DNA of 63,978 nt, the filler included, from Rhabdomonas costata (lineage: Eukaryota): assembly GCA_019059605.1 (NCBI GenBank). It is 24 parts of 24 records of this genome, joined end to end, with 100 filler letters (N's around TTAATTAATTAA, not from the genome) between each part and the next. Parts side by side here need not be neighbours in the genome. Positions count along the whole stretch, not along the records: positions 32,042 to 34,611 come from JAHMHO010002817.1; 23 more parts are not named here. One strand, given 5' to 3'. The notes beneath the pieces are model-generated. The model saw nothing but the letters and a program-made list of their open reading frames with translations, searched no databases and was not told where the DNA came from. Positions within the stretch are counted from its first letter, which is position 1; each line of letters begins with the position of its first letter. This document shows positions 1 to 63,978 of this stretch, in pieces. The position numbers were made by a program, and so were the translations under genes.

Positions 1-1246
1 GTTGGGGGGTGGAGTCGCAAAGCCCTGCAACAGGCCAACCAGGCCTGTGTTTGCGCTTGTTACGACGCCAAAGGGAGGATATAATACTTCCACTCCCTCT
101 CCCTCTCCCTCATCCTCCTTTTCAGTAACATGGCAGAGCAGAAAAAGGAAAGGCGTTTGTGTGGGTGGTTAAATCAGAGCTCGTCAGAAGACACGGGAAA
201 CACGAAATGAAAGGTCTTAGTGGTGGCGCAGGAAACGCGCCCAAATCGCTGCACGCTCAGAGGCGTGCAGCAGCAGCAACGAGAACCTTCAGGTGCCAAG
301 ATGTGGAGGCACCAACTTACCAAGCACAAGACACCCACCCACAGACAACCTCACATGTACTCTGAGTAAAATCATCCGTCTGCTGCAATGCAATTCGTAC
401 GAGTGCTTCAGGAAGGTGCTTGCCCTTCTCATAAAATCTGGTAGCGCAAGGCATATTCTGCCACAAGCGTAAGCAGGGTGGGTGCGGGGGTCCCGGTGAT
501 GAACAGCTGGAACATATCACCAAATGGCCTGGCCTTGTCACGCCCACCGTGAATCCACACCACCCCCTGTAAAAAAGGAAAGCGCGAACATCGAGCGCAT
601 CAATTTGAAAAGGACTCCAAGGCCATGACACGGTAGCCAACGTGTCATCAAAAACAAAAAACCAAAACCCTTGAGCCTTTCAACGAATCTACCCGCGAAA
701 AAGCGAAGGTACCAGACAAAAAGCAGACCTTTTGCTCCGCAGCAATGCCCATGGACCTCCACGCTGGTGCTCCCCCCCGGTTATCACGTCGGGTTGGGTC
801 CCCTTCACTCTGAACAACAGAATGAGCACGTCCACAGCGACGTACAGTACCATCATCACCTCACGTTAGCACCCCACTTATGAATGAGTCCCCTTTCGCC
901 CTGACATACCAGACATCCAAGTTTTCGACCTCACTTTGATATGGAATGTGACCAAGGCACAAGTGTCACAAGACACAAGCGATGCGCATATGAACCAGCA
1001 CGGGGCCGGCGAACAAAACCCATGAAAGAAAAACACGACAGTCATACTCAACGACTTGCACCTGTAAAAAGTCGTTTTGAACTTAAGCTAAAAACTTAAA
1101 CATAGGTAACCAAAGTAATCTTTGCAAGCGAGTAACGTGGAAATCAGAATGCGCCTACAGTGGAAGCAATCGGGACCAGGAAGGGAACAACGCAGCCAGC
1201 CTGCGCAGTAGTGTGCAAGGAACGGGAGGGGAATACAAAGTATGTG

Positions 1247-1488
1247 CTCCGCTCCGCTGGCGGCGTGATGGAACCGTCTCCCAGGGCGTTCTGCGGAGAG
1301 ACGGCGGCCTCGGGGTCGGCCGGCAAGGGGATCCACCTCAGCTGTTCTAAGTCCAGCGCCCAGACGTCGTTCAGTACGGCGGATACACCCGTCCCGCCTT
1401 TGGTCTCCAGCCACAGCCCCCCAAAGATAATCATCACCGTGCCGTGCGCCGCCATGCAGGCGGTATGCCCCGTTCGCTTCGCCGGGAC
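1247..1488 (-). CDS. Kelch-repeat protein, internal exon
   Basis: After a TAG acceptor: VPAKRTGHTACMAAHGTVMIIFGGLW...VLNDVWALDLEQLRW, matching the kelch pattern P-x-x-R-x-GH...FGG...NDVW-x-LD...W. The 3' boundary is approximate because no clear GT donor is present. Confidence 0.75.
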
Positions 1489-2572
1489 CTACACCCACGG
1501 AGCACGGAGCATGGAAAGCAAGCCCAGTCACCGACACACCGGCGGAAAAAGAGTGCTTAAGGAAATGTCCAAACGCCGAAGGTAGAGAGATGGGAGGGAC
1601 CAGCAGCATTGCATGCACCACAACGACTAGCTCGAAAACGGGTAGCAGAGGCATTCATCCCACTGGTTTCGGCGGCGGTTTTTGGTCGAGAATCCAGAAT
1701 ATGTTGTCGAATCCAGAATCCCAGGGTATGGGATGGGGGCTGAGCCAAAGCAGGCCTGGGGTATACAGCAGGGTTCCCGAAACGCTGGCCCGAACTTGGG
1801 GTTTCCGACTTTTCACCCTCGGCCCGTTGTCGTGCCCCCCCCTTGGCGGCTCTTTAGCATTTACAAAACCTATTTGCAAAAGAACCACTCATCCCTCACC
1901 TCTCACTGGCAAATGACCCGAGGCCGCCTAAAGCCCACCAAATTCACACAATACTCAGTGCCAAGGGCCAGTGTGTTAATCCCCTCCAAGCGGATATCCC
2001 CGCACCGAAGTTCCGGAAAAAAGGCAGTGTGGTGTTACGCCGCCGAGCTGCCCCGGGCGGAAGGGGCGAATCCCTGAAGTCCCTGAAGTCCCTGAAGTCT
2101 GAATAGTGTGACCCTTCACGCACCGGCTGCTTTCTTTCATGCGAGAGGAGAGAAAGAGCAAAGAAGAGGCACCGCACTTCGGAGAAGGTGGAACAAAGGG
2201 AGAGAAAAGCACATTCTCCGAATGGAGTTGAACCTTGGGGCCAGACTTTCCCAGTGGGAGCGACAGCGGAACAGGAACAGCTGCGATAAAGAAAGAAAAC
2301 GGAATTCCTAGCATGTTCATAAGCACGCAATTTCATGCGTCGGTAGGTGTCTGTGGGTAAAAGTAAGATGTCCTTGGAAATGAGGAGTTGGTGGAGCCTT
2401 GATGAATGGCGGTGAGATAAGGCTGCGCGGGTCTGCCCAAAAAGATGACATTGCAATCCTTCAACATGGCCCCAGGTGTAAACTTCCCAGCAGCTGAAAA
2501 GCCATGAGACCTCACCGGAGTGGGAGCACTGAAACGTAACTTTCGCTCCATGCCCCCCCCCCCGTGATTGCT

Positions 2573-2672
2573 NNNNNNNNNNNNNNNNNNNNNNNNNNNN
2601 NNNNNNNNNNNNNNNNTTAATTAATTAANNNNNNNNNNNNNNNNNNNNNNNNNNNNNNNNNNNNNNNNNNNN
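2573..2672. other. Artificial spacer N44-TTAATTAATTAA-N44; first of 23, recurring about every 2.67 kb to 61310-61409
   Basis: Identical 100-nt spacer with a six-frame stop linker between fragments of near-equal length. Adjacent fragments differ in content, so synteny across spacers is meaningless. Confidence 0.98.
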
Positions 2673-2795
2673 TGTGGTTTTGAAAGCCCGTTCCATTTTC
2701 GGTCCGAGGGACCTTTCATGCTGGCTAGGATTCTCCGATAATAACGTGAGTTTTACATATATTTTTTTTCGCGGTTTGGCGGTTCCCTTTTTCAG

Positions 2796-3599
2796 TCGGT
2801 AACCGGCCGAAGACTTCACTTGAGTGTGCAACCGAATGACACTGTCGATGTGGTAAAGCAGCAACTTGCTCAGGAGCACCAACTGCCCGAAGGAAGCGTG
2901 AGCTTGTTCTTTGAAGGTGTGACAGTTTTTTCAGGCGCCCAACCAGTCTGTTGGACTGTTTTTTGTTGCAATGAATGAATTTCATTTTTTTTCACAGGCA
3001 AGGAGCTGTGTGGAGACTCCACTTTGAGTGATTCTTCTGTCTCTGCTGGTTCCGTGCTGTTTTTGGTGCTGCGAGCGCATGGCGGTGTGATGATGGAGCC
3101 GACTCTTCAGGTTTGTCCCCTTCCTCTCTTTTGCTCACATTCCAGGTCCCCTTTTGTATCCTACTACCCATGCGACCCCATAATATTTCCAATGTTATGT
3201 TCATCCATATACAAAAGTCCCCAGGCCTGCTTCGGCTTAGCCCTCACATTCCGGTGGTTTATGTCCATCCCCCTTATTTCATTCCTCGCTCAAGCACTTC
3301 TATTGACACCCCCCTTTTCGGCTTCGCGTGTTCTTTGTTTGCAAGTTTGGAATACCATCCTTTCGGTCGCCTTTGTAACTCTTCAGGTGTTGGCGCGAAA
3401 GTACAACTGCGACAAGATGGTTTGCCGCAAGTATGTTATTTTTCTCATTGGCCATTGTTTAGTGTCTGTTTTTGACGTTCTGTCATCGTATTCTCTTGCT
3501 ATTAGATGCTACAACCGGTTGCCTCCCCGAGCCCACAACTGCCGCAACAAAGCATGTGGCCGCAACAACAGGCTGCGCATCAAGAAGAAGCTGAAGTAA
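2796..3599 (+). CDS. RPL40: Ubiquitin-like domain fused to ribosomal protein eL40; exons 2796-2916, 2998-3110, 3387-3430, 3506-3599; first exon not identified
   Basis: GT-AG introns with consistent phases give [21 protein letters not shown]...FEGKEL...[10 protein letters not shown] followed by [53 protein letters not shown], a clear eL40 zinc-ribbon sequence. Confidence 0.92.
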
Positions 3600-6187
3600 G
3601 TGAAAATAGGTCAGGAGATGGCTCGTCGGACCAGAAGTTGCGCACGACATGTGCCCTTCGCTGTTTGGGCTGAAAACGTTGATTCTGGCCACTTGCATCG
3701 CGTCTTCTTGAAAACTCGTTGGGGATGACTTGGGCTCGGCCAACAAGTTGGTGAAATAAGAACTTTGCCACAGTGTTCAAGGCCAGGATGGCCAAAAATG
3801 ACGGGGGGGTTGCCCGAATCACGGGCCTCAAGATGTGGTCATTTGGTCTCGGACCGGGTCAGGTGGTAAAAGGCGAGACAGGTGCTCGGGGTTCCTTGGA
3901 GGGGGGGGCATTGAAAAAGACTCCCTCCACCCCTGGGAATTTTATAGCCCCGCCCACCTGGATTCCGCGAGTGTTATCGCAGTGTCAGCTGTCTAAATAC
4001 TGCGTGCCAGCTTCGTGTTTACGGTCACTAGTAGGCCGGCTTTTTCAATGTTTTTCTCGCTTTGCGTCTTTCTGCAGCAACTTTACGTTACTTGTCGTTT
4101 TTTCAAACCAAGCCTATCCGTATTCTCCCCCACAAATTGTTCGTCTTTCAGTGACCCGCAACAACAACATGGGTATTGCGGAAACTGTGAGCTGATCGTG
4201 CCGTTGGGGATCTTTTGATCTTTTGCCGGTTACATGTGCGCGCGGTTCCACACCACACAACGCAGAATACGTACGTGACGCATTTCAACCTGGATTTGGA
4301 CCCAAAATAAAATGCCATCCTCCTCAGTAGGTTGCAGTAGTATTTCTCTTTTCGGTGTTTGTGAGGTCCCCCGTACTCATCCCCATCTAGCCTTCTTTCC
4401 TTTTTGTCGTTCTCTCATGTGTTATTCTGGTGCTTGCGCCTTGGGCAGCCTCCGTTGTACATTATCTTTCTAGGTCACGCTGCTGAGTACCCGCGGTTTG
4501 GAACGGTTTGGGTTGCTACCAAAAACTAGCCGGCGGTGAACGTCATAGTTGCTGTTGATGGGGGGGGTTAAAGGAACATTGTTCCTGCAGGGAAAAAAAC
4601 CCTATTCTTGAATTGCGGCGTGGTTGGTTGTTTTTGGGGTTGAACCTCGGTTTCTCAGCACGGACGGTTTGAACCGTTAACTTCCGGCTGATCCTGGGCG
4701 CCGCTGCCCGCTCTTCTCGCTCTCTTCCCCGCCGCTCTCTGTCGCATTGTTCAACAGGCTGCTTTCACCACCGGCAGGACGTCTTCCGGAAGATTTTGTC
4801 GTTGTTTTTGTTATCGCGGCCGCCGTAGATTCCGAACCCAGGGTCCCAGTCTTCTGGCAATAAAAACGTGGCTCGGTAAGCTTGCCGTGCCCCGACGTTG
4901 TCGTTCACCGGGCCGCGGAACTTTGAACTTTGCAAAAAACACGGCCGTGTTTTTGGCGCAGCCACAGGGGCAGAGACGGAAGAATACCGCGCGCGAGGCA
5001 CGGGCGCTGCGGATGACTTACATAGGGGGCAATAAAAAATCCCGGGATGGCCCTAATTTACGGGGCTTGCGGCGAAGTTACGGCAAAGAATCGGCAAAGG
5101 GTCGAAAAATGCATCCAATGGAAAAAATGGCGCAGGCAAAAAAAAGGAAGAAAAGCCCGGGGTGCGGCAATTTCGATCTGCAACCCGCCCCTTTCGGGAG
5201 CCACAACGCCCCATTTCTGAAAACTTCCACCCAAAANNNNNNNNNNNNNNNNNNNNNNNNNNNNNNNNNNNNNNNNNNNNTTAATTAATTAANNNNNNNN
5301 NNNNNNNNNNNNNNNNNNNNNNNNNNNNNNNNNNNNTGCAAGAGGGGTTCCGGGTACCGGGTTGCGTGAAGTTGAAAGCACTGCCGCCAACAAGATACAA
5401 TAAAGAAAAAAGACAGCGAGGTTTTGCATTCGGCTTGCGTGGCATAATAGTGTGAGGTGCTTCAAACCGGCGGGGGTGGGGTCGGAACCCAGTTTAAAGG
5501 AGATGGAGAGATTGGAGGTGGAGAAGGACAGTATGGAGGGGAAAAACCAACAAAGGTTAAAGAGAAAGATAGGCAAGCGGAGGGAAGGATGGGGTTGGAG
5601 TACTCATTAGCTCCTCTGCTTAGTGTCACTTGTGTGTGAGCGTTCGTGGGAATGCCTTTTTCGGTTGTCATGTCTTTCACTTCTTCGTCGCTAGTGCGTA
5701 CTGCGTCCTTTTTTCTGCTTTTTGCGTGGCGGCTTGTTGGCTGGTATGGAAACCGATACTTTTTAAGTTGGGGTAGCGCCTTTTCCATAGATGCTTTGTG
5801 CGTGATGGGCTGTCTGTGTGTGTGGTGGGTGGGATTGAATATTGCACACTGGTCTGGACCCTACAGTCCCGCCAGAGAGACTTGAGAGACATCCAACCAG
5901 GAGGACCAGCACTGGGCCGGAGCCACCCTTGGGAGGCATTTGCAGCCGACAAGTTGGCAAGTCTAAAAAGGGATTACCTGAGGACTGAGGTATTTCCACA
6001 TCCACTGCCCATTGAATTGTTTCCCTTCCTCTTCTCAACGTTTCAGCCCATCCCTTCAGTCCCCCCGTTCCCCTTACATTGCCTTATTGATTATTTTTCT
6101 TGCCCCGCTGACAGCAAGTCAAGGGTGACAGCAAAAAAAAAATAAGTCCGTCTTTGGGCGCAACTGAGGGTCTGCTGGACACTCCGG

Positions 6188-7778
6188 ATGGCCAACGTAT
6201 TGCTAGTTGGGGTGCTCCTCTGCCTTGTGCTTCCCACTTTGGGTAACCAAAAATCGAATCTTCCCGAAGCCGAGACCAACAACTTCTGGGCCACATGGGA
6301 CATCCCCGACCCCACAAAGGATCCGGTGGGCTGTGGACGGCCCGAGGGGAAAAAGTCATGGATCTGTGACCCAGACCACCTTCTGAGCCCGGCGGGTGCG
6401 GACGCCGTGGAGCTGGCATTGCAGGACATCCACACTAACGTCACAAGGAAATGCGGGGACACCCATCAAGGTTTGTTTTGAGTGTGTTGGTTGTGTGCAT
6501 CCTCCATCCAATTACTTTTTTACCGCGTCCCATGACTGTTTTTTTTTTGCGGTGGGTTGTGTCAGGTGTTGTGTTAGGTTTCTGTTATGTTCTGTCCTGC
6601 TTAGTTCAATTTTTGAGGAGGCGTCCCCCCACCAAGGTTGGTCCTTTTGGGGTGTGCGAGGTTAAGGTTTTATTTGTGGTTCTATTCATGGTTTATATCC
6701 CTCCCCCTAAACCCTTCACCGGAAGCACGCAAACTGTGCAGTGGAGCTCCTCCTTTCTGTCTCGACTGTATGACACCATCCTGCGATGGCTGCTTGTCGT
6801 TTCCCTTGTTCTTGAACGGATATTCTTGAAAACCGCAGGGTACGAGGTGGCTGTGGGGATAGTGCAGAGGATGGACACCGAAGAGCAGAACATCCCCGAC
6901 GCCACAAAGAGGTTCGCCCAGAGGCTCCACAACCGATGGGGGGTGGGCTCCTCGGAGTGCGACAACGGGGTAGTGATGTTCCTGAGCGTGGGCGACCGCT
7001 GGGCTTACATCAGCACGGGCAAGGTAAGGAGTCCTGTCTTTTCTGTAACTCTCCAGTGTCTTGTGATGTTCAGTTTGGTTGCAGTTTGGTCTTCAACGTC
7101 ACCCCCACTCTAGAGATGCATCCCGAGCCCCGGGCTTTTCACGACGTGACAACGCATAATGTTTTGTGGGTGCTGCCGCGGGTTTTTGCCTTTTTTTTCC
7201 CTCTCTTTTCTTTGATGCCTTCTGGTGCAGAAGAATTCCGTTGCCCTGGTTTTCTTCTGAGGCTCGAGCATTTCTGGTGGAGTTCGGTTTTGGTTGTATT
7301 TTGGTTTACGAGGCGACGTTTTTCTCGATGAAATTTTCCCGATCCCGGTGATTTCGACAAATTGGTAAAAAATTTCAATATCGTGTGTTATTTCTTTTTC
7401 GATGATTTCTGCGAGAACGCTTGGTCTTCTTGATGCGTGTTAATGAGAGAATGATCAGTGTTGTGTGTCTGTTAGTCGCACACACTCACACTTTTTTGTT
7501 TAAATGACGGGTGCCATATCCACGTCAACGCAACCTCAACTGGGGTTTCACCTCTGGTCCCTAGAAAGAACTTCTTCTGTCCTGATTGCCTTCCGGTCGG
7601 CTTAGGGTGCCCGTGAGACACTGTCCGACTCGGCCGCGGAAGATGTCATCTCTGAGATGCGTCCGTTGCTGCGCTCGGGGAACCTGACCGAAGCCGTCCT
7701 TTCAGGAGTTGAGGACATCGGCACTCACCTGCGGCAGCGTGAACAGCGGGAGGGCATCCCGAAGTGGCTACTGTACGG
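6188..7778 (+). CDS. Secreted or membrane TPM-domain protein (MOLO-1-like); exons 6188-6470, 6839-7023, 7606-~7778; 3' partial
   Basis: Signal-peptide-like start MANVLLVGVLLCLVLP. Motifs PDPTKDPVGCGR..SWICDPDHLLS, FAQRLHNRWGVG..CDNGVVMFLSVGDR.AYISTGKGAR and MRPLLRSGNL. GT-AG phases are consistent. Confidence 0.85.
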
Positions 7779-8344
7779 GTGTGTGTTATCCTCGCACCGG
7801 TTTTTGGGGGTGGACTGTTTCCGTCGGTGAAATTTTTTTGGACTTTACAAATTACGAGAGGTACACACTCGAGAAAAGACAATGGGAATTCGCTTGTCCA
7901 AAACCCCNNNNNNNNNNNNNNNNNNNNNNNNNNNNNNNNNNNNNNNNNNNNTTAATTAATTAANNNNNNNNNNNNNNNNNNNNNNNNNNNNNNNNNNNNN
8001 NNNNNNNCCCCCCCAGCAACTTCCCAGGGTTAGGATGCGATGCCTGCTCTCGTTTTTGACAGCCATGTTTACCATGTTTGATTTGGAAGCTTTGTGCTCT
8101 GATGAAAAGTTGTTCTCTTTCCTTCCAATGACTCTACTCTCTGTGCTTCTGTGCCCAGTAAGTTTAGGCACGCCATATGATATTTCGAATCGCTCCGGCT
8201 TGCAAGAAGAACGATATATAGGACAGTACCAAGAAAACAGAGGGCACGACCAGCGGTAGCTCTTGTGCCTAAGCGCAACGGCGCCAATGCGCTGCCTACC
8301 CGAAGTTGTGTCATGACCATGGACTGGTTTGTGGCGCATGCAAG

Positions 8345-10216
8345 GTTCGGGCACACGGGGAGTTGATCACCGGGCTGACCTTCTCTCGGGACGGGCACCA
8401 CGTGATCTCCGTCTCAGGGGACCGGTGCATCCACGTGTGGGCACTGGGTAGCCGCTTCACTGGGCTGGTATGCTCCTCTCACTAATCAGAGGGGCCTGCA
8501 TTTCCCGCACTTACTGTTGAAGCTTTTTTTTTGCGAGTGCTGCTCTGGTCTGAATGAAGTTGAAGGACCAACGTTCGCTCGTAACAGGAATTGAGCTTTT
8601 TAGGCTGTGTGGTGGAATGGTCCGGCGAGGATACGTTGCCGCAGGAGACACAGGAACAACCCAGAGGACCTCCCTGCAACACCTGAAAGCGCATCCAGAT
8701 TTCTGGGTTCTTACCTCAATCCTCTTGCGCATTGGTAGGTGAGGAGGTTTGGGCTGGCGGGTGTTGCACGCAGATGGCGGAGCGTCTTAGGGAACTTCCA
8801 CAGCTGCAGGACTCTGCGGTGCCCGCCAGTACTGGCCCTACCACAAAGGCAGGCGAGGGCCCGAGAGCTGGCGCTGCTTTCGTCCTGCCGCCTGCGGTGT
8901 CCACCGCCGCGGGGGCTGATGCAACCGGGGTGGGCCCCGATGGTGGGCACGGCACGATGGACGAGGTTGGTCGCTCCCCGACACTTGTATCCCGCACCCG
9001 AGTCCAGCGGCTGGCCCATGGGGCGTGGGCACGGTATGCTCCAGTGGGGTTTTCTGTGTTTCCCGCACATCTGGAAGACATCGACATATTCCAGAAAAAG
9101 CAACCTGATGTTAGGAGCCTCCAATGCATGGCAAACAAATACACTAACATAGTTTACAAAACAAGACTTTTTTACTCTCCCTAAACCCCTTGCAAGTCCA
9201 AAAGGTCATTTAGGTCCAAAGGACATTTCGGTGACCCTTTTTTACCGCTCACTTTAAGGTGGCACGGGCAATATAATTTACGGGGGGAGAAAGGCGTCCG
9301 AGGGCAGCTTTCAGGCGCATGGGATTGTTTGCTTGTCTTCCCTCACCTCCGTGTCGGCTTGTCAGAGAAGCCCAGGACTATGTTCTGTTTGACGAGCGGA
9401 GGCAGCGGCAGGGCAAGGGGGACTCGGATCTGGTGGTGTGCGATGTCGAGGACGAAGGTGTGCTGCAACTCGATTATCTTCCCCAGAAAGAGCCTCCCTC
9501 AAACCCTTATATGTCAATGCTTGCTTCACTGCCACGCAATACACTGTTCCCGGAGAAGTGGAGATTCTCCCCCCCCCCTTTTTGGAGACTGCTGGCAGGT
9601 TGTCCAATTCTTTACGATTGCAATAAAAACAGAAAAGAAACGAAAAATCTAGGGTTTCCGAAAATCGTAATAAAAAACCGTAAAAAGTATTCTCTCTCTT
9701 TCTTTCTTTCTTTTTTTACAAAAACGTATAAAGATTGGCCAACGATGTTGCTGCGCAAGAGAGAGAGAGAGAGCCAAGGAGAAGGGACTTTATCTTTCCC
9801 CAACCATGGCTGGTCTCACTGAGTACGTGCCGTTTCCCTGACTCAACGGTCTGTTCGAGTGCATTTTTAAGGGATGGGGCTATACTGAAGGACAACCTCG
9901 AACGGTCTTACGTTGCGCTTCGCAGTGAATACTGTGTAACCAGCAGAAGGGCTGGGGTGTGCTTGAATCGGCTTCTTAGCTTCATGTGGTTCCCCTCTTT
10001 GCTCAGCGCGCTTGGCTGGGTACTAAGCGCGGAAGTTTACACACAGATGTATGCTCGCCCACAATCTTGCAGCGACCCTCAGTCTTGCCGGCTCTGCGCA
10101 ACGCGGCGCGACGTCGGAGGAGAAGGACGGGCAGGGGAAGAGCCACTCTGTTGAGGGAGAACAGGAAGAGGACACACTGTCGGTGGACACCGACGAGGAC
10201 GCAATCTCTCGGCTTG
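8345..10216 (+). CDS. WD40 protein, WDR62/MAPKBP1-like, partial; exons 8345-8467, 8774-9033, 9366-9457, 10073-10216
   Basis: AHGELITGLTFSRDGHHVISVSGDRCIHVW resembles the last WD repeat of MAPKBP1/WDR62. The following low-complexity exons join in phase through GT-AG. Confidence 0.7.
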
Positions 10217-11423
10217 GTATGTTGATTCTGGCTTCGGGAGAAAAGGCTCACCTGCATTGTGTGATTGACCGACAGTATGCATGGTACACTCCAGGATCAC
10301 AGCGAGTTTGTCGATGAGTGCAAATTCTGTTGTTTTGCAAACGGCTTGAGGGCATACCCCTGGAGTTTGCTCTGACCCTTCTTGTGAGTTTTTCCGCCAG
10401 CATTCGGGGGCATTAAGGTAATCCCTATTCCCAGTTCTGCTGCTTCAAGCGTTTAGGTGCGATTCTTCAGTTCGATCTTTTTCAATCTTCATCTGATTTT
10501 TCATCACAAAATTGGGCACCGCACCTTCTCCTCCTCCTCCCTCAATCCGAAACTTGCGCCTTTACAGAAAACCCCACCNNNNNNNNNNNNNNNNNNNNNN
10601 NNNNNNNNNNNNNNNNNNNNNNTTAATTAATTAANNNNNNNNNNNNNNNNNNNNNNNNNNNNNNNNNNNNNNNNNNNNGGGTGGGGGGGGTACGAATGCA
10701 TGAGAAATGGCCAACGCAAACTGCCTCTGTAGATCGACAAGACAGGATAAACATCAAAAATTCCCCCATCCGCTCCATAGACCACGTCCCCTTCACAAGA
10801 AGCCTTTCCGTGGCAGTGAGGAAAATCGATGTACGCATTTTCACATGGCAGGAGAGATCTTCGGGGATCTTCCAAAAGCCGACAAAGGCCAACTGAACCA
10901 ATGGACTTACCAGACTTACCGCAGTGGTTTCAGAAAGAATTCAGCTTCTGTGGCGTCAGCGTACCTTCTCAAAAAGTGCCTTCAGCGCCACCACGGCCTC
11001 CTTGTGTACCCACTGCCAGTGGAACAGCAGGTCAGGAGCCCCTGCGCATTGCGTGCATGTGTGTGCACGCTTCGCCATCGACTGCGTTCTGAAGACCGTG
11101 CTCAGGACACAGCTGCTCTAATCGCCCTTGCTCCTGCTGCTGCCGCAGGTGCGTGTGAAGCGGGAGTCTGAGGAGCAACTTAATCCACGACCATCAACAA
11201 CAATTTGGGTTAATGCACACCGAACAACAACAATACACCTCGATGTAACCAGAACGCAAAGCGCGGTGAGGACGCCGTACCAGGGAGAGCAAGGAGCAAC
11301 TTAATGCCCCAAAATCTGCAACAGGTTCACTACAATCTTAACAGACATATCAAAATCTAACCCCCAGCACACATACACCAACACCCAGACACTTCACCAC
11401 ATGTTGAGGTGGGGCAGGAATAC

Positions 11424-12895
11424 CAGGGATCGCACGCAGGGCCTGGATGCACTCGTCCGCCGTGGACGTGGTGTAGGCCTCCGGCACCCCACTCACCACG
11501 CCCTGCTCGCACAGCAGCTCGTACACCGCGGCGGGCTCGGCCTTGCCCGGCACCCGAACCATGCCCATCTTGCGGAACATGAACAGGTCGGCAGCGCGGT
11601 GGTACGTGTTCTCGGCCACCAGAACAACCGAGCCGAACTCCTAAGCACCCCCCCCCTCCCCTGCCGATCTTATTCCCAATTACGGAGGAGTGAGGGATTG
11701 CATTTCCTTTTTAGCTCAGGTGGCCACTTGCTTGTGCCCAAAAAAGGCGGGGGGGGGGGCAGCAGGGATGTATGGCGGTGTCTTCAGGAATCAGGCGTCA
11801 TGGGTGTCATTTTCCCTTCGCCTCTTGGGAGTCAAATGCTCAACGGTGCTCTGTGGCGCAAACGGCGCTAAACATCCGCCAAAGAGGGTTTTACCAAACC
11901 TTATCCATTTCATTGCATCGGGATATTGTCTCAGGGCGAGGATAGGTACACCCCCTTGTACTTGTGGATCCCTTTCGCTTTCATGGGAGGGGTGAACTGA
12001 ATACCATCACAGGCAACTATTGTGACCGTGGTGTCTTTTGCTACCACCGCAAGCAGAATTCGGCATGTGAATCCTGTTCCATTGATGGGTACCTAACCCC
12101 TCTTCTCTTCTCTCTTTTTTCTCCATGCTCTTCGCAGCTGTACAAAGGTGCACGTCAATACACGTCATAGAGCTGTTTCCCCGACAAGACCCATTAGCTG
12201 ACATTGGATCTGGTTCCTGAATGAGTACTATTGTTATATCGTCCAAAACACATGAATTTTCGTTTTCCTCGAGCTTGTTTTCCTTCGTGTTGAGATCCCT
12301 GGGATTTGGTCAAGGGCCCCACCGACAGAAAGAGAGAGACCCATTCCCCACCTTGTTCGCCGCTTCCAGTCGGGCCGCAAGGTTCACTCCATCCCCTAAG
12401 AACGCGATGGGCGGCGCAAGGTGTGTGATCCCAGTGAAGACGGAAACAGACGAAAGAAAAACAGCGAAGAGGAGGGATAGTAAAACCGAAAGTGCACCTC
12501 GAGGTCCCCCTCCCCAAGCACAGACACACTGCCCGCAGGAGGACTGGCAAGGAGGGAGAGCCTATTGGATGTCTACTTTCATCCATCTTTCTGGAACTCG
12601 CTTTCTGCCCTTCTTCTTTCCGTCCCCAAAATCCAAGCAAGCCGAAGAGCAGCTTTTTCGCCAGAGTGCTGCGGGGTTTCTGCCCTCTCCCAATGTGTCT
12701 TGTGTTATATGCGTGTAGGGTTTTGGTAGAAGTTCTATTCCGTTGTGGGCACGGCCGGTTTTTCGCGGATGAATGCTTGCGGGACAACAGTGAGCACATT
12801 GTGGAGATAAACACTTTGCTCTCCCGCTCGACAGCACGCAGGCACAAAAAGTACCCAGCACGGTGTAGTTCACTCGGAATTCGCAGCCGTAGTTC
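11424..12895 (-). CDS. Class III nucleotidyl (adenylate) cyclase catalytic domain, partial; exons 12895-12855, 12395-12352, 11640-11424
   Basis: Spliced product NYGCEFRVNYTVLGDGVNLAARLEAANKEFGSVVLVAENTY...FRKMGMVRVPGKAEPAAVYEL has the GD-x-VN-x-AARLE catalytic signature. All three exons have AG/GT ends in phase. Confidence 0.9.
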
Positions 12896-13742
12896 CTGGA
12901 AAAGAAAAATAAGACAAGAATCCACATCTGTCATTGCTTCTGTCATCGCTCCGGAGCGCATCGACTTTTTTTTTTGGCATTATTAGGTATTAGCTCATTT
13001 TCCTTTCTTTTTGGCACCCCCCGCACAATTGGGTTGTTCTGCATCATGGAGGAAGCGTCCAAAGTCTCTCTATCCCAACCAGCTTCTGAGATTGCATGGG
13101 GATGAAGAGAAGAACAAGGTGTGGTGCAACCGGCCATTCACTGGCAACAGACGGAAAGAAAATATATTCCAGGATAACAAAGGTTAGGTGTGCGATGACG
13201 CACTTACACTTGATGGTCATGGTTTGGCAATGCGGAAGGTTTGACGCCCNNNNNNNNNNNNNNNNNNNNNNNNNNNNNNNNNNNNNNNNNNNNTTAATTA
13301 ATTAANNNNNNNNNNNNNNNNNNNNNNNNNNNNNNNNNNNNNNNNNNNNGTTTTTGGGTGTGGAACCCCGAGGAAGTCTTTTGGGAGGAGAGGTATTACG
13401 AGGTGCTGGTCGCCCGAAACCCAGACTGGGTCCTTGTTGAACAGGTAGAGTAGCATACATGGGCCTGCAACAATGTTCAGCTGTAATTGATATCTAAGTT
13501 TTGTATTAAGTTAGAAGGTGATGATGCTGGCACACATCCTGGGGTGGGGCGACGCCGCAGCGGCATCTTTGTGCGAAAATAATGGGCGCAAGTGGCACAG
13601 GATTTTTCTGTAAAATCATCGTTCTCAATGCTCGCCTTCCATATCAACGAGGATCGTGCTTTAGTAGAGTACAAGTTTTTTCTCTCACTCAATTTTTAGC
13701 GTCAACTCCTTTCGGAGCCCACCCACGCTGGCCCTCAACCAG

Positions 13743-15190
13743 CTTCCCGTGGGCCTGCGCTGGCTCTCCGTGAGCAAGAACATACTGTCAGCAAGCATCG
13801 ACTTCACCGCGCTCTCCCCTAACCTGGTCACCCTGGATCTCAGCCACAACCTTTTCTCGGGCGTGGCCAACCTCACCGCCCTTCCCCGGAGCCTCACCGC
13901 ACTGCACTTGGACTACAACAGGTGCGGTCTCACCTATCCCGCCTCCACGTTCTCTTCGGAATCCTGTTCCCTTGAATCCTTCCTCGCGCTTTTCCTGCTT
14001 GTCACTTTTGCAGGACCCTTTAAAACACCAGTGCTCTGTGAGCAGCGAGCCGTTAGACGGCTCTGCCCTTTAGCTCCCTCTCCACCTGCCTGTTTTTGCC
14101 CGCTTCTTGCCCTCTCTCCATACACATGTACCAGGGAGATCCCGCGGGTTCGGTTTCTACCTCCCCACCTGTAATTTTTCCTGATAACATGCTCATTCGT
14201 GCAAGGTGATGTGCCATTTTTGCCTGGACCCGCGTCGCTGTGCGGCTTTTTCTTACCTCTGTTGTTCGACCCTTCACAGTTCATCTCTCACGTGCGCTCT
14301 GTCAAACACCCTTAGTGTGGCCGAAACTTGTGTTGTCCGTCAGGAAAGTTCAGTCGGGCAAGATTATGTTCGCCGTCCTTGTCCCGCTCCTCCTTCATTT
14401 GGGGTTAGTCTTAGCGTTGCTGAATCTGCATTGACTGACGGAGATGTGCATGTCTACCCCATTGCCCTCAGCTTTTCCCAGACCAACCTGGAGCTCAGGT
14501 CTCTGCCCAGCTCCTTGACCACCCTTACCGGTGCGCACAACCTCTGGGATGGAGCCTTGGACCTCAGTGCGGCGCCGGCGCTGTACACAGTGGACCTCTC
14601 GTACTGCAGGTCTTATCAAAGTTGAGTGCAAGTGCGTGAGTGACTGTGTGTGTGTGTGTCCCAGCAGCTATCCCACGGAACGGTTTCGCCACGGAACGAG
14701 ACTCCATGTAAGCGTGCCAAAGCAAATTGTCCCCATCCAGGTACCTGCTGGCCCGGGGCCAGAGTTGCCTTCAGCCTAGTGTCGAATGTAGACAAGCGTT
14801 TTAGACCGTGATATTTATTCGAGCCGACTTCGGTGCCTGACAGTGTCCGAGCCAGTGTTTACCTTTTACCCCTTAAGCACACACACACATACCCTCACCC
14901 CAATGCCCGTCGTGTCGTTCAGCACCGCCGTGAACGCACCAACAACACCAAAACAGGTGTGCAGAACTTGAAGCACAAGTACACGCCACAGCACACCGCG
15001 CCACGGCGCTTTCTGTGTGTGGTGCAAATGTATTAATTTCCCTTGATTGATTCCCTCAGATTCACCAGACTAATCCTGTCGACGGCGATTCTGCAGAGTG
15101 GTATGGGGATGACGATCAACCTGGTGGGCAACCCCTTCTCATGCCCCTTGCCCCCGGTCTCGATAGCCGTGAAGGTCAGCAGCTGCCAAG
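13743..15190 (+). CDS. Leucine-rich repeat protein, partial; exons 13743-13921, 14472-14609, 15060-15190
   Basis: LxxLxLxxN repeats (LVTLDLSHNLFSG, LPRSLTALHLDYN, LPSSLTTLTGAHN) and a C-cap GNPFSCPLP. Introns are GT-AG and in phase. Confidence 0.85.
14891..14987 (+). repeat. Interspersed repeat of about 100 bp, copy 1 (in LRR gene intron)
   Basis: Shares ACCCTCACCC.AATGCCCGTCGTGTCGT.CAGCAC, CCGTGAACGC, AAACAGGTG.GCAGAAC and AGCACAAG.ACACGCC in the same order with 63873-63976. Confidence 0.8.
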
Positions 15191-16044
15191 GTTTGTGTGT
15201 GAGATGGGGTGTGTTCAGGTGCATTTTTTCCAGGCAAGCCCAGTGAGTGTAATTGTTGAGGTGTTTCTCAAAGCTTCCGCCCCACAAGAAGTTGCTTTCC
15301 CGGCGATCGGTGTCGGGATTGTTGAGAACGGAATGTGGGGACACCTCGGAAAACGGTACGGTGCAACCCTACAAACACAGGGCCACACTTATGGTTCCCA
15401 GTCTGGCCCCCCTACCCCTGGCTCAAATCGGTGCTGTTGAAATCCTTTCGCTGGAAACCACTGGAGCACAGTTGATTTTCTGGCTGACATTTCCAGAAAC
15501 ATCGGCAAACCTTCCGAGACCGGTCCCGTAGGAAGTATCTGTACATTTCTTTCGCAGGGGGTATAGGGAGATGCCAGCCCCGTGCTAATCCATGCATGAC
15601 GGTTTTCTGTCGGTTTTCCGTGGGTTCTGCTGGATTGTATGAAAAATTAGTCGCGAGCCGGCACCTGAGTCCTGTCAGACCCCCTGATCCACTCACACCA
15701 CCCCGTTCTCCCCGTTTACCCTTCCCATTCACGGAACCTTCTCTATATTGGCTGTATCTCGCTGTTGCGCGAAAAATCGTTTTTCTGGTGCTGTCTACAC
15801 GCCTCGATCACCACCTGATTTTCTACCACTACCATCTCCACCTCCTCGTCGCCCTTTCCCTCCCTTTCCCAAAGCACCAAACAGGGCCTTTTGTACCCCC
15901 CCCCCCAAACACACCACACNNNNNNNNNNNNNNNNNNNNNNNNNNNNNNNNNNNNNNNNNNNNTTAATTAATTAANNNNNNNNNNNNNNNNNNNNNNNNN
16001 NNNNNNNNNNNNNNNNNNNTGTTGTTGGTTTGTCGGCAGCGGCA

Positions 16045-16190
16045 CAGAGGCCAGCTGATTTGCTAATATCAAATTGGGTCTCCGGGGACGACGCAGCGAT
16101 TGATCCTACTATTTTGCACAGCCTGAACCCATCGCATCCTTGGGATCCCCACCATGCCGCTGCCGACAAAGCAGAAACCACCAAAGCACC
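16045..16190 (+). mobile_element. Restriction-like endonuclease segment of the same retroelement, in inverted orientation
   Basis: QRPADLLISNWVSGDDAAIDPTILHSL...AADKAETTK matches the RPAD...D-x-T...AExxK core of CRE-type RLE domains. Confidence 0.75.
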
Positions 16191-16560
16191 CTGTCGGTTC
16201 TCTACCTGCTCCTCCGTTTTGACCTGGAGACCTGTACTGACTGCAATAGCCTCGATGGCCGCGCAGAAGGCGTTGTGCCGTTTCCAAGCTCCCCTTGCCG
16301 GCAAGAGACAAGATGGTCACCAAGAGTGTCCAAAGGCTGTCCACACGGGTCACAGGGCTTTCCCGCTGCTGCTGCTGGGAGAAGAGGAAGACCCAGATGA
16401 AAATGGGTTAGCAGCAGGCCGTTACCAAAGTGAAAACCAAGGTTCGCATTGGGTGGAACATCTAGCCAGGCACCATGCGAGAAGAGCTGGTCTTTGTTGA
16501 CTCGGTCCGGAGTCGGAAGTGAGAGTTGAGCAAGCCATTGAGACAAAATAGGTGACTGGA
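16191..16560 (-). mobile_element. Degenerate non-LTR retrotransposon C-terminus, CRE-like RLE clade, frameshifted
   Basis: GAWLDVPPNANLG...HLGLP, zinc knuckle CDPCGQPLDTLGDHLVSC, then after a frameshift near 16295 WKRHNAFC...GLQVKTEEQV. This is the layout preceding the RLE endonuclease in CRE-type elements. The upstream limit is approximate. Confidence 0.75.
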
Positions 16561-16994
16561 TTTGATTGCAAAGCTCTCGAGCTGCAGCAAAGCGCGTCTT
16601 GTGGGAGGGCTGTCTCGCCGTCGGTCGGGAGAGAACGCGCCTGAGAAATCCGCAAGGCTGGATGACGCAGCGCTGTAGGTCTGCACTGGGACCTGAATTA
16701 CAAAGCCTGTTGCCAGGCCAACTGCCACATTTTACGTCCCTTTTCTCTCCTGTCCTCTCACATGCATCACCCTTGTGCGCGCACGAGATCCGAGTCACTG
16801 AAACGGAAAATGGTCTGTGGACCTGTCAGCAGATATTCTTGCGCCAATCTTTCTTGATGTACCGGTGATGTACCGGTTGCGACAGAATCTTTCCCATGTT
16901 CTCTACTTGAGCTGTGACAGGGCTCTTTTAGTTGGTTGAAAAGCTGCCCCGTTGGTTTTTCTCGTCTTGCTTTTTGGACAGCGTTTCCTTGAAA

Positions 16995-18413
16995 ATGCCT
17001 GTTGCTAGTGGTAGCACCACTCAATTTGCCCATGGTAGTGGCGAGAGCCTGCCATACGTCGTGAACTCTATCATGGAGGATGCCACCAAACCCCCTGCTT
17101 TGGACGATCCAAGGCAACTTACTTTTCCTCTCAAGCTTGTGATGATTGCAGTCAGGATCTTTTTCACAGTCGGACCCGCCGTCGCCCTGCTCTTGGTGTC
17201 ATGGAATGTGGGCAGCAATGGCATCAATAGCATTCATAGTCAGGGTCAGAGCTCCGTTGAGGTCTGCCTCTACCTCTACCTCTGGGACTGGGGTGCTTTC
17301 CTTCAAAATTGTTTTCACCAATCTGCACCACCAGTTGGAAGTTGTTCAAAGTTCAATGTTATGACCGTGGCAAAAGGCGGACAAAAAAATCTTCCTTAAA
17401 AACTGGCTTGATTGGCTCGCAGTGGCCTTCACCCCTCTTACGTTCACATCTTCAGGCGGTGACAGTGAAGCTGTGCAGCCTCGTGACGTCGGCAACCCAG
17501 GACGCATTTTTTCAGCTGGTTAGGCCCACAGAAGACGTGATTTTGGCCGAGTCATACCGGCTGAGTAGCGGTGGCATGATTGGCCTCACAGGGCCGACTG
17601 CCGTGCTCAACTACAGCAGGATTGTGTCGACGCTTAGCTTGCCGTCTGACTTACTTGCTAATCCCTACCTCTCGATGATCAGCTACAACCTTCTGTTCCC
17701 TCCTTTGAGGTGTTCGGGTCTCCGGGTTTTGCGTTTCGGTGAACCTGATTCCGTTGAATTTCCGTTCACGTTGCATCTTTCACCCTCTGACTCTTTCCTC
17801 TCCCTACATTCCTCCCTCCCTCCCTTCCTTCCTTCCTTCCTTCCCTCCTTCCTTTCTGGACAACCTCCTGATATTTGAACAAGCGGAAAAGACCTCGTGT
17901 TTGCAAGTGCATCTGCCGTCCAGCGATATTATGCGCAATCTCCAAGTTTTGGGCGTCGTTTCGGCAGATTTCCTGTATAGGAATACCTTGAAACACCGTT
18001 TTCCGCTTGCTTTTTGAGGTTTTTGCGTTCCTTTCTGTCTTTCTTCCTTCCTTGCTGTGCGCAAATCGAAATCGAAATCGAATCCGTGATATTTCGTTCT
18101 TGCGTTTGCTTTGGTGACGGTCCTGTTATAATGTGTGCGCAGGCCTCCCGAGCACGGGTTTACCCACATGAAGCAATGGACCACCTTTGCTAGGCTGGAC
18201 ATCGGCGTCGGGGGGGAGAGTCATCATCCCACCATTTACATGGCGGAAAGCACTGTGAACGAGTTCCAGAATGCCAGTCTCCTGGCGTACTCCCACTTGG
18301 ATCAGGGAAATGGAATGTCACTGTTTCAGCAGGTTTCTCAGCAGCTGCTTCCCTTGGACCTGAGCTCGGCGGACATATCCAAACCCGAATACTTTTCCTG
18401 GCAGAATGAGTTG
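16995..18413 (+). CDS. Membrane protein N-terminus, possibly a receptor-type cyclase ectodomain; exons 16995-17261, 17456-17709, 18143-18413
   Basis: Three open exons with in-phase GT-AG joins and one hydrophobic helix (LVMIAVRIFFTVGPAVALLLVSW). The function is inferred only. Confidence 0.55.
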
Positions 18414-18949
18414 GTTTGTGATGCCCTTCTGCTCATTTAACCTGTGCTCTTCACCGCCGGGGCACCTCGCGAAGTGGCTTAACCACACGTCATCATGCAA
18501 AAACCCGCAAAACTCTCAATCTCTTCAGTCGTTATTATGAGCTTGCAGCCTGGGGGGAGTTTGTATATTTTCCATAACCTGATATTCTCANNNNNNNNNN
18601 NNNNNNNNNNNNNNNNNNNNNNNNNNNNNNNNNNTTAATTAATTAANNNNNNNNNNNNNNNNNNNNNNNNNNNNNNNNNNNNNNNNNNNNTGTTGGGTGG
18701 ACCATTGTCATTGCCATGTGTACGACTTGGTTAGCTCATCTCAGTGGCCGACGTTTGCTGACCTCAGGAGTAATGATATTTATTCTCCCTCTGTTAAAGC
18801 TTCCGTTGGACTGGCACTCGGGAGTATCTCTCAACATTGGGAGAGCCTTTCTGACGTGCTGCTGCTCCTCCAGAATTCTCAACACAACGGCATACTTTCT
18901 TCCGGCAACCTGTGTGCGTATGTGTGTGTTCGCGGGCCCATCTCCGTAG

Positions 18950-19585
18950 GTGTGAAGGGTCGAAAGCTTCCTGTCACGGTGACCCTCTACAGCATCTACG
19001 ACACGGAAGGGGCGGCTGCAGGCTCTTCTACCTCCAGTATGTCACATAGGGATCCTAATCCCTCGCCAACTCCTCGTTTCCAGGAGACGGGACGAGTACT
19101 CTTCCTTTCAGTTCTTAGTCTGCTTCATGTTCTTCTGCCGTCTGGCGTTGTCGTTGCGTAAACCATAAACTCTTGATTAACCACTTGTTCCATTGTTCCA
19201 CTGTTTGACATTGGTGGTTTGAGTCCCCCGGATGTCGTTTATAGTCCACTTGTTTCGGTTCTCTTCTCTCTTACTCCGATGCTACCACTGTGGGCTCCTC
19301 TCTTGACCCAAAGGCTGTGACGTGCTGGTCTTCCCGCACCGCCGGCTGCTCCGTGGAGTCACCGAGGCTACGGTGCCTAAGCTGCTGGAGGTCCTGCAGG
19401 CGGCCTGCGGCAGCGCAAGCTCTGCCTCTGCCACTCCCTTTCTGCCGCCGGGGACCTGGGCGGGGCTGTCCGCGGGCACCCCAGGGCTCACCGTGAGCCC
19501 CTTGGAGGGCCACTACGTCTTCATCTGCTGCCACAAGAACCGCGACGGGCGCTGCGGGTACTGCGGCACCCTTCTGGTGCACGAG
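18950..19585 (+). CDS. Sucrase/ferredoxin-like thioredoxin-fold 2Fe-2S protein (Apd1/Aim32 family), partial; exons ~18950-19036, 19314-19585
   Basis: DVLVFP...HYVFICCHKNRDGRCGYCGTLL is the C-x-H-x-x-RD-x-RCG family signature. The C-terminal H-x-GGH exon is absent from this fragment. Confidence 0.85.
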
Positions 19586-19645
19586 GTGGGGGCTTACGTC
19601 TGTTTGCGTCTGCGTGGCTCGTGCTCGTGAAACCCTGGGAAGTAC

Positions 19646-20698
19646 CTGTGGGGCTTGAGACTAGGAGTCTCCGGGATCTGTGGTCGTTGAAGTGGTGTCC
19701 GGGGATGCAGTGGTGATGGAAGGAAAACTGTCCTCTTGGCTATGGCATTCTGGTCGACCTAAGGACAAGGAACCCTGCCTTTGAATCAGTGATATGGACC
19801 ACAAAAGGTGACCGACTGAGGGGCGAGGGGGTAGGGCGGCATAAACCTGGCGGTGGGTGTTGTGCAGGGCCTGTGCGCTGGGGTCCGCAAAGATACGGGT
19901 ATCCAGAGTGCGGTCGTAGCTCCTCGCGCTCTGCTGGCGAGCCTTGGACATGGGGTGCAACGGAGGCTGCCCCTCTGCACCAATCACACACCATGGAAGC
20001 ATGTTTTTTATTCTCATTGCCAAGAACGCAAGGATGAAACGAAATATATGCAAGCAAAAAACCCTCCAATATTATTCCTCACACAAGGGACGTTGGGTAC
20101 ACTGAGGTCATTCCATGTTTAGGCATTCAGGGACCCCGGTGACCCAAGTGTCCCTGATCCAGGGTGAAGTGCGGCCAAAGGTGCGCGCATAAAAACTCTG
20201 ATATTCAAGCGCAGTCGAGTGAAGCGAGGGTTCTGTTGGGCGTAGACGAGGTACAACAGGACTTTGGACCTTGCCCATTGTTTCAAATGCTTTCCGCTTC
20301 CCCGCGCCAATACTTTCAGATTACCACCTGTTTGAAGGCGGGCTATGAAAGCACCGGTGATGCAGTAAACCGGATTATGAGCTGCATGCGAGCAATCCCC
20401 CTCCCACACCCAGAAAGTGCAGATATCCGCACATAATTGCGGAGTTGTGGTCAGTCCTGAGGTTTTCCTAATGAAGGGTGACACAAACCAAAAGGGGACC
20501 CCTTTAGCGGGCCAGCTTCATTCTACGCACATGGGCAAACCGTTCGGGTCGGGACAGTCCTCCGAGCTGCACAACGACTCAGGCCCATTGCGAGCCTGGA
20601 TGTGGCGCATCCGCCGCCATGCCAGCGCCGCGCAGCTGGTGTTCTCGTCGGCGGGGGTGAAGCAGGCCGGAAGCTTGCTCTCAGTGGGCTTCCACGGC
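19646..20698 (-). CDS. Hypothetical protein exons (20698-20532, ~19943-19848, 19739-19646)
   Basis: Open GC-rich blocks bounded by AG and GT (PWKPTESKLPACFTPADEN..., ARQQSARSYDRTLDTRIFADP...). No recognisable domain. Confidence 0.45.
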
Positions 20699-23600
20699 CT
20701 GCAAAACAGAATGAGCGAAGTTTATAAAAAGACGAAGACAACCTAGCAGGAAACATGTAGATTTTCCTGCCCACCATTCCCATTACAGTTTCTTTCCAGC
20801 CCACTTTGTGGTGAACCAGCTTCTTTCTTTTCTCTACTTGCGATTCTTTTCTTTTCCTTTCTTGCATTTTTCTGAGCATCCTGTCAGTTTCGGCTTTCTC
20901 GTGTTCATCAGCTACATTTCTTTTCTTCATGGCGGAATCGACGGACTGCAAAAGAGCACACGTCGTTGTGCAGCTGAATGAGTGCAGATTACTTCGGAAC
21001 AAGTTTGGCCAACTCGCAACAATAACGCGCAAAATGAGGGCGACAGAAAAAATAGTACCTTTTCGCGGTCTGCACCTCTCTGGGCATCTTCGACAGTGGC
21101 ACAACAAAAACACTGACAGGAAAAAGCCCCAAGAGTGGGTACGCATTGGCGGAGCCCATCCATGGCAACAATATTGAAGAATAGAATGGGTAAGTAAAGG
21201 GCGTAGGCACCGTAGGCATGCGCCACTTCGATCCGCACGCTCATTGAGTCACCACCAACCCNNNNNNNNNNNNNNNNNNNNNNNNNNNNNNNNNNNNNNN
21301 NNNNNTTAATTAATTAANNNNNNNNNNNNNNNNNNNNNNNNNNNNNNNNNNNNNNNNNNNNGCCACCCCGCAGTCGTGTGTTTGCTTACCCATGTAGCTT
21401 GATTGGTGTGACTTGGTGAGGGTGTCCGGTGGTTCATGAAGCGTTGGTGAGTCGGCGACGCGGGTTCGGATTCGGTGAGCGTGACTTGGTAAGGGTATCG
21501 TGGGTATGGTTTGGCTTGTATCTGTTGGTGGTGAGGGTGCTGGACGTGTATCTGTGTGTGAAGGTGAGGGTGTTGGTCGTCGTTCATGCGTAGATGCTGG
21601 GTAGGTATGGGGTTCTGTGTTCGTGCGGCAACGCTTCTTAGTCAACCATGTCGATTTCGCTTTCCCATCTCACTGGTTTCTCGTTGTGTGGGCTTCCTGG
21701 TGGTCAAGGGCTTCAAGGGTACGGTGTCTTTCGTCGAGAGGAGTGGAGGTGATTGGATAGAAGACCTAGGGGGACTGTGTGACCAAGCAAGAGGCGCTAC
21801 CCGCAACAGAGGCGCTACGACCTAGGAAACGACACCAACACGAGTACACACGACAAGCTGAGATCCCACGTAGGAAACAAAGAAATGAAATGTGGAGTAC
21901 TTCGTGGAAGGCCGCTGGTAACAGTTGAGCTAAGGCTATGCATGAACGCCACAGGTTGGTCAAGTGCAGGTGCTGAGGTGAGGTTGAGTTGGCATGGGGC
22001 GAGTCATGGGCGTACCTCACAGGTTGTCACATGTTCATGACCCCATGTATCCAGAGACACAACACCGTAGTAAATACGCGTGTACATCAACGTAGGGGCT
22101 CAGTTACCCTGTTAGTAGTGTATCCGTGTGTACTAGGGTGTAGGGCGTAGGGTGAATGTCACCATGGTTAGGCTGCCGATGCACAGTGTGGTACACCATG
22201 GTGGTTGTAGCCTGTTCCTATCCCTTCACTCAGAGGTGGAGGTGGTGGTGTGGCATGTCCTAAGGTAGCACCTCATGTGGAAGGAGTGGTTAGCCTACCG
22301 TAGGATGTGTTGTACCCTCCCCTCATCCGGTGGTGGTGTCAGGGCGGTGGTAGCGTTCCTCCAACCCACTCACCAACCCTTAGTAGTACCGTACCGTATA
22401 CCTTACGTGTGTACGTTATGTCATCCTAAGGCAGTAGTAGTGGTGGTGGCGTGAAGTCATTGTCGCTCTGATGCCATCGGTGGTCATGGCGTGGTACCCT
22501 GGTCGCGGGAACGCACCTACCGGGTGATGCCAAGACCCCAATGGGAGGGTTGATGCGTAGTGGAGGTCGCCGAGACTGACATGACCGTTGATGTTCCTCT
22601 CTTGATGTCCTGGTCTCACCTCACGGCATTATTCACACAACCATGGTCGTCACCACCACCCCCCTTCTGTCCACGTGACATGTTGGTAGGGTTGGTGCTG
22701 AGGGCTGCCAGGATCCACGTCATGCTCTGTATCAAGGGCATCACCACACCCAGCGATGTCAGTTGGAAGGTGGGAAGGTCCAGCGGAGCCCAGCATGCAA
22801 CGTGAGAGGGTGAATGCTACCGACCCTAACCCTGATGTCGTGGAGTGAGGGATGTTGGTGCGTAGGGACAGGGATGATGGCTGATGTCATGCTGCCTGTG
22901 AGACCGACTACGCAAGATGCCAACCCCTGGTGTGGTGAAGAGTGGCTGCAGGAGGGCCGCTCAGAGGAAAGGGAGATGCCCAGAGCGTATTCCTGATCCT
23001 GATGCCACCTGCTGTCTCTGAGGGAGGAATAGAGTGAGACCGATGCGTAGGAATGATGCCCTCAGTGTGGCAAAGCCGCTACCAAGATGTCTCAGATGAA
23101 CCCAAACCTTCAACTGAGCATCTTCACCACGGCTACGCCCGGTCGGAACGAACATGCTGGGACCCGTGAGGGGACCATCATGAGAGTGGAGAGACAATCA
23201 ATGGAGGAGGGACGCGAAGCGGACCGACCAGTTGATGTTTCTTGGTCGCATCTTCGCATACGCTCAGATGCTCCACTCTTACTTCTTTACGCTTCGTCAC
23301 TCCCTACGGTCGTTCCTCGCTCCTATCCCCATTCGCTACGCGCTCATGGGGCCCCTAACCCTCCGGGGGGTGATGCTGCTCACTGCGTCCTCGCTGCGCT
23401 CGTCCTACGCTCGTAATGTGTCATGAAGAAAGGGTCGCATGCTCGGTTCCTCGCATGCTCCAATAGGGTGATGTTTGAGGGAGCGTAGCGACCGAGTGAT
23501 GAGTTCTACTACGCATGCTCGGTCCCTCGCATGCTACGTGACCAAGAGAAAGGATAGACGACTGAAACGCGAAACCCCACCACTGACCCTCACCCTCACC

Positions 23601-26421
23601 TCTGACACCGAACCCAGAAGGTCGAACCCGAAGACGTTCCCACAAACGCAGAAGCCGAACCCAGAACGCAAGCACAACCCCACGAGTTCAGCAGTGTAGC
23701 TCCCCCAGCACTCCGAATACCGACACCGTAACCCCGAAGGCCGATTCCTGACCCCGAACCCCAAATCCAGAACCCGGACCCCGAAATCCAAAAACCAAAG
23801 CCCCACGCGAAATTCCAACCCTGAGAGAAAGAAAGACCCAGATGCATCTGGAGTCACGTCCATCTTTCACGTCCATCTGAGCGGAAAATGGACCACCCGG
23901 AATTGCATCCCGAAAGTTTATGTTGTTGAGGCGNNNNNNNNNNNNNNNNNNNNNNNNNNNNNNNNNNNNNNNNNNNNTTAATTAATTAANNNNNNNNNNN
24001 NNNNNNNNNNNNNNNNNNNNNNNNNNNNNNNNNGGTTTTGTTTTAAAGTACCTCACACCGTAAACTCAGAACCACGGAATTCCTTGAATTTTCGGTTGTT
24101 TTCTGCTCCCCAAGCAGACCCGTGCGGGTACCACACTCCACACAACCTGCATGCATGCTGTGGCGGCCAGGCGCATGCTTATGCTACTCCGGCGCAAACC
24201 TCCGCAAGCCCCAAGTCACATTGGATCTTCCCAGATGTTTTCGTATCAGAGTTGGCGTACGAACTGTGCAAGCGAAGAGTGCGCACCTGTTGAGATGATG
24301 CGGAGAGCCTGAGGGAAAATTAGTCCTCCTCCCCTTAAGCGATCGCTTTTTTTTGTGATACCCAATAGTAATCGTGACGTGGGAACAGTGACCCACATAT
24401 CGATCAGTGTATGATCCGTGGGACTCCACACAAAGGAGTTTGATCGGCGAGTCGAAAGGGTTGTTCCCATGGTTGTTCCGCTGCACACAAACAACAAACA
24501 CGCACTCACCGCCGAATTTGCGCTTTTGGTGTGGTGGTGCAACATCAGCAACATCTCCCTGGGTGCTCTGACAGCTCGCCGCCTCAGTTGTGTGTTATCT
24601 GTGTTTGTGTTTTGTATATGTGTTTGTGTGGCAAGGCGAAGTTCCTGGTACCACACAACAAAACAGCACAGAAACAGACGGCAAGCGGTTGGGGGCGAGG
24701 AGCTCCTAAACCTTTCACCATTGAAATCATGGTGGTTCGTTGTGTACACGTGCAGGATAATGCAGTGGCCCAACTCCTCTCGAGACACGAGAATGCGGAG
24801 GCATTAGAGGTGGGGTCATGACGTGGGTTGTCACACTATAAGCATGTCTGTCTGTCACATTTCCACTTCGAAATGATGACGTAGTGCGGCAGAGAGTTAA
24901 AATACGTCAAACTGATGTAGTGCGGGAGAGAGTTAAGATGGGAAGTGCAAACGAGGGTTCTGGAGATGGGGGGACTTCACCAGCAACGTTCTCCCTTCAC
25001 CAATGGGGGTGTTGTGTGGGTAGCGTCTCGAGATGTAGTTTTTCCCCCTGCTTAGCGCCCATTGTGTATCACTACTCTTGCCTTCATTGCTCCGTTAACT
25101 TCCGCCATTTTGGTTTCCGGTGATTTTGTGAATGTGCACATCCGCGTCATGCCACATTCGTACACGTTTTCTCTGCCCCGTTGGTTTAAGAAAGCACCGG
25201 ACGTGCTCTGTTGTGAAACCCTGTGAGAAACGAAGTTTTCGGTGCAGTGCTGTGAACCTCATCTTCGGTTTTGTTTGTCTTCTTATGGGTTCTTTGCGAC
25301 GCCTGCATCTTTCTCTTTCGCATACCAACTCCCGCCCGCCGCACGAACCCTCCTAATCTCACCTTTGACCTTGTGATAATCCAACTCGTCATGTTCACAT
25401 CATTTTCCTCTGTCAGTTGTGCCTTGGGTCGTGTTTCACTCTTTTGTATTTGTAGGAAACAACATATTGTCATTAGACCATCGCTGGTTCGCTTACCACC
25501 ACCCAGGAACGCCGGAGCTTTTCCACTTTCGCTTCACGGCTTAATGGGTAACACGCATTTACCGCGCGAAGAAAAAAAGAGTCTCAGGCTCAGTCTCATA
25601 TGTCCCAGTGTCCTTTCCAATTTCAAACTTTCTTCCCGCTGGAGATGTTTATGTGCCCTTGCCCTTTCATACGCTCTCGATAATATTCTGACTTGTGGCA
25701 CGTTTGAATGCTGCGGTTGTGTCCAACTCCCAGTGTGTCGAACTACGAACGTTCATTTCAGTGGGATTTGTTCGCCTTCTGGCGGCTTTGGTCGAGCACA
25801 GAAAATTGTTGGTCCAGCATTATCAGTTAAAAGAGTGGATTATTTGTATGGCTCGTGGGAAAGTGGTATTTGGGGTCCAATCAACGGGAGGGTAACGTGC
25901 AGTTCTCCTGTCCTTTTACATTTTCGGATTTTTTTGGGTAGTGGCGTTATGTAGAGAGTATCAAAGGGTGCACTAAAGACGAATCGAAGACAAGACAAAA
26001 TGCAGGAGCCTGTGATTCGCTGCCAAGATTGGTGATGACCAGAGGTCTCCTCCTCCGGTCCCCCCTCCTCCTCCTCCTTCCCCGTCTCTCGTGTTTTATG
26101 AGGACATGTGCTCTCAGAATGTACATACTCACATAGACTCTGAATTTTAATCTTATCTTTGAAAAGATGGGACCGTTGTAAATGAGCTGGTGTCTCGACT
26201 GGAGTATGCTAAATCAAACATCAAAGTTTATGCACAACCTTTTACCATACAGCCAAGGTGAGCGGGAGATGGGGGGAGGGGAACACATCAGCCGTGTTAT
26301 CAAGACGGGCGGTAGCGGATGCTGGCAACGTAATTCTTGCAGGCCGGAGATCCTGGGGTGTTTTTTCGGTTTAGGGTCCCCGTTTTTGAGAGAGAGAGAG
26401 AGAGAGGGCGGGGGGAGAGGG

Positions 26422-26560
26422 ATGCCGGGCTTGGCAGTTGCTGAGGTAGTGCCCCAGTTCGCTGAGCTGTTCCCGTTTGCCGATTTTAACCCCGTCCAGG
26501 CGAAGTGCTTCGATCAAGTCTACCGCACCGACAACCACGTGGTGGTGTCCGCTCCCAGCG
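26422..26560 (+). CDS. Ski2-like helicase first exon, MER3/HFM1-like
   Basis: MPGLAVAEVVPQFAELFPFADFNPVQAKCFDQVYRTDNHVVVSAPSG then a GT donor. This is a Q motif and the start of Walker A, located close to the putative initiator. Confidence 0.7.
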
Positions 26561-29032
26561 GTGTGCATGAATTACGTTGCCAGCATCCGCTACCACCCCC
26601 CANNNNNNNNNNNNNNNNNNNNNNNNNNNNNNNNNNNNNNNNNNNNTTAATTAATTAANNNNNNNNNNNNNNNNNNNNNNNNNNNNNNNNNNNNNNNNNN
26701 NNTTGTGGTCAAAGGTAACCCACATTAAGTTGGCTACGAGAGAAGGAACAAAAAGGGTTCGGTTCACGGTCTGAATGTCTCTCTCTCTCTCCTTCACTTA
26801 TTTGACCCAGCAGCTACCCTGCAGAGGACATGATGTTCCACTGCTGAACTTTTCCAACGATTATGCAGCAAGCCAAGTCAAATCACATTCGACGATGAGG
26901 GCCATGCCGAAGCGGTCCGGTCTATTGTTTATACAGCAAGGCCTCCCGAAACGCTGCGTGGCCCGTCCTTGGGATCAGATTTATCTGACCTTTCACCCTC
27001 GGCCGGTTGTGGGTGCACCTGGCGATTCTTTCGTCTCCCTTTTGCGCCGTCTGTAGCGCCACGAAGCGGAATTTTCACGACAGCAACCACAACAAAAGCC
27101 AAGACATTCGAAGGGAAACCGTGGTCATAAGAGAACCCCCCCCCCCTCCGGCCCGAAGAAAAGAAGGCACGCACCCACCTGAGAGCGACCGGGCAGACGA
27201 TTTGTCTGCAGCCCGGGAGTATCTCGTGAAAGTGCCATTTTTGATCATGCTGGGAAGCTCCCGAAGCCCTATTCCACCGAAAAATGAACGAAGATCGGGA
27301 GCAGGCACCATCAATTTCGCAAGCTTATGAAATCAACCGCACGCGAGCTATGAACATCCGAGCATCAGATGCTTGAGTGTCACAACCTTCACAACAACCG
27401 TTTAGAGAAAACACTTCAAACATTCTCTTCCTAAGAAAAGAAGTGGCAACTCCTCCTGCATCAGGACCGTCCGTTGAGTGTAATGGGCCGTTCTTGTTTT
27501 CGATGGCGACCTCACTGAAATGAAGCAGTGGCCGAGTGACTCCATCCTATGTCACCCCGAGTGGCAAGTGGCTACCGCGATTGAGCACATCTTGGCCAAA
27601 ACAGAAGGGCAACAGGGCCAGCACCACCACAGAAGTCGCCAATGTGAAGGTCAGCGTATAACGAGTAGTCATTGTTTGGAGTCGGTAATTCCTTGGAAAC
27701 AGAAGAAAAAGCGAAAAAAACGCCACCACCATAACACCTTCCCAACTAAACTCAGTTAAGCATCGCTAAAACAACGGCCACTCATGCAGAGCTGCATGCG
27801 GAGTAGGGAGGGTGCGCAGCTGTCCAGAAGTTCAAATTAACATTAAGACCCAAACTTCTCTAATTTGTCCGCAACACGCTGTGGCTTTTTCGACAAAACC
27901 ACCAGCGCTGGGTGTCGCTCTGTTGCCTTAGGGCTCAGCAGAGGGACGAGTTTACTCCACCTGGCTGGCATTTGCATGGCTGGTCGCTATCCAGTCTTGC
28001 AAGCATCCGGCTGCAGAAGAACTTAAGCTGTGCACCGGAGGTAGCGCTCCACTCAGGGGTAATGCCGAAGCGGACTGCTCGCGAGGGGAACACGCCACCC
28101 TACGCCATTAGTTTTGTGTGGACAGCGAAGACGTCATCAGTCTGCCGTCGATGACTCCACCTCCATTAGCACTAGTGTCACCACCTGTGGGGTACTCATC
28201 ACGAATACAAATCGAAACTTCACTGACTGAGAAGTAGTGTAACCAAAATAAAACAATACAAAAACCATGTTTGCTTAGGATATATGAGTAAAAGATCCAA
28301 ACCAGACTCTTGCTCAAATCAGTACGCAGCTGGCCTACGAGTAATGCCCAGCCTGTGTGCCTGAAAGGGGCACTCACTCCGGTGTGACCGAGCAAAGCCT
28401 CAGTCTGGGTCCAAAAGCCAAAAAAAAGTGAGCACCTAACCAAGCTTCAGTCTCCACATTACATACATATTATGAGGCTGAAACAAGAACAAGTCCACAA
28501 TTCATTAGGAAACACCAAAGAAAAAGGAGAATGAGCAGCAAGAAAATTGGGAAGGAGGTAGGCCGGGCATGTGCTTGATGACACACACCCGAGAGGAAAA
28601 AGATAAGACGAATACCCTTGGTCAGGAAACCCCCACGTCTGTCGCCCAGGAACAGGGCCACTGCAGCACACAAAGAAGTGATTTCTACCTCTCGGCCACA
28701 AAAGAAGGGAGGGCCAATCACGTACAACGTGAAGATGAGAACTGTAAAGCAAATCCAAACGGGGGGAACGGGGCGGCGAATGCAAAGCTAAGCGGGTTTG
28801 GGATTCACACACACAGAAGTGCAGCCCAGACGGAAGGGCGGAAGATCTGGAAGGAAAGTGGGGTATGTTCGGGAGGAGGGGAGAGAAAGACGAAAAACAG
28901 TCAGCTCCCATAACACGGGGATCTAATAAGGCTCTCTCTGCGGCAGACTTTACAAACGCTCCCGGGCGAACTCCAATTGCACTCAGACTGAGATCAGGGC
29001 GAGCGAAATCCGGAGGGGCACCAAGTCCTCGC

Positions 29033-29156
29033 CTTCCAGGCCCGTGCCCGCGGCGATAAAGATGCCCTTAGACATCGCCACCGCCCCAAGCTCGCTCGCG
29101 GCCACAGGCAACCGGGGCCCTTGGGTCCAGTTCACCCCATCGGAGGAGGTCCACAC
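29033..29156 (-). CDS. Beta-propeller (kelch/BNR-like) exon
   Basis: After a pyrimidine tract and CAG: VWTSSDGVNWTQGPRLPVAASELGAVAMSKGIFIAAG, containing an SxDGxxW motif. Probable GC donor. Confidence 0.55.
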
Positions 29157-30962
29157 CTGCAAGCGTCAAAAGAGAAAAGGAAACTGAAGACCCTGCTGTC
29201 TTCGAGCCGGCGCATTATCCAAGCGAAATACCGCGTGCAGTTCCAGAACTTCGGCAGATATCACACCACAANNNNNNNNNNNNNNNNNNNNNNNNNNNNN
29301 NNNNNNNNNNNNNNNTTAATTAATTAANNNNNNNNNNNNNNNNNNNNNNNNNNNNNNNNNNNNNNNNNNNNGTGGTTGTGTGGTCCGAAGCCGGTAACCC
29401 ACTGCCGCCAACCCCGCTTTTCAACGAGGGCCAAGAAGCAGTCAGACACGCGATATTTCTGGATATCCCGCCATTCTTTGGTAGGGCATATACGCCAGCC
29501 GCGATGGATTGCAACATGGGCATTTAATCTGCCCGCTGCCGCAGAACCATTTCTTGGGCTTCCGCATGTGCCCGGTTACATGTTCATACGTTTTGTCCGC
29601 TTGAAACCACCAAAGACAATGTCAAAGGCGTAACGCGAGGCTTCGTTGGAATAAAATTTTTTTTGTAAAAGCAGGCTTGCGAATTAGGTTTCTTGGTAAA
29701 AATAAGTTCCGGAAAAGGGCGAATTTCACTTTATTTCAGGTCTGACCCGCTTTTTTATCTGGGCTTTGGGGTGCGACCGGTAAAATAGGCAAACCTGGCC
29801 GATTTGACGGGCAAAACCCCAAAAAATTAAAACACATCGGCATAAAGCGCCACCAGAACGTGGTATGCAGAACAAGAACAGCGCATTTCAACAAAAGTGG
29901 TATTACGCTGTATTACTTAACCTGGCTAGGCAGTTTTGGACGATGTGTACATTGGGCGCCATGTACACCTCTGCGTCCAATCCCCTCCTGGCTGCCGTTC
30001 TCGCGCCTTCGGCCTGGTTTTTTTCACCGGCCCCCGGGGAACACGGAATATCCGGGTGATAGAATTGGCTTTGGGCTTTTTTCTGTGCCAGTTTCGGGGC
30101 CGGAGTCCATCTGGGTGGAATGCGATGTCGACAAATGCTTCTCGACAATGCGCGCGTTGGCTATTCTTGTTCTTTTTTCGGTGCCCCATCCCCCTCAACG
30201 CCCGAATCGACCGCAAGTGCTTTGGGGCCCCGCGTACCGGATAGGCGCGGAAAACGGAGAAAACGGAATTGAGCCATTCGATGTTGTGAAACGTTAGATG
30301 CCGACGCGAGCAATTCTGGCGGAAGCGAGCAACGGATACCCAAAAAACTTCAGCCGGAAATGTCGGTGAGTCGGGTCCTGGTCGTGGAACCAATGACTGC
30401 TGCATTATTCTTTGACAGTTGCTCGAAGTTTACAGAAGAGCTTCGGGTTGCGGGTTCTGGGGGAAGGACTGGACAACGCGCCTCGTGTCTTGCGTTGGTG
30501 TTGCAAAACTTAAAACTGGCAACCTGGCAAAAACTCATTCAGGAGTCTTGCTAGATCTTATTCGCCTCACAGTTACTACATGAGCTGGCAGAAATCCAAG
30601 GCACTACTTCCACACACAGGAGGAAATAGTTGTGTTGCAGAACATGCTTGCAGAGAAGCAGGTTCAATGGAAGGGCGTGCAACAACCCCTCATCTGAGTA
30701 GCTATTTAGCAAAAATGAAAAATAAAGAGAGAAATGAAAGGTCAAGCGTGCGGGAATTTTGCATTGGTGGAATTGATGCAGAAATCGCTACCCATCTTCT
30801 GCGCCATGGCAGAGGAGGATACTATTGAGGTGTTGGACGGAGGGGAACGCCGAACTTCAACCGAATAACACCCAGATTTATAAATCTGCTCAACAGCACC
30901 TACACTCTCGGATGCGGGGTCAAAGCTAGCCCCTGTTCTTGAGCTAGTGTCTACGGCAGCCA

Positions 30963-31649
30963 TCAGGCAGACAGGAAATCCAGCAGCCAGTTTGCCGGCA
31001 GCGTCAGCAACGGCAACGATCCTCCCGCCAGAGACAGAGGTGGTGTAGCCTCGACACCCAACCGGTCCCGAACAACTGCGGAGGGCCCCCCATCTTGCTG
31101 CTGCCCGCTCTGCCCTTCACCGGCCAAGTCCCGGGATGTGACCAGCTCCTCGTCCTCCTCGCGAAGGAGGTCACCGAGGTCCTTCTCCAAGAAATCCAGC
31201 GCTGCTCTGGCAGCCGGCCTGGGCTCCTGGGCGGTTTCTGGCTCGGCAGTGCCCAGGAGAGTGGCGATAGGGGGGAGCTGTCCCGAGGAGAGCTCGAACA
31301 GAGCCATGAGCTGGGTGACACGGGCGTGGGCCGCGGTAGGGGAGCCAAATGAGGGCATCACGGTGGGGGCAGACAGGCGAGAGTCAGCACTGCCTTTCCG
31401 GAAGGCCACGGAAGGCGTGGGGGCGGGAGCGGGGCTGTGGATTGGCACTGGGTCAAGGAGCAGGCCCCGCTGCCGCTGCCGCGCCAGGGTCTGCAGGAGG
31501 TACTTGTGCGGGGTCATCTTGGGCTTGGCTCGCATCCACGGGGTAATCGCGGTGATCCACTGCTGCAGCGAGGAGACCAACGAGGAGTCGCTGGAATTAT
31601 TGAACCTGAACCCGAGAGGGGGGTAAGGCAGTCGGGTGGTGAGGACATC
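30963..31649 (-). CDS. Hypothetical protein, long terminal exon
   Basis: 228 open GC-rich codons after a CAG acceptor, ending at TGA. Low-complexity P/A/S/E sequence with no recognisable domain. Confidence 0.65.
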   Translation of the reverse strand, partial: DVLTTRLPYPPLGFRFNNSSDSSLVSSLQQWITAITPWMRAKPKMTPHKYLLQTLARQRQRGLLLDPVPIHSPAPAPTPSVAFRKGSADSRLSAPTVMPSFGSPTAAHARVTQLMALFELSSGQLPPIATLLGTAEPETAQEPRPAARAALDFLEKDLGDLLREEDEELVTSRDLAGEGQSGQQQDGGPSAVVRDRLGVEATPPLSLAGGSLPLLTLPANWLLDFLSA

Positions 31650-32041
31650 CTGGACGTTTGCATGCTCAAGAAGAAGGCGTTGTGGGTTGTCGAGGTATTC
31701 TTCCTTTACGGGACAGTTGTGTCTGTTTGTTCGCGTGTGTGTACGCCTGTGCGATGAAAAGACGGAAAAGAAACATACACTCTCCTTCTCACACGTGAAG
31801 GAGAACAATGATGGAAAGAAACGCTGCCCCTAACCTAAGACGCGTTTTCAACCTTGAATCAACCAAGGATAGGAGCCCAGGATCACACACAGCGTACCAT
31901 AAGGTGACTGCCGTGTCGAACTGTTTCTTCAACACCCCACCNNNNNNNNNNNNNNNNNNNNNNNNNNNNNNNNNNNNNNNNNNNNTTAATTAATTAANNN
32001 NNNNNNNNNNNNNNNNNNNNNNNNNNNNNNNNNNNNNNNNN

Positions 32042-32790
32042 TGATTTTTATCTCGCAAAATTTCAAATGAAAACTTTTTATTTTCATTTTTCTTGTATGC
32101 ATGTTTTTGAATTTGTACATTCAATGACGTTTTCTCTGTCGGTTTGTATTGTACTGGACTTTCATATCTTACATTGTAAGGCAGTGGCAAAATATGCAAA
32201 TGTTTACACGAATATGTATGTGTACAACTATCATTCAAAAACAATTTACAGACCGCTGTGTATGGAATTGCTGGATATTTCGGTGTATTAAATCTATTAT
32301 GTAGTACAAGTGCTGTCAAACTATTATCTACATGAATATATTCTTTTGGTACAATACATCTATAATTTGGTTTTATCTCTACAATGAGATAAGATGGCAG
32401 TTTAATATGTTGCATCATCACATATTTTTTACATTCGTCACGTGCGATTGAAAGCAATGAAGATGTAATATGTAGTTGATTACAATGTTGTTTAGCATTA
32501 CAATTATTTTGTTGATAACTCAAACATACCGACAACGGATAAAATCGTTCTCTATTTAGTACTTCAATACATCCTTTTGTTTGTTCACATTGTGCTAGCA
32601 TATCTTCTGACATTAATACATGTTCACTATCTGTTCCATAACAAGGAACAAGAACAGTGTACATGATACGATCGATGTTATAATCATATGATTGTTCATT
32701 TGTCATTTCTGGTTTGTTTCTAAATGAACTGTAATCAGTTTCAAACGACGACATGTAATTATTCCCAGACGAAGTATTGTAACAGAACAT
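32042..32790 (-). CDS. Tandem CCCH zinc-finger protein, putative RNA binding, 3' partial
   Basis: Two C-x7-C-x5-C-x3-H fingers: CLSYQQNNCNAKQHCNQLH and CKLFLNDSCTHTYSCKHLH. The first ATG is at 32790; the TTG start in the ORF track lies inside the promoter motif. Confidence 0.8.
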
Positions 32791-32849
32791 CACTAGAAAT
32801 CGTAGTTTAGATTTTTTGTATTTGATATATATACGAATAGTTATTTTAT

Positions 32850-32857
32850 TCAATTTT
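32850..32857 (-). promoter_or_regulatory. Mimivirus-type early promoter AAAATTGA
   Basis: TCAATTTT on the + strand is an exact AAAATTGA on the - strand, 60 nt upstream of the CCCH gene ATG, a spacing typical for this motif. Confidence 0.7.
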
Positions 32858-32960
32858 TTTATATATCCTTTATATATAATATAAATATAAAATTTTTATA
32901 TATATTTATGATCATAAATGCACCTCACAATATATTTTTTTACATCATTAGATTATAGAG

Positions 32961-33299
32961 ATGTCAACGAATTTTTCTAAAACATTTATGAGTATGATTG
33001 CGACGGTGATTACAATACCGAAAGCAATCGATACATATTATAAAATAAAAACAGATCGTGAAAAACAAATAAATAATCTAATAACAGTGTCTTGTAATTT
33101 TACATATAAAACTTATATAAAACCATTAAATAGAAAACTTACAGATAATGAAAAAAAGGAAGCAATGAACATCACAAAATCATATTTTAAAAATGAATGT
33201 CCATATTTCATAAAAGATCAAAATTTAGAAAGTAGAATCGAAGAACATTTATTATTTATAAAAAATATAAGATTAAAACGATTAGACGGAATTGATTAA
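32961..33299 (+). CDS. Hypothetical 112-aa protein
   Basis: Complete ATG-TAA ORF in very AT-rich DNA, with the terminal hairpin overlapping its stop codon. Confidence 0.75.
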   Translation: MSTNFSKTFMSMIATVITIPKAIDTYYKIKTDREKQINNLITVSCNFTYKTYIKPLNRKLTDNEKKEAMNITKSYFKNECPYFIKDQNLESRIEEHLLFIKNIRLKRLDGID

Positions 33300-33333
33300 C
33301 TTTATTTAATTTAATTAAATAAAGTTAATCAAT
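33291..33333. terminator. Perfect AT-rich palindrome, Mimiviridae hairpin-rule polyadenylation/termination signal
   Basis: ATTGATTAACTTTATTTAATT (33291-33311), one T, then its exact reverse complement AATTAAATAAAGTTAATCAAT (33313-33333). Confidence 0.8.
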
Positions 33334-33354
33334 AAAAATCATGACATATAATAA

Positions 33355-34611
33355 ATGGAAATAATTCTGTATAATATACAAAAAAATACACTTGAATATG
33401 TTAATAAAAATGAAATTATGGATGAATTATATTATCAACGATTTTGTGTTCCTACAAAAGAACATGTTAATATTTGTATTCATGATATTAATACACCAAA
33501 ATCAATAAAAAATTATTTTAAAAATATTGATAAAGGAATTGATAATATTAGAACAGAAATATCAAAAATCGAAAATAAATTGCCATTATATGATGTATAC
33601 AGTAATAATTTATATTTGATTGAAAAAAATTTAATTCAATCTAAAATTATAAATGAACATTATAGATTTCCAGATGAAACTATAATTTCCATGTTAGATT
33701 ATAAATATAAAAAACTTATAGATAAACCACAATCTAAAATTTTTAAAAGACTTTTATTAATGTTATCGTTTTTAAAATATTTTAAAATTAATGTATTAAC
33801 TAAAACATTTTTTAAAATACAAAAAGAATTATCAATAAATGTATGGAAAATGATATCATCATGTAAAAAACCTTCATTTTTACCAATTTTTAGACATATT
33901 GCTCCTTATTATACAATGAATGAGATAAAAAATATGATAAAAAATTTAGATAATATAAATGACACAAATACAAAATCATTATGTGAACAAATTATAAAAA
34001 ATGATATTTCATCTAAGATTTTATTACGACATTATAAACATATTATAATAAATGGTACAACCAATTTAATACAATATTATACTTTCAATGGATGCTTTTT
34101 TATGAATAAATATTTACGAGAATCCATTGATGAAAATAATAGAAATAAACAATTAGAAAAATTTATTGTACAAATTAAAGATTTAGTAACATCTTCACCA
34201 CAATTTAATAAAAATTATATTTTTTATCGTTTTATAAAAAATGATTCACATATAAATAAATTAAAAATAAATGACATTTATGTAGAAAAAGGATTTACAA
34301 GTACAACAAGAGATCCATTTTATGAATCTGAATATTATAATTTTGGATATATTCTTTTAAAAATTAAAATACCTGAAAATAAAAAGGTGTTGCATTATGT
34401 GTAGAATCAATATCATTATTTCCAAAAGAAGAAGAAATTATATTTGCACCTAATGCATGTTTTAAATTAATAACAAAAAATAAAAATATTAAATATTATT
34501 ATAATAATATTTACTCAAAATTAAAAACAGTCTATGAATTTGTATTTGTTGGATACAAAAATCATGATTTATTTAATCAAATATTTAATAAAGATATAAT
34601 TCCCAAAAAAA
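33355..34611 (+). CDS. ADP-ribosyltransferase exoenzyme-domain protein (VIP2/C3-like R-S-E class), frameshift at 34381-34385, 3' partial
   Basis: YYTFNG..MNKYLR, FYRFI (R), KGFTSTTRD (STT), then in the -1 frame GVALCVESISLFPKEEEIIFAPNACFKLI (ExE), which stays open to the fragment end. Confidence 0.85.
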
Positions 34612-34806
34612 NNNNNNNNNNNNNNNNNNNNNNNNNNNNNNNNNNNNNNNNNNNNTTAATTAATTAANNNNNNNNNNNNNNNNNNNNNNNNNNNNNNNNN
34701 NNNNNNNNNNNAGGGTGGAGGAGGCTGTGCCTTCTATTTGTTTATCAATCCTATTTGGCCTATTTAGCTTCTATTTAGTATTTAGCTCTGGTTTTGCCAT
34801 TTGCAG

Positions 34807-37182
34807 ACTGGCACCTCCGCGGCCATCGCCGCGATCACTGCTCCGGCCACGCCCAGCATGAGCTTTGTGATTGCGGAGCGCTCGATGACGGCGGCGGAGC
34901 TGGTGCAGGGCTCGGCGGTGCAGCTGGTGCCCTTTTTAGCAAACGCCGCGGCGCTTGTGCACAACGTGCCCGGAGGGGTGAGCGGTGTGACGATGAGCTG
35001 GAGCCGTGAGGTCATGGTGGGGATCTTCAACGGCACCATCTCGATGTGGAACCATCCATTGATTGTGAGGCTGAACCCGTTCATCTACCTCCCGGCGGAG
35101 AAGATTGTGTTTGTGGCCTATCAGCCGTATGGCAGCCCTCCCCTTTCGAGACTGCCGCTCTTGTAACCACTCGGATGCGCTGTAAGATATCCAGTGCTAT
35201 GCTTTTCTCGCGGTAACTCCGCGGCGCGCTCCTTTCTTTCTCCTGCAATGTTTTCGTCCACTCATCAATAAGGTAATGGTGTTGGCTGAAGGTGCCTCTG
35301 TCAGATCTCCGGTCTTTTCATTTCGGTGTCATTCATAGAGCCCAGCGGTCTGCTTCCGATGTGCGCGTTCCCCATTTTGGCGACTCTTTTGGAATCTATT
35401 GTGCTCTCTGTTCACCTCACGATTCGGTAAACTCAGCGGTAAGCTTGGGAGTTTGCATTTCCTGACCCTGTTGGGTGAAGTCATTGTGCTCTGTCCCGAC
35501 ACACAGATCTAGCACGTTGACGCAGCTGGTGAAGAGAACCTTGCTGTCCTTTAACTCGCGGTGGAGCCAGGTTGGGGACACATCCACTAACCCGGGATGG
35601 CCCACGGCATTGGCAAGTCGCATCATCAAGGCTACGAGCTGGGACGACACGGTGACCAAGCTAGTGGTTTGCGTGTGTGTGTGTGTGTGTGTGCGTGCGC
35701 GCGCGCACTGGGGATATCGCGATGTTTTTTTTAACACTTCTCAGAAAAGCACAAAAGCACTGTGGGTCTCCCAGAGACAGGTTCCAAGTTGCATAAAAAA
35801 CCGAGGAAGTGGCGATGCGGAAAAATGAAAGTGGCTGGCCTGGGGTGCAAGGACCAGCGCGCAGACGTTTTCTGTTTCTTGCTTCGGCTTATCCCCCTGT
35901 GATTTGGATACGTTAAGTCTTAGGTGTTGGTGATACGAATTTCGATGGATGAGAAGTGGAAATAAGAACAGGGGCATGCAACTCGGGGATTTGTGCACGT
36001 TTGAGCGAATCTGTCAGAACTGACCGCATGCGCATCATCATCGTGCTACTGTGGCCCACCGCTGTGAATCCTCGCGAAGGACGCAGTCGTCCAGTACAAT
36101 TTTTTGTTGGTTCAGTTACCTTCAGCCCTTAACATTGTAGATTGCAGGCCAGTGCCGCAGGTTCAGTCAGGGAGTGTGCCGAAAATTATGATCAAGGTTG
36201 AGACCTTGATCGGTTAAGTGCGACACCCGCTTACTTCTTGACACCCCTTTCTGTTTGTTCTTTGCTGGCCTCTTGTTTCGATGCACATTTGCTTTTGACT
36301 TGCCTGCGTTTCCATCAGAACCTCTGACAATCTGAATCCTGGGATCTTTTATTTACACAACAAACCCCCCGAAACGCTGCGCGGCCGTTAGCTGGGGGTG
36401 AGGGATTCATCCTTAGCCGGTTGTTGTTCCCCCTCTTGGCGGCTCTTTCGTACCCCTTTGCGCTGCTTCTTGCCCCGCGCAACGAAGGGTTTAAGTACGG
36501 TACCCACAACAATCACCCTGACCCACCGCGCTCTACCCAAAATGGACCCAGGCAACTAGCTGTGAGGTGGGCAACCGCTTGCGGCCTTCCTGATATCTTG
36601 CTGTTTGTTGCATCTCACCTCGCAGACCACGCCGTACGCCATCAGCTACGTCAACCGTGCCACTGCGGTGACGTATGGGCTGCCGATGATCTCGATCCCC
36701 AACAGACAAGGGCACTGTGGCTGTGCCTTTCTTCGCGCTTGTGCCCCCCGTCCCTCTATTCCTGTTCCATCTGGCTGTAGGGGAACTGTTGCCCTGGAGA
36801 CACCACAACGTGTTTCTTTTGCTTACTCTCATGGCATTTTGCGGATGTTCAAGGGCGGTGCAGCGTTTTTTTAAATGGTCGCACAGCCTAGCTATAATCA
36901 GCTTGATGAGCTCTTGAGGGAAGCGAGAGATCGAGAGGCTACGTTGACTTGGTGCCGATTGGAGCCTCGTGGGACGTGCCCCACAGTGCGTTTCTCATGT
37001 GTAAGAGCCTCAATCCTTGTCCTCGTGGTTGCTGGATTACTATGTTGCTTTGAGGTTGTCTTCTTGAAGCGGAATTTTGGAGTGAAATCTATGCTGCAAA
37101 CACAGCAACTATGTGCTGCCGACGTTGGAGTCGGTGGAGATGTCCGCGCAGACCGCTGTCTTCAATGGATACTTCGAATGCG
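34807..37182 (+). CDS. PstS-like solute-binding domain protein, partial; exons 34807-35126, 35507-35666, 36626-36711, 37106-37182
   Basis: HNVPG...GIFNGTISMWNHPLIVRLNPFIYLPAEKIV, TPYAISYVN and NRQGNYVLPTLESV follow the PstS motif order. The last intron is GC-AG. Confidence 0.82.
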
Positions 37183-37892
37183 GTCCGAGTCTCTCCTTTT
37201 TCAGCTGCGAGATAGCGGTTCTCTCGCTGTTCGCGTTTCTTTCACACTCCGCCCCCTTCCAGAGATTTCGCCCCCAAAAAANNNNNNNNNNNNNNNNNNN
37301 NNNNNNNNNNNNNNNNNNNNNNNNNTTAATTAATTAANNNNNNNNNNNNNNNNNNNNNNNNNNNNNNNNNNNNNNNNNNNNGGGTTTTTGTGCAAAAGAC
37401 AGCGATTCACAAAGGATATGCCCAAACGCGATACCAAACCGGAATAGTACACAAGTTGAACGTTTTAACGTTGTTAAAAGGTGTGTTGCAATATTTGATG
37501 TGTTGTATTGAGGTACCTTTCCTGGGTATTTCTGGTGTGTTAGAGGCTGACTTCGGTGAATTTGCCCAGGAAGGGCGGTGAACGGTCCCCAGGAGATGTC
37601 GCACACAGTCTTGAGAATTATCACTTAACGCTGGCAAACCATTTTATACCCTCTCAAAAAAAACATCGGATCCCTAACGAAACGCTGTGAGCGAAAAGAA
37701 GGAGAATAATGAAACGGTTGTCAAATTCACGTCCATTCCCTTACAAAGTCCACGCCCCCCCCCCCTTCACCCGCTGTGATCAAAAGACAACACTGATCAC
37801 CGTCATCCACAAAGAAAAGCAGCAGAACGCACTAAACCCAAAATATAGATGATGTTTACTATCGTGTTTTGAAAGCGGGAAGAGTGTGCTAC

Positions 37893-39760
37893 CCCGGATG
37901 CTCCCGGCTGTGCTCATGGGCAGCGTGGCGTGGTCCCAGGCGTGGGCCTCCTCCATCTGCTTCGCACGCTGCTCCAGCTCACGGGCTCGAATTTCGGCCA
38001 GGGAGGGGCCTTCCTCCGGAGGCTTGGTGTACAACCTTATTTCCCCAAGGAAAGCCAAATACGGCACAAAACATCGGTTTAAACCCCGTCGTTGGCACCA
38101 AATCCTCACCACAACCGACCTCAATACAACCTGTGGTAATGCATACCAATCATTCGCTTATGGGGAAAAGGTAATCGAAACAACCACGCTCGATGTAACG
38201 CAAAGCATCCAGCGCTGCCGCATAGGCAAAATATCTGCTTCCTCAAAAGTGATAAACCAGGTAAACCAGGCTCAAACAGAGTAGAAGCTCTTGCATCAAA
38301 TGCAGTTTCGGCAGGGCAGAACCCTAACACTACTGCGAACCCCAAGAACAGCACTACAACATGGGACTATACCGCTGCATGCGCTGCTCAAAGGCCGCCT
38401 CGTCAACCTTGTAACCAAACAGCTTAGGGCCTTTTCTCTGTAAGAGTGATGTGTCATAGAAGGCACAAAATAGGCGCACTTGAAAAATCGCTCGACATCC
38501 AGACAAGACCCTACTACAAAAGTACTCGAAGGAAGCAACCAGGTACTCGAGTGATCTGTCAACCCTGCGGACCCTGTGAATGTGTGGATCTCCCATCAAG
38601 CAGCGTTTACTCAGGGAAGGGCGATTCGCATCCCATCTTATGGCAGGGAACTCGCCACCATACTCACATCAAATATTAATAAAGCTTAGACACAGGGGGT
38701 CGAAAAAAATTTCGATCCGCTCAAAGAGTTCAGAGGAACTGTAATTTGAAGTCCCATACATGAGAGAGACAACGTAAGCATAGAGCTCAGTTCCAAAGTG
38801 TACAGGACGTCAGAAGTTCCCCCCCTCCCGAATACATCGACCACACCACATCTTCGGCACACCTCCTTGCCTCGCAGCAGGCCCCGCTCTTCCTTCACAA
38901 CCCTCTCGTGGGCTTGCGCCCGCCGGAGACGGAGCTTCTCTGGGTAGTCCTCCTGCCGCTTCAGAAACTCCTGCACTCGCGGGGGCAGCGGCGCCTCCTC
39001 TCCAGCCTTCAAAGGAGAGCCCCCCTCCAAGCCGGCCTCCCTGGCGGGATCGTCTGGAGAAGAATACCAATCCAAAAATAATTGCAACAGGGCACAAACA
39101 AGATAAAAATAAATAAGGTTGAGAATGAAAAGAGGGAAGGAGGCGTGGCCCTGTGTGACAAAAAAACAACTGATATCCCACCTATCGACAAGGATGAGGC
39201 ACAAGAGGGAAGAATAGATTAAGCATTATAAACCACAGAGCGACTCATCTACATAACCGCGGCCTCCTATCCACACCAGATATTCCGCCCATGTACCAAG
39301 ATGCAACGTGTTCCAATCCAACGTGTACAGCAAAGCTGCCCCTGGTCCATTTCAAAAAACCACAGCAGAGTCTCGACCAAACTGTTCCTTGTTCACTCAA
39401 ACGGACCCGCAACAGATACTAACGACGGCTTCAAAAAACAACCGCCACCCACCCACACACACACAGCACAATGCTTGCTTGGGGCTAGATTTATGGTGGC
39501 GGTGGGTTTCGACTGACTCTCCCGTCGGCTCGGCAGGTGGCACACTCACACGTATGCACGTCCGCTGAAGCCGACCTGGAGGTATCTCAGTGAGTGCTTG
39601 CGGCACGCCGTGGAGCTCCAGCTTGCGCCACAGCTGCGTCCTCAAATCCAGGGAATACACCGCCGCGCTGGCGACAAAAGGTGCCCGCAGGCCGCCCACC
39701 ACCACCATGGCGTCCCCGAGAATCGCCGCAGAGTGCGCACAGAGGGCCGGGGGAGCGGTG
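37893..39760 (-). CDS. Kelch-repeat protein with charged C-terminal region, partial; exons 39760-~39600, 39053-38863, 38437-38373, 38035-37893
   Basis: PPALCAHSAAILGDAMVVVGG...VYSLDLRTQLW is a kelch repeat. The downstream exons join in phase through GT-AG. Confidence 0.7.
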
Positions 39761-40600
39761 CTGTGATGTGAGCCATAGAGTAATGTGTGAGATGCGAACG
39801 ACAGGAAATCAACTGACGACTGTTGCGAGAATCTAACCAAACTTGTGGTGAATGAACAATGGCGCAGACAAAGAAGTGCAATCACGAACGAAAGGGTGCG
39901 CGGAGGAGGAGTGTGGGTCAGGCATGATTTCGCGTTTTGGACACAACAACNNNNNNNNNNNNNNNNNNNNNNNNNNNNNNNNNNNNNNNNNNNNTTAATT
40001 AATTAANNNNNNNNNNNNNNNNNNNNNNNNNNNNNNNNNNNNNNNNNNNNGTGTGGGTGTAAAGCGGCAGAGTAGGAGGTGAGGCTTTTGGGCGCATGCC
40101 CTGTGAAGGGTGAGAATCCCAGGAGGGAAGAGAAACACGAGTCTTCCCTAGAAAAAAGTCACCCTGGCTAAATGCACACATAAAATGTGTTTTTGTTTAT
40201 GCGCGAGGGTGTGTGTGCGTCTGCATCGGGGATGCTGTCCATTATTTTTTTTGGAGGTATGTGATTCCGGATGTGCTGCCTCGAAAGGTTGCGACGGACG
40301 AGATGGAGCAGGAGCAGTGCCATGGCTTCATCAGCTTTACACCTCCTTGCCTCACGCTACTGGAGGGGTCCCCTGCTGGCAGGGTTGGCGTGCGCAGGTC
40401 TCCCACACAGTATTGCGTAAGCCTGGGTCCAGCCACTGTCTGGCGCATTCACGAATGCTATTATTATATTGCACTTTTTGTGTTCTTACCTTCGCACAGA
40501 CAGCCATAGCGGAGAAATGTGTGCGTGTAATTGCGAAAGTGTGTGTAATCCTTCCGTTCTCCACCACACCATCACTGTAGTCCAAGGGGAGGAAGTACAC

Positions 40601-41897
40601 AGCTCAACGACGGCGTCCACGGTGTCACCGTCCAATTCCCTGCGACGCAACCACAAACACCACACAAAAATACGCCACCTCCGTTAAATTGCTGCTCCTC
40701 GCTGGTTCAAGTCCTTCGCCATTGGAAAGAGTTCCACCCAAAAGGGTTTCCGGAAGTGTTCGACTCAATTACGTGCTTTTTTCTGGCCCCTGCTGAGAGA
40801 AAACAAGTATCTGAAGGAAACCCATGTTTTATTCTTCCCGGAACAACGATCATCATAATAAGCGTGGCGAAACATCAAGGGAACGTGAAGATGAAGCGCG
40901 AAGGACAAAAACCCAGGAAGGTAGTCCGAGAGAAGGTTGAACAGGTCATTGGAGTACTTTGGAGCCATTTCATTGAAATCATACTCAATCTCAGCATCCT
41001 GCACCGCAGCAAACAAAAACGAAATAACCGTGCCACATATTTGCGAAGTCACAGATGACTTGGCGGGTGCCTTCATCGCACCTAGTCGACCTAGGAAGTG
41101 TCTGGCGCACGCCTCCCTCCCCCTCGCCTCCGTTGGGGAGTACATTGCTAATCAGACAGATATGAACTCGTCTCCCTGCCCTGTGAATGCTCCCGTTTTA
41201 AGCCTTTGTGGATATCACAAGTGTCTTTGTCTAAATTGCATCAGTAGTTTTCGGGCAGGACCATTGAGGGATGGAGGGGGTTGCGTATGTTCAAAAATTA
41301 CGCTCTGTGTCGACAAGAACATCAGCGATTGCTGGCTACGTGGCCAGACAGTCCCGGCAGATAAGTCACCTAGTAACCTAAATCTAACCCAGAGGGAGCC
41401 CTAGACCCTGAACGAGAGGAAATTTGCATTGCGTTTCCAGCCCGCAGCAAGATCAAGATACGACTCGAAGGGGGGCGTAAATCGCCTCTTTACCCCCGAG
41501 ACATATTTATTCTGTCCAAGTGGGCACGGGCACGAGGGAAAGCCGAACAGCCTTACAAAATGACACAGGTTTACATCACTGCGCAAAAATGAAGTCTCGG
41601 TTTAAATGTTTATCCGATTTGAAACGTTAAACCTAGCTTGGAAAGAGTGGATCCCCTCCCCCAGCTGATCCATCGTTGCATAGGTTGAGAGAGGACAAAG
41701 AAAGGAGAAAGGAGAAAGGAAAAGAGGGGTGGAAGGCTGCCCACACGCACGCTTTCATCTTGCGCAGCCTCCTCCTGCTCGTCCGAGTCTGTGTCGGTGG
41801 TTGAGTCTTCCTTTCCTCGGTGGCGGTCCTTGGACGCAGGTGGCCCAGTAGGTCCTCTCTTCCCCCAACGGGCCTTTCTCCTTCGCTTGACTGGCAT
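40601..41897 (-). CDS. Protein with basic/acidic N-terminus, possibly BCCIP/Bcp1-like; exons 41897-41751, 40998-40913, 40639-40601
   Basis: In-phase GT-AG joins give MPVKRRRK...DSDEQEEAAQDES-DAEIEYDFNEMAPKYSNDLFNLLSDYLPG-ELDGDTVDAVVEL. The family call is tentative. Confidence 0.5.
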
Positions 41898-42718
41898 CCC
41901 CCCAACAGCAGGGTGGCGTTCACTTCTCCCACCCCAGCCTCGTCCCCGCGCTGGGACCCTGGGACCCAAGCACAACAAAGCCCGAAACCCGAGCCCAGGG
42001 ACAAAGGCAACAGAGCAGTTTTCTGTCCAAAAGACACACAAAAGGGCATCAACACATCCCCATGCATTTGAGCTGCTGTTGTGTGTGTGGAAGACTCGTG
42101 ACGCTGGACACTGACTTGGTTTTAGGTCACTCCGTCGCCAAACGGCGGTCACGGGTTCGTGCCTGGTGCCTGGTGGTAAGGATATGTTGAAATGGCCTTC
42201 GCAAACGTTCGTATACCTAATAAATGGAATATAATTGCTTGCGCATCCCCTCTGCACCCTTTTTCCACGCACAAATGCGTACGATTTAAATGCAATAGAA
42301 TTTTCTCGCTCACTAACTCAGAACCACACAAGACAGGAGTCACCTTCAAGCCGAAAAAGGGGGAGGGAAAGAGGAAGGCAGCCACCATCACCTGCGAAAT
42401 TACATACCTTTGCTTTTTATCCCATTGCGAATTCCGGGGGAAAAGATACTTGGGGGGGGGGTGCCGTATAATGGGATGTTATAGTCATTATACCACAATT
42501 ACAACTACAATGCCATTGTACTATAATGATATTGTTGCGTTTAATGCCATTATACGGTCTGCATAATACCACTATAGTAAGATGATATTGGTATACTATA
42601 CTCCTGCTAACCACCCCCNNNNNNNNNNNNNNNNNNNNNNNNNNNNNNNNNNNNNNNNNNNNTTAATTAATTAANNNNNNNNNNNNNNNNNNNNNNNNNN
42701 NNNNNNNNNNNNNNNNNN

Positions 42719-45176
42719 TGTGCAGCGCCTCCACCAAGTCTTGTGAGACCACGTCCATGTTCTGCGCGTCGTCCCAGCACAGCACAAGCGCAGGCACCCT
42801 AGAGGCGAAGCTTTGCAGCAGAGCCTCGAGCACCCGGCTGGTCTGCGCCGAGAGGCAACCGGAGAGTTCCGGAAGGTCAGCATGGAGGACGCCGTGGGTA
42901 GCAAAAGGTCCTCCCCACCACTGCCCCGTTGACCAGCTAATGGAAAGAAGAGAGGGGGGGGGAGCGGTGCGACATCGCGGGCGATGGAAGAAATGCTGAT
43001 GGCAGCACAGCTGCATTTCCTTCTCTCACAGGGCACCGCTTACAAAATATTGCTGACCGTAACACTTGTAGACGGCGAAGCAAACTGGGAAGCAACACTC
43101 GGAAACTGCAAAGGTTGCTTCAGGTTGCCTTTGGCAATATAAGTCAAAAAGGGCTTGCGGCACACCCTTCTGACCCCCCAAGGACAGTGCCTGGTGCGAG
43201 ATGAATGATGCTATCCTTCTAAAACCAATCTGCAATGTCGCGTCCCTACAGAAGCACACATACACACCGCCGCTCGGGGCAGTGGGAAGCAGAAGTGCAG
43301 GGACCACAATGTTGGGGGTTGCGACTTCCCCTGCAAACGAGAGAACAAGCAGGTAGCAATTGGTCGCCCGGAAAGAACCGGACTGACGACCATTTCTGCA
43401 GACCCCGTGGCGTAAACAAGGCAGGATACGGGTGTGACGGCCTTATGGCACTCGGAGAGGCATTTGCTTGCCTCCCCAGTCAAAACCGGTGTTGCTCATG
43501 AGATCTCTTCCAAACAGACACATCGGAACGCTTACCTTCACTCATAAGCAAACATGCAAACTCTCCACAGACACAAAAGTTTAATGGGGGGGCCACTCAC
43601 CTCCTGCGGATTCGTTCACTGCTCTCATTCTAGGCTTGTGCCTTCACTTGTGCCTTCACCTCGATTGGTCAAAATTGAGCCTTTTTTATTCCCTGACTGC
43701 GGGAGGTGGGGAGAGGCATCAAAATAGTCTGTACAACAGAGCAACACAGTGAAACCAAACAAATCCCCGGCACTTGGGTAAGCTCTGCTCATTGTTCACT
43801 TCAAGTAACCAACTCCGTTTCAAGGGGTACATTTGAAATCATTGAGAATTAGGGGTCTAAATTCCGTAACTTATCGTTAAGGTGGTGACTCCCTCCAGAC
43901 CTTTTCTTGCCACTCCTGCAATGATGCATCTCGTAATATGATGCAATGTCAGAATGGAAGGGAGAGGCTGTCATTTGCAGAAGTCCACTCAACCAATCTG
44001 CGCTGATCGTGCATCTGGGGGTGTGTGGTGCCCCACTTCCGTTTCGTGCAGATGAGGCTGGTCACAAATTCACATTCACACACCCACGGGGCTTTGCTCT
44101 GCGCTGAGCTCAGTGGTCTCTCCGCCCGGAGAGGGGTCAGTTGATACCCCGGTATCCCCACAGGACACCGCGGGGATCTCTGAACCTGAACATGTCCGCA
44201 AAACACCCACCGCATGGACCTTTTCCCAAATCTTTCCCCTGTTCCAAGCGCATCTTCCTCAAAAAAAACTAACGCATACGCCTTTCAAATCATGCCTTCG
44301 GGTCGTTCTGGCACCAGAAAGTTCTTGCAACCGCGCAAAAGAGGACTGTCTTATCCTCCAGGAGCTCGCATTTGCTTGTGGGGCTAAACAAGAAAAGCGG
44401 GCGGGCAAAGAAGATGATGGTAAATAGTGGCAGGGGACGGGAGGGGGGGTGAGGTAACCCACCCACTTCATCCAGCGGAAGGATGGAACGGGGCCGGAAC
44501 TGTGTGGGAAGAAGGGTATCCAGAACTCCCAGCTTGCTTCGCTCCATGTTGGGCAGCAGCTGCATCACAATCTCCTCATCCTAAAGCACACAGATACCAT
44601 TCCTTGGGAGCGCTATTTCCCCTGAAGGACCACCTGGGCACCGCGGCAGCATGTCATGCGCATTTGTGTGGTCCGCGATCTGCCCACAGCAACTAAGAGT
44701 GCAAGGTCGGCATGCAGACAGGGAGGGAAGGAATCAGGGTGTGTCAAGACAGCTCGCATCACAGACCTTGCTGCACAACAACAAGTTGCAATGCTGAAAG
44801 GGGCAGGAAGCCAAGGGGTATACGGGGGGTGGGAAGTGGAATATGAAGGTTTCACGATGCAATGAATGGTGAAGTGACGCAGGAGGGTGGAGGGATCACA
44901 GCTAACATACACACGCAGTCCACTTGCACAAGGCTCTGCTCCAGTGAGGTTTTTCACACACGCACGCACGCACACACATACACAAAAGACGTGCGCACAC
45001 CGATGTCCCCGTGATCCCACAGCTCTCGGGGTACAGACGGATCCACGCAAACAGGCAGGTCAGCAAAGCCCGGAACGCCGAAAAAGGGGACCCTCGGTCG
45101 CTCTCGCTCAGCAGCACCACCATCACGGGCAGCAAGGGCCAAGTGTTCTGCAGCTCCACCGCGAGCATACTCTTCC
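42719..45176 (-). CDS. P-loop NTPase (AAA_16/STAND type, as in soluble adenylyl cyclase-like proteins), partial, multi-exon
   Basis: Walker A end GKSMLAVEL (45176-45092), exon DEEIVMQLLPNMERSKLG (~44580-44463) and Walker B LVLCWDDAQNMDVVSQDL (~42920-42719). Confidence 0.6.
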
Positions 45177-48100
45177 CTTGAAAAGACAAGTGAACCCCTT
45201 CTCACCCAACTAAAAGTCCGTCAACAAAGAGAGACCGAGAATGGGCCTCGCGTTTCCCCCCTTCCCCCCTGGGCTCCCCACAACANNNNNNNNNNNNNNN
45301 NNNNNNNNNNNNNNNNNNNNNNNNNNNNNTTAATTAATTAANNNNNNNNNNNNNNNNNNNNNNNNNNNNNNNNNNNNNNNNNNNNGGATGGATGTTATGA
45401 ATTGGTTGAACACCAGCACGATGGGCGAAGTGGGGGTGCTGGGAAGGTGATGACCGCTCGTTCCCCCCGCGCGAAGGTTCCAGCGGTCTGTGTTGTGATG
45501 TCATTTTGCAGTGCGATACCTACCAGTTCGATAACTTGTGCCCCTCGTGGGTGCCCGTTCTTGCCTGCGGTTGGATCGCAATTCTGCGCATTGCACCGCT
45601 GACCTGGTTTGTTCCTTTGTCTTTCCCCCTTCACAAACACACAATTCTGAATTCGGAATTCTGGTGTGCGTGCTTCCTGTTCCCCTTCGCGTTGTTATCA
45701 CCACACGGCCGAGGACGCAAGCCAGACAAAATGGCAGTGGTGCATTTTCCAACCCCACCACAACCACAACCGAAGACCCAAGGGGCAAGATCTGTGTGTT
45801 AGTCAACAATCACATTCGGACATTTTTATATGGGACACGCGGTCCTTTCTGACCGTTTGCACGGTGCGAATGATGCCATGTGGTTTTCACAATGGGCACA
45901 TGACAAGTGATTCGCGTCTCATATCGCCATCGTCGCAGTTGTCTTCTTTCCACGAAATAAAGAAAATGTTCGGATAACGTTTTCTTTTTGGATCGCTTAC
46001 CCTCGTCCGATGTTCAAAGGATTTTAGGTGGCAAATGCTTCCCGCCGTTCTGCTGGCGTAGCTTCCCCTTCATACGACTCTTTCAGATGAACACTTTAGG
46101 TTTTTTCAACCATGACCTGCATTGTTTTTGTTTCCTCACTGTCGAGTGATACCCACCTTAAAAGGTATGTGCAGTGGTTTCCACGCCCTTTTTTTATTTT
46201 CCTCCTACACAGGGTGTGGAAGTCCGTGGCCTTATTTTCTGGGTTAGCATTCATCAGCCTTCGCATAAAAATGGGCTCAGTTTATATATTTGTGCTGTGC
46301 TGCTGAGCATCATTTATATTTCGGCACGCACTGCCTCTGAACCCGAACCGAGCCGACTCTTGTTGACGCTTCGGCATTCTGCGTTTTTGATTGTGGAGGA
46401 GGAACTTGCGGTTGGGATATCGGGAACATTGTACATGCGCTAAAAGAAACCGCTGTTCTTTTGTGAAGGTGGGATATCTCCTCACGGTTTGTGGGGAAAG
46501 ACACCATAGAAAACAGACGTTTGTAAGTGGATGTTCATGTTGGAGCATGTACAACTGTGTGAAGCAGGTCCGTTGCGTCCTTGCCCCGTTCTTTGGTGTA
46601 GTAAGTGCAGCCGGGCTGGAGCCCGACACCGTCCCATAGTTAGCCCAAATGTGGTTGTCCATTCTCAAAGTGCATAGCGATTGTTTGGATTGTTTGCTGA
46701 GTCGTCCTCCCCTTTTGATTTGGAGGTGCCTGCTCTGGTGGATGGGCAACTTACCTTCCCCGACGCACGGTTCCCAGCGCCAAAAGAGCAACCCCACTGA
46801 TGGAGACACAGTGTAGAGATAGAGACAGCGTATAACGATACAGCCGGACAGGCACCACGAACGCGTGCGCCATCTGCACGTTTAAAAATAACCATGGCAG
46901 GCATAACTTGCTGTCCAAAATTCTAGTGTTGATGTGCTGACAAGCACATTCAGCCGTGAGAAAGCGTGGATATAAAAAATGGTCCCAAGTGTGCCAGGGT
47001 TAGGGTTGAAGCAAGGATGAGATTTTTAGTAGGGCTGACGGCATGTTCGGTGTAGAGCACTCCAATCTTTCCGCGCACCAGCAGTACGAAAACAAAGTCG
47101 TGGAAGTGGCTACTGGTTGAGAGGGATCGCTGCTCCCAAAGATGCACCTATGTCATCGTCTCCCCCGATCTTCTCACCCCCCCCCCACACGTTCAAATAA
47201 AGATCCTTGCCTAGAGAGATTACGACGGCGCTGCTTCCTTTCTCTTCCTAAAAGAAGCACTTCTTTTGCTGTTGTTTCGTCCCCCTCTATGGCGACTGCC
47301 ATTTTTTGCTGGGTGTCCTCCCCCCATGGCCACAGCCACTCCCACTCCCACTCCCATTTTTACTGGGCGATTGACGGACATCTCCGAGGTCCTCGAGCCT
47401 TCTAATGGGACTATTCCTCGAGGTCGCATCCGCGGCCTGAACGACGCCCCTTCTCTTTTTCAAGTTTGCTGCGAGAAGGTAGTTGCCTTCTCCCAAAAGA
47501 AAGCACACAAAAAGCACAACGTGAACAGGTCGAGACAACCTGTGAGACAGATATAGAAAGGGTTTGGTTTCTGTTGCGCAGGCAACCGTACAAAAGAAGC
47601 AAAAATCATCAAGAATGCTCGTGCTCTTCACTACCGCCAAAACCGCACCCACCGTCAGCACCACGGCCGCCACCGCCATCCGCAAACGCAGCGCGCCATT
47701 TCACGTCTCGTCTACCGCCGAGCGAAGCACTCGCGGCAAGCTCCCAAAAGCGGCTCCTTGCCGCAGCGCAGCAAGTGCCAGTGGGCGACGCCACCATTTC
47801 GAGGGGCAACCGCGTCGCTTGACAAAAGCATCAGGTCGCTGCCAGGATGCAGTAAATCCGGACGTTCCTGTGCCATGGTACATCTCACTTCACGAGTGCA
47901 CTGCGTGCGCCCATGCCTGCGAACCCCTTGTTCGGGCAATTGGAGCTGGGAGGCNNNNNNNNNNNNNNNNNNNNNNNNNNNNNNNNNNNNNNNNNNNNTT
48001 AATTAATTAANNNNNNNNNNNNNNNNNNNNNNNNNNNNNNNNNNNNNNNNNNNNTGTGGGTCATGTTGGTTTGACCGATAACTTCCACGTTCTGAAATTA

Positions 48101-48402
48101 CGGTGTACCCTGCTGCAGTTAGTCTGTTTTTTTTTGTGCCCAAGTCTTACTTTACAATGGAAATCACGGAAATCTATGAGCACAGGCACACCCCCGAATC
48201 TTCATGGGTTGTCACACTCAACACTCTGTCAATTACTTCCACTCATGCTTGAAACGATGAACATATGCCATATGTCACCGCTTTAGATTCGTTTGAAAGC
48301 ACAATGTTGGACGGTTCCCATGAGACGAGCGTTGGAAACCGCGTAAACCCACACAAATCCACACAAACCACGTAACAGAAACGACGTGGGGTGGGCTGGA
48401 AC

Positions 48403-49889
48403 TTTTGGGGGGTTCCGCGGCCGCAGCCTGCGCCATGTCCAGCTGCTCAGACAAAGTCGCCAGGTCTCTCGCAAGGGCTTCGCGCCCTTTCGAGCAGGAG
48501 ACGCGAACTCCCCGCCGAAGATGTACATCGCCGGGCCAACCACAAACGCCTGTCCGGAGAGTGCGCGTGTTCGTTTGCGTGCGTACTGGGTTGAAACAAA
48601 AAATGCAACAAAGAGAGCACAGCTCCTGCGCGATTGAACTGTTTTGTCTTGTATTGTCACATATTTTTTCTTCAAACTTTTATCTGCAATTTCAATATCT
48701 GCAATGGTATTTTGTCATCCAGAGGATTTTGCGTGCTTTTTCTTGAGAACTCTGAGAGCAAAATGGCAAGTACAAAAATGATGGGAAGTACAACTCAAAT
48801 CATGGGAAATCATGGGAAATCATGGTAAATAGAAAAATCAAAAGAAAAGAAGCGGGGGTAGGCACCCACCTGGTGGGCACAGCGAGGTCCGGGACCCTCC
48901 GAGGTGCTGCGAACCTGTGCACAATCGGTGTGCGTGAGAGTGACTTCATGCTCCCGTGGGTGGCAAGTGGTCCAAATCGGTGACAAGTGACGAGGTTGAT
49001 GCATTCTGCGATGGAGCGCAGGCTTTCTGTTGTCTCTCTCCTTTCAGAACGAAAACGAAGAAATTCCCTATAAAAACATCTCAAAAAGCACAACTGCCCA
49101 TCGAAACAGCAGCATTTCAAGCAAACATAAATGGGAAGTTGGCGGGTATGGTATGGTTTGGAATGTTATGCTGTTGCGTACGTGTGTGTGTGGGTTCCTC
49201 ACCCACGCATACGCGCTTCCAAGAGGAGCTGCCCAGGCGATACACGTAGAGGTCCGAGTAGCACACGGTGCTTTCCCCGTCAAAAAACTCCCCGCCAAAC
49301 AGCAGCAGGCAGTCAAGCTGCAGCACATTCAAAATACAGAGTGTGTCTGTGTGTGTGTGGGGGGGGCACAGCATATCACAAAGGCCCTTTAAAAAGGACA
49401 CCCACTGCAGCACACACCCCTCAAACACACGCCGAGCGGGCTCAAGACCGCCCCATGACCTCGAAAGCCTAGGGGCCCACGTGTGCACTTTGCTATGTCT
49501 CAACTGTCGCACCCTCTTCTGGTCATCACTCGCCTTCAACGAGCACCAAAAGCTCCAGCTCAAACAGGAACACACCACCACCACAAAGGGATCAAGCTAT
49601 GCCTACGAAAAAAAATGAGAGAGAGACTGTGTGTGATCATCGTGAGAAACGCACACAGAGGAAAGATGGGAGGAGGGCGTGGACAGGGGTGGCATGGGTT
49701 TCACACCTGGGGGACTGCTGTCAGAGAGGCGTTCACGCGGGGGCTCGGGTTCTCCGCCACCATCCTCTCCGCGGGAGGCATCGCAACGGCATCGGCGGAA
49801 GGCTCCCCTGCGGGGTTCCCGTGGGCCCCCTCGGCCGTGGCGGCGCCCCTTTCCTCCTCCTTCTTCCGTAAAGGCTTTCCTCCCTTCAT
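48403..49889 (-). CDS. KLHDC4: Kelch domain protein, KLHDC4/Kel3-like, 3' partial; exons 49889-49707, 49317-49213, 48914-48870, 48549-48403
   Basis: PSPRVNASLT, LLLFGGEFFDG..YSDLYVY, GPRCAHQA and YIFGGEFASP occur in the diagnostic order with phase-0 GT-AG introns. Confidence 0.85.
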
Positions 49890-52042
49890 AATCACCACAG
49901 ATTACCCTCAGACTCTCCCTGCGTCCTTCTTTACCAAGAGCTTATAGAAACTGCAAAATCAAAAGAGGGCTTACCAAGCCTTGTGGAAGCAAAAGGAGAA
50001 GAAAAAACGACCCCAGGGTGTGTGTGTGTGTGTGTGCGTGAAGGGGACAGGGATGGTGGAGGGGCAGCACGGCGCTACTTTCGGAAAAAATTCGGAAAGC
50101 CTTTAAAACGACACTGCTGTGACCCCACAAAACATGGCTGCCAAAACATGGCTCCTGGAGAAAAATGAAAAATTTTTCTACAAAGAGGCACATGGCCAAA
50201 ACGACATAATATAAAGAGATTTAAAAAAAACGCAGAATATAAAAAAACATATCAAGTGGTTGTAGCATCCATAAAAAAAAGCGTAAATATGCCCCAATTA
50301 ACACAAAAATAACGAAGAAAAACGGATTGTACTACTCCGAGATATGACCCAAACCTCGATATTCCCCTCTCCTGCAGAGTAACACACCAGAACGCGAAAC
50401 GCTGACCCCTTGGAAGCCTTCGTCCCGGCACCGCCATCGCCTCAATTGCAAAAATTCTTCCGGGGAGCATGCAGAACAGGATCAAAAATGAGTTTTGGCG
50501 CTCACCTGTCGATCAAACTTTCACGTTGACTGCGTGACCGCGCGAAAACATAGCCCGCGCTTGCACACACACACATCGTAATGACCTGTCCCAGCAACTG
50601 CACGATGTCAGCAAAGGACACCNNNNNNNNNNNNNNNNNNNNNNNNNNNNNNNNNNNNNNNNNNNNTTAATTAATTAANNNNNNNNNNNNNNNNNNNNNN
50701 NNNNNNNNNNNNNNNNNNNNNNGTGTTGGGTGTGGTTGGTGGTGGGGGGGCCGCAGGCCTGGGGCGCTCGCGGCGCTTTTCAGGCTGTGAGGCCGAGGCG
50801 GGGTGCCAGGAAGGGCGCTGGGTCGAAGAGGTCTGCTCCCCCACCCCCCGTCCAAACCAAAGGAGGCAGGGAAAACAAACCATGCAAACGGCTACCACTT
50901 CTACCGTAAAGCAAGGCCAAAAGCAAGGAGGTTCAATGAAGAAACGGTTAAGGAGGGCCAAGGAGACCGGCCATCCACACACCCTAACCCCAATTCAAAA
51001 AACTCAACGAGGAGGTAGTCTTACCCCCATCATAGCAAACTCCAGATGCACTTGGAAAAAGAAGAAACGCACACATTTCACGTCTTTTTTGGCAAGGCGT
51101 TTCTTTGGTTTCTTTAGGACGACATTTATTTCCGTTCAACCATGCAGCAGTGCCGATAAAAAACAGGGGGAAGGGGGGGAGAGACAAGCGACACGAGCGT
51201 GTTACTTTTAAATCTCAATGCTGTGGGTTCTCCAGCAGCAGCAGCAAACCCTCACCATCATTGGGAAACGATTTCACAGGGTCACACCGATTTCACCTCC
51301 ACAGGAACGAGTTTAAGAAGAGCTGGATCCTGGACATCCCCGCAGTTCTGACCATACCGAGTGGGGCGTGTTCTGAAGACACTTCACTCCAGCCAGGGGA
51401 TGTGATACAGGAGGACAAGAACCTGAGATGGGTTGAAGCTACCCAGACATTCCACAGTGCTGCTGTCACTGCTGCTCAGGTTGCCCACCACAACGCCAGC
51501 GGGGGGCCTCGCGTGGGAACCATCCTGCGCCTCGAGCCTCCTCGACGGGTGCGCCACAGCCCTCTGCCAAGGGGACACATATAAATATGGTGGCGCGGTG
51601 ATGTACTACACATAAATGCTCGCACACACGCACGCTGAGTTAGGTGTTAACACTGGTACGGATGCTGTCAAGCAACGAAATTGGCTAGCTCCGTGTTTCC
51701 GGTCTACGGATCCTGGTCTCGCTCAGGGGTGATGGTGAAGGCCACACTGACCCCAAGTCCAACCAGGACTTCCCTTATGGAAGATGGGCGCCAGCAAGTG
51801 CCTGGCTGGGCATACAGGCACACACAAATACGCACTTACACACACATAAGGCGCGCAAACACAAGAGAAGGAGCGCGCTCGTTGTTGCATGACTGACTGT
51901 TGGTGGTGACCACTTTTGACTGACGGCATGCGCTATTGGCCACGGGTACTCGCGAGTGGTACAGTTGGAGAGTTTGCGTGTGCGCCCGCCAGAAAGTGCA
52001 CCCAAGACAGAAATCACTTCTGCCTGCTGGGGTAAACCGATA

Positions 52043-52872
52043 CCTGAATGGTTTGACCACGGCAGTGCCGAGCTTCGCGCGTCGGGAGACTCCGAATTGC
52101 CATGATAGGCATATGCAGAGAGAAGGAAGGCAGTTCTTTGGGCTAACAACATTGCCTGATCCCCCTCTCCCTCCCCGTACTGCACCAGAGCGGTTTGCAG
52201 TCGAGCATTCTCCGCTTTCAGGCACTCCATCTGTACCGCCTGGGCAGAGTACAACCGCTCATCCCGGGAAACCTGCACAAAAGAAAAAGGGCATGAACGA
52301 AGCAGAAGCTTTTTTCTATTCTTTTTCTTTTCATGTAGAAACACTACGCTGGCACATTCTTTTTGATTTTTTTCATAATGGCGAACCCATCATAGGGGTG
52401 GCGTCTCCGACGTTTCTGTCCTCCCGACGTTTCCCCGTCTCCCTCCGGGTCGCTTTTTTATCTTTTGTTGTCGCCATGGCACATCATCTTTGACACGGAA
52501 GCGGTAAACTTGAACTGCACAGCTCTAAACGCTTCGCAGTGTTCTTGGAAAAAGCCCGAAGAGAGGAAGGAGCTACTTTTACGGCTACTGCGGAAAGTCG
52601 TGGGCTTGATTTTTTTTGGTAAGCACAAAGGGTGCCCAACAATGAAATGAGCATGTGCCAAAAAATCAGCGATGAAAAAATGCACTCATGGTCCAAACGA
52701 GTGTCCGCAGCTCATACAATCTTTGCCAAGCCGTTTCTTAGGCACTTCGGAATTTTACAATACTCATTCCAAAATATTCAGGCAGCCAAGCACCAAGCAG
52801 CAACCATCACAAGGCAAGGAAACACTACCTTTTCCTTCAGCTCCTCCAGCTCATGCAGACTCTGATCTGGCC
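52043..52872 (-). CDS. Hypothetical coiled-coil protein exons (~52872-52829, ~52271-52043)
   Basis: AG/GT-bounded open blocks DQSLHELEELKEK and VSRDERLYSAQAVQMECLKAENARLQTALVQ... No recognisable domain. Confidence 0.5.
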
Positions 52873-53401
52873 CTGTAAGCCCGGCTTGCCTGCAGTATCA
52901 CAAGAAAGAGGCAGGACACCACAAGCAACAGCCTCACGCTGTATTTTAGATCTTTCCTTACCGACAAGACACTCAAAACCAACATAACCATCAAAACCAT
53001 CATAAAACACAATGTATTATTCGGAAGGTCAGCAAGGGACAGGTCATCAACCCGCACCACCGTTCCGGAAACTCGTCCTGGGGCCGTTGCGTGGACAAAT
53101 CGCATCGCAAAGACCAAAGCACAGATGCATTCAGCACCTTGTGAACGTTTCAACAAAAAAATGAAGGTAGAAAAGGCTGAAAGGACAGGAAGGACACGAA
53201 ACGCATACCGGTCCTCGGAGAAAGCCTGCGCTGCATCGGAGCTCCTACTGCTGCTGCATCGCTGTTCCCAAATGAAGAACCACAAACCCCNNNNNNNNNN
53301 NNNNNNNNNNNNNNNNNNNNNNNNNNNNNNNNNNTTAATTAATTAANNNNNNNNNNNNNNNNNNNNNNNNNNNNNNNNNNNNNNNNNNNNTGTTGGGGTG
53401 C

Positions 53402-53569
53402 ATGGGCGGCATGGGCATGGGCGGTATGGGTGGTGGTATGGGTATGGGCGGTGGCATGGGTGGGATGGGTATGGGTGGGATGGGCCACATGGACCACCAC
53501 CATCACCACGACCACCATGACCACCATGACCACCACGACCACGACCACCACCATGATCATCACTGGTAA
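53402..53569 (+). CDS. Gly/Met-rich then His/Asp-rich low-complexity segment, probably 5' partial
   Basis: MGGMGMGGMGGGMGMGGGMGGMGMGGMGHMDHHHHHDHHDHHDHHDHDHHHDHHW*. Synonymous variation (GGC/GGT/GGG, CAC/CAT, GAC/GAT) indicates coding. It is below the ORF-track length cutoff. TGGTAAG could instead be a splice donor. Confidence 0.7.
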   Translation: MGGMGMGGMGGGMGMGGGMGGMGMGGMGHMDHHHHHDHHDHHDHHDHDHHHDHHW

Positions 53570-53570
53570 G

Positions 53571-53608
53571 CGTGCCATTAAACGGGGTACACCCCGTTTA
53601 ATGGCACG
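53571..53608. repeat. Perfect 18-bp inverted repeat
   Basis: CGTGCCATTAAACGGGGT-AC-ACCCCGTTTAATGGCACG. Confidence 0.95.
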
Positions 53609-56466
53609 ACACCCCGCTGGTAAGGGTGTAGCCCACCCCACACTGCTTCCATCCCTTTCTTTTCAAATGTTTCTGCGTTTCGAAACGCAGGTTTGATCCA
53701 ACGAATGCGTTCTTCTTTCCCTCGCTCAATTGGTTGCAATCTACAGACCCCGCCCACCTCGTGGCCTCCACTCACCGGACGTTGCCTCCACTCACCGGAC
53801 GTTGCCTGCGGCCGCTCTGTACTCTTCCGACCCAACCTCCGCCATTGCTATGATGTCAACCGCTGTGGCAGTGACTCTGTGCCCTCACACCTCTGCTGCC
53901 CTGCGGTTTACTTCGCTGCAAGTTGTCCCTCCCCCCCTTCGTTCGGTTGTTTTTCTACAGTGCCCACTTTTTGAACTCCCTGAGAAGTTTTCGGTGGCTT
54001 CTCGTGTGCTTCAAAATGCTCTTCTGTTGTTATGAGAAAATTTTGGTTCCGCAGGTTTTCCCTATTGCCATGTTGGGGTTATCTCGTAACCTCCTTGCGC
54101 GCGAAGATGGGTTTGTAGTGATTCGGTCTAATAACTGCGTTGGATGGATTGCATCTCCTTTGCGATCTTGCCATTCCGTGACGAGTGTTCTTTTTCTTAG
54201 GAAGCATTCGTTTCAAATCATCCAAGAATATTGATGATGCACATAAGGCCCAAAGTTTAGGCTATGCTTTTCGATCGCGGCGAATGCGCACCAAAAAAAC
54301 GGGAACGAGTGGTAATGTGCGCAGTAAGGACAAGGCAGCGAAAATCCCGGTAAATGTTTTTATTACAATTTGCTTTTGTTTGTTATTCTTGTTCGCTTGC
54401 CCTCCCTAACTGTGACTAACGTGGGATTCAAAAGAAAACCGTTACCGTCGTCAACAACGGTAACGGTTGATAGTGGATTCGGGTATCAAGGATACGGGTA
54501 GTTTCCGGTAGATTTGAATGAGTTTGCTGTGTGTTCTTTGAAGGAGCCACACTGCGTCCGCTTTCGTTTGAATTCTTCGTCTGTTTTTGTGCTGAACTGT
54601 GTTTGTTTGGTCCGAGCTTTTTTTTGGCTCCTTTGAAACGTATGGGCCTGGGTTTGCAGCCCCTGAGGTGGTCGGCGCTGGCGTGGGCGTTTCCCTGGGC
54701 GGCGTCTGTCTGTGTGACCTACCAATGTCTCTCCGCAGCGTTTGCTTGGGCCTGAAATGTAAACATCGTTAACAGCAAAATCTCACTCTTTCTGCACAAC
54801 CAATATCACAACCACCGGTACTAGTTCCCCCACCCCACCACCACCATCACGGGCCCCGCTGGTAGTATAACATTCCGTCTGTCGTGCTGTAATCTGTTGT
54901 GCGACCCTTATACTACCGCCTCAACAAGTGGGGCGCCACTCTTGTCACCATTGGTCTCTCCGTATTGTAGGTTTTTGTTTCTTCTGCTGAATCGGCAGAT
55001 GTTTTCCTGTCGGCATCTGCTGCGCTCTGATTTCTGCCCTGTGCCCTGGAGGTTTTCCGGACGTGACAGCGTGACAGTGACCAATGTATTGTCTCCCTGT
55101 GTGCTGCTGCATAGTATACGTGCTTTACCTGCATAATCATAATCGCCGCATAATCGGATGACTTCTCCTTTACCCATATTCTTCAGAACTCTGTCCGCCA
55201 CTCCTCCCCGTTAGGTTGTGTCTTTTGGGGGATAAGCACTGCTTGCAACGAAATGAGCTTAGCTCGTCGTTGTGCGTTGTGATGCTTTCGTTATTCTTTG
55301 ACTCATTGATTTGTATGTTTTTCTCGAAAACTTTTGATTCCAATTCACTCCATTGTGGGAAAGGCGAAAAAACTCTCCACGTGACCTTTACCAGGTTTTC
55401 TTTTATTCGGCAGTTTTCGGTTAAGCTTTTGGTCGCCCGTACATTGACTTTCTTCTTTGACTCAGGGACAGTTGTGTCTGTTTGTTAGTGTTTGTGTATT
55501 TCATCTCCGTTTATATATCGGCTTCAAATGCTTTATTCCGTTCTCTGAGAGCATCGGCGGTCAGTGTGTGTTGTTGCCTGATTTTCGTGGAAACGTGTCA
55601 CTTTCGCATATTCCCTTCCATTTTTCATACGAGATCTTTGTGTTTTTACCCTTGACCCGCGGATCTTCCGCACATACCCAAAATCCAAAGCCTAGAAAAG
55701 CTGAGGTCATAAGGGTGTGCAAGATTACCCGAGAGCCACCTCGAAACCCGAGGCCTACCTCAATGTGTGTTGTTGGTTTGGTAAGGTCCTCTTGCGGCTT
55801 GTTGAAAGCCATACAATGACTAGGGCTTGCTAAAGAGTTTCCAGGGAAACATCAGCCATATCGCCTGGAAGGTTATGAGCACCACCACCAATTGGACAGC
55901 CGGCAAACCCGGGCTGATTTTTTTTACCAATGTGACGGCATGATCAACCCACACACNNNNNNNNNNNNNNNNNNNNNNNNNNNNNNNNNNNNNNNNNNNN
56001 TTAATTAATTAANNNNNNNNNNNNNNNNNNNNNNNNNNNNNNNNNNNNNNNNNNNNGGGGGGGGGGGTCGTCGTGCTCCTCCGGGGCGTCAAGCCCCATG
56101 TGTTCGCGCCTGTTCTGACATAGGTGTGGATCTGCTCAACCCGCCCTCCCCCGTGCACCACCATCACCACCATGAACGGCATCCGGAAGAAACGCAACGA
56201 AAACGCAAAGAAATAGAAGACGCTTTGTTTGGCTGTTCACCCGGGTGTTTTCAGACCACAAAACTTCCTTCTTAAAGGTTGCTTGGGGGATGGGGAACTT
56301 TTTAGGAGTATGCAGTATGATCGAGCGATGACGTGGTTCAGGCGAAGTCAGAGGAAGTCAGAGGTGGTTCAGGAGGAGGACAGAGGAATTCAAAGGGCAG
56401 GTGCCTTCATTCGTTCATTTGACTTGTTTGCGCTCCACTAAAAAGTTGAATTGTGGATTACTCGCT

Positions 56467-56470
<4 letters not shown>

Positions 56471-56507
<37 letters not shown>
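56471..56507 (+). repeat. (CA)n microsatellite; others at ~17808-17853 (TCCT/TCCC), 26387-26406 (GA), 35673-35693 (GT)
   Basis: Directly visible tandem repeats. Confidence 0.95.
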
Positions 56508-56509
<2 letters not shown>

Positions 56510-58894
56510 TCACACTGATTGGCAGCGCGTGTGGAGCGCGAAAAGCAAAGGGCCTCAGTCCGAACCCACCCAGGAGGAACATTTCATATCAGACGGAGTG
56601 AAAAGGCCAGAACGAACAAACCCAGAAACAGCGAAATGTGCTGCGAGCAGTGCATCTGAACCGCTTTTCGGGCCTCAGCATTCTGCTCAGCAAACACAAG
56701 GACACTGTCAGCGCACGTCTTCAAAGCGAGGGTCATTGCCTGAAAGCATGAAAAAGGCACGCAAAAGTTCCGACAACAAACGCCAGCGTGTCCAACAAAA
56801 CAAAACAAAACGGACCTGTCGAAATCACAGCGTGAATAAATAACGTATTGGAAACAAACTATCTATAGTGTGTTTTTGAGGGGACGAGAGGCTATTCGAG
56901 TCGCCTCCTCCAGGTTCTCAACCCAACCCCGCTTCCCTTCAATGAAAGCGAAGAGTGTTCTGCAGCAGGCTAAGGCAGCTAACATGTGTGTGAAAATTGA
57001 TGTAACCTCCGTCCTCTTATGGCCTCAGAAGCACAGGAACGAAGGGGAGGTCTTCGCATCAACTGCATCACACACTTAACTGCAAAATGCAGAGGTTCTC
57101 ACCTCAACCGCTTCCTCGACGTCCTCCCGAGACTTCGTCAAGCTTTGAGTAAGAGCCAGTTGAATGGCCTGAAAAACAACCGACTTTCAAACTCAACACA
57201 GGCACAGCCCAACATGGGACTCAAGCAACTGTATTCTTCTTGAGTAAAACGAGTTCGAAACGAAATTTACAAAAAAAAAAAAGGACACTGAAACTAGGCA
57301 AGGGCACTGTTCAGGAATATGCTTTTTTCCTTTGGCGACACCAAAGACTTCAAAATGTGCCAATTTTGAGTTTCTTCACGTTGAGGGGCAGGCTTTACAC
57401 CACAGCTTGGGCTTTTTGAATGTGCGCCAACCTGGGCGGCAAAATCTATCATTAGGCAAAGAACACGTTGCTTGTGCAAAATCCGCTCGGCTTGGGTGTG
57501 GGTGTCTCGTGCTTCCCATTGTTGTTGCAATTCCCGATGATGAATAACGAAATCTGTGACAGAAACCCCCCCAAAAAAAGTAGGTCAAAAATAAAGGTAC
57601 AAAAAAAGGGAAGGTCAAAAAAATGAAGCAAACCAGCCGAAGGTCTTGATAAAAAACCGATCGCTCTCAACTGATCGACAGAAGCGGTTAATTCTTGGAG
57701 AAGCTCCATTTTTTTAAAAAAAGATTAACGTATGTGCTACAAGCAGCCTTCACCTGAAGGAGTTGCGGGGGTTGTGACTGAAACTCGGTGGCCGAAGCCG
57801 TCAGCCACGCACGCACAAGAGTGCAAATTTTCCCGATTGGGCTGAGTGGCCTTCGGTGCTCTTGACGACACAGCGAGTTCTGCTTTTCAGGCTTCTCATG
57901 CGCTGTGAACTCGCGTGGAGACTTAGCGTATGTACTTCGATTGAAGGATTGCGTGACAAGGATTGCGTGAGTTTTGAACACCTTTGATGAAGACCGCGCA
58001 CGACCGCAAGCTTGAGTATCCTGCACAAAAAGTTACCTCCACCGGCCAGCAGAGGGCAGCCACCGCAGTCATAGGGTATCAGCTGATGCAAGCTAAGGCC
58101 CAAGATGAACCCTTGCACTGTATGTGGCCATCCCGATGGCTGTTGGGAATGAGGCCGCATGAAGTGAGTCCTAGTTACCAGGTAAGAGTAGGCACGCGTG
58201 ACCTCGTCGTTCCTCTTAGGGCTCCCATCGCCACGTTGTGAGGACAGAGGGAGCTGCGTTGATTCCCAGAGGCGTCCATTACTGACCACTACCAAACCCG
58301 ATTTTCACTAGTCGGTTTCGCACATTCCCCTCCTTTTCCACCACAGTCACACATCTCTCGTTCCACCTTCGAAGTACTGCAGACGTACTCGGCCACGGCG
58401 CTGTGCTGTACGACGACCGGTTCACAGTCAAGTCACGTGAAGAGTTTTGCGACTTCAAGTGCGAAACGAAAGTTTGCACAGCAAACCATGACATGGGACC
58501 GAAAGAACCGCTAAGGCGATCAGCGTCGAACTGTCACATGGTCATGGTTTGGGAGGCCTGCTGTATGTTCAACCCATTCGTCCGTTCGTGCATCAAAATT
58601 CAGATTATCCTCTCCGCGGGTAGAACGGTGTCCCAACCCCACCNNNNNNNNNNNNNNNNNNNNNNNNNNNNNNNNNNNNNNNNNNNNTTAATTAATTAAN
58701 NNNNNNNNNNNNNNNNNNNNNNNNNNNNNNNNNNNNNNNNNNNACTGCCGGCATGTTTCGCCTGACAGTTTTTAACGTCAAGGCAGTTCTTTTGTTGCCT
58801 TTGTAACCGTTACTCCCTCCCCCAATTTCCATTGGGCCCTCGTTTTGAACGAGGTCAGCTGCTGGAACCCGCCCCCCCCTTCCAAAAAACGCAG

Positions 58895-60621
58895 GTCCCC
58901 ATTGTGCTGAACACGCTGTCCGGGTACCCCTTGCTGTCGGGGATGGGCCTGGGCTCGTTGCTGCAGCTGGTGCTGCGGGCCGTGACCCTGGCCCTGGTGT
59001 ACGGCCAGTGGCTCAATTTCGACGACTCCCGCACGGTGCTGCTGCTGCGGCACTCCTACCGCACCGCCCTGCACTCCCAACGCCGGGCCCTGATGTGGCG
59101 CGACCTGCTGCAGTTCAAGGCACACACATAGCCGCACGCATACACACACACGCACACTGAATTGTGTGGAAGGATACGGAGTTGACCAGAGGGATGTTTT
59201 TATCTGATATCCACACGCACACGCACATATGAACGGTTCCGGTTTCCCACGGCACCGTTCGCTCCAACGGTACCTCTCCCGAGCACCCGTAGCCAACAGC
59301 GCGTGCGCCCGTCAGCCCACGGTGGTCACCACAACCAGACAACCAGTTAATCAGGCAATAGCCAGTGCAACACCCAGGCAACACCCGCACACACATGAGA
59401 CTGGTGTCTGGGGTGTGACGAAGAAGGCACAAGGGGCGAGCATGCACGATGTGTGGTTGACATCATGCACGATGCATGTGTGCGTCGAGAAACCCGAGGC
59501 ACGTGAAGAGCCGCACGTGCGTTCGGCTCCGCACGGATTTCTATGGTGTTCCAGATCTCTGACAGAACTGGAGCACCACCCCCGGGCTCGCGCATAATAG
59601 GAGAGGGTGCGCTGATCCCGAGCGAACCGCACACAGAACACAGGACATAAAGTTGGCTCAGGGAGAAGAGGGTAGGACACAAACACATACACACGTTAGC
59701 AAGGCTGCTTTTTTTACGGAGACACAGCAGACAGGCATCTCAACTGGCAATTTGCAAAAAGCAACCTGCACAGGAGAAACAACGGTTTCGGGGTTATGCA
59801 CAGCAGTCAGCAAGGGAAAGGAAAGGAGATAAGAGATCGCGATGGACAGAAACAGATCACCGACAAAGGCACGCAGTACTGTGCGGAAACTGCACACAAA
59901 AAAACACAAACACAGCGCGTTTCGGCGCGCATCACCCGTGGGCGCTGAACCACTTGTTCAGCCGAGTCCAAAATATGGATGAGGCTGGGGCCGTTTGCCG
60001 CTTGGAGGCTTCTAATGGGCGGTCACGGGATGCATCTGTGCGTCAACCCACTTCAGTTTCTTCTTCTTCGCTTTTCCTGCTTGCAAAAGGCTGCAAAGCC
60101 TGCGAAGCCGCCTCAGGATTCAGTCGTGAGAGTGAGCATCCGCTCGCATTCCCGTGTTCTGGTGACCGCTTATGAAGTGGTGGAGGCAATTAAGGGAGCA
60201 ATATTGGCAAACATCAAGAAAAATCTCGGCAAACACTGGTAGTTCATGTTCGTCAAGAGCTTGTCTTTGTTGCAATGCACGCACCGCACCGCCTCCGCTC
60301 CTTCTGTAAAGGTGGATAAAGATTGTAGTATTCTGCTGGAGGAACGAATGCGCCGCCAACGCCGCCTACTGGCGATCCGCAATCTCGCCGTTGGACCCCA
60401 TGCCATGAGCAGTAGCAGCAGCAGCAGCAGCAACAACAACAGCTGTAGCAGTGGCAGTAGCAGCAGCGGCGGTGGCGGCAGCAGCGGCAGCATGGGAAGC
60501 GCAGTGGACATTGGCGGAACATCCTCCTGTGTGTCGGGAAGAGCCGTGCCAAGGCCCGAGCTGTACCCCAGCGCCATGGACGCCATCGAGCGGGAGGTCT
60601 CCGCCCCACGCAGCGCCTCCG
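58895..60621 (+). CDS. Hypothetical membrane protein exons (58895-59119, 60312-60621)
   Basis: Strong GC3 bias, hydrophobic LLQLVLRAVTLALVYGQW and a Ser/Gly-rich tract. The first exon appears to end at a GC donor (AAG/GCACAC). Confidence 0.6.
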
Positions 60622-61613
60622 GTGTGGTTTTGTGTGCGCGGTTCGTTTCAGTGTAAGTTTTCATAAATGTTGTATTGAAGGGTTTTCCCACGCTGACCCG
60701 TTTCGCGCGGCTCTGGCCCTTTTCTCGATGGCGTTGTTCCCCGGAGAAACTTCCGATGAAGTATCTGTGTCCGGAAGAAATAGTTATTGTGAAAGGTGTA
60801 TACTTTAGTCAAGCGTCATTTATAACTGAGTCACTGCTGATCAGCTGATCAGCCTCGATCCGCCGCAGGGATACCAACTATGAAACAAAGCGTAAAACTA
60901 ATGGCCCAAGGGCCTTTCAGGCACTCGAGGGACGTTTTGGTTCATAACGTTCTGGTTCACATGTCGTGAACCAGGCGCCTTCGGAAAATGTGTACGGGTG
61001 TCAAATTGTTTTCAAGTCAGTCCCCCCCCCAAGGTAGTGCATAAGATGACAGATTACTACACGAAAGACCATGGGGGCACTGTTTCCGGTCTCCTGTGGA
61101 TATGGCACGAACTCTTCTACTCTACCAGCTTCCTGGTGTCCATTTTTCATTTTTTTGTTGCTGGATAAACTTGTTTTTTCAACCGAACATCGGGTTCTAA
61201 TGTCTACGGTATCCTTTTTAATGTGCAGAGCTGTGCCCCGCTCGAATCACCGGTCATGTGACGAAAAACAAAACTGCTGCGTGCTGTCCAGCTGTCCACA
61301 TGTCCACATNNNNNNNNNNNNNNNNNNNNNNNNNNNNNNNNNNNNNNNNNNNNTTAATTAATTAANNNNNNNNNNNNNNNNNNNNNNNNNNNNNNNNNNN
61401 NNNNNNNNNTGTGTTTTTGCGTGTGTGTGTGGGGAGGTGTGGGGAACGTGGATTCTGTTCGACGCCAAAGAATGCACCGCAGGCACCGCTGAAGGATCGC
61501 TGAAAAACCTGGGGTGATACAGAGCTTTGGAAGAGCTCGACCGGAGATAATATTCAGTTCACGTCGCCAAGATTGTAGATTGCACCTCTCTTTTCCTTCC
61601 CACCCTGCACGTA

Positions 61614-63978: not shown

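Follow-up and report, generated by a model that had tools for sequence, protein, structure and literature searches.

The literature describes the ubiquitin fused to the ribosomal protein eL40 as practically invariant and cases in which it has diverged as extremely rare (PMC8122580; PMC10457151). On S27a (eS31), by contrast, divergence of the ubiquitin is said to be common, for example in Caenorhabditis and many protists (cited in PMC10457151). On L40, the account in PMC10457151, which cites Catic and Ploegh 2005, names Giardia (G. lamblia) and then two Plasmodium lineages, Vivax and Ovale. The statement that only Giardia shows this divergence is qualified in the supplementary text of the same paper, whose authors ask whether diverged UbL40 events are more widespread. 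In the Plasmodium UbL40 proteins, 11-23 of the 76 ubiquitin sites differ, and all seven lysines are kept in most species (PMC10457151). A second comparison is FUBI, the leader of eS30, which has limited identity to ubiquitin, ends in a di-glycine, has no typical chain lysines, and is removed before eS30 assembly (PMC8122580). For the canonical L40 fusion, the yeast ubiquitin moiety is reported to be needed for productive eL40 expression as a cis chaperone, a role in which SUMO partly substitutes for it (PMC6721733). Uncleaved yeast Ub-L40 precursor leads to translation-incompetent 60S subunits, and in the euglenozoan Leishmania the UCH-type enzyme DUB16 efficiently cuts the Arg-Gly-Gly/Val-Met linker of Ub-L40 (PMC12409989).

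Our analysis concerns an eL40 fusion gene of the euglenid Rhabdomonas costata. The gene sits on a 2.6-kb contig that occupies positions 2673-5236 of the window, by which we mean the whole 63,978-nt stretch of DNA analysed (GC 50.8%). A 372-nt reading frame is built from four exons, and its spliced translation across 2796-3599 is 123 aa long (Table 1). All three internal introns are GT-AG introns with pyrimidine-rich 3' ends. Taken by itself, exon 2 matches PF00240 (E=1.5e-5), and exon 5 matches PF01020 (E=1.1e-10).

Table 1. Features of the R. costata eL40 fusion locus, in window positions.
Feature	Position	Strand	Description
Intron 1, 3' part	2673-2795	+	Truncated at the contig edge; pyrimidine tract and CAG at its 3' end
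Exon 2	2796-2916	+	Leader residues 7-46 and first base of the G47 codon; 100% identical to P0001
Intron 2	2917-2997	+	81 nt, GT-AG, phase 1, within the G47 codon
Exon 3	2998-3110	+	Leader residues 47-76 and eL40 residues 1-8 (VMMEPTLQ)
Junction codons H74-G75-G76 / V77	3078-3089	+	Predicted deubiquitinase cleavage site
Intron 3	3111-3386	+	276 nt, GT-AG, phase 0
Exon 4	3387-3430	+	14 eL40 residues and two bases of the K codon that follows
Intron 4	3431-3505	+	75 nt, GT-AG, phase 2
Exon 5	3506-3599	+	Rest of eL40, including the zinc-site cysteines; stop TAA 3597-3599

The spliced translation has the same sequence as residues 7-129 of P0001, a 129-aa R. costata protein (EukProt EP00906, record RCo009287), and exon 2 used as a query returned one protein from 5 candidates, P0001, at 100% identity. 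Genes could reportedly not be predicted from the R. costata genome draft because of its fragmentation (N50 1194 bp, GC 51.6%), and the species' 39,456 proteins were predicted from its transcriptome (PMC8219788). Because the protein set is transcriptome-predicted, P0001 is evidence of expression and of all three splice junctions; the expression evidence for this gene is its identity to that transcriptome-derived protein. P0001 has its own start, MDVCIH, and the leader is untruncated. A degenerate pattern for these six N-terminal codons has 0 matches in the window, so exon 1 (six codons) lies beyond the contig edge, which is 123 nt from the first acceptor, and we take the intervening sequence as the end of intron 1. 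We rejected placing exon 1 inside these 123 nt, where an ATG at 2718 meets a stop after 7 codons and a GTGAGT at 2746 is in another frame. The R. costata leader carries two introns, one after codon 6 and one within codon 47.

No stop codon interrupts the coding frame within introns 3 and 4, so that a single open frame of 206 codons runs across 2979-3599 (+); the relatives' database proteins P0005, P0022 and P0023 resemble intron read-through calls. The remainder of the contig (3600-5236) contains five long ORFs on both strands, with no Pfam match and no recognisable gene. Across the window, an Rfam scan gave 0 matches, and tblastn detected no other copy of ubiquitin or eL40. The window (1-63978) consists of 24 contigs of ~2.57 kb in slightly decreasing length, joined by 100-nt linkers (N44-TTAATTAATTAA-N44). 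Since these linkers are artificial, contigs that stand side by side in it need not adjoin in the genome.

P0001 contains a ubiquitin domain (PF00240, 51.3 bits, E=9.9e-14, cut-off 25.4) and an eL40 domain (PF01020, 85.4 bits, E=2.5e-24, cut-off 23), and the leader abuts eL40 directly through GG/V. HMMER aligned the leader to human polyubiquitin repeats without gaps, with 28/76 residues identical by count of the identity line and 48/76 different; the reference here is canonical ubiquitin, not R. costata's own polyubiquitin. The leader keeps two of the seven ubiquitin lysines, K27 and K48, and shows R42 to S, R54 to S, H68 to F and I44 to F changes. At 28/76, this leader is not near-identical to ubiquitin, unlike the leaders of UBA52/Ubi1-type genes. 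Nor would we, by its residues, class it as ubiquitin proper, for which we considered all seven lysines, the arginines R42, R54 and R72, H68 and the L8-I44-V70 patch, a set drawn partly from general knowledge and partly from PMC10457151.

An initial annotation, made from the DNA alone, had described a gene at 2796-3599 whose intact splicing and frame argued against a pseudogene. Our results agree: exon 2 starts after a pyrimidine tract and CAG, the frame ends in the TAA at 3597-3599, and transcript support is present in that the translation equals the transcriptome-predicted P0001. Its count of 27 identities in 70 ungapped positions over ubiquitin 7-76 is the same in the HMMER identity line, and the residues it listed (K27, K48, R72 and G75-G76 kept, K63 changed to A, I44 to F, and the tail LRAHGG) are all correct. 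The eL40 part, likewise described as intact, scores 85.4 bits against PF01020.

We used AlphaFold2 with a 17-row alignment to predict the structure of P0001. Residues 1-70 of the leader were modelled at pLDDT 81-87 as strand-strand-helix-strand-strand, a beta-grasp, whereas confidence was low for the eL40 tail (pLDDT 40-55); over the whole chain the mean pLDDT was 67.0 and the pTM 0.48. When we compared the predicted leader with the PDB using Foldseek, ubiquitin chains were the top matches, with target-normalised TM scores of 0.92-0.95, an rmsd of ~1.1 A and 36-37% identity over 76 columns; NEDD8 also matched, at 27% identity. The leader is thus predicted to keep the ubiquitin fold. G75 and G76 are invariant in 17/17 aligned proteins, as are the zinc-site cysteines C97, C100, C111 and C116.

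To place the locus among euglenozoans, we searched with the eL40 part of P0001 and obtained 23 matches from 23 candidates, with the Euglena orthologues not among them. Ten of the 23 have a diverged leader in front of an eL40 beginning VMMEP, the euglenid type; three of these ten are broken or intron-read-through calls. Canonical ubiquitin leads eight, including Diplonema papillatum, where it precedes a VMMEP-type eL40. Two are of a Perkinsela type, whose leader is also diverged, two are of another diverged type, and one is an eL40-only call. Cluster look-ups placed Jenningsia fusiforme, Eutreptiella braarudii, Anisonema acinus and Heteronema vittatum among the carriers of diverged leaders. A profile search gave 2313 matches at E<=1e-10 among 3438 candidates, and the best 120 of these 2313 added Euglena gracilis P0277 and Euglena longa P0268. 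P0277 corresponds to QLA09640.1, to chain L2 of PDB 6ZJ3 and to UniRef A0A7L5NVL6, which is named 'Ubiquitin-ribosomal protein eL40 fusion protein'; the diverged E. gracilis fusion is therefore the sequence that stands for eL40 in the entry of the solved ribosome 6ZJ3. The search for euglenozoan orthologues, a check attached to the initial annotation, thus found a diverged leader on eL40 in at least seven euglenid species from six genera, and in several further records.

A HMMER search with P0001 did not inform on orthologues: the 150 matches listed are nearly all multi-domain polyubiquitin-like proteins, which dominate because domain scores add up. Using P0176 to scan metagenomes for DNA from closely related organisms, we found 14 loci, none from a close relative; by tblastn, most have canonical Ub-eL40 as their best match or consist of short eL40 pieces only. 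Two of them, L001 and L007, have a full-length identity to Diplonema Ub-eL40 of just 52-62%.

Leader and eL40 have evolved very differently in euglenids. Between genera, leaders are 26-45% identical and eL40 is 75-92% identical, and the leaders share 30-43% identity with canonical ubiquitin. Leaders are 66-78 aa long, and residues are deleted within ubiquitin positions 55-62. The same pattern is seen in closer pairs: R. costata and its nearest relative (leader 51/78, eL40 49/53), E. gracilis and E. longa (54/75, 52/53), two Eutreptiella-type records (39/73, 49/53) and two Anisonema isoforms (66/70, 54/54). A canonical pair, Diplonema and another canonical sequence, shows the reverse of the euglenid pattern, with a leader (73/76) more conserved than eL40 (42/53).

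We next tabulated ten euglenid leaders position by position, one per lineage, leaving out P0178, P0179, P0010 and broken calls. G10, K27, F44, R72, G75 and G76 are invariant in 10/10, and M1, G47, L50 and V70 are present in 9/10. At the positions that we take, from general knowledge of ubiquitin, to form the core, hydrophobic character is kept in 146/160 cells of the table. None of the ten keeps R42, R54 or K63, and few leaders keep K33 (1/10), K6 or K11 (2/10 each), K29 or H68 (3/10 each), or K48 (4/10). The residues just before the terminal GG vary among AH, LR, AR, MR, VR and VC. From this table, the fold, the hydrophobic 8/44/70 patch and the R72...GG tail appear to be constrained, and the signalling surfaces and lysines do not.

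F44 and E49 are derived states common to nearly all euglenids, and suggest a single ancestral escape from ubiquitin conservation. We base this on the two residues because a tree of 16 full-length proteins is poorly resolved, the sequences being too short; nine of the ten euglenid rows group in it (support 78/86), with Jenningsia outside. An intron within a ubiquitin repeat has been linked to weaker concerted evolution (PMC10457151). The leader may plausibly have diverged because it escaped gene conversion with polyubiquitin.

How does the euglenid fusion compare with the systems described above? With canonical Ub-eL40 (UBA52, yeast Ubi1/2, Leishmania Ub-L40) it shares the domain order, the GG/V(I) junction and a zinc-binding eL40 of 52-53 aa, and by analogy probably also processing and a cis-chaperone role; unlike the canonical leader, which is ubiquitin, that of R. 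costata is 28/76 identical to it. Divergence on S27a is the same phenomenon on another fusion partner, described as common there and as extremely rare on eL40. The Giardia and Plasmodium UbL40 proteins are alike in combining a conserved eL40 with an escaped ubiquitin moiety that keeps its predicted fold and GG. The euglenid leader belongs with these diverged UbL40 proteins and is a more extreme case: R. costata has 48/76 differences and 2/7 lysines, against 11-23/76 and mostly 7/7 in Plasmodium; the euglenid leaders have indels, unlike the Plasmodium cases; and the euglenid state spans a whole major clade, whereas that of Plasmodium belongs to recent sublineages. The closest functional analogue is FUBI-eS30 (FAU), since both are diverged GG leaders on a ribosomal protein. 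The initial annotation's label of a FUBI-like UBL-eL40 is apt to that extent; the partner differs, being eL40 rather than the small-subunit protein eS30. The likeness to FUBI is one of description; the leader's best sequence and fold matches are to ubiquitin itself.

Our data suggest that the locus is probably the normal eL40 (RPL40/UBA52-type) gene of R. costata, with a ubiquitin leader that has drifted. We think it likely that this leader is a cleavable, ubiquitin-derived aid to eL40 production that no longer supplies ubiquitin. It would descend from ubiquitin, having escaped conservation in the ancestor of the sampled euglenids and evolved fast since then. Translation of the mRNA would yield a leader-eL40 precursor, in which the folded beta-grasp leader would help eL40, a small and very basic protein that binds zinc, to be made and kept soluble. 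An enzyme of the ubiquitin C-terminal hydrolase type would recognise the hydrophobic patch (position 8, F44 and V70), R72 and G75-G76, and would cut the G76-V77 bond to free eL40 for the 60S subunit. We infer cleavage after G76 in R. costata from the invariant R72, G75 and G76 and by analogy to Leishmania DUB16; the Arg-Gly-Gly/Val-Met linker of Ub-L40 that this enzyme cuts has its counterpart here in His-Gly-Gly/Val-Met-Met. As the leader is only 28/76 identical to ubiquitin, the gene would no longer feed the ubiquitin pool. The freed leader is, judging by its residues, most likely unable to replace ubiquitin, so that cells would have to obtain ubiquitin from other genes. A cleavable carrier stripped of ubiquitin identity is the most economical reading, and the invariant leader residues would then mark the needs of folding and hydrolase recognition.

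The features retained by the leaders could also be those of a modifier: the euglenid eL40 ubiquitin may have become a separate, fast-evolving, lineage-specific protein that is activated by way of its R72-x-x-G-G tail and joined to other proteins, as the initial annotation had considered. The terminal GG, R72 and the hydrophobic 8/44/70 patch, which an activating enzyme also needs, are invariant or nearly so in 10/10 leaders, the fold is predicted to be intact, and the authors of the Plasmodium study raise the possibility of a conjugatable modifier for the diverged UbL40 ubiquitins (PMC10457151). Hydrolase recognition also accounts for these retained features, however, and R42, R54 and most chain-forming lysines are gone from the ten leaders. 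The tail before GG is variable, the length varies through indels, and 26-45% identity between genera is faster evolution than expected for a protein co-evolving with dedicated enzymes. We therefore consider a modifier unlikely; if it existed, it would be a clade-specific ubiquitin-like conjugation signal made in step with ribosome synthesis.

The initial annotation had favoured a paralogue of a normal UBA52 gene, that is, an extra, diverging copy beside an ordinary ubiquitin-eL40 gene. The very fragmentary R. costata assembly leaves room for other eL40 genes, but among the 23 candidates from the eL40-part search we found neither a canonical Ub-eL40 nor a second eL40 of R. costata, which is weak evidence against such a copy. 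In every one of at least seven euglenid species, it was the diverged form that we found; a leader shared by the eL40 genes of this many species in six genera is not a paralogue peculiar to one species. For the E. gracilis ribosome, the published work infers a single sequence for each protein and reports paralogues for eL15 alone; its main text contains no mention of ubiquitin or L40 (PMC7672448). With the diverged fusion as that ribosome's eL40 entry, this argues that the fusion is that species' eL40 gene, and we regard an extra paralogue as quite improbable. We give still less credence to the idea that the leader is a decaying relic, with eL40 either starting at the internal methionines of V-M-M-E-P or keeping its leader attached. 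The leader does evolve fast, and the window has no in-frame ATG before M78 and M79; three out-of-frame ATGs lie upstream of M78, however, and the start codon of P0001 itself is in exon 1. In Diplonema, VMMEP comes after canonical ubiquitin as well, and is thus the ancestral eL40 N-terminus rather than a new start. Frame, fold core and GG are kept in all euglenid sequences, and a leader that stayed attached would be expected to block translation factors (PMC12409989).

Retaining the cleavable carrier as our preferred reading, we view the euglenid leaders as a natural mutational scan of the eL40-carrier role, which points to the fold core and, among single positions, to G10, K27, V70, R72, GG and an aromatic side chain at position 44; other ubiquitin signalling features appear dispensable for it. 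A whole major protist clade with a strongly diverged, length-variable, folded GG leader supports the suggestion of wider escape made in PMC10457151. The euglenid sequences are already public under automatic names as ubiquitin fusions, a pipeline label that overstates the euglenid ubiquitin gene count. Within the literature covered, we found no paper describing the diverged eL40 leader in euglenids.

Diverged eL40 leaders are also seen outside the euglenids. P0181 of Perkinsela sp. CCAP 1560/4 and another record, P0013, have leaders 38-39% identical to canonical ubiquitin; compared with each other, the two are identical at 50/78 leader and 53/53 eL40 positions. From these sequences, Perkinsela, of a kinetoplastid endosymbiont lineage, appears to represent a second leader escape within Euglenozoa. 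The environmental records P0014, P0016 and P0294 also have diverged eL40 leaders, for example with a tail IAGG before VIEPTL. These records and the loci L001 and L007 suggest that UbL40 genes with a diverged leader may occur more widely than published accounts indicate.

Two PDB chains of ribosome eL40 precursors, 5xy3_m and 7pwg_m, whose organisms we take to be Trichomonas and Giardia, scored 95.7 and 69.1 bits against P0001, where canonical chains scored ~118-132; scores this low would be in line with unusual ubiquitin parts in these two chains as well. Finally, P0015 (EukProt EP00178, labelled Gracilaria changii) is a di-ubiquitin-eL40 with a VMMEP-type eL40 N-terminus. Apart from P0015, we saw this N-terminus in euglenozoans and in database records of no stated lineage; P0015 could be a contaminant transcript in the red-alga data set.

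Follow-up and report, generated by a model that had tools for sequence, protein, structure and literature searches.

A probable genome fragment of a mimivirus-group giant virus, with a predicted ADP-ribosyltransferase gene, in the Rhabdomonas costata assembly

Where does an extremely AT-rich, densely coding contig in the Rhabdomonas costata assembly come from? The window analysed here (63,978 nucleotides in all) consists of 24 unrelated contigs of ~2.57 kb with N linkers between them, and one of these contigs (Table 1) has a GC content of 21.9%, against 49.4-55.4% in the remaining 23. Counted in 300-bp windows, GC peaks at 32% inside this contig, compared with a minimum of 37% elsewhere in the window. 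The very AT-rich fragment announced in the original prediction is the contig as a whole, and the hand counts given with it (6/60 and 10/60 GC) match the printed sequence. The three tightly packed genes described there are present as well: ORF1 on the minus strand and ORF2 and ORF3 on the plus strand together account for 91.2% of the contig, and at a stop probability of 9.65% per codon, stop-free stretches as long as theirs (249, 112 and 349 codons) have chance probabilities of 1e-11, 1e-5 and 4e-16. Neither introns nor transposon fragments were found on the AT-rich contig. Long frames are nearly absent from the other contigs and those present look non-coding, two of them, from neighbouring contigs, matching no Pfam family; an Rfam scan of the whole window gave no match, tRNA and rRNA included. 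Composition and coding density alike mark this contig as foreign within the assembly.

Two features had gone unnoticed in the earlier description, namely the truncation of ORF1 and ORF3 at the contig ends and a one-base frame break in ORF3.

Table 1. Features of the AT-rich contig, in window coordinates
Feature	Position	Strand	Description
AT-rich contig	32042..34611	.	2570 bp, 21.9% GC; artificial N/TTAATTAATTAA linkers on both sides; host-like flank absent
ORF1	32044..32790	-	At least 249 aa; ATG at 32790; 3' end beyond contig; CCCH zinc-finger protein
ORF1 finger 1	32470..32526	-	C-x7-C-x5-C-x3-H; residues 89-107
ORF1 finger 2	32194..32250	-	C-x7-C-x5-C-x3-H; residues 181-199
AAAAATTGA	32850..32858	-	Early-promoter motif of mimivirids; lies 59 nt upstream of ORF1 ATG
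ORF2	32961..33299	+	112 aa; orphan; stop TAA at 33297-33299
Hairpin	33291..33333	.	Perfect 21-bp stem; arms 33291-33311 and 33313-33333, 1 nt between
ORF3 piece a	33355..34404	+	349 aa, then premature TAG; N-terminal domain and first part of predicted ADP-ribosyltransferase domain
Arg292	34228..34230	+	YRF motif, 'R' of R-S-ExE; invariant in 40 sequences
Ser316-Thr317-Thr318	34300..34308	+	'STS' motif of ART fold
A/G homopolymer run	34381..34388	+	One-base frame slip; pieces abut without residue loss (IPENKK / GVALCVE)
ORF3 piece b	34386..34610	+	75 aa, -1 frame, open to contig end; ARTT/ExE part of predicted ART domain
Glu-Glu-Glu	34428..34436	+	ExE catalytic motif; two outer Glu at least 90% conserved in family

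The explanation that we favour, with a probability of roughly 0.8, is that this 2.57-kb contig is genomic DNA from an uncultured member of the mimivirus group of giant viruses (Imitervirales). The DNA may come from an infecting or co-cultured virus, from a contaminant, or from an endogenised element. Its viral origin is settled by ORF3, as the relatives of this gene lie on viral contigs. Seventeen metagenomic protein relatives were found (E 4e-71 to 3e-19), PF03496 being present in seven, and 94 IMG/VR viral contigs encode a relative. Of these 94 loci we kept 80; half of them (40/80) are named GVMAG, the others range from 16.9 kb to 1.26 Mb, and most of the 80 carry no order-level classification. 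Loci L029 and L033 are the records of putative moumouvirus and Megavirus chilensis, with which ORF3 shares 35% and 34% identity, respectively, compared with 44% for the best locus (L001) and 29% for L073. Judged by ORF3, the sole comparable protein, the closest sampled relatives of this virus are about 45% identical, all sampled relatives being at or below that value. In the tree, obtained by a quick IQ-TREE search, the window sequence falls inside a 27-row clade (97% SH-aLRT) whose sister is the putative moumouvirus/Megavirus clade, and its branch is a long one, at 1.21 where the median is 0.48. A scan of 185,579 prokaryote species genomes gave 197 pattern matches, none of which encodes a relative (the pattern scans were built on a second family alignment, the first being too diverse), and tblastn of ORF3 against 50,697 phage records gave no match.

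The surroundings of the relatives point the same way. For 10 of the 80 loci, Pfam searches of the flanking ORFs (85 in all) returned AEP_C962R, D5_N and PriCT_2 (8 each), Topoisom_bac (7), Pkinase (12) and NAD-dependent ligase (2), and both the promoter and terminator statistics and the gene content of these loci are those of mimivirids. PF03496 was reached by 2 of the 85 ORFs scanned, and two full-length ORF3 relatives (795 and 762 aa) matched no Pfam family. The gene order of the relatives, with D5 and TopoIA beside the ART gene, is absent from the AT-rich contig. The four ORF pieces of the contig gave nothing significant in Pfam, and its 2.57 kb hold no MCP, PolB, A32 or MutS7, no Mimiviridae-type AsnS or other aaRS gene, and no virophage or transpoviron gene. 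A most similar homologue of the kind expected of Mimiviridae was found for ORF3 only, so that the contig scores 1/3 in this respect, ORF1 and ORF2 being without relatives. The assignment to Imitervirales in the original prediction is thus supported, chiefly through the 94 viral contigs, putative moumouvirus and Megavirus chilensis included; the search for NCLDV relatives that it proposed succeeded for ORF3 and failed for ORF1 and ORF2, which have no viral relatives.

On sequence grounds, ORF3 is a member of a giant-virus family of ~730-aa proteins with an R-S-ExE mono-ADP-ribosyltransferase (ART) domain. The family members (in putative moumouvirus, Megavirus chilensis and 90-odd uncultured contigs) are collinear with residues 1-349 of ORF3 and with its 75-aa continuation, the window copy differing from them in being cut at ~58%, in its one-base slip and in its neighbour genes. 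ORF3 as found here is the N-terminal ~58% of a protein whose median length among the relatives is 728.5 aa, the full gene measuring ~2.2 kb, and piece b is matched in 78 of the 80 loci. Of the 52 positions conserved at 90% or more across the family, it retains 48, and with them all catalytic motifs; R292, S316 and R319 are invariant, and ExE is conserved across the family. Although PF03496 was not reached by either ORF3 piece, even at E <= 1, we place ORF3 among the R-S-ExE ADP-ribosyltransferases because of its PF03496-bearing relatives and a match at profile level to ARTs of solved structure: SpvB (5.8e-7), VsdC, Lmo0066 and Vis are hit by the profile of the family, YR, STT and ExE being in register, and R292, S316-T317-T318 and Glu-Glu-Glu of ORF3 align with YR, STS and EAE of SpvB.

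The same YR, STS and ExE motifs align between ORF3 and the bacterial R-S-ExE mono-ADP-ribosyltransferases in general (SpvB, VsdC, Vis, Lmo0066; C3 and VIP2/iota group), whereas the ORF3 family adds an N-terminal domain of ~200 aa and a C-terminal half of ~300 aa to them, and its context is viral. This extra N-terminal domain is confidently folded in the predicted model of ORF3. A fold search with the model gave no match at E <= 0.001 in PDB or BFVD, the N-terminal domain having no structural match there, and the weak top matches belong to the same bacterial R-S-ExE group. The ExE motif lies beyond the frame break, so that translation of the assembled sequence would not reach it. Either the homopolymer was misassembled at the break or the gene was inactivated very recently; GC3 is 0.077 on one side of the break and 0.053 on the other.

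Two kinds of cis-signals had been put forward as further evidence of a mimivirid. Both AAAATTGA and 3' hairpins are listed among the recognition features of Mimiviridae (PMC6163669, section 3.2). The exact octamer reported ~60 nt before an ATG is indeed there, AAAATTGA occupying positions 32857-32850 of the minus strand with a gap of 59 nt to the ATG of ORF1; the site reads AAAAAATTGA, so that the 9-mer AAAAATTGA is matched too. Across the contig, one occurrence against 1.41 expected is at chance level (P(>=1) = 0.76), while an octamer in promoter position has a probability of 0.073 or, computed from the composition of the spacer itself, 0.038 (0.016 for the 9-mer). Its presence upstream of one of the three contig genes (P = 0.04-0.07) is a statistical feature measured on three genes only. 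In the 80 loci of the relatives, occurrences total 606 against 540 expected (1.12x) and a signal emerges in upstream regions only, where the prevalence typical of Mimiviridae promoters is clear: 256 of 852 ORFs have the octamer in sense orientation within 120 nt upstream, and 104 in antisense. Within the window clade (26 loci), the motif is found at 105 of 260 ORFs with a median gap of 52 nt (IQR 49-59), a range that includes the 59 nt seen here. The octamer taken alone is near chance, though its gap fits the clade, and of the two signals it is the hairpin that makes a strong case. The early promoter motif is absent at ORF3, as it is throughout the ART family (0/67 distinct relatives' genes).

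The perfect 21-bp palindrome noted at a stop codon proved exact. Its two arms are 100% complementary over 21 nt and overlap the stop codon of ORF2, the hairpin beginning 6 nt ahead of that stop and the ATG of ORF3 following 21 nt past its end. Among 200 simulated contigs, perfect hairpins reach a stem of 12 nt at most, and the RNA fold (-18.9 kcal/mol, z = -6.83) is matched in stability by none of 200 shuffles. ORF2 has the sole complete 3' end on the contig, and it is there that this Mimiviridae-type 3'-end hairpin is found. In the relatives' loci, a perfect stem of at least 13 bp accompanies 52 of 849 stop codons, as opposed to 0 of 849 mid-gene controls. The hairpin rule is treated in PMC5871332 and PMC6163669, and we infer that the hairpin of the contig is the signal by which the 3' end of the ORF2 mRNA is processed and polyadenylated. 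ORF2 itself has no relatives in protein databases, in the viral contig collection or in the 80 loci and no Pfam match, and its Atlas scores (<=0.84) come with low recognition.

ORF1 is a zinc-finger gene of the CCCH (C3H1) type, with two fingers of the form C-x7-C-x5-C-x3-H (the general pattern being C-x7-8-C-x5-C-x3-H), a number reached by none of 20,000 shuffles. Its product is probably RNA-binding. Pfam gave no zf-CCCH match for ORF1 (Torus only, E = 0.47), a word-index protein search found no homologues, and a comparison with 1.84 billion representatives produced three marginal matches (best E 9.9e-5), two of which are repetitive unrelated proteins. There are no relatives of ORF1 in the viral contig collection or in the 80 loci of ORF3 relatives. 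Its nearest Atlas look-alikes are eukaryotic, Euglenozoa-labelled C3H1 clusters rather than viral ones, with a score of 0.89 that gives a lead only.

If these genes are expressed as in mimivirids, ORF1 would be an early gene, read by the viral RNA polymerase from its AAAAATTGA promoter, and the ORF2 mRNA would be ended at the 21-bp hairpin by hairpin-dependent cleavage and polyadenylation, as in mimivirus and Bodo saltans virus (BsV). ORF3 would not be an early gene, the motif being missing there as in all 67 distinct relatives. Its product would spend NAD+ to ADP-ribosylate a target protein, probably one of the host's, and may be delivered with the virion.

To our knowledge, no giant virus other than BsV (Imitervirales) has been isolated from a euglenozoan. 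It resembles the contig in several ways, being AT-rich (25.3% GC) in contrast to its host of ~50% GC, with AAAAATTGA as early promoter and palindromes past its ORFs, according to the portions of PMC5871332 that deal with these features; 12 ART genes are ascribed to it in the relevant part of PMC9503650. The contig is nevertheless probably not from BsV, no sampled relative exceeding 45% identity. A second precedent comes from Euglena gracilis, in which eight GEVEs (giant endogenous viral elements) have been published (Jivaji et al. 2025, PMC12455990), making outdated the earlier statement that there was no well-characterised equivalent for euglenids. These elements show the same contrast of composition as the contig (25-37% GC and >90% coding in a repeat-rich genome of ~51% GC), have read coverage below that of the flanking DNA, and belong to Asfuvirales by PolB and MCP trees (PMC12455990). 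The contig is unlike them in that its GC content is lower, at 21.9%, and its sole informative gene is mimivirid. Since the E. gracilis elements are Asfuvirales, a fragment of mimivirid DNA would represent another lineage even so.

The Euglena precedents bring up the possibility that the contig, while of the same viral origin, is a fragment of a GEVE that is integrated in the nuclear genome of the sequenced organism and is starting to decay, a possibility that we regard as real, though the weaker one. The frame break and the long branch of ORF3 agree with decay, the contig is no longer than its neighbours when a replicating high-copy virus would usually be expected to give long contigs, and the other contigs here have 49-55% GC, much like the genome in which the 25-37% GC elements of E. 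gracilis sit (PMC12455990). However, ORF3 keeps 48 of its 52 conserved positions and every catalytic motif, its third-position bias is extreme and equal across the break, and the break itself falls in a homopolymer run, a typical site of assembly errors. The lack of introns and transposon fragments and the 91% coding share also argue against this possibility, as does the fact that the contig has no host flank and shares nothing with the other 23 contigs, in which there is no AT-rich island. Continuity with a host chromosome was not found, both contig ends lying inside viral-type ORFs, and 2.57 kb is too short to exclude integration; the original prediction was right that integration cannot be judged for want of a host-like flank.

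Readings that depart from a mimivirid genome altogether have far less in their favour. An Asfuvirales-type element like those of E. gracilis, which are AT-rich and include a possibly distinct outlier, CP87_12, with 25.4% GC, might be suspected from the spacer between ORF1 and ORF2, where TATATA is enriched (7 occurrences where 2.1 are expected, P = 0.02); asfarvirus-type viruses use TATATA and TATTT as promoter motifs (PMC5974111). This seems very improbable given that the ORF3 family is present in the putative moumouvirus and Megavirus records, that AAAATTGA lies upstream of 30-40% of ORFs in the relatives' loci, that these loci contain NAD-dependent ligase and topoisomerase IA, and that the contig has a lower GC content than all eight published elements; moreover, a 2022 survey (PMC9503650) reports NCLDV ARTs from mimiviruses, chloroviruses and insect iridoviruses only. 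We give just as little credence to AT-rich DNA of non-viral source with a laterally acquired ART gene, be it from an organelle, an endosymbiotic bacterium, or a eukaryote or contaminant that is AT-rich. The look-alikes closest to ORF1 are CCCH proteins of eukaryotes, neither ORF1 nor ORF2 has viral relatives and the type of the ART domain is, ultimately, that of bacteria or phages, but no prokaryote among the 185,579 species genomes has an ORF3 relative, every relative located with its context is on a viral contig, and neither tRNA, rRNA nor any other Rfam match was found, while the promoter spacing and the perfect hairpin at a stop codon are what gene expression of the mimivirid type would lead one to expect. 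The least probable reading of all, in our estimate, is a small mobile element associated with a mimivirid rather than a giant virus genome. Virophages, transpovirons and polinton-like viruses are AT-rich and borrow the promoter and terminator signals of giant viruses. An association with virophages and transpovirons is listed for Mimiviridae (PMC6163669). Against this, the relatives of ORF3 occur on contigs of up to 1.26 Mb, adjoining D5 primase-helicase and topoisomerase genes, a ~2.2-kb gene would fill one third of a 7-kb transpoviron, and virophage hallmark genes are absent from the contig.

If the contig is a piece of an Imitervirales genome, as we favour, the fragment itself is an ordinary case of viral DNA within an assembly, from a known kind of virus. 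Giant-virus DNA in eukaryote assemblies is nevertheless one of the few routes to the protist hosts of giant viruses. Should the assembly be that of a euglenid, such a fragment would add a second viral order beside the Asfuvirales elements published in 2025, and Discoba would gain a second Imitervirales link besides BsV. A bolder proposal, which we consider unlikely, is that the sequenced organism is a euglenid or other euglenozoan, that the contig is the first mimivirus-type trace there, distinct from the Euglena Asfuvirales, and that ORF1 is a captured host-type CCCH gene driven by an early promoter and directed against the largely post-transcriptional expression control of the host. Such a capture would be suggested by the Euglenozoa label of the nearest C3H1 look-alikes, and it would be a recent one because the AT bias of ORF1 is weaker (GC3 of 0.21, as against 0.05-0.08 in ORF3). 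The ~730-aa ADP-ribosyltransferase family, for its part, is widespread, with 94 viral contigs encoding it and D5 primase-helicase and topoisomerase IA genes around it in the 10 scanned loci; lacking an early promoter and having an N-terminal domain that matches no known fold, it is a reasonable target for the study of what giant viruses may ADP-ribosylate in their hosts.

Rather than a single locus, the window contains 24 distinct contigs, each 2,566-2,587 bp long, joined by linkers of about 100 nt (N runs around TTAATTAATTAA) that put a stop in every frame. It looks like a length-sorted, fragmented assembly; contigs side by side in it carry no information on genomic neighbourhood, and open frames or features spanning a linker (e.g. 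31990-32853) are artefacts of concatenation. One complete contig, 32042-34611, is indeed as AT-rich as originally predicted, with a GC content of 21.9% vs 49.4-55.4% in the other 23. Over 300 bp, GC reaches at most 32% within this contig and falls no lower than 37% elsewhere in the window; there is no GC transition within the contig, and neither blastn nor tblastx matches it to any of the other 23. The three tightly packed genes expected on it are present (Table), coding sequence making up 91.2% of its length. With one stop expected per 10.4 codons at this base composition, open runs of 249, 112 and 349 codons would arise by chance with P = 1e-11, 1e-5 and 4e-16, respectively.

Table. Positions of genes, signals and long open frames in the window
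Feature	Position	Strand	Remarks
ORF1	32044-32790	-	3' end off contig; ATG at 32790
ORF1 fingers	residues 89-107 and 181-199		C-x7-C-x5-C-x3-H; both present
Octamer AAAATTGA	32857-32850	-	site reads AAAAAATTGA; 59 nt to ORF1 ATG
ORF2	32961-33299	+	112 aa
Palindrome	arms 33291-33311 and 33313-33333	.	perfect, 21 bp; starts 6 nt before ORF2 TAA
ORF3	33355-34404, goes on to 34610 in another frame	+
Stop-to-stop frame, at least 250 aa	12197-12979	-	no Pfam match
Stop-to-stop frame, at least 250 aa	30966-31829	-	no Pfam match

The contig is mimivirus-type giant-virus DNA with a probability of roughly 0.8, a reading already put forward in the original prediction and well supported by the viral contigs that carry relatives of ORF3. 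Pfam gave no match for any piece of the contig's genes, and it is ORF3, the N-terminal part of a longer protein, that decides the viral origin. Among metagenomic proteins, ORF3 has 17 relatives (E 4e-71 to 3e-19), seven of them with PF03496 (ADP-ribosyltransferase exoenzyme). A relative of ORF3 is encoded on 94 contigs of the viral collection, and ORF1 and ORF2 have no viral relatives. Among the 80 contigs kept for analysis, 40 are named as giant-virus bins (GVMAG) and the other 40 span 16.9 kb to 1.26 Mb. They include L029 and L033, loci whose records (1,021,348 and 1,259,197 bp) have the genome lengths of moumouvirus (PMC3542560) and Megavirus chilensis (PMC6163669), respectively, and L073, whose record length (617,453 bp) matches that of Cafeteria roenbergensis virus. 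The full gene encodes 604-826 aa in these loci (median 728.5), ORF3 in the window amounting to about 58% of it. Phage records hold no ORF3 relative, and 0 of 197 pattern matches in bacterial and archaeal species genomes encode one.

The neighbours of this gene were surveyed with Pfam on 85 ORFs of at least 250 aa from 10 of the 80 loci, yielding AEP_C962R (8), D5_N (8), PriCT_2 (8), Topoisom_bac (7), protein kinases (12) and NAD-dependent ligase (2). In the scanned loci the ~730-aa gene, which lies around position 10001 in most of the 80 loci (L001-L080), is surrounded by D5-type primase-helicase, topoisomerase IA and Ser/Thr kinase genes. A Hom_end-associated Hint domain also occurs in 3 of the 85 ORFs (best E 5.8e-23) and an HNH_3 endonuclease in one, all in the flanks of L001-L016; they mark giant-virus genes that contain inteins or homing endonucleases.

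A quick IQ-TREE analysis (81 rows, 69 of them distinct, N-terminal 460 aa at most) places the window's ORF3 in a clade of 27 rows (SH-aLRT support 97%). The remaining 26 rows come from uncultured contigs, the longest 1.15 Mb, and the clade is the sister of the one containing L029 and L033. The terminal branch of the window's ORF3 measures 1.21 vs a median of 0.48, which hints slightly at relaxed constraint and could equally reflect a divergent lineage. All relatives read through ...KIKIPxNxKGxxLCxE...FPxExEI..., and the window's ORF3 reads ...KIKIPENKK and then TAG, the -1 frame resuming with GVALCVESISLFPKEEEIIF... The slip site is an A/G run (34381-34388) at which the two pieces abut with zero residues lost. 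Of 52 positions conserved at 90% or more in 68 distinct relatives, ORF3 still has 48 (relatives' median 51, minimum 45), along with all three catalytic motifs, and GC3 on either side of the break (0.077 and 0.053) indicates equally extreme codon bias. We read the break as either an assembly error in a homopolymer or an inactivation that is very recent.

The ORF3 family profile matches the solved R-S-ExE transferases SpvB (5.8e-7), VsdC, Lmo0066 and Vis, and its YR, STT and ExE positions align with theirs. From this alignment with solved enzymes, ORF3 is predicted to mono-ADP-ribosylate a protein in an NAD+-dependent manner. A confident AlphaFold model of ORF3 (40 sequences; pLDDT 87.6, pTM 0.82) had no match at E ≤ 0.001 in PDB or BFVD; the weak top matches were ADP-ribosyltransferase (ART) toxins and NCLDV ART-domain proteins, covering only the C-terminal part. 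The N-terminal domain of about 200 residues (33355-33950), modelled with pLDDT mostly above 90 and without significant match in PDB or the viral structure library, may be a new fold or a domain family specific to giant viruses.

The early motif AAAATTGA lies within 120 nt upstream of 0 of 67 distinct relatives' genes vs roughly 30% of the ORFs in these loci as a whole, and the window's ORF3 likewise lacks it, so the family is consistently not early. The pattern suggests a giant-virus gene that is conserved and not early. It is a reasonable guess that the enzyme would act late and might be packaged in the virion; PMC9503650 links the Alt/VIP2-type ARTs of NCLDVs to phage ARTs that are packaged in the head.

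ORF1 carries two CCCH fingers, a pair found in 0 of 20,000 shuffles of its sequence. A word search and the viral collection returned no relatives, and 1.84 billion representatives gave three marginal matches, of which P0023 shares ORF1's finger-plus-spacer module (pairwise E = 9e-7). P0023/P0024, an 808-aa protein from assembled public runs, has three CCCH fingers about 100 aa apart and is Ser/Thr/Pro-rich. ORF1 has no real relatives in these searches. Its nearest Atlas clusters are C3H1, labelled Euglenozoa (0.89, 0.89), then Nucleocytoviricota CCCH (0.86), a resemblance that is only a lead, all scores lying below the 0.9 line. GC by codon position (0.39/0.32/0.21 in ORF1, 0.26/0.20/0.08 in ORF3) shows ORF1 to be less AT-biased, which would fit a more recent acquisition. 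ORF2 is an orphan in Pfam, protein, Atlas and viral-collection searches. The flanks of the 80 relatives' loci contain no counterpart of either ORF, and gene order on the contig therefore differs from that of the relatives.

Mimiviridae are recognized by best matches within the family, by PolB, A32 and MCP trees, by the prevalence of AAAATTGA and by 3' hairpins (PMC6163669, section 3.2), and further by a virophage or transpoviron, AsnS and aaRS genes, and MutS7 (PMC6163669). On the contig, one gene of three has its best match in the family, the single visible 3' end bears a hairpin, and the octamer occurs once (P = 0.038-0.073 in promoter position). Both cis-signals lie where they had been described, the octamer upstream of the ORF1 ATG and the palindrome at the ORF2 stop codon. 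In 200 simulated contigs no perfect hairpin was longer than 12 bp, and as RNA the window's 21-bp hairpin (-18.9 kcal/mol, z = -6.83) was equalled by 0 of 200 shuffles; it clearly exceeds chance. The octamer by itself is within chance expectation (one copy contig-wide vs 1.41 expected); P is 0.073 when a promoter position is required and 0.038 when calculated from the spacer's own composition (0.016 for the 9-mer). TATATA, an asfarvirus-type promoter motif according to PMC5974111, is also enriched in that spacer (7 vs 2.1 expected, P = 0.02), so promoter words alone cannot assign the fragment. Across the relatives' loci, sense AAAATTGA lies within 120 nt upstream of 256 of 852 ORFs (antisense 104), and perfect stems of at least 13 bp, found at 52 of 849 stop codons, are absent from all 849 mid-gene controls. 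In the clade of the window's ORF3 the sense motif precedes 105 of 260 ORFs at a median of 52 nt from the ATG (IQR 49-59); the window's 59 nt falls inside this range, in support of the motif and of an ORF1 start at the 32790 ATG.

Bodo saltans virus, the sole isolated giant virus of a euglenozoan, resembles the fragment in composition contrast, AAAAATTGA and palindromes (PMC5871332), and 12 ARTs are reported for it in PMC9503650. The fragment is not this virus, because no sampled relative exceeds 45% identity. That no euglenid equivalent is known has become outdated: the giant endogenous viral elements of Euglena gracilis (~51% GC) described in PMC12455990 number eight, have 25-37% GC and are all placed in Asfuvirales, with one outlier at 25% GC. 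The other contigs of the window have a GC content similar to that of E. gracilis and few long frames, and are compatible with such a genome. Their ~59 kb at 49-55% GC contain only two stop-to-stop frames of at least 250 aa (Table) and no Rfam match, and resemble eukaryotic DNA that is non-coding or rich in introns. Eukaryote assemblies are already known to contain giant-virus DNA, and the find would weigh more only should its host turn out to be a euglenid. By eye, an open frame of 168 codons in another contig next to it in the window (13668-14171, plus strand) looks leucine-rich-repeat-like (...LRWLSVSKNIL...LSPNLVTLDLSH...).
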